Source: Lytechinus pictus (lineage: Eukaryota). From it: DNA of 64,000 nt. Both the position numbers and the translations under genes were made by a program. Below are positions 1-64,000 of this stretch, piece after piece. Location: the NCBI RefSeq assembly GCF_037042905.1, contig NC_087259.1:24924001-24988000 (forward strand). Reading direction: 5' to 3'. Each line of letters opens with the position of its first letter. The stretch's first letter is position 1. The notes beneath the pieces were generated by a model. That model ran no database searches and was not told the origin of the DNA. It was given only the letters and a program-made list of their open reading frames with translations.

Positions 1-87
1 TGGTCTGTCTATGGGTATGCTCCAGCATTTTTGAAGTAAAAACTGTAAAAGAACCCACTATGATTTTTATATTTTCATTATTTTCAG

Positions 88-224
88 ATGTACAAGTAAG
101 CATGATGAGAAGATAACTCCACTTTACCCCACAATATGAAGACATTTGGAATGAGCCGACAACAGAGATGACGGGACAATCTTCAAAGAGCTGCCATTTT
201 GAACCTGTCCTTCCATTCAATAAA
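88..224 (+). other. Possible terminal exon/3' end of an upstream plus-strand gene (outside the window)
   Basis: Polypyrimidine tract plus ttttcag acceptor ending at 87. A short open frame (CTSKHDEKITPLYPTI*, stop 137-139) and AATAAA at ~219 follow. No recognisable homology. Confidence 0.2.
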
Positions 225-883
225 ATTCCCATATACTCACTTCATACCATTCCATTCACAGCATATTTTGAACTAGAGTGAACAAATAAAACTTGGGTGC
301 ATTGCAGATATACAGTTCCCAGCTGATTAAGCCATCACACATTCATTCCATTTTCATGCAAATTTATTCACAAATATCTCTATTTTTTATTCTATGATCC
401 AATTAATAAGGTTGTATTATCACAACTACGTACCTTATTATTACATTTAATAACTCTGTTATGTATGGGATTGATTTATTCTTTCAGATTTAGATAAGAC
501 AGGTCTGCATTATTCAAACTGAAAAGCCCAGCAATTGGAAATTTAGTATGCACTAAATGTTAAATTATGGAAATGTCAATTTGGATTGGACTGGTGGTTG
601 AGATTCATATACTATTAAAGTGACAAGTAAATAAATAAAAATAAAATGCATTAAAAAATATCATGAATAAACTGATGACTGATTGGTCTATAATAAGCAT
701 TGTTTACCAACCCTTTACCTATAATAACTAGCCCTTTATCAACATGATACCTAATGGGATAATATATTTCTTCAGGTATTTTTTCATTATTTTGAAAGGA
801 ATGGAGTAGACTATATTGCATTTTTTTCTTCATTTTTCTGCAATCAAACATGCCTTATGGCAACACCTCGAGAAAAGAGGCAA

Positions 884-1066
884 TCAAACGCTTCCCATCA
901 CCCATCTGTGGTTGGCAAGGCGACGTCGCATCCGGACGATTGAGGAGTCGACACTGGCACCGGCGTGCTTGTGCCTAATATCGCCTTGGAGACGACCCTG
1001 TGCCATTTGAAGGAGACCGATATTACGACTTGTCTTGAGTAGTGATTCGTCTAGGCCGGCAGCACC
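884..1066 (-). CDS. CCDC105: Tektin-like protein 1 / CCDC105, exon 5 (last coding exon; GAAGLDESLL...VDSSIVRMRRRLANHRWVMGSV*)
   Basis: Acceptor ttcttcag at 1067, 61 codons to TGA at 886-884, phase 0 with exon 4. The C-terminus resembles the CCDC105 'VD..VVRLR' end. Confidence 0.88.
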   Translation of the reverse strand, partial: GAAGLDESLLKTSRNIGLLQMAQGRLQGDIRHKHAGASVDSSIVRMRRRLANHRWVMGSV

Positions 1067-1561
1067 CTGAAGAATCGGTAGGAAACAGCGAGGAACAAAT
1101 TAATATCAAATGCAACCTTAGAGTTTTGTAGATCAAGGAGGGAGGGTGCTTCTGTATAAAGTTTCTCAAGGACTATACAATTAGGAATGTGTTTTGAGAG
1201 GGGTTTGGTGTTGACATGTGATGATAAGAATTGGGGCTTGTGTTAGGTTGAGATATTAAGGTTAATATGTGGCTGAATAGGCAAGTTTTCTATCAATGGG
1301 ACCAATGGTCATACTGGAGCAAAGATCAGCTTTTACATACAAGCTGATTTCAAGTATGGTGTCTGTGTCAGAGTTGTAAATCTGACTGCTGAACAGTGCA
1401 CTGATTTTTGGATTTTAATGACAACATTTACTTCATTAGTGTAACTCCAGGTGATACCCATCCAAACACAAGGTTCATTCAATGTTGGGAGTTGTGGTTG
1501 GTGCATGCTTTAACCCAAATACCAAAATCAGATCACCCATTGACTTATCACACGTACTTAC

Positions 1562-1771
1562 CTTGATAATATCTTGTGCTTCTGGTAGGTTGGTGCCCGG
1601 ATGTCGCTGGTAGACCCGGACCAGAGGACGGGTTAGTTTCTCCCTGGTCTCCAAGTCAGACTGCATCTCAGGTCCAATGGTGTAGCCTAGGGCCTTCTCT
1701 GTAGAGTCATACCAACGCTGGGCACGATGGATGGAATGACGGTTCTCACCAGCCGCTACAGTCAGATGTTG
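1562..1771 (-). CDS. CCDC105: CCDC105 exon 4 (QHLTVAAGEN...PLVRVYQRHPGTNLPEAQDIIK)
   Basis: ttttag acceptor and AAG|gtaagt donor, 70 codons. PLVRVYQRHPGTNLPEA matches the conserved CCDC105 motif PLVRMYQRHVGTQLPEA (recalled from the human protein). Confidence 0.9.
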
Positions 1772-2026
1772 CTAAAATTGGAAAGAAGACAGAAAAAAAA
1801 TGTTGAACGTTCGAAAGTTTGGATCGGCAAGGTAGTACTCTCGATAATGTCAAAACATAACATCAATGTAAGATTAGAAATAAAGTATATCCCGAGGTCC
1901 GAATTGTCCCGACCCCATATCAATGTATCTTATTTCATTCTCTTGAAAGTATATTAGGATGTGACAAACATTGACAAAACAAAAGAATTCAAGGTAGGTA
2001 TTTTATTGAATGATAAACCAATGTAC

Positions 2027-2485
2027 CTTCAGTGTGACAGTTTCGGCAACCTTCTGATTAAGACTACCATTAACAGCCCTGTGTGCAGCCTGCTGCAACT
2101 GCTGAGTATTCTCAATGGCATCACGGATTTCCTTGCGGAGGACTTGTGAGCGCTGGCGTGCTTCCCTGGCCTGAGCAATAGAAGCAGCTGCTTCTGGGGT
2201 GAACGGGCCTAAGGGATCTGGAGGGGGTGTATTGGAGCCGTTTCGTTCCTCTCCATCAGGAGGCGACGTTCTCGCACCAAGCAACTCTGAAACATTCAGG
2301 TTGATCTGACGAGTGTAGCCTGTCCCATTGCCACCAAAGGTCATAGTCTTCTCTTGACGGGAGATGCGTCCACTGTTACGAGAAGCACGCCCGTTGACAG
2401 AGGAGACGGCATGGCAAAGTAGGTCTAGGACCCTGTTTCTTTCTTGGATGACAGCACTAAGTCGCTTCCTGCACTGATCTAGGAC
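2027..2485 (-). CDS. CCDC105: CCDC105 exon 3 (VLDQCRKRLSAVIQER...QKVAETVTLK)
   Basis: ttcag acceptor and AAG|gtacat donor, 153 codons within ORF 2003..2509. Coiled-coil segments flank a DPLGPFTPE loop. Confidence 0.9.
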
Positions 2486-2796
2486 CTGAAATAGAAATAC
2501 ATATATCACAATGTAAACATTGTTTTCAAATATTTTGCTAAGAAAAGAATAGCATTTCTAAAGTTTTGAATTAAATAAAAAATTTGGTGTGCCACTATTT
2601 GCAGATGCTGAGATCAAGTGCAAAATAATAGATGCAAATAGTTGTTCAACCAACCATGAAATCCGCTTAATTCAGAATTCTGAACTATGCCACTCCTAAA
2701 TGAATAATAACCCTAAAAGATTTCAGAAGAGAAGGGTTTCATAAAAATATTCATAAATAAATAAAAATAATGATTTATTAAAGATTCACCACATAC

Positions 2797-2901
2797 CTGA
2801 AGTTGTTTTTGAACTGAGCGTAGTTGCAATTCTAGAGCCTTTTTAAGTTGATGGAGATGTCGGAATTCTTTCTCCACTACGTCATCTGCACCATCTCTTC
2901 C
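2797..2901 (-). CDS. CCDC105: CCDC105 exon 2 (GRDGADDVVEKEFRHL...VQKQLQ)
   Basis: ttacag acceptor and CAG|gtatgt donor, 35 codons. Continues the tektin-like R-P-x-x-E...D loop from exon 1. Confidence 0.88.
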
Positions 2902-4443
2902 CTGTAAATTTGAAATGGAGACAGAAAAGGAAAAAATAGACAAATACATATTTAGGACTTTTTCCAAAAAATATTATGAAAGAGAAAGTTTACAACAAAA
3001 ATACTAAGGGGGAAACACATGTAAAGCCTTTTTGTATGGTCTTTGCTAAAAAATTAGTAATCTACTGTGGATAAATCTATGTTTTAGGACATCTTTATGT
3101 TAATCAGTAATAAGAGCTGAGGTAAGTTAACTTCTCAAAAGAAAAAAAAATTACCATTGTTAGCAGGTTCCATTTAAGACATATTGCAAATAGAAGAAAA
3201 AAAAAGAAAATAAATTTTCATGTGTGCACTTCATTCATTATTATGAAACTGCAAAGTTGCTAACAATCTTGTGGCAAAGAATTAATCATTGTATGCTTAT
3301 GGTATATTTTGGTTTACCATCCTTTACTGTTATGTTTTCGCTGTTACTGAATATACATGATAATCACTAAATGTGCAATTAGCAACTACACAAGTTACTT
3401 AGAGGTTGCCATGCCAAAGACCCATGTCTATTTGCTTTTCTTTACAGAATGCAAGCCAACTCCTTTGTTTATTTAAAAAGAAACCCCATGAAGTCAGTAT
3501 AACGAACAAACAATAGGGAGTTGGTACACCAAGAAAAGCTCTCCTTACACACTTTAGGGTCCAAACAATGGCCAAGCTTTTTGCATACAATTACTATGTA
3601 ACCAAAGGTAGTTTTACACACACAAAAATATTTAAGAAAAAAAAGGTAATTTAAAGAAGAAGTCCAGTAAGATGTTCAGATACAGAGTCCTCCCCTAATG
3701 ATGTATCATAAATGGGGTGTGTGAGCTGGAAGAATATATTGAAAAATATATTGACTGAGGGTGATATTGACTTAGGTCTACATTATTTACATTCATTTCT
3801 AAATAAAATGAAGAAACATTGCTTGCAAAATAAAATGCAAAGCTCTTAAAATTGCAGACTTGTCCAGTTATCAAAATGAACTGTACTACAGTACGACAAT
3901 ACGCCAGACGGTGGCCTGTACTTATAGAGAAGAAGAAGAACTGGGTATACCAGGACAAGAACACGATTTTAAGAGGTCAATAGTAAACAATTAACCCATA
4001 CGGTATACAAGTAACTTCGAAATTTACTATTAAATTATAGTGGATTTAGTGCTATTTGTAATGTTATTGAAACAGAACATTAAGCAAAATGTGATGTTTT
4101 TAACTTGGACGTCTGGATGACTTCATTTATTTCTTATTTCAGATTTATTTCATCCCAGTACCTGATCAACACATCAATCCTTATTGACTGCAACTTATCG
4201 CTAACCTCCAAAGAGTGGAGGATCAAAACAGAGAGAGATTAGACAACATAGACTACATTTAGATTTACAAATGAAACTAAAAAGATTGAACTCATTTGGC
4301 CTTGAACTTGGGACGAGAGAGTCTCTAGAGTCTAGTTACAAAAAAAGGTATAAGTTAGTAGTTAGGACTGTTACTAGACCTCCTGACCCTAGTTGAGTTT
4401 TATCATCATTTTTATTTAAAACAATACGTTCTTAATAGATTAC

Positions 4444-4839
4444 CCTTTCTCTTGACGGTCTTGTGCTTCTGATTTCTGTGCTCATCTTATTGAGTGCAAT
4501 GTCTTTTCGAATGTGTTCCAGTTTCTTTTCCAGCGCCTCCTTCCCGCGTAATAAACTTTTGACTTCCTCATTGGTTTCAAGAAAACTGTCCCGAAGTTTG
4601 ACAAGTGATATTCTGCATTCCCTGACATACTGGTGAACGACTGTATTACTTTGCTGAGCACAATTATCTCGAAGGGATGGCAAGGCATCGAAAGAACGTC
4701 CGGCTTCTTGGCCCGTGTCTGTTTTTTCCACAGCCGCTTGTGAAATTTTAATCTCATTCACCGTAGCATCGCTCCAGCTTTGTGGGCCGACCGTCGCCGT
4801 GGCAAGGGGCATTTGGGTACGAGTGCGAGTGGACATCAT
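4444..4839 (-). CDS. CCDC105: CCDC105 exon 1 (MMSTRTRTQMPLATATVGPQSW...RSTRPSRER)
   Basis: ORF 4432..4839 with donor AGG|gtaatc at 4443, 132 codons. Coiled coil ending in a tektin-like RPxRE signature. The joined CDS is 451 codons with no frameshift. Confidence 0.88.
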
Positions 4840-5010
4840 CTTGAAAAATACGTGTATTTACACCTCCATTTCATAAATAAATACTCCTTTATAATACACC
4901 AAGTATCCAGTTATTTGACGATGATATTCTCTTTTTTTCTGATGATGGGTTGTCGCAGGAGTGGGTGTTCTTCTCCCGCGTGTAGGTAGCTAGAACAATC
5001 ACAGGTGCTT

Positions 5011-5210
5011 GGTTGCGTGAACATGCATGGGGCGATGGTCAATAGCAGCCGGCGTCTGTTGCTAGATTGTGTTGTCATGGGATCCCCTCGAACCGGTTAT
5101 GCGTGTCCGATGTCAATAGAAAACGTCACTGGACTCTTTTGAGAGCGCTATTGTGATTGGTGTACTGACAACAAGTTCTCGCAACAGGTGCACTGTCGCC
5201 CCGCCCCTCA
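5011..5210 (-). promoter_or_regulatory. Putative CCDC105 promoter: RFX X-box-like sites, CCAAT box, GC box
   Basis: CpG-richer patch 170-370 bp upstream of the ATG. GTTGTCATGGGATC (5071-5084) resembles the X-box GTTGCCATGGCAAC; GTTGCTAG half-site at ~5058; ATTGG at 5156-5160; CCGCCC at ~5201. Confidence 0.5.
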
Positions 5211-6349
5211 AATCCTAAATTACCTCGATCTGTTTTGGTAATAATTGTTCAATTACACATAATTTATAATTCCTCAAGATATTGAATAACCAACCTTGAT
5301 TACAATCATGGATATTTAATCCATCATGATTGTAACGAGGATGTATAAAACAATAACAACAACATGAAAAATGATTGAGAAACCTTCGAGTCATGCGAAT
5401 AGCAGCTATTCAATGTATATCAAGGTCACATTTCTGAACTGTAAGGACAGGCATAGATACATTGCGAACTAACTAAGTAGTTAGTAAAATACATTGTATT
5501 TATGGACATTTGAATGAATATACTAAATAAACAAATTGAAAAAAAATGTTGAATTAATGTTTGAAAATAAGAAAGGAAGAGATGAATGAAAGAAATATAT
5601 ATAATTATATATACAGTATATACATTACATGTATTAGAAAGAAAGTGGTTCGGGAATAAAAAAAAAAAAAAAAAAAAATTATAGTCTTTTTAGAGACATG
5701 AAAAATAATTGAAAGAACTTACGAACGAACGCAAGAAAGAATAGATGAGTGTATAAAGAAAAAACCTCATGAAAATAAAACAAAATGTGAGAAAGAAGAA
5801 TAAGGGAAAGAAGAAATGGAGACATCGACGATGAATAAAAAGAGGCGACACAAAGATTTGTTTAACAAAGATATATTTCGATGATATTAAGAAATAATGA
5901 GAGGAACAGTAGGCCCACTTGGTAACCTCGTGAGGACTAGCAAAACAAATCATAATAAACAAATCAAAGAACAAGAAAAAAAATGCTCATCAGAATTGCC
6001 GGAATCACTTTCCCGTCTAAAATGTTGACAACTAAAAAAAGGGGGAAAATAAAAAAAAAAGGTTAGAGGAAGAAGAGGTCGAAGCCGCCATCAAAATTCT
6101 GACACCCCCAAGAATCTTTATCAAAATTATGTCGGGGGGGGGGGGACTTTACCCCCGTATTGTGTGCTAGTGGGAGGCACTGTGTGGACGGCATACGAAT
6201 GTTTTTATGATTTTCCAATAGTGATAGAAGTGGGCAAAAGAGAAGGAAAATGAAAAGAAAGGGCATAGGAGTGATAAGAAGAGACACTCTTTGTATAACT
6301 CCATGAATCCATGAGACTCTATAATTCAATTGAGAAATTGCGTCTTTAA

Positions 6350-7210
6350 AGGTCAAGTCCATCCCAGAAATTTTTTTATTTGAATAAATAAAGAAAAGTG
6401 TGGAGCGTTGTGGCCCAGTGAATCAGTCTCCGGACTTTGAAACAGAGGGTCGTGGGTTCGAATCCCAGCCATGGCGTAATTTCCTTCAGCAAGAAACTGA
6501 TCCACAATGTGCTGCACTCAACCCAGGTGAGGTAAATGGGTACCGGTAGGAAGTAATTCCTTAAAAAGCTGTGTGCGCTATGAACGCCTAGCTTAGCCGG
6601 GTAATATAGGAGCGCCTTGAGCACCTAACAAGGTGGATATGTGCGCAATATAAATACCCTATATTATTATTATTATTATTAAATATAGCATTATAAATTT
6701 CACCAAAACATGTTAAATAAGAAAGTTATGGCATTTAAAGTTTCGCTTATTTTTCACAAAACAGTTATATGCACAGCTCAGTAACATGCAAATGAGTCAA
6801 TCACTCACTATTTATTTTGTTTTTTTATTGTTTGAATTATACAATAGGCTTATTTCATTTTTACACATTTGACAAAATAAGGACCAACTTTACTGAAACA
6901 TATCCCGAAACATATAGTATCAAGCAATGCTAGTTCCACATGTCCAGGGAGGAATTAATCGTTGTTTCACTTGGCAATGAGGAGATTATAATATTTCATG
7001 TTTCATATAATAAAATACAAAATAAATAGTGAGTGGATGATGTCATCAGTCTCCTCATTTGCATACTGACCAGGATGTGCAATAAACTGTTTTGTGAAAT
7101 TTACTTTCTTATTTTTCATCCGATTTTGATGAAATTGTCAGTGCTATACTTGTTGGATTTTTGTTTCTTCATAGTGTTCAAATCAACTTTTTCTTGGGGT
7201 GGACTTTCCT
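6350..7210. mobile_element. Non-autonomous TTAA-target DNA transposon (AGGTCAAGTCCA... family, Kolobok-like), interrupted by a SINE
   Basis: TTAA|AGGTCAAGTCCATCCCAG at the left end and a degraded TGGGGTGGACTT..CCT right end. Internal arms match the copies at 21349, 24042, 33901, 49051 and 52874. Confidence 0.8.
6402..6680 (+). mobile_element. tRNA-derived SINE (SINE2) with (ATT)n tail
   Basis: Pol III A box TGGCCCAGTG (6411) and B box GGTTCGAATCC (6455-6465), with a CTTTGAA anticodon-like loop. Central GCACTCAACCCAGGTG..GTAAATGGGTACC block, LINE-like 3' tail ending in (ATT)n. Confidence 0.85.
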
Positions 7211-7401
7211 CTATCTAAACGGCTAATCCCCAGTCCTCGCCGCCGGTTTATGTTCATCGAGTCCATAACAGACCAGACAAGCTGAAGTTATCTCCTGTTT
7301 TCGTATATTCGTCACGCCCTATTGCCCTCGGTTCACCGCTCCGCCTCACGGCAGATATACATGTACACTCCCATTTCCAGTTTTTCGGTTTCCCTCCGGG
7401 G

Positions 7402-7553
7402 CAGGGGCCGCGGAACGGTTTTCAAAGTGGGGGGGGGGGGGCTGACCATGCAAAAAATCACAATCATATGGTAATTTTTACGTTTTCGTACACGGTTTTG
7501 GAAAAAAAGTGGGGGGGGGGGGGGGCTGAAGCCCCCCGCTTCCGCGGCCCCTG
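7402..7553. mobile_element. ~150-bp MITE with CAGGGGCCGCGGAA TIRs and a 5-bp TSD (CGGGG)
   Basis: TIRs CAGGGGCCGCGGAA / TTCCGCGGCCCCTG, with CGGGG at 7397-7401 and 7554-7558. A near-identical copy lies at 49227-49385. Confidence 0.88.
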
Positions 7554-7822
7554 CGGGGATCTCATCATACCTAGATAATGTTTATAAAGAAGACAAATTA
7601 CAACAACCAAAACAAAAATAAATCGTTATAGTGTCTTTAAATTAAATTAAATGTCTTTGCCATCCTCCCACTCAAGGAGTTGAAATCAATCTGGAGAATA
7701 AATTTCGTCGCTGGATATCGTTGACGATCGCGCCTCTGACTATATAGTGTTACAATAAATGACTTAGCGCCGACCCTGTCAATGCAAACAGTGATCATTG
7801 CAGTGATCAAGAGAAAATGGGT

Positions 7823-8440
7823 TGCTGCTGTTGTTATTGATAATGATGATGACGATGAATGATGATGATGACAAATGTTAAATTGATGAAGATGATGATG
7901 ATGGTGTTGTTGATGATGACGATGATGGTGATGATGATGGTAATGACGATGATGATGATGATGATGATAATTGATGATGACGAGGATGATGATGATAATG
8001 ATGCCAGATGATGGTGGTGACGGTGGCGATGAATATGATGAATTGAAATGACGACGATGATGATGATAATGATGATGATGCCAGATGATGGTGGTGACGG
8101 TGGCGATGAATATGATGAATTGAAATGACGACGATGATGATGATAATGATGATGCTAGATGATGGTGGTGATGGTGATGATGAATTGATTATGACGATGA
8201 TGATACTATGATTATTTTGATGATGATGATGATGATCATCATCATCATCATGATTGTGATTGTGGTGAATTGATTTACGATTATAATGACTACGATGGTG
8301 ATGGATAATGTAATGATACTGATCAAAATAATATTGATGATAATGGCGCTACAATTATGGTGATGATTGATGTTGATTTTCATGATGATGGAATTGGCGG
8401 TGATGCTCCTGGTACTGACATTACTTCTAATGATGATGAC
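7823..8440. repeat. Degenerate (GAT)n microsatellite with an internal ~70-bp tandem duplication
   Basis: Long GATGAT/GGTGAT runs. The block 'gccagatgatggtggtgacggtggcgatgaatatgatgaattgaaatgacgacg' occurs twice (~8003 and ~8080). Confidence 0.95.
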
Positions 8441-8584
8441 ATATTCATTTTGGTCTATAAGCAGATGGTCCAATTAACACACCGCCAAACACATCATGGC
8501 TCGTCGTAAGCAAACTTGGTCTAGCTATATTGTTTTGGTCTTATTACGGTTCGATCCAAGGCTCGATCCAAGGCTTGGTCTAAT

Positions 8585-10082
8585 CACTGGCGTAAATCCG
8601 TGTTGATGGGTGGGGGGATGACTGAAATATTTTGGCATTTTTTTTGCAATCATGTTTTTAGATATGCAAGGAATTGCCATTGACATGTCCACAGTGGCGT
8701 ACCGTGGGTCACGGCATTGGGGGGGGGGGGCACCAGCAAAAATTTTGAATCACTGAGTGAGTGCGCTAGTGAGCGCGCGAAGCGCGCTCAGTTGCCAGTT
8801 ATACTGACCTAATAGAGACATTTTAAGGACAATGTCATTAAACTGATATGTATCTCACTGATCAAATAATGCGAGCGCGAAGCGCGAGCTGAATTTTTTT
8901 TATATTCACACCTAAAAAGGGACATTATAATCAAATTTGTGTAATCATGATAGGTACCTGTCTCGCTAAACAATGCGAGCGCGAAGCGCGAGCTGAAAAT
9001 TTGGATAATTCAGACCTGAAGTGGGGCATTCTAAGGTTTTTTTGTAAGAATTAACTAGGACCATACGTATTTCATTAACCAAATGATGCGAGCGCGAAGC
9101 GCGAGCTGAAAATTTTTGATATTCAGATCAGAAGGGACATTTTAAGGACTGATTTTAGGAATTTATGAAAAGCAGACATATCTCACCAATCCACTAATGC
9201 GAACGTAACCACGGACAGGAAATGTTTCATATATACGAAGACCTTAACATGGGGCAATCACTTTTTGAGTCGTGAAAAACAAGCATATGTCACTACATAA
9301 AACAATGATAACTCAAGTGCTAGGAAATATATTTGGTTTATATTGACTTGAAAACGGGATGTTTTAGTACAACAGGATTATATATCACGTTAAACAGACA
9401 ATGCGAGCACCAGGAACAATGAAGACGTAGGCCCTGAGCAAATTATGTTTCATAAAGTTATGATAAATATGTTTCTTATGTAATGTAACATAACATAATT
9501 ATAATATAATATAACATTATAATGAATAATATTTTCTTCTTTCCCACTACGTTTCTCTTCCTTTCTCCCTCTTTTCTCCTTTTCCCCTTTCCCCGTTTTT
9601 TTTTTGTCAGCCGATGGGGGGGGGGGATGTGCCCCCCACGCCCCCCGTAGTTACGCCACTGTATGTCCATATGGCAAATACCCCTCCAATATTATTATCT
9701 TTTTTACCCCATGATGGTTTGATGGTTTTATTAGAGATTACATTCAAAATTTGTTGACATTCCATCTTAATCCCTTCCCAAAGACCCCAACATTGATGAA
9801 TTGGAAGAAACGGGGGTTTCTCTTCAATGTTATAATAAGAACATAAGTATTTCGTTTGGAAATGGTGAACTGGCTCTTTATTTGCATTTTATGATTCAAT
9901 AATATTGTTTTATTTGTTAAGCGGTATTTTAGGAAGAATTTTTACCAATAAAACAATTATCTCTTGTGATTTTTTTCATTTCTTTCGTAAAAAGTGGGGG
10001 GATGTTTGTACAGGCCATCCCCCCCCCCCTCCTCGAAAAGTGGGGGGATATATCCCCCCATCCCCCCGGGTTTACGCCAGTG
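8585..10082. mobile_element. Non-autonomous hAT-like element (outer), TIR CACTGGCGTAAA, perfect 8-bp TSD GGTCTAAT
   Basis: CACTGGCGTAAATCCG ... CGGGTTTACGCCAGTG, with GGTCTAAT at 8577-8584 and 10083-10090. Confidence 0.88.
8692..9661. mobile_element. Non-autonomous hAT-like element (inner, nested), TIR CAGTGGCGTA, with internal GCGAGCGCGAAGCGCGAG repeats
   Basis: CAGTGGCGTA ... TACGCCACTG with an 8-bp TSD CATGTCCA/TATGTCCA (1 mismatch). The GCGAGCGCGAAGCGCGAGCTG motif recurs about every 105 bp (~8771, 8871, 8975, 9088). Confidence 0.85.
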
Positions 10083-11020
10083 GGTCTAATACTCTAAGGA
10101 TTAGCCTTATGCCTGGATGATCCAATTCCACTTCATCTACTTGGGCCTATTATTTTGTACTTTTTCAAATGAAAATTTGGTTCATAAATAATTCGCCTAA
10201 TCATAATAAATGTATACTAATCGGTGTTTGAAAATGTGGACATTGGAAGGGATTGGAAGAAGTCTTATTACCTGAAATAAGACAAAGTACTGTATATTAA
10301 TTGGTGTTTGAAAAGGTGGACTTTGGAAGAAGCCTTACTTGAAAGAAGACAAAATATGGACTTAGACCGAACTTGGGTTTGGAGATCGACTGGTTGTCAA
10401 GCGTCAAGCGAATTATTCCAAGAAGGATGTGATCGAATAGAAATAAGCAAAATGGTCACTGTATAAACCAAGTGGCAAGTTGGTTTTGCATCATAAGTTT
10501 GATCGGAATGAAGTATATAGCCCCGGTAATATATAGCACAGCACCATTGCTGAAGAGAAGGTTGACAGACCATTAAAATGATGGAATGAACATTTAGGGT
10601 CTTGGTGGTTTTAAGAAATTGAAATTGGACGCTTATTTCAGTTTCCCAGTACCAACGTGCTACCACTGACCACCTGTACAGTGCAAAGTCGTTTCGACGC
10701 ACTCAAGCGGGTACCACTTGTGCGCTGTGTGTGCCGCTCTTCTCCTCCGTAACATTTGAATGAATGTAGAAGAACTGGATAGTGAATATAGTCAATCAAT
10801 ATTTTGTATGTGTTTGCATCGCTTGTCTCATCACAGAGCAGTATACCATTACAACTGGTAATACCAGTGCAGGTTGAACGTCGTTTGAATTACTCTTAAT
10901 CATTCTTAGCCATGTTTACCGGCAAAAGACAGAGATGACAATTGTTTCATGGATTGAAAGTATTTTTTGTGAGTTTCGGTGACACACTTTGCGAATATAT
11001 AGATGAAATTCACCGACAAT

Positions 11021-24041: not shown

Positions 24042-24628
24042 AGGTCAAGTCCATCCCAGAAAAAAGTTGATTTGAATCAATAAAGAACAATCAAACAAGA
24101 ATAATGCTGAAAACTTCATCAAAATCAGATGTAAAATAAGAAAGTTATGACATTTTAAAGTTTTGCTTATTTTTCACAACAGGTATATTCACAACTCAGT
24201 GATATGCAAATGAGAAAGTTGATGATGTCCATCACTCACTATTTCTTTTTTTTTTTTATTATTTGAATTATACAATATTTCAATTTTTATTTGACTATTT
24301 AGGACCAACTTGATGGAACCATAAAATATTGAAATAATGGTAATTCCATAAAACTTTATTTCACATGGCAATGGGGAGAAAATTATAATATTTCATATTT
24401 CATATAATAAAATACAAAAGAAATAGTGAGTGGATGATGTCATCAGTACCTCATTTGCATACCGACCAGGATGTGCATATATATAACTATTTTGTGAGAT
24501 TAAGCGAAACTTGAAAATGTTGTAATTTTCTTATTTTACATCCGATTTTGATGAAATTTTCAGCGTTATGTTTGTTCGATTTTTCTCTTTTTATTCAAAG
24601 CAAGTTTTTATTGGGGTGAATTTGTCTT
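24042..24628. mobile_element. TTAA-target (Kolobok-like) MITE, full copy
   Basis: TTAA|AGGTCAAGTCCATCCCAG ... GGGGTGAATTTGTCTT|TTAA, with long internal inverted arms. Confidence 0.88.
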
Positions 24629-25027
24629 TTAAATTGTCAGAAGTAAGCTGGAGTAATTCAAAAACATATTTGTGGTGTAAGATGAATTAAAAAATTATGA
24701 AGTAAGCCAAGGGTTTGTGAAATACAATGTGGCATGAAATTGACCCCAATGAAGGCAAAAGCGAAATTAAGCGAAACTTGAAAATGTTATAATCTTCTTA
24801 TTTTACATCCGATTTTGATGAAATTTTCAGCGTTTTGTTTGTTAGATTTTTCTCTTTTTATTCAAAGCAAGTTTTTATTGGAGTGGATTTGTCCTTTAAA
24901 TTGTCAGAAGTAAGCTGGAGTAATTCAAAAACATATTTGTGGTGTAAGATGAATACAAAAATTATGAAGTAAGCCAAGGGTTTGTGAAATACAATGTGGC
25001 ATGAAATTGACCCCAATGAAGGCAAAA
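24494..25027. repeat. Tandem duplication, ~267-bp unit (MITE right arm plus flank)
   Basis: ~24494-24760 is repeated at 24761-25027 with few substitutions. Both copies end in CCCCAATGAAGGCAAAA. Confidence 0.9.
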
Positions 25028-25944
25028 GGAAAACATGTTGGAGAACTTGATCTTAACATGTTTTTGTCAATGTATGTAGCCTTCTCAATAATTAGTGTCA
25101 TTCAAATCTTCAGGACCTAGGCCTATTCATTTTTCACTTGTGTAGCTACATGTAGGACTTAGCTCGAAGGTCTGTGCTTGAAAAGGAAAACCTTCAACTC
25201 AAGGAAAGTGTTTTTTGTTAATTTGTCAATCATGGTATGAGTTCGTCCCCTTGGTAATTGTAATTGGCTATTGGTTGTTGAGGAAATGCTTCAAATGCCA
25301 ATTATTTCCTGGTCTCAGGTTGGATAGTCTTAACTCTCCAGACATTACATGTATGCTTCACCTGATACATGTACTTCCATCGTTTTCTAGTGCGTAATGG
25401 ACCTACATGAACTTTTCGGGACCATCATCATTTTATGTTTAGTGTTATAATCGTGTAAAAATTGACCTAACACCAACACCAAAAGGTCAACACTGAACTT
25501 GAAATCACCCAATGTAGGTAATTGGCAGAATTAATTCCTGGAATGCACTGAGTTCCTCTTCTATCTGCCATTTGTGGGTTGTGGGGGGGGGGGGGGAGAA
25601 AGATTCTATGGTGAAGAGCATTCATTTGTCAAGGTCACTATACCAAGTTTCGTGATCAACACACTTAGCTCTCGTAGAATCTATGTATATTGCAGATTTA
25701 CTTTGTGGGGGGTAATGCTGTCATTGAAGCGCATCACATAATTAATTCGCCAAGACCAATTACATTGTATCCATTATTGTTAATTCAGTACAAATTACTT
25801 TGTATTTCAGTCCATATAAATATTTGTTTATGAACTACTGTATTTGTGAGGAGATGTCTGTAAATCAAGTTGAAAAGCTATAGGCCTACATGTACATGTA
25901 TATTGCTCTGTAAAAGTGTAATATTTTCAAACCTAGAATAAAAA

Positions 25945-26406
25945 CCCAGGGGGGGGGGGCAGTCAAATGTATTGCTGTTCACACGCATGGCCAAATTATT
26001 TCCAAACATCCCCTAAACGAGTTTTTCTCTGTGTGCAAAATAACCCCCTAAACAAGTTTTTTGCGGGCTTTATTAGTAAACATTTTGGCCCCTAAACAAG
26101 TTGTCGCCAGAATATGACCCGGGAAAAAAGCTTGGGGAAAAAAAACATACCCTAAACACGTTTGGCTAGTCTTAAAAAAAAGCTTTGGAAAAAAATACCC
26201 TAAATGCGTTTGACCCTACGATTGACCATTGACCAGTCTTTCAAAACTACCCCTTTTTTTTGAAAATCTGTGTTTTTGATACTCTTAACGAGTGCATGCG
26301 TGGCCCGCGTCCAAAACTGAAAAAACACCCCTTTAAACGCGTTTTTTTTTGGTCATGTGTGTGTACAGCAATATATTTGACTGCCCCCCCCCCCCCCCCC
26401 CCCGGA
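25945..26406. mobile_element. MITE with CCC(A/G)G-run...C-run termini
   Basis: CCCAG(G)nCAGTCAAATGTATTGCTGT ... ACAGCAATATATTTGACTG(C)nGG, with internal CCCTAAAC repeats. Confidence 0.82.
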
Positions 26407-27107
26407 ATAAAAAGTATGTATGTATATGTACACTCTAAAAAATGGAAAGGTGGAAAGTGGTAAATCACCCTTTGAAAGAGCCGAGGAGTGACCGCATTTA
26501 TAATAAGGATGGAAAATGCTGCCATGCCTTGGCCCTTGGCCTAGATACAAGTGAAGATGTCAGACATGTGTATAAAGAAGACATTATAAACATGTAACTT
26601 TTACTGTATCCTTTACATTTTAGGCAAATTAGCGATTTATGAGTGCTAATTGGTATCCAAAGCAGACTCGGCTCTACATGATTTTGTAGCAAAAGCTTAA
26701 TATAATTCAAATGTTTGACCAAAGGCAGATGAATATGGCTTCAGGCTTAATAACCACCTCCTTATTCTTAGGACAACCTGCTCATAAAGAACATGTTTCT
26801 TGTCTGAACTTTAAGATTATTGGATTACAATGTATTACTAAAGAACCTGTCTATAAAAAACATGTGATCATAAAGACCACCTGATTATAAAGGACTGTTT
26901 TTCTTGTCTCCATTGAGTGGTCTTTATAGACAGCTAGGCTCCATTGTAAATTTGTAATGAATTTGCAAAGCATGGTAGAAGGCACAGGATTTCATGTTAT
27001 AATGTTTTTTTTATCGAGTACATGGTATTACTATTTGTCTGAAATTGAACACATTGCAACATGCTAATCATTGGCTACCCATGGGCTATATGCTCCATAT
27101 GTCTCTG

Positions 27108-27298
27108 AGCCTTTTCACACATGTGAATCTTGAATCATCATTGAAATAATGATTGCGATTGTAATCTTGACTGTGATTAGCATTCATGATTTTAATCATG
27201 TTATAGTTTGGTTTCACACATTCTAAATATTTGTTATTAGCCTTATTTTTCCACTGGATTTATCATTAAAATTACAATTTTTTTCCGTGTGAAAGGGC
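27108..27298. mobile_element. Short Harbinger-like MITE (TTCACAC termini)
   Basis: GCCTTTTCACAC ... GTGTGAAAGGGC, with an internal GTTTCACAC repeat at ~27212. Confidence 0.6.
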
Positions 27299-27534
27299 AG
27301 TCTGTCATGTACATGTAGAAGTATGGTTACATTGTAGGTTGTACTAATTGGGCAACCTAATATCTGGAATGGGTGTGAAGTGCCACAAAGGTCACTGCTG
27401 GAACGTTGTTTGAAGTATGAATTATTGAATAAATAGTTCTTGAATTGGGGGATTTGTCGTGGAGGTTTATTTGATCTCTACTGGCATTCTACTGGCATTA
27501 TAATGATGGAGTAGAAAATAACATTGATCTTTAA

Positions 27535-28117
27535 AGGGGAATCCAGCCTTGGCCATAAAATGTTGTGTTGGGAAGGAGAAAAATACATTAAACAGAATAG
27601 TGAAAGTTTGAAAGAAATCGGTCAAGCAATAAGAAAGTTATAGCTGCTTTAAAATTGAGATCACTAATACTATGTAGATTTCAAATTGGCAACTGGGTAA
27701 GTAAATTATGACAAGGGGCAAGGACAACTTTCCCATAGGCCATGTACTTTATTATCAGGGATTTGTGGTTTTTTCCCAAGTACCCATTCCCCTGGGGCTG
27801 TAATCGAAATATAACCCGGGTAGTATATTGTTTTATGTCCTCATGAAAGAAAAATATAATTTGAAATAAAACTTTTGGGGAAAATGACATTTTAGCCATA
27901 ATATGTATTGGGGTACATGGAAGAGTAGTCCTTGCCTTACATCACTATGACATCCCATATGCGGCCAACTTGAAGTCTCCAATTACCAACATTTACAACT
28001 TTTAAAAATTCATAACTTTCTTGTTGTTTGTCCAATATTGTTCAAACTTTTACCTATCAACTTGTCTGATTTTTCTTTTCCTTATAAAAAAAGTTTTTAT
28101 TTGGGTTGGATTCCCCT
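27535..28117. mobile_element. TTAA-target (Kolobok-like) MITE, second family
   Basis: TTAA|AGGGGAATCCAGCC ... GGTTGGATTCCCCT|TTAA. Confidence 0.88.
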
Positions 28118-29987
28118 TTAACGATGGTGAATGCTCTGCAAGCAGATGTACTGTTTAGGCTATAATACAGTATGTTCATGTACAGTACATGTATATGTAC
28201 ATGTATGTCCCTACTGTACATCCAGTCTAAGTAACAAGTAAACAGAGAAAATATTTGGTCATCTCAATTCTGAATGCTTTCATTTTCAATTGCAATTGGT
28301 AAACTTAGCATTTATTGATTGGTGTGGCTATCCTTATCATTCATCATATTTCTGTTATACACTAAATTGTGCCTTTTCACAATGATGGATACAAATTTAT
28401 ATTTTAATGATAAGTATTCAACATTCATTTTGTCATTGAAAAGAAATGAAAAGTATTAAGGTACTCTGGTAAGACAACATAACTAAAACATATTACAAAG
28501 GTTGTGGAATAAACAGGAATCTTTTAAATTAGACATAAAATATTGTCCAAAAGGATTCAGCTCTATTCTGAGTTATAAAACTAGTTTGTGCTAGATTATT
28601 TTCCTTTTTGTTTATATCCCTTCATCATTTTCTTCTCTCACTCTTTTCACCATCCTCCCCATTCCTTGTCTTTTTCTCCTTCTGTTTAACTTTTATTTTC
28701 TCAATCTTCTTTGTCTCTTCTTCATCTTCTATTCCTCTTTTCTTTCCCTTTCTCATTTTCTTGTCTTTGCATGTTTACATGTATTTCTCCTTTCTCTATT
28801 TGTTAGCCTTTCTTTGTCACTTTCTATCAGTATAAACCTTGTTTGTTGTCATTGTTGCTTCTTATTTTCAAGAACACAGTTAAGATGTGTTCAGACATTA
28901 ATCAATATTGAGCCCTGCAAGTTACTAAAGGTCTAATCAATACATAAAGTATTGTTTTGTCCTGTGAAGGCCACAATTCTTTGTACACCAGCTGGTTGTA
29001 ATATTCACACAATGTCCAGTGCAGTCATATCGGGTTATCTGTTAATCATATAAGGCATTAAATATGACATGGTATACACAATATTGAAATCTGTATAATC
29101 ATAGTTGTCCCAAGCATGCCAGTGTACATGTACATGTAGTCAATGTAATGTACACTTGATATAACTTCAACTAAGGACTGTATACAAAATGCCGGAGGAG
29201 CATGGACCTACTACAACAATCATAGTAGGTCCATGCTCAAATGAAAGATTCTGAAAGAGATGCTGAAATTTAGCAAAATGATCCAGGATATATAGGCCTA
29301 CATGTATCTCATTATGTAGAATGATATCATCTTTGTCTTCTGTATTCAAAACCATGCATTCCCTAAGTAAGCATACTTACATGTAAGAAGAGGTATCATT
29401 GGCCTGGTGACTACGGGGTTCTATTTCATAATGAATTGCAACTATTAAACTGACATTACTTGTAATTTCAATGAAAAACTTGATTTTGATTGGCTGTTGA
29501 GCCCTGTTACCACAGTAATTGCCACATTGACAAAGTTACAACTTGTAAAGTTCTAATGAAACAGGCCCCCAGGTCACACCTTTATGATACCAGTCAATTA
29601 AGAGATCATTGAAGATATAATGACCTTGGTTACCTACCTTGGTAGGCCATGATTGTTGTGGCTCTGGATTGAATACATGTTCCATCGATGTAAGGTCATT
29701 TCCACTGTACATAACGAATTGTGTGACCATTCATAGCCGTTTTCATAACTCTTTGCCATGAATTTAGTCTGAGCCAGGTTTCTCTGTGTTTGGTGCGTTC
29801 ACCTGACTTTGAGAGACTAGTCTCTTTTTACTAGTCGCTCGGTTCCTGATTTACACACCATATGGGACACAGGGCCTTACCCCGTTCCATATTTGCAATA
29901 CCCTTTTATTTCTTAGAGTGGAGATGTGTCACCTGTCAATCCATCACCTCCACACTGTTATGATCTGTTTTTTCTCTTTGCCTCCAG

Positions 29988-30237
29988 GGACTGAACGTTT
30001 CCTTTTCTACCAAAGATGAGGACATATTTGAGTACATGTCTGAAGACTCCAGCATCAGATACTATGACGAGACACACCAAGGTGTGGAGGAGGAAGATGG
30101 GGGTAAAGGCAAGAGGTCACCCCGGAAGGCCAAGGTGGAGAACGGTATGAAGAATGGCACTCTGAACAACAGCCACGCTGGCAGTGATGATGAGGAGGAA
30201 ACGTCACTGAAGGGCAATGCACCTATCAGATCATCAG
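29988..30237 (+). CDS. TPRN: Taperin-like exon 2 (GLNVSFSTKDEDIFEYMSEDSS...APIRSS)
   Basis: Strong polypyrimidine acceptor (ttttctctttgcctccag), in frame with exon 1. LNVSF...FEYMSE corresponds to the phostensin/taperin KISF...(F/Y)xYPSE PP1-binding region. Donor G|gtcagc, phase 1. Confidence 0.85.
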
Positions 30238-30259
30238 GTCAGCATAATTTGTATAAATT

Positions 30260-30779
30260 CCTGAGGGGGGGGGGGGCACTTCCATTGACAAGTGGATACC
30301 AGGCGTGACCAAAGAAACGCGTAAAAAGGATCTCTTTTTCAAGATTGGGCATGTTACCTACGTAACGTAATAAGGATGTCAACGTGTTTACAGTCAAATT
30401 TGCAAGGGTATAAAAAAGACTAAAATGCTTTATAAAGGATCACCAACATTACATGATTAGAGTCCGATTTGAGCGGGGTTTGGGCGGTGGGGCAATACTA
30501 AACCTAATGTAAATAAAGGAAAAGCCGATGTCCGTGATCACGTCTGTGACATAACAATTAAAATATCGCTGTACTTGTTTAGGGGGTTGATTCAGGGAAT
30601 ATTAAGTCAAGTGTACTATTTTGTTTCCAATACTTGTTAAGGGTAGGGCTTCACACGCCAATACTTGTTAAGGGGTGCATTTTCAAAATATGGAAAATAG
30701 TTGTTAGGGTGCTTTTTCGAATTCCCATGGTTGCGCCTGGTATCCACTCGTCAATGAAAGTCCCCCCCCCCCCCTCTGA
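30260..30779. mobile_element. MITE with G-run/C-run termini and ~45-bp TIRs, 22 bp downstream of the exon 2 donor
   Basis: (G)nCACTTCCATTGACAAGTGGATACCAGGCGTGACCA ... TGGTTGCGCCTGGTATCCACTCGTCAATGAAAGT(C)n. Confidence 0.82.
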
Positions 30780-31933
30780 TTAATTCTTTGAGAAGTCATG
30801 CTAGATGTTAACGTTTAATTTTCAAAGTTGATTGATTGTGATGTACATGTATATTAACTACTAATTGTTAAATGGTAATTTTTTTTCATAATGTCTTTAT
30901 TGGTAAAGTATTGAGTATAGCTGGTTGAATTTATGATACATATGAAAACGGCAGTGCATCATAAAAGTAAAACTTAAAAATGATTACTTTTTATTCTCTG
31001 ATGACTTAAAAAGGAAACTTTACAGACATTTTCTACTATTAAAAGTCATTTAATTTGAATGCGGCCTTCATGTTCAATTGACATAAAAATATTTGACAAT
31101 CATGACAATGGCAAGCCCGCAAGAGTTACATGTTAAATTGTAAGGACTTTAAGCATTAGACATGGTTAAAGTTCCGCATCATGAAAACAATTTGTTCCCT
31201 CTATTCTAAAAATACTGAATGACATCATTAAAATGTAAGAATAACATGCAATCCTTTTATCAAATTCAGCTGTAAAACCACAGAAATTTACCGACAATAG
31301 AAACAAAAATATGTATTGTGGATGTGCTTGAGAGAATACTTAAATTCTTTAAAATGGTTGACAAAAAGTTTTTTGGAAATAAATTTTGATAAAATGTGCT
31401 CTATGTTGACTTCCGGACGTGGAAGCTGATTTTTAATTACATTACTTTATCCTTATCTGAAGTATAACAATAAAAAGACAATTCATAATTTGCATTTATG
31501 TGCATGTACTCATGTATTGGTCACAAGCATTTATTTACTAGATAAATATTTACAAGATTTTCTAATGTTTTAAGGAAATTTTGTTCTTTTGTTACTGTGT
31601 AATACGAACATATTTTTGGCACTATTAGGCTCAAATCTCAGAATTGAGAGCAAATTGAAAACAATTTAGGCTTCATTGAAATTTTGTCTGTTCCTATATG
31701 TCCATTGAATGTAACACTGTTTTATTTTATTTTGCTGTAGAGTAAAATTTTGAAAAGCTAGTTCTTATAATTTTTGAATAATTTTTCATAGCATACATAC
31801 GTGGTAAACTTCTATTTGTTGCAGTCATTCATATTTTTGTAGGAAAGGAAAAAAATTCTCAGAATTTTGTCTATATTATTTTTTTAATTATAGATTTCGA
31901 TTTGCTCCAATCGTCTTTTTTTTTATAAATCAG

Positions 31934-32133
31934 GTGGTTTCCAAAACCTTGCTGCTGCCAACTTATCAGCCATGGACATGTTATTAGGGCGTGGTCCCCG
32001 CCCAGCTGAACCCAAGGAAGAGCCCAAGCCTGTCCCGCCCCCTGAACCAGAGTCAGAGGACACGTCTCTCACCCCCATGGATGGTGATCTCTTCTCATCG
32101 GCTGGCCAAGGCACTGCAGCATTGCTCTTTTGA
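31934..32133 (+). CDS. TPRN: Taperin-like exon 3, last coding exon (...DTSLTPMDGDLFSSAGQGTAALLF*)
   Basis: T-rich acceptor ...aatcag, phase 1 matching exon 2, TGA at 32131-32133. The C-terminal LTP...ALLF resembles the taperin C-terminus (LTP...ALYF). Confidence 0.83.
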
Positions 32134-33900
32134 TGGAGGGATATTGTAGACAGGATAGGTTACCAGTCTCTTGCAGGGTAATGTGTAGAATGTGGGTTTC
32201 TTAATTAAGTTCCAAGGAAGTGCTTTCTTTTTGTTCATATTGAATTGGGCAAGGCAAGTATCTTTTACCTGAGGTGCCTTATGAGATTTGGTACCAGTCT
32301 TTTAGTTAAATCATGGATCCAACGGCATATAATGTTTGAGAATCATAACTCGATGGGCTACTCCCCAAAGCTTGAGATCAATGTTTATCACTCATTCATG
32401 TCAGGCTTGAAGACATATAACAAAACACTTTCATTTTTGGGGTGAAATTGAGTCAATTTCCCGACCATCTGAAATAATCAGGGCCAATTGGGATGTCTAT
32501 ACAACGTAAGGGAAATAAGTATAGACTGAAAAGAATATGGATCATAATAGGTAGAAAGTGAAATAAATCGTGAATTCACTGTATATTTGACCTTTAATCA
32601 AAGTCTTAAGCTTTCAAGTTTGTGATATGTCAAAGCTTTACAACATTTTTGTCGAAAATACCTTGTTGAGTGTAAGTGAAGCTCCTCTCTGAAAAAAAGT
32701 TAATGAAAATTTAGAATGCATAGAATATCAACTGTCCCCATTAGAAAATAAAAAACAACCACATGAAGCAAAAAAACCTTGGAGAATTAATGTTTTCCAT
32801 AACATGAAATTACATTCAATTACTTCATTCTAGACTATAGTTGAAAACAATAGACCATAAGGTGATAATCAGTGCATGAATAGTCAACTAGGTTCAGCAT
32901 CATTATCAAACATCACATGCAGATACTCTGAAGGAAGTAAGTTTTTGCTCTCCGTTGAAATTTCTGGAAGGTTATATTTCACTCTGTCATTGACGTTACT
33001 ATTCATCTGCCTGTTAATAGCCCCTCCATTGCATTTTCTTACCCTTCTTAATTGTTATATATACACCTACTTAATGTCCTTCTGTCACAAACAGGCAATT
33101 AATTTGCTCACATATTTCCTTGTTATTGCTTTTCTTCTACGCACGAAACAATATGTTTTTTCAACTTGGTTGAATTGGTTCAGTAGATTCCAGATATTTG
33201 AAGAAAAATTCATCTACCTTCTCTGTTTCCTCTATAAAAGCAGCACATTTTGAAAAAAACATCATGTGATATTTAATTACCTCTCCACATCATTTGAGTC
33301 GCTAATGTGTCCACAAGGCAAAAATATCAACACAATAACACCCCAAGATATGAAATAAGAGAAGAATGTAATCTCCCCATGAGATTTTTATTTATTTCAA
33401 CCATTTCACAAACATTGAAATAAGCAGAGAAAATGTCCAATAGATTGCATTGTGTTTGTCTTTCTCAAAGAAATGGAATCAACAAAAGGCACCCCCTTGA
33501 AGCTAAAGAAATTTGACATTATCAAGTTTTAAATCTTTTGGTGCAAGAAAACGCACAAATTCCTCTCCATTTGAGCGTGCTCATAGTCTCACCATTTTAT
33601 TGATGTAGCGTACATGAGACTTCAGTTCTTGGTGCCAGGTCCGAGAGCAGCGTTCGTTTGATCAATGTTGCAACTGAAGAAAATACACTTTCCTTTGTTA
33701 TTTTCATCAAGGTCTTTGTATGGAATACAATAAAGCATTTGAAGTGGTGTTTGTGAACATCCTGAGGAACAGTGAAAAAGTTTTCGCAGTTTCACTGAGA
33801 GACATGTTTGATTAATATTCCTCTTTAATAAGTTTTTTTTATGTCTCACTCTCGTCACTGCTGCTCCCTCTGGTTATTCCCACAAGGTGCTTTTGTTTAA

Positions 33901-34507
33901 AGGACAAGTCCACCCCAACAAAAAGCTTATTTAAATAGAAAGAGAAAATTCAAACAAGCATAACAAAGTATCTGAAAATGTCATCATAATCGGATGTAAA
34001 ATAAGAAAGTTATAATATTTTAAAGTTTGATTTACACAAAAACAGTTACATGCACATCCTGTTCGGTATGCAAATGAGGGGACCGATGACTTCACCCACT
34101 CACTATTTCTTTTGTATTTTATTATATGAAATATTTTTATTTCTCGAGATTGTCATGTGAAACAAAGTTTCATTCTTCCCTGAACACATGGAATTCCATT
34201 ATTTTAACATTTTGTGGTTCAGGCAAGGAGGTCCTAATAGTAATTGTCAAATTCGTAAAATTGAAATATTGTGTAATTCAAACAATAAAAAACAAAAGAA
34301 ATAGTGAGTGAGTGAGTGACATCATAGACTCTCTCATTTGCATATCACTGAGTTGAGCATAGAAATGTTTTGTGAAAAATAAGTGAAACTTTAAAATGTC
34401 ATAATTTTCTTATTTTACATCCGATTTTAATGAAGTTTTCAGCGTTGTTCATGTTTGATTTTTCTTTATTTATTTAAATCACCTGTATTCTGGGGTGAAC
34501 TTGACCT
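33901..34507. mobile_element. TTAA-target (Kolobok-like) MITE in opposite orientation
   Basis: TTAA|AGGACAAGTCCACCCCAA ... CTGGGGTGAACTTGACCT|TTAA. Confidence 0.88.
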
Positions 34508-37500
34508 TTAACATAGTGTTTTAAATTGAATGTATCAATTTTGATAAATGGTTCTCCTCTATAATAGAAACCAATGTCCTCTAAGTTTCTATGAAATAAA
34601 AACTAAACTTAATGTAAGGAGATTTTGGAAGAGACATTTCAAACAATACCACCCCCTCCTCTAAATCATATCAGGAGACAATTGTCAATATATATAAGTA
34701 CACCTGTGGACCATTCCATGAAACAAATGGTCATTGATTTTCACTGACTATTTGTTATAAGCTACTGAAATTCTTGTATCTGATTGGCTGAGAACAAATT
34801 AGTTTGGTTTTAATCACTGACAAAGCTCTTCGTGAAATACTACCACGCATTGAAATTCTTCAGCATGGAGTGGTTTCGGCTGTCTGTCATATGAGACATG
34901 AGCAAACAAATTTGATCAGTAGTGCATGCATAAATACCCACTGGTGCTTTATCATAGTTCAAGAGTGATTAATTACACTTGAATGTTTTAGAGTAGTTTT
35001 TGAAAAGCCCACCTGCATTAGTAATCTCAGCTACCTTGTTGAATAGGTGTACACTCTATAAAAAAAGGTACATGCTTGCATTTTGAGAAGAAATCACAGG
35101 TTGTAAAATCCCCAAAACTTGTTTTTCTTTTGCCCTTCAATGACTCTTGATATTGCCCTAAGTACAAACCCCCCCCCCAGAAAAATAGTGAATAGTCAAT
35201 TGATGAAATAATAAAACTGACATTATATTAAATTATTATATATAGGGTATACTATTTGAAGGCTTTAAAAAATCTTTATTCATAATATTGGAAAGTGTGT
35301 CTTGGTTCTCATTTAGCAATAAGGAAGTAATACTCAATTTTGCCCCAATACAACATAGATTCACCAATACCTTGTAATGTAAATTTAATGAGGAGTGCAC
35401 ACTATGGATTACGTTGTACTCCTATACTTAACCCATTAGTTTTCCTAGTCAAAGAGTGTGTTCATATTTGCTTCTTCAGATTTTTGAAAAGCGTTTCTCA
35501 TCGTTTGAAACATGTTTACATGTATGTCTTCTTTACATATGGATGCTTATTGTAAATCCACAAAAAGTTGGTATTGGGGAAAGGATAAATTTTATGCAAT
35601 ATTTTTATCGCTTGCATTCAGGTAATGATACATTTATTGGTCTGCAAAGGAATTTTGATTTGTTAGCATTACATTTAATAAGGTATAAATGCATGAAAAT
35701 GCATTTATAAGAAGACGTTGCATTTACACTTTTATAGTGAATAACATTGATGAGTGAATATAACATGATAGTAAAAAACAGCTAGGCTCTCCAAACTCCT
35801 TGCTTTCTTAACTGATATTTTTCAGTTCTTCGAAGTTTAGTATGAATAGTACTCACATGAAATGTACTTTCAATGTGATTTTCATACAGTATGTGTTTTT
35901 AAGCTGCACTGATTCTACGTTAAGAAATTATGTATAGACACACCCTCAGTTGATCATGATAATGCCATAGATTGTACCATGAACCTACTCATCAAACATG
36001 GAGTTTGATCACTAATGAATGTTCATATCTTGATGTGTGTTGAAAGCCGGCGGTATGCAATGGAATATACCGGTAGGAGTTTTCTTTTTGAGGAATACAG
36101 GGGATCAATGCAGTGTTATATCTAGTGGCAGAGATGCTTGCAAATGATAATACATTATCACAGACTTCCTGTAACTAAGTGACTACTGAAATACATTGGA
36201 GAAGGGCACTAAATGCCCATGCAAGAAATTCCCGAGATGGTATGATTATGTAATGAAATCATTAAGAAAATAACCAGTTTTATACTTTCATTTTGAGAAA
36301 ACAGATCAACATAATTGAGGCACCCCAAAGTGATAGAATGGTTAATTGGCTGATTGACATGCTGTAACACTGTAATTAGTATTCAAACCATGTCTACCTT
36401 ATGTAAATAATACCATAATTACCTCCCTATGTAAACAAAAAGGTACTTCATATGCATTCCATAATGTCTGTCAACCAAAACAGCCGATGATTATGTCATC
36501 TCAGGGGTGTACCCCTCTATGAATGGAGTGGTTTTTATTACTTTATTTTTATTTACTTTTTATTGACAAACATCAAAGTAAAAAAAAAAATAATGAACCT
36601 TTTATATCTGCTACCATTCTCTTCCTCCTGCTTTCTATGGAATGGATACAGTGACAACTTGTAGTGAGTTATGCTTTTGTGTGGAAACTCATGATAAAGG
36701 TGGAGTTTGAAATGATCTGCCAGGTCTAAGACTAAGCAAATAATCATGCAGGTACATGTAATTGTTATTTCTGCTGGAAAGTCATGAAAAATCATTCTTT
36801 TAATACTTAAATGCATCTTATTCATATAAAGGAAACTGGATGTTATTTTAGAAGTTTTTTTTTCTCAGGTCGGCCATATATCATACATGTATACCTGACA
36901 TTTGATTAATTAATGGGTTTTGAAGTTCATATTTTTCTGCTCTGAAAGTGAGTGAAAGTAATTTGAGCAATTTTGAAAATGTGTAATGGTAGGCCTTTGT
37001 TAAAAAGATATGGGTAATGGAATCAGATTCACTTGATTATAGAATACTACATTGTTATCAGATTCAAAACCCTGTATAATTCTTTTCATAGGCCTATAGT
37101 TTCCATTGTTTGAAAGATCTCCAAAGATCCCCAAAGATTACAGTCTACTCAACATATACAAATGGCAACTTATGTAACAACTAAGCTTCGAGTCAAGATG
37201 ATGTTGCAGAGATCGCTTTTAAAACAGGACCTTGATGATGATTGAAAGTTTAAAATGCATGCCTAAAATGAGAACAGATGGATTCTAAGATGATAGACAG
37301 GAAAACAGATTGGATAGCATATTATAACACTGTATAAAGATATTATTGAATCGATGAATTCTTATCTTTAAAGCTATTACAAATTCTGCTTATTTATAGG
37401 AGGTTATATGTTTAATCTCAACCACTCCTCCCCTTTTTGTCACCTAATCCTCTACAAGACATGAATCATTATGTGAGGGAATTATATAAATACATGTATC

Positions 37501-40500
37501 TATCAGTGGTGAAAAGCGACATGTACACTCTTTTGTATGTTGGAAAGGTACATGTGTATAATGATAATAGCATGTATTGTAGTAGCATGTAGTGTCTATA
37601 CAATTATATGTACACCTGGGGGTGTAGGTAGAGATCTTGCAAAAGGGGGGTGTCTGTATTAGCTGTGCCACAGTTTCACATCTACAAGTGACCAAGTAAG
37701 ACAAATTAGACAATAAAGCAAAAAACATGGAATATATTTAGATGAAGTGGTAAAAAAAGGCAGCAATGTGATCTTTATTCTGCACAAGGAATTCCATATT
37801 ATGGTTTATAAAGTACATTTATAAAATAAAAATATACACAGTCACTCTACTGATGTGGATAGCTTTCTGGTAGTTGTTCAGTGGGGCCGTTAGAGGGTTG
37901 GACATATGCCCTGTCTGCCCCAGTCCTGTTGTTGCTGTACTATAGTGAACACTGTCTCACTTGACATAATGTCTGTCTATACCAGTGAAAGAATATTCTT
38001 ATTGGGGGACGGAGGTTGCGTCCCCCTTGTCCCCCTGGCTATGCCTATACCTATTTCTAATTATCAAAACCAGTGATATGATAATAGACTGGGTCGTCTC
38101 TTATTTGCATTGTTTGAAGTCTCTATTTGAACAGCTCGCACGCTCTGCCCATCGCTGGCCGACATTGACCTGAATCTTTTTCTTCATTATAATTATCATT
38201 CACTGCCTGATCAAAATCTCTCTCCGGCTTTAATAATTAATGTCATCACTATTGTTTTCTTTTCAGCTTCGACTACTGCAATAATCATAATGTTTCAGCA
38301 GAGAGCAAAATGATGACAAAGAAGCTTATGTTACCAGACTCTGTTTTTGTTTATGATTTTGAAAGAAGTGTATCATCAACATTAAAAGACATAAAGAGAA
38401 TGGTTGTTATTGTAATCAATATTAGAAAAAAAGGACATTTTCTTTGTAGAATGATACGACTGGATGCTCTTCTAGCTTGAAAATTGATGTCAGTATCTAG
38501 TGATTGCTTCAGATGTTTCTGCAACTTTATTGCATTTTAGAGAATTTTGAGTGACAACATTAGTGAAAATTTCATTTGTTGGGCACTTGAAGAAATTGTA
38601 AAATTGTTAGGAATGGTGAAGAAAGGCACGTTTAAACAATGTCCAGACAAAACAGTGCATAATTGATGTAAAGCGAAATTTGGGTTTGGAATGATTAATT
38701 TGCTGCTTCCGTGCAGAAATTTTCAAGGGACACGATTATGCAACATATGGCAACAGAAAGATGGCTCATATCTGGATCATTTCAGATTATAGCCATGATT
38801 GTACTTCCAAAACAAAATTCTCGGACAAATAATAATAATCCGTAAAATATCACGCTATTTGCAAATAATCCCAAGTTGACTTGGGATTGCAATCTCAAGA
38901 TTAATCCAGCGAACTAGTGCGATAGTTGCGTTTCCATTACTAATAATCTTGAGATTGTTCAGATCAGGATAATTTGCCGGATCGGAAATAGCGTGCTAAT
39001 ATGAAAACTAGTGTTGGTGCAGACGGCCCTACAGTCTTCAAAACTGATATTATCATGATGGTAATTTCTCGCTTTTTGTTATATTCAATTCCCTCCGTCC
39101 ACTCCTGCAGTTGCTTACTGGACATCTATTCACTTACCTTTAAAATTCACAAAACACCCACAGAATATACTAGTATTAAAGCCAACTTCAAGGCAAATAA
39201 TATACATACATTCAAAGATCAAGACAACTATACTCTTAATCTTAATTGAAATGTATATGGGGCCATGATGTAGATACGTATGTAACACTCAGCCTTGTTA
39301 GCCCTCCCCTTCTATACCAGTAATTTGAATTGCTCTTTCGTTGCTTTGGTGTGTCATCTGTTTTGTGTCCCTCAAAATGCCCCCTCGATGCCCCCCCTCC
39401 GACTCTTGAATGGAGATGCATTTTTCCCAGGGAAACCCAATAAGAAGATGGTATGACTCAGGTATTACTAAGTGCCGAGCAAAGACATTCTGTCCTTTGT
39501 CCTGACATGCAGGAATTCATCAGTCTGTCCGTTGCCATGGATACTTGATAGTTAGTGATGAATTCAATGAGGTAATGTTGCTCCATATTGCATTACTCAT
39601 AAACAAGGATTGGATGAAGAATGCATTTCTTCTTTATTGCCGTAGAAAAACCAAATAGATGTGTTTTCAAATTGATAGTAATATAAACTGAATCAAATGA
39701 TACTATCGCATCGTTTTTACAAGGCACTTTGCTTCGGGAGGACATTTTATAGTTGATGAGAAAAAATGTGCTAAAAAACAGGGAGCCAAATTGTTTCAAA
39801 ATCTTTTTTTACCCTTACCCCTTATTCTGTAACTGCTGCATTCCACTTTCATGCTTCTAAGGTGAAGAAATGTATATTACACTTCACTAGACATTTTTCA
39901 ATTGATTGAGTATCAAAAGTAAAAATGAATTGAATATTAATTGTATGGGATTTAATGGTCTCACGTTTGGCTTTCCATAGTTCAACCAAATATTTAGACA
40001 TTAGCTTTAGTTATTGAGTTCTGAACACCAGCCATAGAACTGCAATCAAATGCATCTCTAAAACTCACTATCAACTGCATTTTCAACCAATCAAGTGTTT
40101 ATTTGGAACGTGCACTTTATATTTTTATTTGCATTTAAACGTAACTCATTCTGGGCCACAGATCGTGTTATCTCTTTTTGCATGCATGTATGTAACATAT
40201 AATGATGGATATGTACATTATGTGCAGGGAAAAGCTGCTATCATCATCAGTGGCCTTCATGTGAGCAGTTCATGTACCACTTTCAATTATAATTGCATAA
40301 TTGCCTGGTATCCTAATAGGCTATCATAATCCACAGGGCATTGGTTAATTGGTATCAAGGCATGAAATACATTCATCAATGTATTATGAATTAATTTCAC
40401 CTAGACCCCGTTCTCATATACTGATTTAAACTGGTTTCCCTCAAACCAGTTTAGGAAACCAGTTTAGAAGATCGCTTTGCTAGCGTTCTCATCTTCATAC

Positions 40501-43500
40501 TCTCCCTCTCTTTCTATAACATACTGTTGCATTTTAATGTTGTCTGTCAATATACAAAGATACTGGATCATGATTATTCATGTAATTTGTTTGAAATTAC
40601 AATTTTTTTCCATTTAATGGACTGGCACCCGTTTTCTTGTGATGGAATCTGCATAAACTACTTTGCTGTCGAACCCTGCCTTAGCCTTAGGTGAAGAGGT
40701 GGGGCTTGTAATTAAAAGCAAGTTCAACAGAAAGCAGTTTGTTTCTTACGCCTCGCCTTATTGCATATGTGCCGGTTTTACTATTTGTTTCTCACTATTT
40801 GCATCACAGCATGTGTGTACCTCATTCGAGATGCCCTGACATGTATGTGTTTGGTCTGTGGTCAGAGTGGAACTGTATCACAGATTCTTTTATGTACAAA
40901 ACTGGCTTGCTACATCAACAGAATAGAAATTACGAAGGGCAAATTGAGATTTAAATTCTCGCAAAGTGTGAGAGCATTTTGGAAAAATAACCAGGATGGT
41001 ATTGATTTTGCCTGTTTCTGACAACACAAAAGTTCACGCGGTCGAAGGTTATATACACTTGGAGGGGCCTTTCTGTGCACGTTCCAGATCGCTTCAATTG
41101 TCCCAGACAATTAAAATTCTTTCATTTTTTGTTCCAATGCTTTATGTGAGTCATGTGGATGTTGAACGTCACAAAATAGATGGGTAGTTTCTTCATAAAA
41201 ATATCATGATCCTTGCAAAGTCCTTTTTGCGAAATCAATATTAATTTGGGAAATTTATGGTGGAGTCTCTTGTGTAATAAAAATAAATCCAGACTAATTT
41301 TATTAAAAAGAATATAGCATTTGTAGTTCCTTTTTGCGTGAACATGCTTATATTTTCCTGTGTGTGTGTATTTATTTTTTTATTATTTTTTTTTTTTTGG
41401 GGGGGGGCAGATGTATCATTTTCTAATAAAGTACTTCTTGACTATTAAGAATGCAAACACCAGATTCAAATTTCTGTTGAGTATTCCCACAAATCTATAG
41501 GTTTGCAAGATATGAGTCATAAGATTTAATATTCGAGAGGAGCTTCACCCGATCCATTTCCCTTTTCACATAGATTATTAATGATAATCTGTAGACTGTA
41601 AAGAATTTTTTCCATATTCAAATCATATTCTATGGCAATGATTATAAAAGTGAAGCAGTGTCTACATTTATTTTTTTACTCTGCAAAAATTGGCCCACAT
41701 CACTCAGATCTGCAGCACTTATAAGCTTGATAGATAATCCAATATGAGAGTTAACGCATTTGCCCACTTGAAACTCTCACATTCATTGTGTATCAGTGAT
41801 TCAGATACCATTGTTTTCCTTATTCTTGTGAAGGTCATGTTCTTCAAATTGGCAACACTTAAATACAATGGGTCCAAATATGTGAATATAACAGCCATAG
41901 TGTGGCTCTTTGTTGTGTCCGCTTGTAGCAAAATTCACAAATCATTTACCCCAAATCATTCAGTAAATTTCAATCAGTGTTTCTTGTATTTGTGCCTTGT
42001 TATTTTCTACTTCTTAAAATTACAATAAAACAATAAAAGTACTAGAGTAATATGATCTGTAAATATAGGCAGCGCAAGCTCTTCTTTTTATATATATTTT
42101 TGAGATATTACGTTTGCATTTGGAGAAGTTATTGTAAAAGTTATCTGTAAAAGTACAGCCTTCCTTGTATATACTTGTATTTTTATCTTTTTATGTTTTA
42201 ATTGTTATACTCTGTTGATATTCCATCATGCCACTTTCGTAATGTAACTTATTATTATAGTATAATTCATGGGCTTTGTTTTAAGTCTCGGCCACTTACT
42301 TCAGGGGCAAATATATGATAAAAACTTTTCATTTTTGGCAATTCTTATATTACACATTTTGTTCTGATCACTATGTGATCTCATGATATCACCCCCTTGT
42401 ATCATGGTTATATTTGGAAGAAATACATGTTGTATTACATTTGTGATATCAATATTTAGAAGCACAATGTTCTGTGTATGTTATACATGTATTATCTTTG
42501 TGTGTGATATACATCAAAAGCAATCTTCACTGTTTTACATGTACTTCCAATAAAAAGGGATGAATTATTTTATAGAGGATGGAATGTATGGAGTGAATTT
42601 TGATTTTCGAAATTAATAGGCATGAACAAGAAAGAATTGTAATTATGACTGAATATTTGGTCAATAATTTGAAATATGTTATATTTGATTGAAAGAATTA
42701 AGAAGATGGTATTGAATACTGCAAATGTGCATTAATGTGTGGCAGATTGATTTTTATATTTTTGACATATTTTTACCTAAAACTTTGCACATATTTTTAC
42801 TTCAAACTTTGCTCATATTTTTGATTCAGCAATACCAATTCTTTGTATATGAAATAAAGAGTTTGAATCTGCTATTGTCAGTCATAATTGAGATAAAATT
42901 GCATCGAAAATACAAAAATAATCTTTACAGGCTAAGCACCTGACTGTCTAGATGTGTATTTGACAATGTTAAATTTTATATTTGTGTTTAGCTTTTTTCA
43001 ACGTGTATTTGAGTGTTTAATATTGTAAATGTATTCATTTTCCACAGCAAAGCTGAAATTAGTATGTTGTATTGGTCACTGTATGTACTTAAAGCAAATG
43101 AACTTCCAAACAAGAAATTGTGTTTTATGTTTATGTTTAAATAAAATTCATTTATTGGAACTGTATAATTTATCATAAAATTGTTTTTTAAAGATGATTG
43201 AAAGAAAGGGAATGTCAGAGTTATTTACTTGTTTTTTTATTGAGCTTACTCTGTTTTTGTTTAATCTGTATATGGACAAATGTACAATTTGCTGTGTACA
43301 GTTTGAGTGTACCAAAATAAATTTATGTATTTATCTTGTTTGGAGACAAACTTATGTAAAATAATTAATAACAATATATTTTGATATCACCACTTATTTA
43401 TATGAATTGATAGACATATTACATAGAGCTACCCGTATTGGGTTTATTTATATAATATTCATTTGCATGTATATATTTGCATCAATATTCTTGGTATTAT

Positions 43501-44162
43501 CCAGGAAAGAATTATTATGTTATGTAAATTTAGAATTAAATTATAGTAAGCTCCGAACATGCCTCTTTCAAATGTATTCAATTACTTCCTATTCACCGTT
43601 GACTTGATAATCTCTCACTCATGTAATTATAATGATTTGCTTTGTTGTGCAGTCTTTCGATTTAGTGTAACACACATCAATATATCAATTTCAGTACAAC
43701 ATTTTTTTATAATTTGGATTTGTGATTTTTTTCTGTAAGTTCCTCAGTTCCTTACTTTCACGATGACGAATGCTCAATGACTTACAATATTTGCTATATA
43801 TTGTTGTCATTTTATATTTACAGGGTGTGTATACACATATTCAGTTTGTTGTTTTAAAATTGAATTTGCAGTGTAGCAAATACACTCGTCAGTCATGTGT
43901 TTATGCATTTCTTTCAAATCAAATATAAAACCATAAAAATGTAAGCTATTAAAAAAAGGGCATGGTCAGATACTAAAATTATTATACTATAACTACATGC
44001 TATAGAATAGTCTAGAAGATAATCAGATTAACCTGTTGACTGCAGGAAGCATATATACAGTATGTTCCTTTTCCAGAGGATACATGTATTGGAATGAGAG
44101 AATTCTGTATTTAACAGGTCAATTTGTGGATTTTGGCATTTGAGTGCCTGGTAGATAAAAGT

Positions 44163-44368
44163 CAGTGGCGGGATCCAGGATTGTCCAACAGGGGGGGGGC
44201 ACATTTTCCAAAGGAAAATTTGACAAGCAAAAATATAAAAAGAAGAAGAAAAAAGAGTCATCACTTTCAAAAGGGGGGACACACTTGTATTAGAACGCCA
44301 TATTTACATTACAAATTTTGATTATGCCTCTCAAAAGGAAGGGCACTCCCCCCCTTGATCAGCCAGTG
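44163..44368. mobile_element. Short hAT-like MITE, 8-bp TSD
   Basis: CAGTGGCGGGATC ... GATCAGCCAGTG with TSD ATAAAAGT/GTAAAAGT. Confidence 0.72.
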
Positions 44369-45215
44369 GTAAAAGTCATACAGTATATTAGTTCTATATG
44401 GAATGTATTCTACATAGGATTTTGAAGTGATTGTTCATCTTCATAATACTACTTGGTTAAAGTGCGGAAGGGATGAAAAGGGTGAAGATTGTTTAGAACC
44501 TAACGACGTTCCTCGTAAAGTAAAGTCTCACTTAAAGTCATGCTTAAGTGCGAATGCTCACATGATATTGGATGTGATCTACCATATGCAGTGCATTATA
44601 TATACCAACAAGGAATTCAAGCGTGACCCTTTCTCAGACTTGAATATTTGCGAAACACCCCAAGCAGAATGAATCCCCCCTATTGATATCATAATGGTTG
44701 ATAAAATGCGAAATAATGAGAAATGTATTCGAAAATTACTAGTTTTATGGTATACCTGGTTATTTTGCTCTATTGTAAGGAAAGTTGGTATTTTTTGTTG
44801 ACCAAATATCATGGAAAGAGAGAGAAAGAGAAAGCTATTTTTGCACAATATCAGTTTTTCAGTTACATTTTGTACATAGATAAATATAGATTTTTATTTG
44901 TATTCACTTTTGTTGCAAATCACAATTTTATGATGGTATTGTGGTGGTGGGATTAAAGCTTAAATCATAGAAATGAATTTGATGTATATTTGCTGGTTTT
45001 ATAGTGTACAATAATGCTGGATGTAAATTTCAATAAAGTATTGCTTAACAGAACAGATCTTTGTCATTCGTACTCCTTCATGTATTGCTGAAAAACAGTC
45101 AATGTTTTTTGATGTTTTAATGAAAACTGAGCATTTTCCTCATGTTCTGAATAGACACCATCATACTCTGAACACAGGGCTATTCGCATATATAGGGACA
45201 TATATATATGTACAT

Positions 45216-45580
45216 CCCAGAGGGGCCACTCAACTTTATTGCAAGGCACCAGGTTCTACAAATCCACCCTAAACCATTTTTTTCCATTGTTCAAATAATA
45301 CCCTATTCAAGTATATATATATATATTTTTTTTACAATTTTACTTCCTAAACAAGCATAACCCTTTACTCCTAAACAAGCATAACCCTTCAAAAATATAT
45401 GTGTATTACTCCACAAACACACCCTTTTTCCTGATTTTTCCCTTTTTGACACCCTAAACCCGTCATGTGTGTGACTTGCCATGATCAGCATAAAGTACTC
45501 TTTACATGGTTTTTTTTTTCCTGGTCGCCACATATGTACAGCAATATAGTTTGGTCCCTCCACCCCCACCCCAACCTGGA
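45216..45580. mobile_element. Degraded relative of the 25945-26406 element
   Basis: CCCAGAGGGG start, CCTAAAC repeats, and ATGTACAGCAATATA near the right end. Confidence 0.45.
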
Positions 45581-48500
45581 TGTACATTATGAAAGTATTG
45601 ATACATACTCTTTCATCAAACAAACGGAAATCTATAGCAACATTTTTGTTTCAAAAGATTATCTAACAGGAAGCCTACTATTATTCACTGTTGAAGTGAG
45701 TAAAGACTGCATGCATGCATATCGTAAGCTTGGATCCCAATGTTTCTACTTTGAAGGAAATTACCCGAATTCTGGGAAATCCTGATCATTTACAGGTAAT
45801 TTTCGGATAATGACAAAAATCCAGGAAATCAGAAAATTACGATTATACATAAGTAAAGTAGCAACTTTTAATATTCATGTTAAATTTAAAGAATTGTTTA
45901 TCTCGATAAGAAGCTAACAATTTTCTGTTCGCGCTGGCATTTCGTAATTTTGTGTCTATTAAGTTCTAATTTTTAAAATGGTGTGAACAAAAAAATGTTA
46001 AATTCCTTGATTTTGGTCACTTGGACCAAATTAAGGCTTGCTGTATTATTGCCAGATTTTTTTTAAAAATCAAGCTTGAAAATTACAGGAAATGTCTATT
46101 AATTTCGGGAAATTTGTTATGGATCTGTGGAAACACTGTTGGACCCTGAATAAGGATATAGGTTTGTTCTGAGGTAGTTTGGTCTTGAGATGGCGCTGTT
46201 TATAAAGTGGCTTTGCTATTGGCATATATCCATACCACAACTTCAGACCCTCCAATCTGGAGTTGAGAATATGTGACTAAAACTCTCTTTAAACCAGATA
46301 TTGTTCTCAAGCAACAACCTTTCACAATGCTTACCTAGTCTACAGGCACATACCCTTGGTTTTCACTTACTGCATAATACAGTGTCTGAAATAGGAGACT
46401 AGATTCATCCATGTACGGTGGCTGTTTCACTGACAGAGGATTTAGAGTCAAGACTTCACTCTAGAGACTAAATTATACAATGCCTTCATGGACTCCAGAC
46501 ATTGTATAATTTAGTGCAGTGTCAATTTGAGTGCTTACCAGGATCAATAATGCAGAATTTATTCCAAGAGCATCGTTGTAGTCGTTCAATCGTAACAACT
46601 GATTGCAATTCCTTATCAATATATATGACTGTGAAAGAGACACATACCGGACTAATTGAATGGAAAAGTTATATCAATCATTAGATTAGATATCTTTTGA
46701 TTCATAGCAAACTGTATAATACATTTTTCATTACATAACAAGCATATATATTGGTTAAAGTTTTTTTTTTTTTTGGGGGGGGGGGGGCATGAGTCAAAGA
46801 GAAAACTACCAAATAATTTAAAATTTACAACTTGCAGGAATAGGATTGTCATCATATGCTGGTCGCTTGGAAAAATAACAACCCCGGATTAAAACTCACT
46901 AAATTATTTGATACATTTACAAAGCAGAATGGTAATATCTGTTCAAAATTTTAATAATAATGATGGTAATGGTGATGACAATAGTGAACATGAATTAATG
47001 CCATGGAGATGATGATGATCATCATGGTGAAGTATTTGGTGATGATTAAATCAAAGGAAAAATGACTTAATGATTAATTAAAATACTAATACGGAAAATT
47101 TACTTCAAATATTCTTATAATAACACGGATATCACGCTTGCCTTAAATAGGTTAAAGAGATGAATCTATAAAAAGTCTATAAAAAGATGATGGTCTATAA
47201 AAAGATCATGTGCTAAGCAATTGAAAATTCTACAAAATATAGATATAGTCATGAGTATCCTCAGAAGTGAGTATAGAAATGACCAGACCCAACCAACTTT
47301 ATCTTTGATCAGTCCATACTAAATCATGGTCAATCATAATTAATACTTAAAATAACTTTATTTTTTTACATTGTAATAGGTATAATGACTATACGAGTGC
47401 TTGTACCATTGCAACAGGACTTTCATTTCGTTTTGTGTGATCACAGTTTATGATAAAAATACATGCAGGGGGCAGGGACAGGATATTCTGTTTTTTTTTT
47501 GTTTTTTTTGTGGGGGGGGGGGGGGAGTAAGCAGGCAAGACAACCTAAAGGTAGGCCTATGTTATATTGTTTCTCAGTTGAATTATAAAGATATTACATT
47601 GCCCAGACCTATACCCTAACTGTATATCCCTTTTGTACTCAATTACTTTTTCTTCCCTTTCTCCCTCTTTTTTTCCCTCTTTCCCTTTTTTCACTTCTTG
47701 AAAAAAAATCATAGGGGTGACATGTTGCCCCTTCATGCACCCCTCCTGTGGCAGCAATGTGATGAAGACATCCAATGTCAGCTTTTGGAGCAAAAGGTAT
47801 GTGTGTGTGTGTGTGTGGGGGGGGGGGGTCATGTATTTTTTGTGTATGGTGGGTGGGAAGGGGGGGTGTCATAATCCTTATCCTTAATCTTATGTGCCCT
47901 ATTAACCCATGCAGCCAATGTGGACGTAATATATTTGCTCTCATAAATATTATAAGGGACATATTCTCCATTTGTAGCATTGTTGAGTGGAAGGGGGGGG
48001 GGGGGTCCTTCACAAACAGACTCCAAGACAAGCCAAACTCTAAAAGGGGACGATGTAAGAATTTTTCTGCCATTGCTTGCAAAATTGCAATTGACAGAGA
48101 AAACTGCTTGAAGCTACCTGATTTCTACCAAGTGAGGGCACTCTTTGCGCAACCTTTTTTTTTCAGTAGGACGTGATATCCATAGAAATTTTTGATGAAA
48201 AATGAATGCACCCCATGTTATTGTTGTTTTAGAGAGTAGCGGCATTGCAGTAAAAGAAATAAAAAAATCCCACAAATAATTATGGGTTCCCGTTTTCACA
48301 ATATCTTTGCACTTGGCAGAAAGAGAGAGAGAGAGAGAGAGAGAGGGGGGGCCGGGGGGATAACACAGATTCGACGGTATTAAAAGCAAATCGCTATATT
48401 TTTCTGTGTCCTGTTCGCCCCCATTATTGCAGACACAATTATTTCAAGAGGAGTCCCACTCTAACTCAGGAAGAGCTGCCCAAAACACAATCTACAGTAA

Positions 48501-49050
48501 ATATGTATAAAAAAAGGGGGGAAGGACGAGAATGCGAAGAAAATGAAGAAAGACAGAATATAAAATTATTTTTTAATTAACATTTGGTGATTTTTACGAA
48601 AAATTCAAAAAAAAAAATCCACCATGAGTTTAGAGAGAGAGAGAGGAGGGGGGGGGGGGGTAGGAGGTATCATTAGAATTAGAATTAGCTTTACTAATAT
48701 CTGCCAGGGGGCACAGTACGTCCGGCCTGCCTGAGTGTGCCCCCCCCCCCCTTGAGAGCCATAATCAAATTTTTTAATGTGAAAGTCACAGCATATATCT
48801 GTAATGGAAATATGTCGTTTATACTCAGTTGAAAACTTTTCTTTTTCTTTTTTGCTTGTCAAATTTTACGTGGATGAAATGACCTTTGGTGAAACACTTT
48901 TGGTGAAAAACCTTTTTTTTTCTGGCTTGTCGAATTTTCCTCGGCAAAATGTGCCCCCCCCCCCTTTGGAAAATTCCGAACCCGCCTCTGAGTTACAACA
49001 TTTTAGGGGCTATAATATATTAACAATAATTGCAAATAAATTCCCTAAAA

Positions 49051-49783
49051 AGGGCAAGTCCACCCCGGAAAATATTGATTTAAATAACAAGAGAAACATC
49101 CAACAAGTATAAAACTGAAAATTTCATCAAAATCAGATGTAAAATAAGAAAGTTATGACATTTGAAAGTTTCGTTAATTTCACAAAACAGATATATGCAT
49201 ATCTTGGTTGGTATGCAAATGATGGGCAGGGGCCGCAGAACGGTTTTCAAAGTGGGGGGGGGGGGGGGGCTGACCATGCTAAAAATAACAGTCATTATGG
49301 TCATTTTACGTTTTTGTACACGGTTTTTTGAAAAAAGTGGGGGGGGGGGGCTGAAGCCCCCAGCCCCCCGGTTCCGCGGCCCCTGATGGGAGTGATGACG
49401 TCACGCACTCACTATTTCTTTTATATTTCATATGAATTTTCGCGGCTCATTTTCATGTGAAACAAAGATTTATTCCTCCCTGAACGTAGGCATATTACCG
49501 GCCATTGTTTTAACGTTTTGTGGTTCTGTTCTTCAGTCAAGTCACGATTGTCAAATCTGTAGAATATAAAATTGTATAATAAAAAACAACAAAAACAAAA
49601 GAAATAGTGACTCGACGTCATCAACTCTCATTCCCATATCATTGAGTTGTGCGAAATTAAGCAAAATTTTTAAATGTCATGTAACTTTAATTCTATTTTA
49701 CTTCCGATTTTGATGAAATTTTCAGCGTTATGCTAATTCGATTATTCTCTATTGATTATAAAAATCAACATTTTCTGGGGTGG
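49051..49783. mobile_element. Older TTAA-target (Kolobok-like) MITE copy, interrupted by a 5-bp-TSD MITE
   Basis: AGGGCAAGTCCACCCC ... TTCTGGGGTGG, with the same internal arms as the other copies. Confidence 0.78.
49227..49385. mobile_element. ~160-bp MITE (CAGGGGCCGC TIR) with a 5-bp TSD ATGGG
   Basis: ATGGG|CAGGGGCCGCAGAA ... TTCCGCGGCCCCTG|ATGGG. Same family as 7402-7553. Confidence 0.88.
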
Positions 49784-50359
49784 TAGATATTGGGCCGCTA
49801 TAATGAAAATAAATATGGAAACAGTTAACCCTAACATAATCACCGACCGGCAAATGTTTTTGCGACAATTAATCGAGCTTCATAATGACCTTTTATACCC
49901 CTACCCTGCGGCAAACGGGGAGGGTGGGGGGAGGCACCAGGCTCCTCCCCCTCACTTGATGTAACTCGGCATTGATTCATTAGAAAATCATATGTACTTG
50001 AATGAATCAGGAGCATTTGAATTAATATTTGAATGATTCGTGGAGGCAAAATGCGGTTTTTCTTGGTTACATTTTGAACCCCACCCTGAGGACTAACGCA
50101 GGACTGCGAAAATTGTGAACCCTGGCAGTTAGTCTTCAAAATATTTTTTGCTTGTGATAAATGTTTCTTAAAAAAGCATAATGAAGTACCTGAGTACTTT
50201 TGGGAATTTAAATTGTTTCACTATAAATTTAAATACGCTGTTTATGGCACTTAATCAATTATGTACTGAATTTTTGCAAATAAATCTAATAATTAAATGA
50301 AAATGACTGAAACAACGCTATAATTCCCGCGTATGTTCAATGAGATGTCTTTGTCAGTA

Positions 50360-50545
50360 TATCATCATTTGCACGCGGTGCATGCAAAATGTAGTTCAGC
50401 GTTTTCGCTGCCTCTCCATTCAGTTTTCAACCCATCAACTTCGAAGTCGAAATTTAACATCCCTTGTGCCAGCAAATAATTTTGCCGTCTTCCGAGCCCA
50501 TTACGCATGCGCATTCACCCTTGAGCGTAACCTCGTGAAGACAAA
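50360..50545 (+). promoter_or_regulatory. Putative SET promoter with an NRF1/P3A2-type site
   Basis: CpG-containing patch just upstream of the ATG. ACGCATGCGCA at 50503-50513 resembles the NRF1 motif (GCGCATGCGC). Confidence 0.5.
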
Positions 50546-50618
50546 ATGTCGTCTCCACCAGCTAAAGTTAGGAAAGAAGAAGTCACGAAAAATGGGCAAA
50601 ATGCCCAGGAATCAGAAA
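50546..50618 (+). CDS. SET: SET/TAF-I exon 1 (MSSPPAKVRKEEVTKNGQNAQESE)
   Basis: aaaATG context, and the N-terminus resembles TAF-Ibeta MSAPAAKVSKKE. Donor A|gtgagt, phase 1 matching exon 2. Confidence 0.82.
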
Positions 50619-51244
50619 GTGAGTATAACCACATGATTCTTTACACTTCTATCAATCACTGTGACCGTTGAAAAATGTTTTGGCCATCTTGATAAGTTAG
50701 GGGACACCTTGATCCGTTCTCATGTCGTCCTCGAAGCGTGGTTCCCTATTGTTGTGTACACTGGTGCATGTGTTATGGCGTTTGTACGTATGATGTGTAC
50801 GTGGGTCTATGGCGGGTGTCTATTGCACTGAGTCTGTATGGAGTTATGTGCGTGTACTGTAGTGTCGATGGTTGTGGCTGTGCAGAACGGGTCGCCTGTG
50901 CTGTGAATAACGTTTCTGAATGAGTATTTTAAGCTATGATTGAAAACACTCTGTTTAGTAATTAGAACCATTATTTTCTCCAAAGGCAAAGACCAAACAG
51001 ATTCAGACTGAGACCGACTTTAAAGTCTAATGAATAACAAAATAATTTTGATAGCAAATGAGGAGAAAGTGCCCAAAATCCAAATATCAGACACTTAGCC
51101 TTAGGCCTACATTCTAATTTTCTAAGCATAATTGGACCAAAACAAAAATACAGTCATTGGATCAAATGAAACTCATGTGTGTATCCAGTACAAATGTTGA
51201 ATATTAATGTCATATAAAAAAATTGACTAGAATTGAAAAAATAT

Positions 51245-51691
51245 CAGTAGAGGTGCACGGCCAATATTGGAGACTGTCTCCAATGTGGGAGATTATCTCC
51301 AATATCAGAGACTTTTGTAAAGAATCTGGGTATCCAATTTCAGAGACAGTCTCCAGTTTTGGAGTCCAATTTCCTTTGTTTACATTTGCTGCAAAAGGAT
51401 TAACTTGGCGGCAAATAAAAATGTGATAAGCAGATTCCTCATGAAAAATTACCCCTTTTCACCGTCTACTTTAAAAATTCACTGTCTACTTTTGTTTTGA
51501 TAAGGATTTTTCTTGTCAATCACACACTAAACAAATGGGCTTCTGACCTCAGTGAGACAAAATTTTGGGTGGAAAAAATCATGCTTTTGTTGGTGTTGTT
51601 TCTTTTGTCCTTTTGCAAAGCAAGTCTCCAATGTGGGAGATTGTCTCCCTTATTGGAGAGAGTCTCCCATATTGGCCGTGCGCCTCTACTG
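51245..51691. mobile_element. MITE with ~40-bp TIRs (CAGTAGAGG...) and a 5-bp TSD AATAT
   Basis: AATAT|CAGTAGAGGTGCACGGCCAATATTGGAGAC ... GTCTCCCATATTGGCCGTGCGCCTCTACTG|AATAT, with internal GGAGA/TCTCC repeats. Confidence 0.88.
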
Positions 51692-52873
51692 AATATGGTA
51701 AACAGAAATTATTTACTTACTACCAGAAGCTTGTTTTTTGCCAAATTATTGGGCATGCAAAGTTGTGCGCGGCGATCAATTTCAGTGGTTTAAATTGCGC
51801 TCTAATTTCTAAACACCAAAATAATTGCTTGATTGTTGAGAAAATAACTTAGCTGTGCTAATGCCGATTTTTATTATTACTATCAATAATTTTGATATAG
51901 AAAACGGTAAATAATAATTATTACTTACCAATCGGCACTCTTTCAACTCGCAACATCGGATGTCTTCACTCAGCTGCGTGCGACTTCGTTCTGAAAATGA
52001 GCGTGCTTGTCAACAGCATGCATTTCTGATTCAATCGGCCAATATGTCCGATGTTTGGGAGAGTGCCATATTTGGAAGGGTGTCAAATTTCCTGCCGTGG
52101 GGAACACCCGCAGCGGCCATTGCAGATTTTCTTGTGATAGATCGAACATGTGCGATATCGACAGTGATATTTCTGGCGGAAATCACTTCCCCCTTACAAG
52201 ATTTTTTTGGTCATCGATTTTTTGGAGTCCATAATTAGCGAGGGTCATAAGAATCTTTGGAAGTCAAAATCATGGATTTCACCTAGCCTTGAGGACTCCG
52301 TGATGATTAAAAAAATATTTTTACATACTTTTACATCACCAAGCATTGACACGGTCCCCATACAGTACGTGCGAAAGCGAAACATGTAAACACGGATGAA
52401 TTTCCCTTGGAAATCCATCTTGAGACCTAGAAATCGCGTAAATTTGTTGTATTTTATTTATCTATACACCTTCATACGCCTATAAACATGAATAAACTTT
52501 TCAACAATTCAAACACTGCTAGTTCTAACTTCAAACGGCATTCTACACTCAGACACTGTAGTTTGACAAGTCAGTAGATGTTAGCTAAGTTATGCCCAAT
52601 TTAATGAAAACAGACTATTTACAGAACCCCTTCAGCATTCTTTATTTACTCACTATACTATAACCATAAAGTCAGAGAACAGTAGTCTTGGTTTACTGTC
52701 CTGAGCTGAATCTAAATTGTTTTCTAGAGAGTGAGTTAAATGATGCTGCTGAAATGTAGTTGTTCTCACCTGAATTATAGTTCTATTTTTGGAAAGTCAT
52801 ATGGATGCTAATAATGGATTAAGGTATCCTTCCCGAATCCACTTTAAGCCTCTAGTGCTAATTGTGAGGTTAA

Positions 52874-53472
52874 AGGTCAAGTCCACCCCAGAAAATTGTT
52901 TATTTGAATCGATAGAGAAAAATCAAACAAACATAACCTGCAAATTTCATCAAAATCGGATGTAAAATAAGAAAGTTATGACATTTTAAAGTTTCGCTTA
53001 TTTTTCACAAAACAATTAAATGCACAACTCAGCGATATGCAAATGAGAGAGTTGATGATGTCCATCACTCACTATTTCATTTGTTTTTTATTGTTTGAAT
53101 AATACAATATTTCAATTTTTACAGATTTGACAATACGGACGAACTTAACTTAACCATAAACTATTAAAATAATTGTAATTCCACATGTTCAGGGAGAAAT
53201 AAAACTTTGTTTCACTTGACAAGGAGGAGAAAATGAGAATATTTCATATTCCATATAATAAAATACAAAAGAAATAGTGAGTGGGTGATGTCATCAGTCT
53301 GCCAATTTGCATACTGACCAATATGTGCATATAACCGTTTTGTGAAATTAAGCGAAACTTTAAAATGTCATAACTTTCTTATTTTACATCCGATTTTGAT
53401 GAAATTTTCAGTGTCTTGTTGGATTTTTCTTTTTTTTTTCAAATCAACTTTTTGTTGGGGCAGACTTGTCCT
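52874..53472. mobile_element. TTAA-target (Kolobok-like) MITE, full copy, in SET intron 1
   Basis: TTAA|AGGTCAAGTCCACCCCAG ... GACTTGTCCT|TTAA. Confidence 0.9.
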
Positions 53473-53817
53473 TTAATAATATCCAACCTTACTGAATGTC
53501 ATCAACAGTGGACCACAACAAACTTGGGCAAACTGTATCGCATTTGGGATATTTTCTTTTGTATCAGACATTTGCCAATAATTATACATGTAATTTCTCT
53601 TACAATTCTTATATTTAACAATTTCATGTGTGAATTTTTTTTTTTGAATAGATGTACCAGTATACAGGGGGTGTGCTCAGGGCAGGTGCCCATGATGTTT
53701 CAACTAGGCCCATCATGAGAGAACTATTCAAATAAAATTGAAAGACTGAAAGAAGAAATTAAGAAAATAATCAAAAAGAGAGGTCAGGGTTGCGTTCTGT
53801 TTTGCCCCATTCATGCA

Positions 53818-53962
53818 AGGGGTGTACCGGGCTGAAAATAATTTTGTCTGATAAAATAGAGTAAATTCACCAAGCAAATCACTGAAAATTTGATCAAAAT
53901 CTGATAACAAATAAAGAAGTTATCGACTTTAAAGTTAAACATTAGTTTGTAAACAGTTATAT
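53818..53962. mobile_element. One-ended fragment related to the 56738-57319 palindromic MITE
   Basis: AGGGGTGTACCGGGCTGAAAATA...AGAGTAAATTCAC...ATCAAAATCTGATAACAAATAA matches its left arm. Confidence 0.6.
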
Positions 53963-54603
53963 GCTAATGTGGGAAGCTGAGCTGAGCCAGGCTGGAAAAG
54001 ATACCAGTAAACAGCAAGATAATGTGAACCATTTACATCCATTCATGAACTGAGCTCTTATTTATTCCTGAATAATCTAACTTAATTGATCCTTACCATG
54101 AATTTTAGCCACTTCGAGCATCGGAAATGACCATATTCTGGCTTCGATCGTGGCGTCTTCTTTCGAATTTCTTAGTCATATATCGCTAAACGAACGCAGA
54201 GGGCAGCAACACGTTCAATGACTTGATTGACTTCGAATTTCAGCTAATTCCAGCCCATATCAAAACGAGTGTACGGCAGACTGGGACTTATTTGAAATTG
54301 AATAATGAAATCAAGATTGAAGTCAAAATAACTGAAAAGGAGGCACATTGCATGATCAGAGACATTCCTTGCCAAGAAGAACCTTGACCTGAGCATTCTG
54401 TCCTGCAATGGAACCTGAGGCATATTGCCTGTGTCTATACCAATAGAAACTTTATCTTTTTAAATTTTGCATAGTGGAACAAATAAGAGGCATACTGTTC
54501 ACCATATTTTTAGCTCTTAAAGTTAAAATGATAGATGGATGGTGTAATGGGAGAGATGGAAATTTAAAGTCAAGAAAGATAAAGATTAGATAGAGTGTCT
54601 GTG

Positions 54604-55489
54604 AGCCTGTTCAGACCGGCAGAGATAGCGCGATCTAGCGCGCTAGATCGCGCTATCTCTGCGGTGTGGAAGGTACAACGTCGTTTCGGTCCGCCCAACA
54701 GCGAGCCACGGCGAGCCAAAACGGCGTGCCACTGGAGCACCTCTTGGGGGTGGTCCACGAGAGATAGCGCGGTCTAGCGCGCGCTATCTCTGCCGGTGTG
54801 AACCCGAGCTACGATAGCACGCCGGAAGTCATCAAATTGTTATGGCAACACGCTTCTCGACTGACACGGCTCCTCGAAGCACAGTGTTTTGTCTCTCCAG
54901 GCTTCGGCGAAGTTTGCGACATATAAACTTAAATGTTGCTTTACTCATTCTGAAATTCTCCTTCCAGTCCAGGTCGGTGAAGCTATTCAGTACTACATTC
55001 CAGAAGCCATCACTCCGAGGCTTCGACCATAACCCACGATCGATCACTGTCCCCATTATCAAAACCATCAGGCTCTGAATTACCCGACGACGACGCTCAA
55101 AAAGCAACCTTTTAAACTTTCGTCGTCTCTTCTGGGAGTTCGCTTCTATCCATTGTTGTATATCTAAAGTTACAGGTACATCCATAATCCTGCTGCGATC
55201 CTGCTGTGATCACGTCCACAAACACAGTTAAAATACAAGAGTCTAGAATCTAGATTAATCAAATTAGAAATACATGCACAATGTATACAACGCCATGAAA
55301 TAAACGTAGGCCGGCTAGCATAATAGGCACAGCGATATCGAGCTCTCAACTAACTAGTACGGGTTCGTAATAGCGCGCGAAATCTTTGACCGCTCTGACC
55401 TCATGACGTCACGCGTCATGGCAACAGGACCTCTCAAAAAAGGGGGTGCTACGATAGACCGCGCTATCTCACTGCGGTGTGAATCCGGC
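54604..55489 (-). mobile_element. PIF/Harbinger transposon relic with subterminal GAGATAGCGCG repeats
   Basis: CpG-rich. Repeated GAGATAGCGCG / CGCGCTATCTC and GGTGTGAA motifs at both ends enclose a transposase fragment. Confidence 0.8.
54832..55185 (-). pseudogene. Truncated Harbinger (HARBI1-like) transposase N-terminus
   Basis: The 117-aa ORF has W..PRS..FW...WKENFRMSKATF...L...T.LR.AVSVEKRVAI, typical of the helix-turn-helix region of PIF/Harbinger transposases. It stops before the DDE catalytic domain. Confidence 0.82.
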
Positions 55490-55791
55490 GATCTCATGCT
55501 GTTTTTTACTGCTTTTTTAATTCAAATGATAAAACTATCATGCAGACTCACCTTGATAAATCACTTTCGATTTCTTTAATTTGCAAGAGCTGATAACCCC
55601 TACAGGGGCGCCTTGGACTTCGGAGGTGACTTAGCGACCCTTGGCTATTTTCCAGATTTTTTTCTCCAGAATATCATGCCTGTATTCAGGACTAACTACA
55701 TGGTGAACTAATATAAGGCATTTCTACAATGCATGTAATAGAAACAAGTTCATTTGATGACCATACATTCATAACTTGATTTCCTGTTCAG

Positions 55792-55988
55792 GTGATTTAT
55801 ATCCAGACAAAGAGCACCAGCAGGCGATCGAAGAGATCGACAATGTCCAGAATGAAATTGATAACCTGAATGAGATGGCGAGTGAGGAGATCTTGAAGGT
55901 GGAACAGAAGTACAATGCACTGAGGCAACCATACTTCGAGAACAGAGCAAAACTTATCGACAAGATACCTCACTTCTGGGCCACCACT
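55792..55988 (+). CDS. SET: SET exon 2 ([41 protein letters not shown]...KIPHFWATT)
   Basis: Near-identical to the SET dimerisation helix ([25 protein letters not shown]...IP.FW). Ends at a U12-type donor GTATCCTTT. Confidence 0.95.
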
Positions 55989-57543
55989 GTATCCTTTCTG
56001 ATATCTGAGCATGATAGGAATAAACAATGAAGTTCAAATCGTAAATATATTCCATACTTTTGAGACATGATAATGAGTAAAAATTAGTAAACAGACAAAC
56101 ATTAGTGTTTGGCGGCCAGGGGTAAATTCATCTGGGGTGGTATTCTGAGTGCGTTTTATCTTAGCTGTATAGCTGTTTTAATTTATAGGTATTCTGAAAA
56201 GTGCTATAATTGCATGTACATGTAACTTGTGTTAGATATTTTGTTATACCTTGGGTGTCATCTTTCTATATAACGCTCTTCATGCACTGCACGCAAATAG
56301 CTTTTGGTGCCATCAAAAATCTTTTAGCAACAATTATGCTCCAGAGGTACAACAGGGTCGGTGGCATTTTAACTTGTTTGCAGCACAGAGATTGTCTTGC
56401 TTCATGTTAGGTTATTTTTACAGGTTTTTTTTTATACCTCGATAAGAGGATATACACACCAAATTACTGCTGCTTTTGCCACTCAAACACATGTCCTGAG
56501 AATGTTTTCTTTCGATGCCTGTTTCCTTAAAGGTGACGTTCCCATTATGGTAACTACAATGGTTATAGGGCCCAATGAAAGTCAATGTTATATAATAGTT
56601 GATAATCAATATTACCATAATTGAAAACTTATGGTGGCTACTGGTTAGATGAATAAGGCAACATAATTTGACAAAATTTTATTATTAGCTCATTCATAAC
56701 CCCCTGATCTGGTATGTCTTGGTTATGAAAAACTTAAAGGGATGGTCCGGGCTGAAAATATTTATATCTTAATACATAGAGTAGAATTCACTGACCAAAA
56801 TGCCGAAAATTTCATCAAAATCGGATAACAAATAATAAAGTTATTGAAGTTTAAAGTTTAGCAATATTTTGTGAAAACAGTCGTCATGAATATTCATGAG
56901 GTGGGCTGATGATGTCACATCTCCACTTTCCGTTTTCTTATGTTATTACATAAAATCATATTTTTTTCATTATTTCATACTTGTGTGAATAATATGTCTC
57001 CCTTATAATGAAATAAGTTGCAGCAATAAATATCTAATGCACTAAATCAGTTGTCATTCCAATTTTTCTAGTTCTTGGAGGAAAAAATTTGAATAAACCT
57101 AATTTCATATAATAAAATACAAAAGAACAAGTGGAGATGTGACATCATCAGCCCACCTAATGAATATTCATGACGACTGTTTTCCCAAAATATTGCTAAA
57201 CTTTAAAATTCAATAACTTTGTTATTTGTTATCCGATTTTGATGAAATTTTCGGCATTTTGCTCAGTGAATTCTACTCTATTTATTAAGCTATAAATACT
57301 TTCAGCCCGGACCATCCCTTTAAGTGCAATATCAAGAACGCAATGACAGTTTTGCATATTTTGTGCCTCTTTGCCACAAGGAGTTCTTTCACTGAGCTTT
57401 TATGTATATGAACTTCTAACAAGATTTCTGATTAGATATAATATTTTATTGGTGTAGACCGGAAATGTTGCTGTATATAAATTAAAATTGAATTTTTTTT
57501 TGCATCTTCCGTGAATTCTCCTTAACCTATCATTTTACTTCAG
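55989..57543 (+). other. U12-type (minor spliceosome) GT-AG intron, SET intron 2
   Basis: 5' splice site GTATCCTTT (55989-55997), branch site TTCTCCTTAAC (57516-57526) about 18 nt from the CAG acceptor. Splicing joins FWATT|FTHHPQ in frame. Confidence 0.92.
56738..57319. mobile_element. Young palindromic TTAA-target MITE with ~190-bp near-perfect TIRs
   Basis: TTAA|AGGGATGGTCCGGGCTGAAA ... TTTCAGCCCGGACCATCCCT|TTAA. The arms stay complementary through ...CACATCTCCACTT / AAGTGGAGATGTG. Confidence 0.92.
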
Positions 57544-57666
57544 TTCACACATCACCCTCAATTATCAATGTTGTTAGACGAAGGAGACGAAGATGCACTA
57601 CAGTACCTTTCAAAGGTTGAGGTCAAAGAATTTGACGACATTAAATCAGGTTACAGAATTAATTTT
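57544..57666 (+). CDS. SET: SET exon 3 ([22 protein letters not shown]...[12 protein letters not shown])
   Basis: 41 codons of the NAP domain (HPQ...[10 protein letters not shown]). Donor gtaagt. Confidence 0.95.
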
Positions 57667-58091
57667 GTAAGTATGGCCATTTAAGTTGCTTCATTTATAT
57701 AGAGAGTATCACAAATGATATGACATTTACAATTTTGATTGAATAGTGTCCTACATGCTGACATTTGTTACTACTTATTTTATCCATTCTGGAAAGTGAA
57801 CTTAAAAAAATTCTTTCCGAGGCAGAAACTCAAGGAATGTCAAAAAGTTTTTAAAATCTTCTTGAAAAGTCATTGAATTTTTGCTATAATGTTTGACACC
57901 TTATCAAGTTGATTATGATTAAGCTGTAAAGTTAATGTCTAAGCCCTTTTACTCATGGTCAATTGGTCATAAAAGGTAAATATTTTTCTGCAATTGAGAG
58001 TGATAACATTTTGGGGAATTTTTAAAATCTGAAGGCATACAATGTATGTATCCTCTATCAATTTGCTTTTTTTTTCTACCCTCTTCCATAG

Positions 58092-58205
58092 TTCTTCACA
58101 CCCAACCCTTACTTTGAGAATGATGTAATAAGCAAAGAGTTCCACTTAAATGAGACAGGAGATCCCAAATCAAAGGCAACGCCCATCAGGTGGAAACCAA
58201 ACAAG
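58092..58205 (+). CDS. SET: SET exon 4 ([25 protein letters not shown]...IRWKPNK)
   Basis: ag acceptor and gtaagt donor, 38 codons. Contains the NPYFEN...KEF NAP motif. Confidence 0.95.
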
Positions 58206-60261
58206 GTAAGTCCATTGGAAACAAGATGGAGTTTAGGCCTGAGTCATGCCAGCGAATTGAGTTTGGCATTCCAGTTGAACGATGTTGGGACGTTGAAATA
58301 ATAATTTAAAAAACTTGTGTTTGCGCATCAGTGATGCAAATGCTTCCTCTTTTTCAGCTTTTTATCCTTTTTTGCCGTGAAAGTACTGCAGGGTTTTTTT
58401 TCTAAAAATTGTATTATACACATATCAGAGAAATTTGAAAAATACTATTTTTACATCCAAAATCACCCTTTCATCCCTTCATTTTGTCGGGTTGTCACAC
58501 TTGGTTCCCAACAGCTAGATTTCTTTGTATCACATGTATTGAACAATGTTGATTCCCCATCAACATAATCTGAATCTGAATTAGCATCCTGTCTTTCGCA
58601 TCTGAAATCGATAGAAAGTCTTTTGCATCTGCTACCAAGCCTACCCCTTCTCTCTCTCTTAAAAAATTGAGATTTTGGAAGAAACTGGTATATAGGGCTT
58701 AATTTATCTATTTTTTCAAGGAGGAGGACAACAAGGATAAAGAGGAAGATGGGAAGAGGAGGATTAGAAAGAGGAGGAGGAGGAAAGAAACTGGTATATA
58801 GGTATCCCGCATGCAGCGCTCGGCAGAGTTGCAGCTCCTAAGCCATAGTTTTGCTTGTAAGTTCATAGCATAGCCGCTTGCCATTGGAGGGGCAGTTACC
58901 TCAGAAACAAAAACCTGAATTTCAGTTGGGGAGGGGCAGGGAAATTCTACAACATTTTTTTTAATTAGAAAATTGGGTATGTATTTGTAAAAAAAAAAAG
59001 CATATTATATATGGGGTCACCTCTATGGCCGTACACAGCATTGATGGGGCAGGCGGCAGTTTCCCTTTCCAGCCCCACCTAAAAAAAAAAAAAAATGATG
59101 ACACTTTTTTGTAGAAATTTTGACTTCACCAATCTTGTGTTCCAAATCTTTCAATTTCACCATCAAAGATGTGCAAGTGCCCTCAGTGAAAAGCTTGATC
59201 ATGTCGCTTTCTTGCTTTCAAGGTTGTTTTGACCAAATTTGTGCATTTCCTACACCATCTGGAAAATTTACCAATACGGAACTAATAACCATTGAAAAAT
59301 TTGACGGAGCCTCCTCCCCCCCCCAAAAAAAAAAGGTTGGTCCCTGGGATCTTTGCCTCCCCCATATCCAGGTCTGCTTCCGGTGCGCTTGCTGATGTTT
59401 ACAACGTCTTCTGCAAAGGATTCTACTATATCATGCACTACTTGTCACCTCTGGGCGGTTTGCAGTTTCAAATGTGCATGTCACATCACAATCAAATGCA
59501 TGGAGATTGCTTGGTCCTGCTGGGCCGAATTGGTTATTGCCAAAAACCATAGAACCTAGACAAGAAAAATAAAGAAATATGACATTCCAATCCAGCTTCC
59601 AATCCTTTAATTCATTGTGAAATGGTTAAAATGAAAAAGAATACTGTTTTTCTCAGATGAAAATCACATGGATTGATTGTGCTGCTGGCACTTGTTGGAA
59701 CACTAGAGTGGGAAAAAGTGTGGTTGGAGTCTGATCGCATTAGACAGATTCCGGTGTGCTTGGATGGTTGGTTGGCTTGGGCCTTATGAAGATATTCACA
59801 GGACTCTGTAGTAATACTGGAATTTGTCTGACGTCTGATCACATTCATGTCGCATTTTCCAGTATCCTGATGAAACAAGTGACAGTAGCATTATTCATAA
59901 TTCTATCAGAGAAAAAATATTTTGTGTTCAGTTTATTTTGTTTTTTCACAATATTGACATTCAAATTCAAACTTTATATCAATGACATGTAAATATGGTT
60001 TGCATGTCATATTTCTGAATTTCTTTGACAGGATGAGTTGTGGTGGTCCTCAATTTTGATGCACATTTTTTTTTTTAGCTGCAGTGCATCAGGTCTCAAG
60101 GGCACTTTAGATTTCTGATTATGGTTTGGAAATCAACATTGTTATTTATAGTTGGGAACAAATAAATCCTAATTCTGCCCAATTCTAAAGATTACTACTG
60201 GTTGGATTGCACTGAGTTCCTACTTGTTTATTATCATATAAAATGTCTGTCTTTTTTGCAG

Positions 60262-60429
60262 GATCTGACAAAGAGAAATCTGGGTACCCTCAAGGATGGT
60301 CGCAAGAGGACACACACGGACAATGAAAGCTTCTTCTGTTGGTTCACAGAGCAATCAGAAGCAGGGGCAGACGAGCTCGGAGAGGTGCTCAAAGACGACA
60401 TCTGGCCCAACCCATTACAATTCTTCTTG
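60262..60429 (+). CDS. SET: SET exon 5 (DLTKR...ESFFCWF...[21 protein letters not shown])
   Basis: 56 codons with the SFF.WF and [18 protein letters not shown] signatures. ttgcag acceptor, gtgagc donor. Confidence 0.96.
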
Positions 60430-60469
60430 GTGAGCAAACTGAATTACATGTAGCTGTAGTAATGGTAGA

Positions 60470-60770
60470 GATAACAGTGATTGTAGGGTAAGGGTGATAG
60501 TCGTGGATAGTGGCAGTTTGGTGGTCGTGAAGCGGGATGTGGTAATGGGTTGGTCATGGAGTGGAGATGACAGGTGGTGGTGGTGGTGGTGGTGATGGTA
60601 ATGGTGTATGGTGATGGTGTATGGTGATGGTAATGGTGTATGGTGATGGTAATGGTGAATGGTGTGTGGTGTACTAAAGGATGGGGGGATATTGGTGACG
60701 GAGATGTGCTAAGAGTGAAGTTAGGGAGTGATGGTGGTGGTATTGTGATGATCATGGAATGGTAATGTCA
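60470..60770. repeat. Degenerate (GGT/GAT)n low-complexity tract in SET intron 5
   Basis: GGTGGTGGT and GGTGATGGTAATGGTGTAT repeats. Confidence 0.85.
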
Positions 60771-60889
60771 GTGTGGTCAGGATGGGGGGGGGGGGTCTGT
60801 CAATAGATTTGATATCCATTGTGTAACATGGGCCTTATGTTCTTTATTGGTATGCGTGTGTTAAAGAAATGATCGTCTCCAACTCATAG

Positions 60890-61075
60890 GTGCCTCCTGC
60901 TGAGGATGAGGGAACGAGTGACATCATGGACAGCGGAGAGCTGGAAGCCCTTGACGAGTACGACGAGGGAGAGGATGACGATGACCTCGATGATGATGAC
61001 CTTGATGGAGAAGATGACTTAGATGGTAGCGGGGGTGAAGACGATGACATCGAAGGAGAGGATGATGACGAGGAC
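60890..61075 (+). CDS. SET: SET exon 6 (acidic tail, VPPAEDEG...DDDED)
   Basis: catag acceptor and gtaagt donor, 62 codons, D/E-rich as expected for the SET C-terminus. Confidence 0.9.
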
Positions 61076-61504
61076 GTAAGTTGCGTTTATATTTATGTTG
61101 ATGGATATCCATAACCCTCCTTAACTATGATTCGTTCATGCTATTGGCATGTACTAAATACTTTTTGCATTGTGTGAAAGTGACATGTACCAAATGGGAA
61201 AAGAAGGTAAATCAAACATTTTGAATAATTTTCTATTGAAAGAAGTATATTTTTGACTGTGTTATGCTATGTTATATTAAATTTTTTGTACATTAGTCCT
61301 TTTGAATTGATTGGCTTGTTAAGGTGTTGACTTCTTTTAAACCCACACACCCACAATCCTGACTGAATTGACAGAGTATTTTTAATGATTATTTTCTACT
61401 TATTTTCAATATTATTTAAGTTGTTTTCAATATGAAGACAGTGATTTCCTTGATGCCAAATACTTTTAAGCTAAATTGTGCATTTGATCCTATCTGTTTT
61501 GCAG

Positions 61505-61594
61505 GATGAAGATGATGATGATGATGGCGAAGGTGACATCGTTGAGGAGGTAGAGGGTGACGACGATGATGGAGGCGATGATGGTGGGGACTAA
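61505..61594 (+). CDS. SET: SET exon 7 (acidic tail end, DEDDDDDGEG...DDGGD*)
   Basis: tttgcag acceptor, 30 codons to TAA at 61592-61594. The total CDS is 951 nt (316 aa). Confidence 0.88.
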   Translation, partial: DEDDDDDGEGDIVEEVEGDDDDGGDDGGD

Positions 61595-62477
61595 TGCTTT
61601 TGTCAAAAAACAAACTGTTCATAGTTCATGCTACACAAGAACTGTATTGTATAAAGATTTTCTCTACATGTTTCCATGCATTTGGTCTTCATGCGTCCTG
61701 TTTATTATTTCCTATTTTTTTTCTTTTTAATATATATATTCAGTGGGCAAAGTCTGGACTTTGTGCAGCGTTCTTAGAATATGATATGAGGAAGACAAAA
61801 AAAATGATTTATGTAGCATGTCATATGCTGCCATTCAATCATTCCCTGTAAATGGAAAATAGCATCATTTTATTCAAGTCTGGTCTTACTTTCAGTGTGG
61901 CGAGTATCTGACTATTGAAAAACCAAATTTTTTTGCAAGAAGGGACTTTCCGAAGTTAGATGTCTGCCATCTCTTGTGAATTTATTGAATTCTTCATGGT
62001 GTTTTTGCATTGTGCGATGTTTTGGTATACCTTGGCAATTTGCGATGTTTGCAACAAATTTTTGTTTTTCAGTTGACCAGTTGCTTCAGTTCCAGGACAT
62101 GTGAAGTTGCAAACAACTATCGCATGATCCAGGCCGCTTTTGAGGCAATTACCTTCACTAGCATATGCAGTTCTTATACATGTATATGCATATAGCGTGT
62201 AGCGTTTTTGATGTAGTTTTCGAGCTGCACAGAGCTAATGGCGGTATATATAGCACATTTTGTTGTGTTAGTGCAAGAACGCCCTCAGCAAAACATTTTC
62301 GCGAAATTCCCTTGAGCACTGCACTTTTGCATGCTGCTATAAGCTAAGGGCGTTTTTGTGCGCAAGTGGTGCACGAAGGTGTGGTGTTAAGGGAGTTCTT
62401 GCACCGACAACAATTTGTTTTGCAAGGATTTTATACTAATCCGTTGTTCAAATAATGGTTAGTATACTCACCTGCAA

Positions 62478-62592
62478 TTATGCCACAGTCACCAACAACG
62501 CCGACTCGATACCGACCAAATCTAGTAGGTTATTTGAGATTACTTACCATTGGTCAGTTCAGAGTCTATTGGTTGGTATAACTGTAGCATAA
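62478..62592. mobile_element. Small degraded MITE/inverted repeat in the probable SET 3'UTR
   Basis: TTATGCCACAGTCACCAAC ... GTTGGTATAACTGTAGCATAA imperfect inverted repeat. Confidence 0.5.
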
Positions 62593-64000
62593 GTTTGAGT
62601 GGATCAGGACCATGATGCGTAAGCGAAGGATTAGGACTACCATATCAATTCAACTATCGTTGTGTTCTGAAATTTAGGTTAACCAATGTTAGGGCTTGGG
62701 GGGGGGGGGGGGGGGCATCATGAAAACTGTTTTATTATGACAAAATAATGTGATATTTAAGTATTTCGAGTACCACATGTTTCATTGTATAGATTGTTTT
62801 TGTAGCTGCGTTTGAAGAATTGTCAATGGGTAGAACAGAACGTTTTTTTTTTATTTGGTAAATCTGAGAGACAATTTTTTTTTCTAGAAAAACAAACAAA
62901 AAAATGGACGGATGCAATATGTAGTTTGGAAATATCAGTGGATCACAAGATGCAGTGGGATTTTCTGGGAGCTTCGGACACTTTTATCCCGATTCAGTGT
63001 AGCGGTAACAAAGGCTGCTACAAGATTTTAAACCCAATTTGAGGAGATGTACATTTGTTGAAGGGTGTTGAAAAAGGGAATGAATGAATTTGGTGCTTGT
63101 CCCTCGACAAAAAGTGTTGAAAATAACCTAACTTGAATAAAATACTTTCTCATCATGTATTGCCGTGCCAAGAATCGATTATGCATATCCAATATTTTTT
63201 ATTTCCTCATTTCCGTTATGTTGAAGACATTTTCTCTCCAGTCCTGTAAGAAAGAAGAAAAAAGAGTAAACATTTGTACAAATCTTGCACCGTAATGTGT
63301 TGTTCAGAATTTCTGTGGAAGTACAAAAGAAATTCTTGTATGATAGTAATACGAGCGTACAGATAGCCTAATTAATATAGTTTTTTTTGTACTGTTATTT
63401 TAATTGTGTTGCTTTTTAATCTCCATATACGCTACCTATTATAAGTCCTGTATATTAATGATTTCTGTTCAATCAATTTTCTCTTACGGAAGAGACAAAT
63501 GAGAATACCCTGAAATGAATCGGAATTTGTTGCAAATGGACCACATGTAAGATTAAATTTATTGTTCAGATGCACTTGAGTAAATTGTGATAATATTTGT
63601 TAAATAGTTGGTTCGGTATTCATAGTTTATCTCTTTCCCTCAAAGCTGAAAACAAATTGTACAGACTCAAAATGTGTAAAAAGTAGTTGGATAAGAGATG
63701 AAAATTTTGGGATTTACAAGACTTCAAGATATTTGAACTACATGTCTCAACTATCACTTTTTCAATGTACATGTATTTGTATGAAAATTCACGATTTCAG
63801 ATTTTTTTTTATAGAGGAAAGCATGTTATGAGAAAGGTCAAGCTTTGCTGTTGGCCTTTCTTAAAGTGTGCTTTTTGAGCTTGTCTTGCTTTGTAGCTGT
63901 GCGCTGTACAATGAACAGGATTGTAAATATATAAATCAATCAGCAGAAAAAAAGAAAAACCTATGTTCGGATAATATAGGAATGAAAATGAATTTTTGTT

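Follow-up and report, generated by a model that had tools for sequence, protein, structure and literature searches.

The window analysed here, a 64,000-nt stretch of sea urchin DNA with a run of 995 N at 17366-18360 (an assembly gap or masked sequence), carries a SET/TAF-I gene on the + strand. Its coding span (50546..61594) is divided into seven exons, all on the + strand, with an open spliced translation of 316 aa and an acidic C-terminal tail. Exon 1 (50546-50618) was placed by the overhangs of RNA reads, as was the start of exon 6 (60890-61075). Exon 2 (55792-55988) ends in IPHFWATT and is covered by RNA at a depth of 35-137, and exon 3 (57544-57666), reading FTHHPQ to GYRINF, is joined to exon 4 (58092-58205) by the junction 57666^58092 in RNA. 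The following junction, 58203^60260, is also present in RNA, with a cut movable by 2, and leads to exon 5 (60262-60429), whose end lies near 60432 in the RNA data; exon 7 (61505-61594) is attached through the junction 61075^61505, which was inferred from sequence only. Exon 2 matches the human SET chain 7mto_A at residues 4-64 (E 1.3e-24), and the match of exon 3 to residues 65-105 of the same chain is its direct continuation; matches to plant NRP1/2 and to NAP were weaker than the SET match. Because exons 2 and 3 align consecutively to human SET, we identified the gene as a SET/TAF-I orthologue. An intron had been predicted between FWATT and FTHHPQ of SET, and indeed the junction falls exactly between human SET residues 64 and 65.

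RNA data from three raw-read runs (X20, X22 and X23) and one contig set (X1) were placed on positions 54700-60500, and the orientation of the reads assigns SET RNA to the + strand. The splice that the original prediction proposed for intron 2, 55988^57544, was recovered as an exact GT..AG joint in all of these data sets. It was covered by 22 reads with 16 starts in X20 and by 23 reads with 21 starts in X22 (both rRNA-depleted RNA of organism A), by 280 reads with 115 starts in X23 (a cDNA library of organism B), and by one contig at a depth of ~3,100 in X1 (Logan contigs, organism A). Apart from repeat-derived joints, no competing junction was found among those listed, and none of the ~325 junction reads used an alternative GT donor for intron 2. 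In the SET coding exons, organism B (X23) differs from the window by fixed changes at 55931, 55982, 57618, 57642 and 58127, which indicates that organism B is a close relative and not organism A itself; within the runs of organism A, positions 55931, 57588 and 60372 of the SET coding exons are polymorphic. In SET intron 1, reads oriented opposite to SET were observed over 54700-55475, with a depth of ~17 at 55282-55475 in X22, and a 581-nt contig skips 54829-55152 with the non-canonical ends TC..CA. These opposite-strand reads and the skipping contig may reflect a transcript antisense to SET or an indel variant of 324 nt.

Intron 2 (55989..57543, + strand) is 1,555 nt long, with GT-AG ends and a junction found in 4/4 runs. 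At its 5' boundary the sequence reads TTC TGG GCC ACC ACT / GTATCCTTTCTG from 55989 (the slash marks the exon-intron border here and below), and at its 3' boundary GAATTCTCCTTAACCTATCATTTTACTTCAG is followed by TTC ACA CAT CAC CCT CAA, encoding FTHHPQ. As this is how the downstream exon opens, the intron is in phase 0. Part of its length is due to a MITE element (56738-57319) of 582 bp, whose terminal inverted repeats of 197 nt show 96% complementarity; with its flanks the insertion covers 56734..57323, with TTAA at 56734-37 and 57320-23, and without the element the intron would measure ~970 nt. In the genome, 40 or more copies with 97-98% identity were found on many contigs, and a first look gave ~3,000 candidates. 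The element is young and present in high copy number, with TTAA target duplications that resemble a piggyBac-like target site. RNA reads from both strands pile up over the MITE, loose read ends fall at 56733/56734 and 57323, and the remaining joints inside intron 2, located in the repeat, have non-canonical ends or opposite-strand geometry. We attribute both the two-strand pile-up and these odd joints to the MITE.

The original prediction had called intron 2 a U12-type intron on the basis of a U12-like donor and a branch box ~18 nt before the CAG, and both elements were found in place. The 5' splice site of U12 type, GTATCCTTT (55989..55997, + strand), directly follows TGG GCC ACC ACT (FWATT) and agrees with the /RTATCCTTT U12 consensus at 9/9 positions. 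The branch-point box TCCTTAAC (57519..57526, + strand), in which the presumed branch A is 57525 or 57524, agrees with the TCCTTRAY consensus at 8/8 positions. The 3' splice site CAG (57541..57543, + strand) is given by the sequence and by the RNA junction; from the end of TCCTTAAC to the junction there are 17 nt, and from the second A of the box (57525) to the last intron base there are 18 nt. This branch-to-3' distance is above the published optimum of 11-13 nt and above the ~9-11 nt of the orthologues described below. The last 25 nt ahead of the acceptor are 80% pyrimidine and, on composition alone, the 3' end of intron 2 is compatible with a U2-type intron as well.

We therefore considered whether intron 2 might belong to the U2 type, with a donor and a branch region that are similar to the U12 consensus by coincidence, a reading that draws on the GT-AG ends, on the fairly pyrimidine-rich 3' end and on the fact that each motif, taken singly, occurs in the window at chance frequency. 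In 128 kb of sequence from the window, GTATCCTTT alone was seen twice against 0.66 expected, and TCCTTAAC with a YAG within 5-20 nt was seen once against 0.77 expected. The significance of the motifs lies not in their frequency but in their position on RNA-verified exon ends: at the background rates of the window each motif has a chance rate of ~5e-6 per position, and both sit exactly on the verified splice sites. The second copy of GTATCCTTT in the window (26606-26614, + strand) has neither an open upstream frame nor a downstream branch box and is most likely a chance occurrence; among the other RTATCCT sites of the window (26606, 52824, 12881, 13125 and others), none lies in an exon context and also has a branch box downstream. 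A coincidental resemblance is also difficult to reconcile with the donor of intron 2, which could pair with U1 at few positions, agreeing with the U1 consensus CAG/GTAAGT at 3/9 against 5-8/9 for the five other SET donors. The latter (GTGAGT, GTAAGT, GTAAGT, GTGAGC and GTAAGT, with RNA support for 4/5 junctions) bear out, for the SET gene and in 5/5 cases, the earlier statement that the other introns have U2-type donors.

The urchin intron can also be compared with catalogued minor introns. According to the rule of MIDB, a catalogue of human and mouse introns (Olthof et al. 2019), the minor 5' splice-site score has to be at least 10 points over that of the other matrices and the branch-box score above 65 (PMC6717393), the branch box being sought in the 40 nt ahead of the 3' end with an optimum at 11-13 nt (PMC6717393). 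The urchin intron satisfies the motif logic of this catalogue, with a minor 5' splice site and a branch box inside 40 nt. The human minor introns of SRPK3, WDR27 and NAIP in MIDB have an intronic 9-mer identical to GTATCCTTT and near-identical CCTTAAC boxes (PMC6717393); the urchin intron differs from these entries in belonging to another gene and in its branch box at 18 nt from the 3' end, not 11-13.

The genome encodes a full set of minor snRNAs, with scores above the Rfam gathering cut-offs for all four: U12 in 4 copies (109-115 bits), U11 in 3 copies (100-112 bits), U4atac in 2 copies (92 bits) and U6atac with scores of 135 and 99 bits. The 5' regions of these snRNAs carry GAGUAAGGAAAAU (U12), AAAAAGGGCUU (U11) and AAAGGAGAGAAGG (U6atac), which are the known pairing elements of the three RNAs, and the U12 snRNA encoded here contains a GUAAGGA stretch to which TCCTTAAC is complementary. 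In the mechanism that we propose from what is established for the minor spliceosome, GUAUCCUUU, at the intron's 5' end, would pair with U11 and later with U6atac, and U12 would pair through GAGUAAGGAAAAU with UCCUUAAC, leaving a bulged A that lies 18 nt ahead of the CAG. Given its donor, it is reasonable to infer that intron 2 would be removed by the minor spliceosome; as this donor matches the U1 consensus at only 3/9 positions, the major spliceosome should be unable to take over. Retention of intron 2 would add 13 extra codons followed by a stop, so that a functional SET mRNA needs the intron removed.

U12-type introns had been described in the original prediction as often rate-limiting, and the RNA data allowed us to look at the steady-state retention of intron 2. 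In the unique bins of the intron (56058-56639), depth was 0 in X20 (exons ~36), ~1.0-1.3 in X22 (exons ~20) and 0 in X23 (exons ~125-137), and in X1 contigs across the unspliced boundary had a depth of ~5 (exons ~2,300). Unique intron 2 sequence thus stands at ~0-5% of exon depth in the total-RNA libraries, and the neighbouring U2 introns of SET have depths of 0-0.9 in the raw-read runs. In steady-state RNA there is no convincing difference in retention between intron 2 and the adjoining U2 introns, and with depths this similar slow, regulated or rate-limiting splicing of the intron is unsupported at steady state, although a kinetic delay would be compatible with data of this kind. Splicing that looks efficient, together with the long branch-to-3' distance and the pyrimidine stretch, would also suit a hybrid or dual-use intron, removable by either spliceosome, in which case SET output would not depend strictly on the minor spliceosome. 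We regard this as very unlikely, given that the donor offers no usable U1 site and that no alternative GT donor junction occurs among the ~325 junction reads.

Homologous sequences were collected by phmmer with the 65-aa peptide of exon 2, which returned mostly ORF-style fragments on genomic contigs that run into the intron. Among the exon-2 fragments that read through the boundary and do not continue into exon-3 coding sequence, 51 continue with VSF and 12 with VSL. Since GTA TCC TTY and GTA AGT TTY both encode VSF, the DNA was checked, and in 4/4 VSF fragments checked in this way it was GTATCCTT[T/C]. U12-type motifs at the same site were found in five SET sequences. A 98-kb ENA contig (L010) has GCA/GTATCCTTT with the branch box TTCCTTAAC, whose branch A lies 11 nt before the 3' end; a Tara Oceans scaffold whose exon 2 is only 62% identical (L023) has ACA/GTATCCTTC with GCCTTAAC; and a metagenome contig (L107) has GCT/GTATCCTTG with TTCCTTAGC. 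Another metagenome contig (L028), which covers the donor only, has the donor GTATCCTTT, and the sequence of a related urchin (L026), which covers the donor side only, has GTATCCTTTCT. The exon 2 peptide of this related urchin is 97% identical to that of the window, with DNA changes that are mostly silent, and beyond the first ~16 nt its intron is unalignable, the donor GTATCCTTTCT being kept. Two further matches, P0029 and P0139, are transcript contigs and have no introns.

At the identical site, U2-type introns were found in Trichuris suis (L024; GCC/GTAAGTTCG, with GTAAGT) and in an unlabelled contig (L022; GCA/GTAAGTGTC, in an intron of 55 nt that has a pyrimidine tract). The exon-3 peptides of L107 and L022 are very similar, which places the change of class between fairly close lineages. 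The site is thus occupied in distant SET orthologues, by U12-type introns in L010, L023, L028 and L107 and by U2-type introns in Trichuris suis and L022; the intron is old within the SET lineage, and some lineages have converted it, in place, to U2-type. The U2-type introns that Trichuris suis and L022 have at this site also speak for a coincidental resemblance to U12 in the urchin, but this reading would leave unexplained why the motifs were kept in five other SET sequences despite the divergence of the surrounding intron and, with the weak U1 pairing and the exact placement of both motifs, we judge it extremely improbable. With its motifs compared to the consensus and to catalogued 12-mers, we conclude with high confidence that intron 2 of urchin SET/TAF-I belongs to the U12 type, has GT-AG ends and is spliced constitutively. 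The U12 class is supported by the motifs, by the exact RNA junctions, by the full minor snRNA set and by the same-site motifs in the five SET sequences.

The conversion of U12-type into U2-type introns was modelled by Burge et al. 1998 and is discussed in Moyer et al. 2020 (PMC7367187). As in this class-conversion model (PMC7367187), SET has a phase-0 U12 intron and, in other lineages, a U2-type GTAAGT intron at the identical site; unlike in plain class conversion, it also has a second state, a U2 intron located 18-19 nt downstream at CAG/GT. In the SET gene of Alligator sinensis (L021), FWVTTFVNHPQ is encoded within a single exon with no intron at the urchin site, and the gene splices 19 nt downstream, in phase 1, at CAA G/GTATGT with a pyrimidine-rich acceptor, as a U2-type intron; the three later alligator SET introns (after YRIDF, KSGK and QYYL) share their positions with introns of the urchin gene. 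The earlier suggestion of loss or conversion in other lineages is borne out by the U2 GTAAGT introns that Trichuris suis and L022 carry at exactly this site and by the alligator gene, which has no intron there and a U2 intron 19 nt downstream. Consistent with the alligator gene, SET/Set has no entry among the listed human and mouse minor introns. In L027 and ~18 distinct metagenome contigs, a phase-0 intron begins 18 nt downstream, at CAG/GTN right after HPQ, and all of their donors are U2-like; these ~19 distinct contigs may stem from few related hosts and do not count as independent lineages. In the metagenome scan, 41/80 loci were intron-less across both sites in a cDNA-like manner, and these were excluded from the evidence for intron loss.

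Wherever both sites were readable, only one of them was occupied, and never both together, and the 18-nt spacing between them corresponds to the six codons FVNHPQ. A tentative and rather unlikely idea is that the U12 site after FWxTx and the U2 site at CAG/GT after HPQ are alternative states of one ancient arrangement, in which the bilaterian ancestor would have had both introns around an 18-nt FVNHPQ micro-exon and one or the other was then lost, or in which the intron was relocated. Vertebrate SET would thus have been freed from its dependence on the minor spliceosome, with the paralogues TSPYL2 and TSPY keeping the U12 intron.

These paralogues, vertebrate TSPYL2 (TSPX) and TSPY, belong to the same superfamily as SET, being genes with a SET-like NAP domain, and each has a catalogued GT-AG minor intron, with the donors GCA/GTATCCTTC in TSPYL2 and GTT/GTATCCTTC in TSPY. 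The GCA ahead of the TSPYL2 donor fits the Ala codon of FWxTA, and the minor intron of TSPYL2 and TSPY may plausibly lie at the position homologous to the urchin site. In TSPY and TSPX, the conserved exons of the NAP domain come after an exon 1 that is unique (PMC6498724).

A Pfam NAP scan of the genome gave one other NAP gene, a NAP1L-like gene on contig 9, whose exon encodes GIPGFWLTIFKNVDIL and GIPGFWLTIFKNVDILGEMVQ uninterrupted, so that the site has no intron in this gene. Since urchin NAP1L reads straight through the site, the intron is common to SET and not to NAP1L. The proposal that it is an ancestral intron of the NAP family is supported for SET only: the intron is old within SET, but the urchin NAP1L paralogue lacks it at this site. 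In the same NAP1L-like gene, four tandem copies lie 169 nt apart (G000:C9:4392988-4393638, L014-L017), each of which matches Pfam NAP positions 129-173 with one in-frame TAG. They could be candidates for duplicated or mutually exclusive exons, or a tandem repeat within an intron.

In animals that keep the minor spliceosome, a small share of the introns is regularly of the U12 type, and one in SET is in this respect an expected feature. In our literature search no link between SET or NAP1-related proteins and U12 introns was found; a paper on U12 introns in insects does not mention Set, and the main text of IAOD names no echinoderm. Intron 2 of urchin SET is thus an ordinary U12-type intron, individually undescribed in the literature searched.

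In conclusion, SET, which is abundant as a histone chaperone and inhibits PP2A, joins the genes whose expression should require the minor spliceosome. This requirement is expected in echinoderms and in several other invertebrate lineages, unlike in human and mouse. With a U12 intron at the site, a U2 intron at the same site and a U2 intron displaced by 18-19 nt, SET offers a series in which the conversion between intron classes may be studied.
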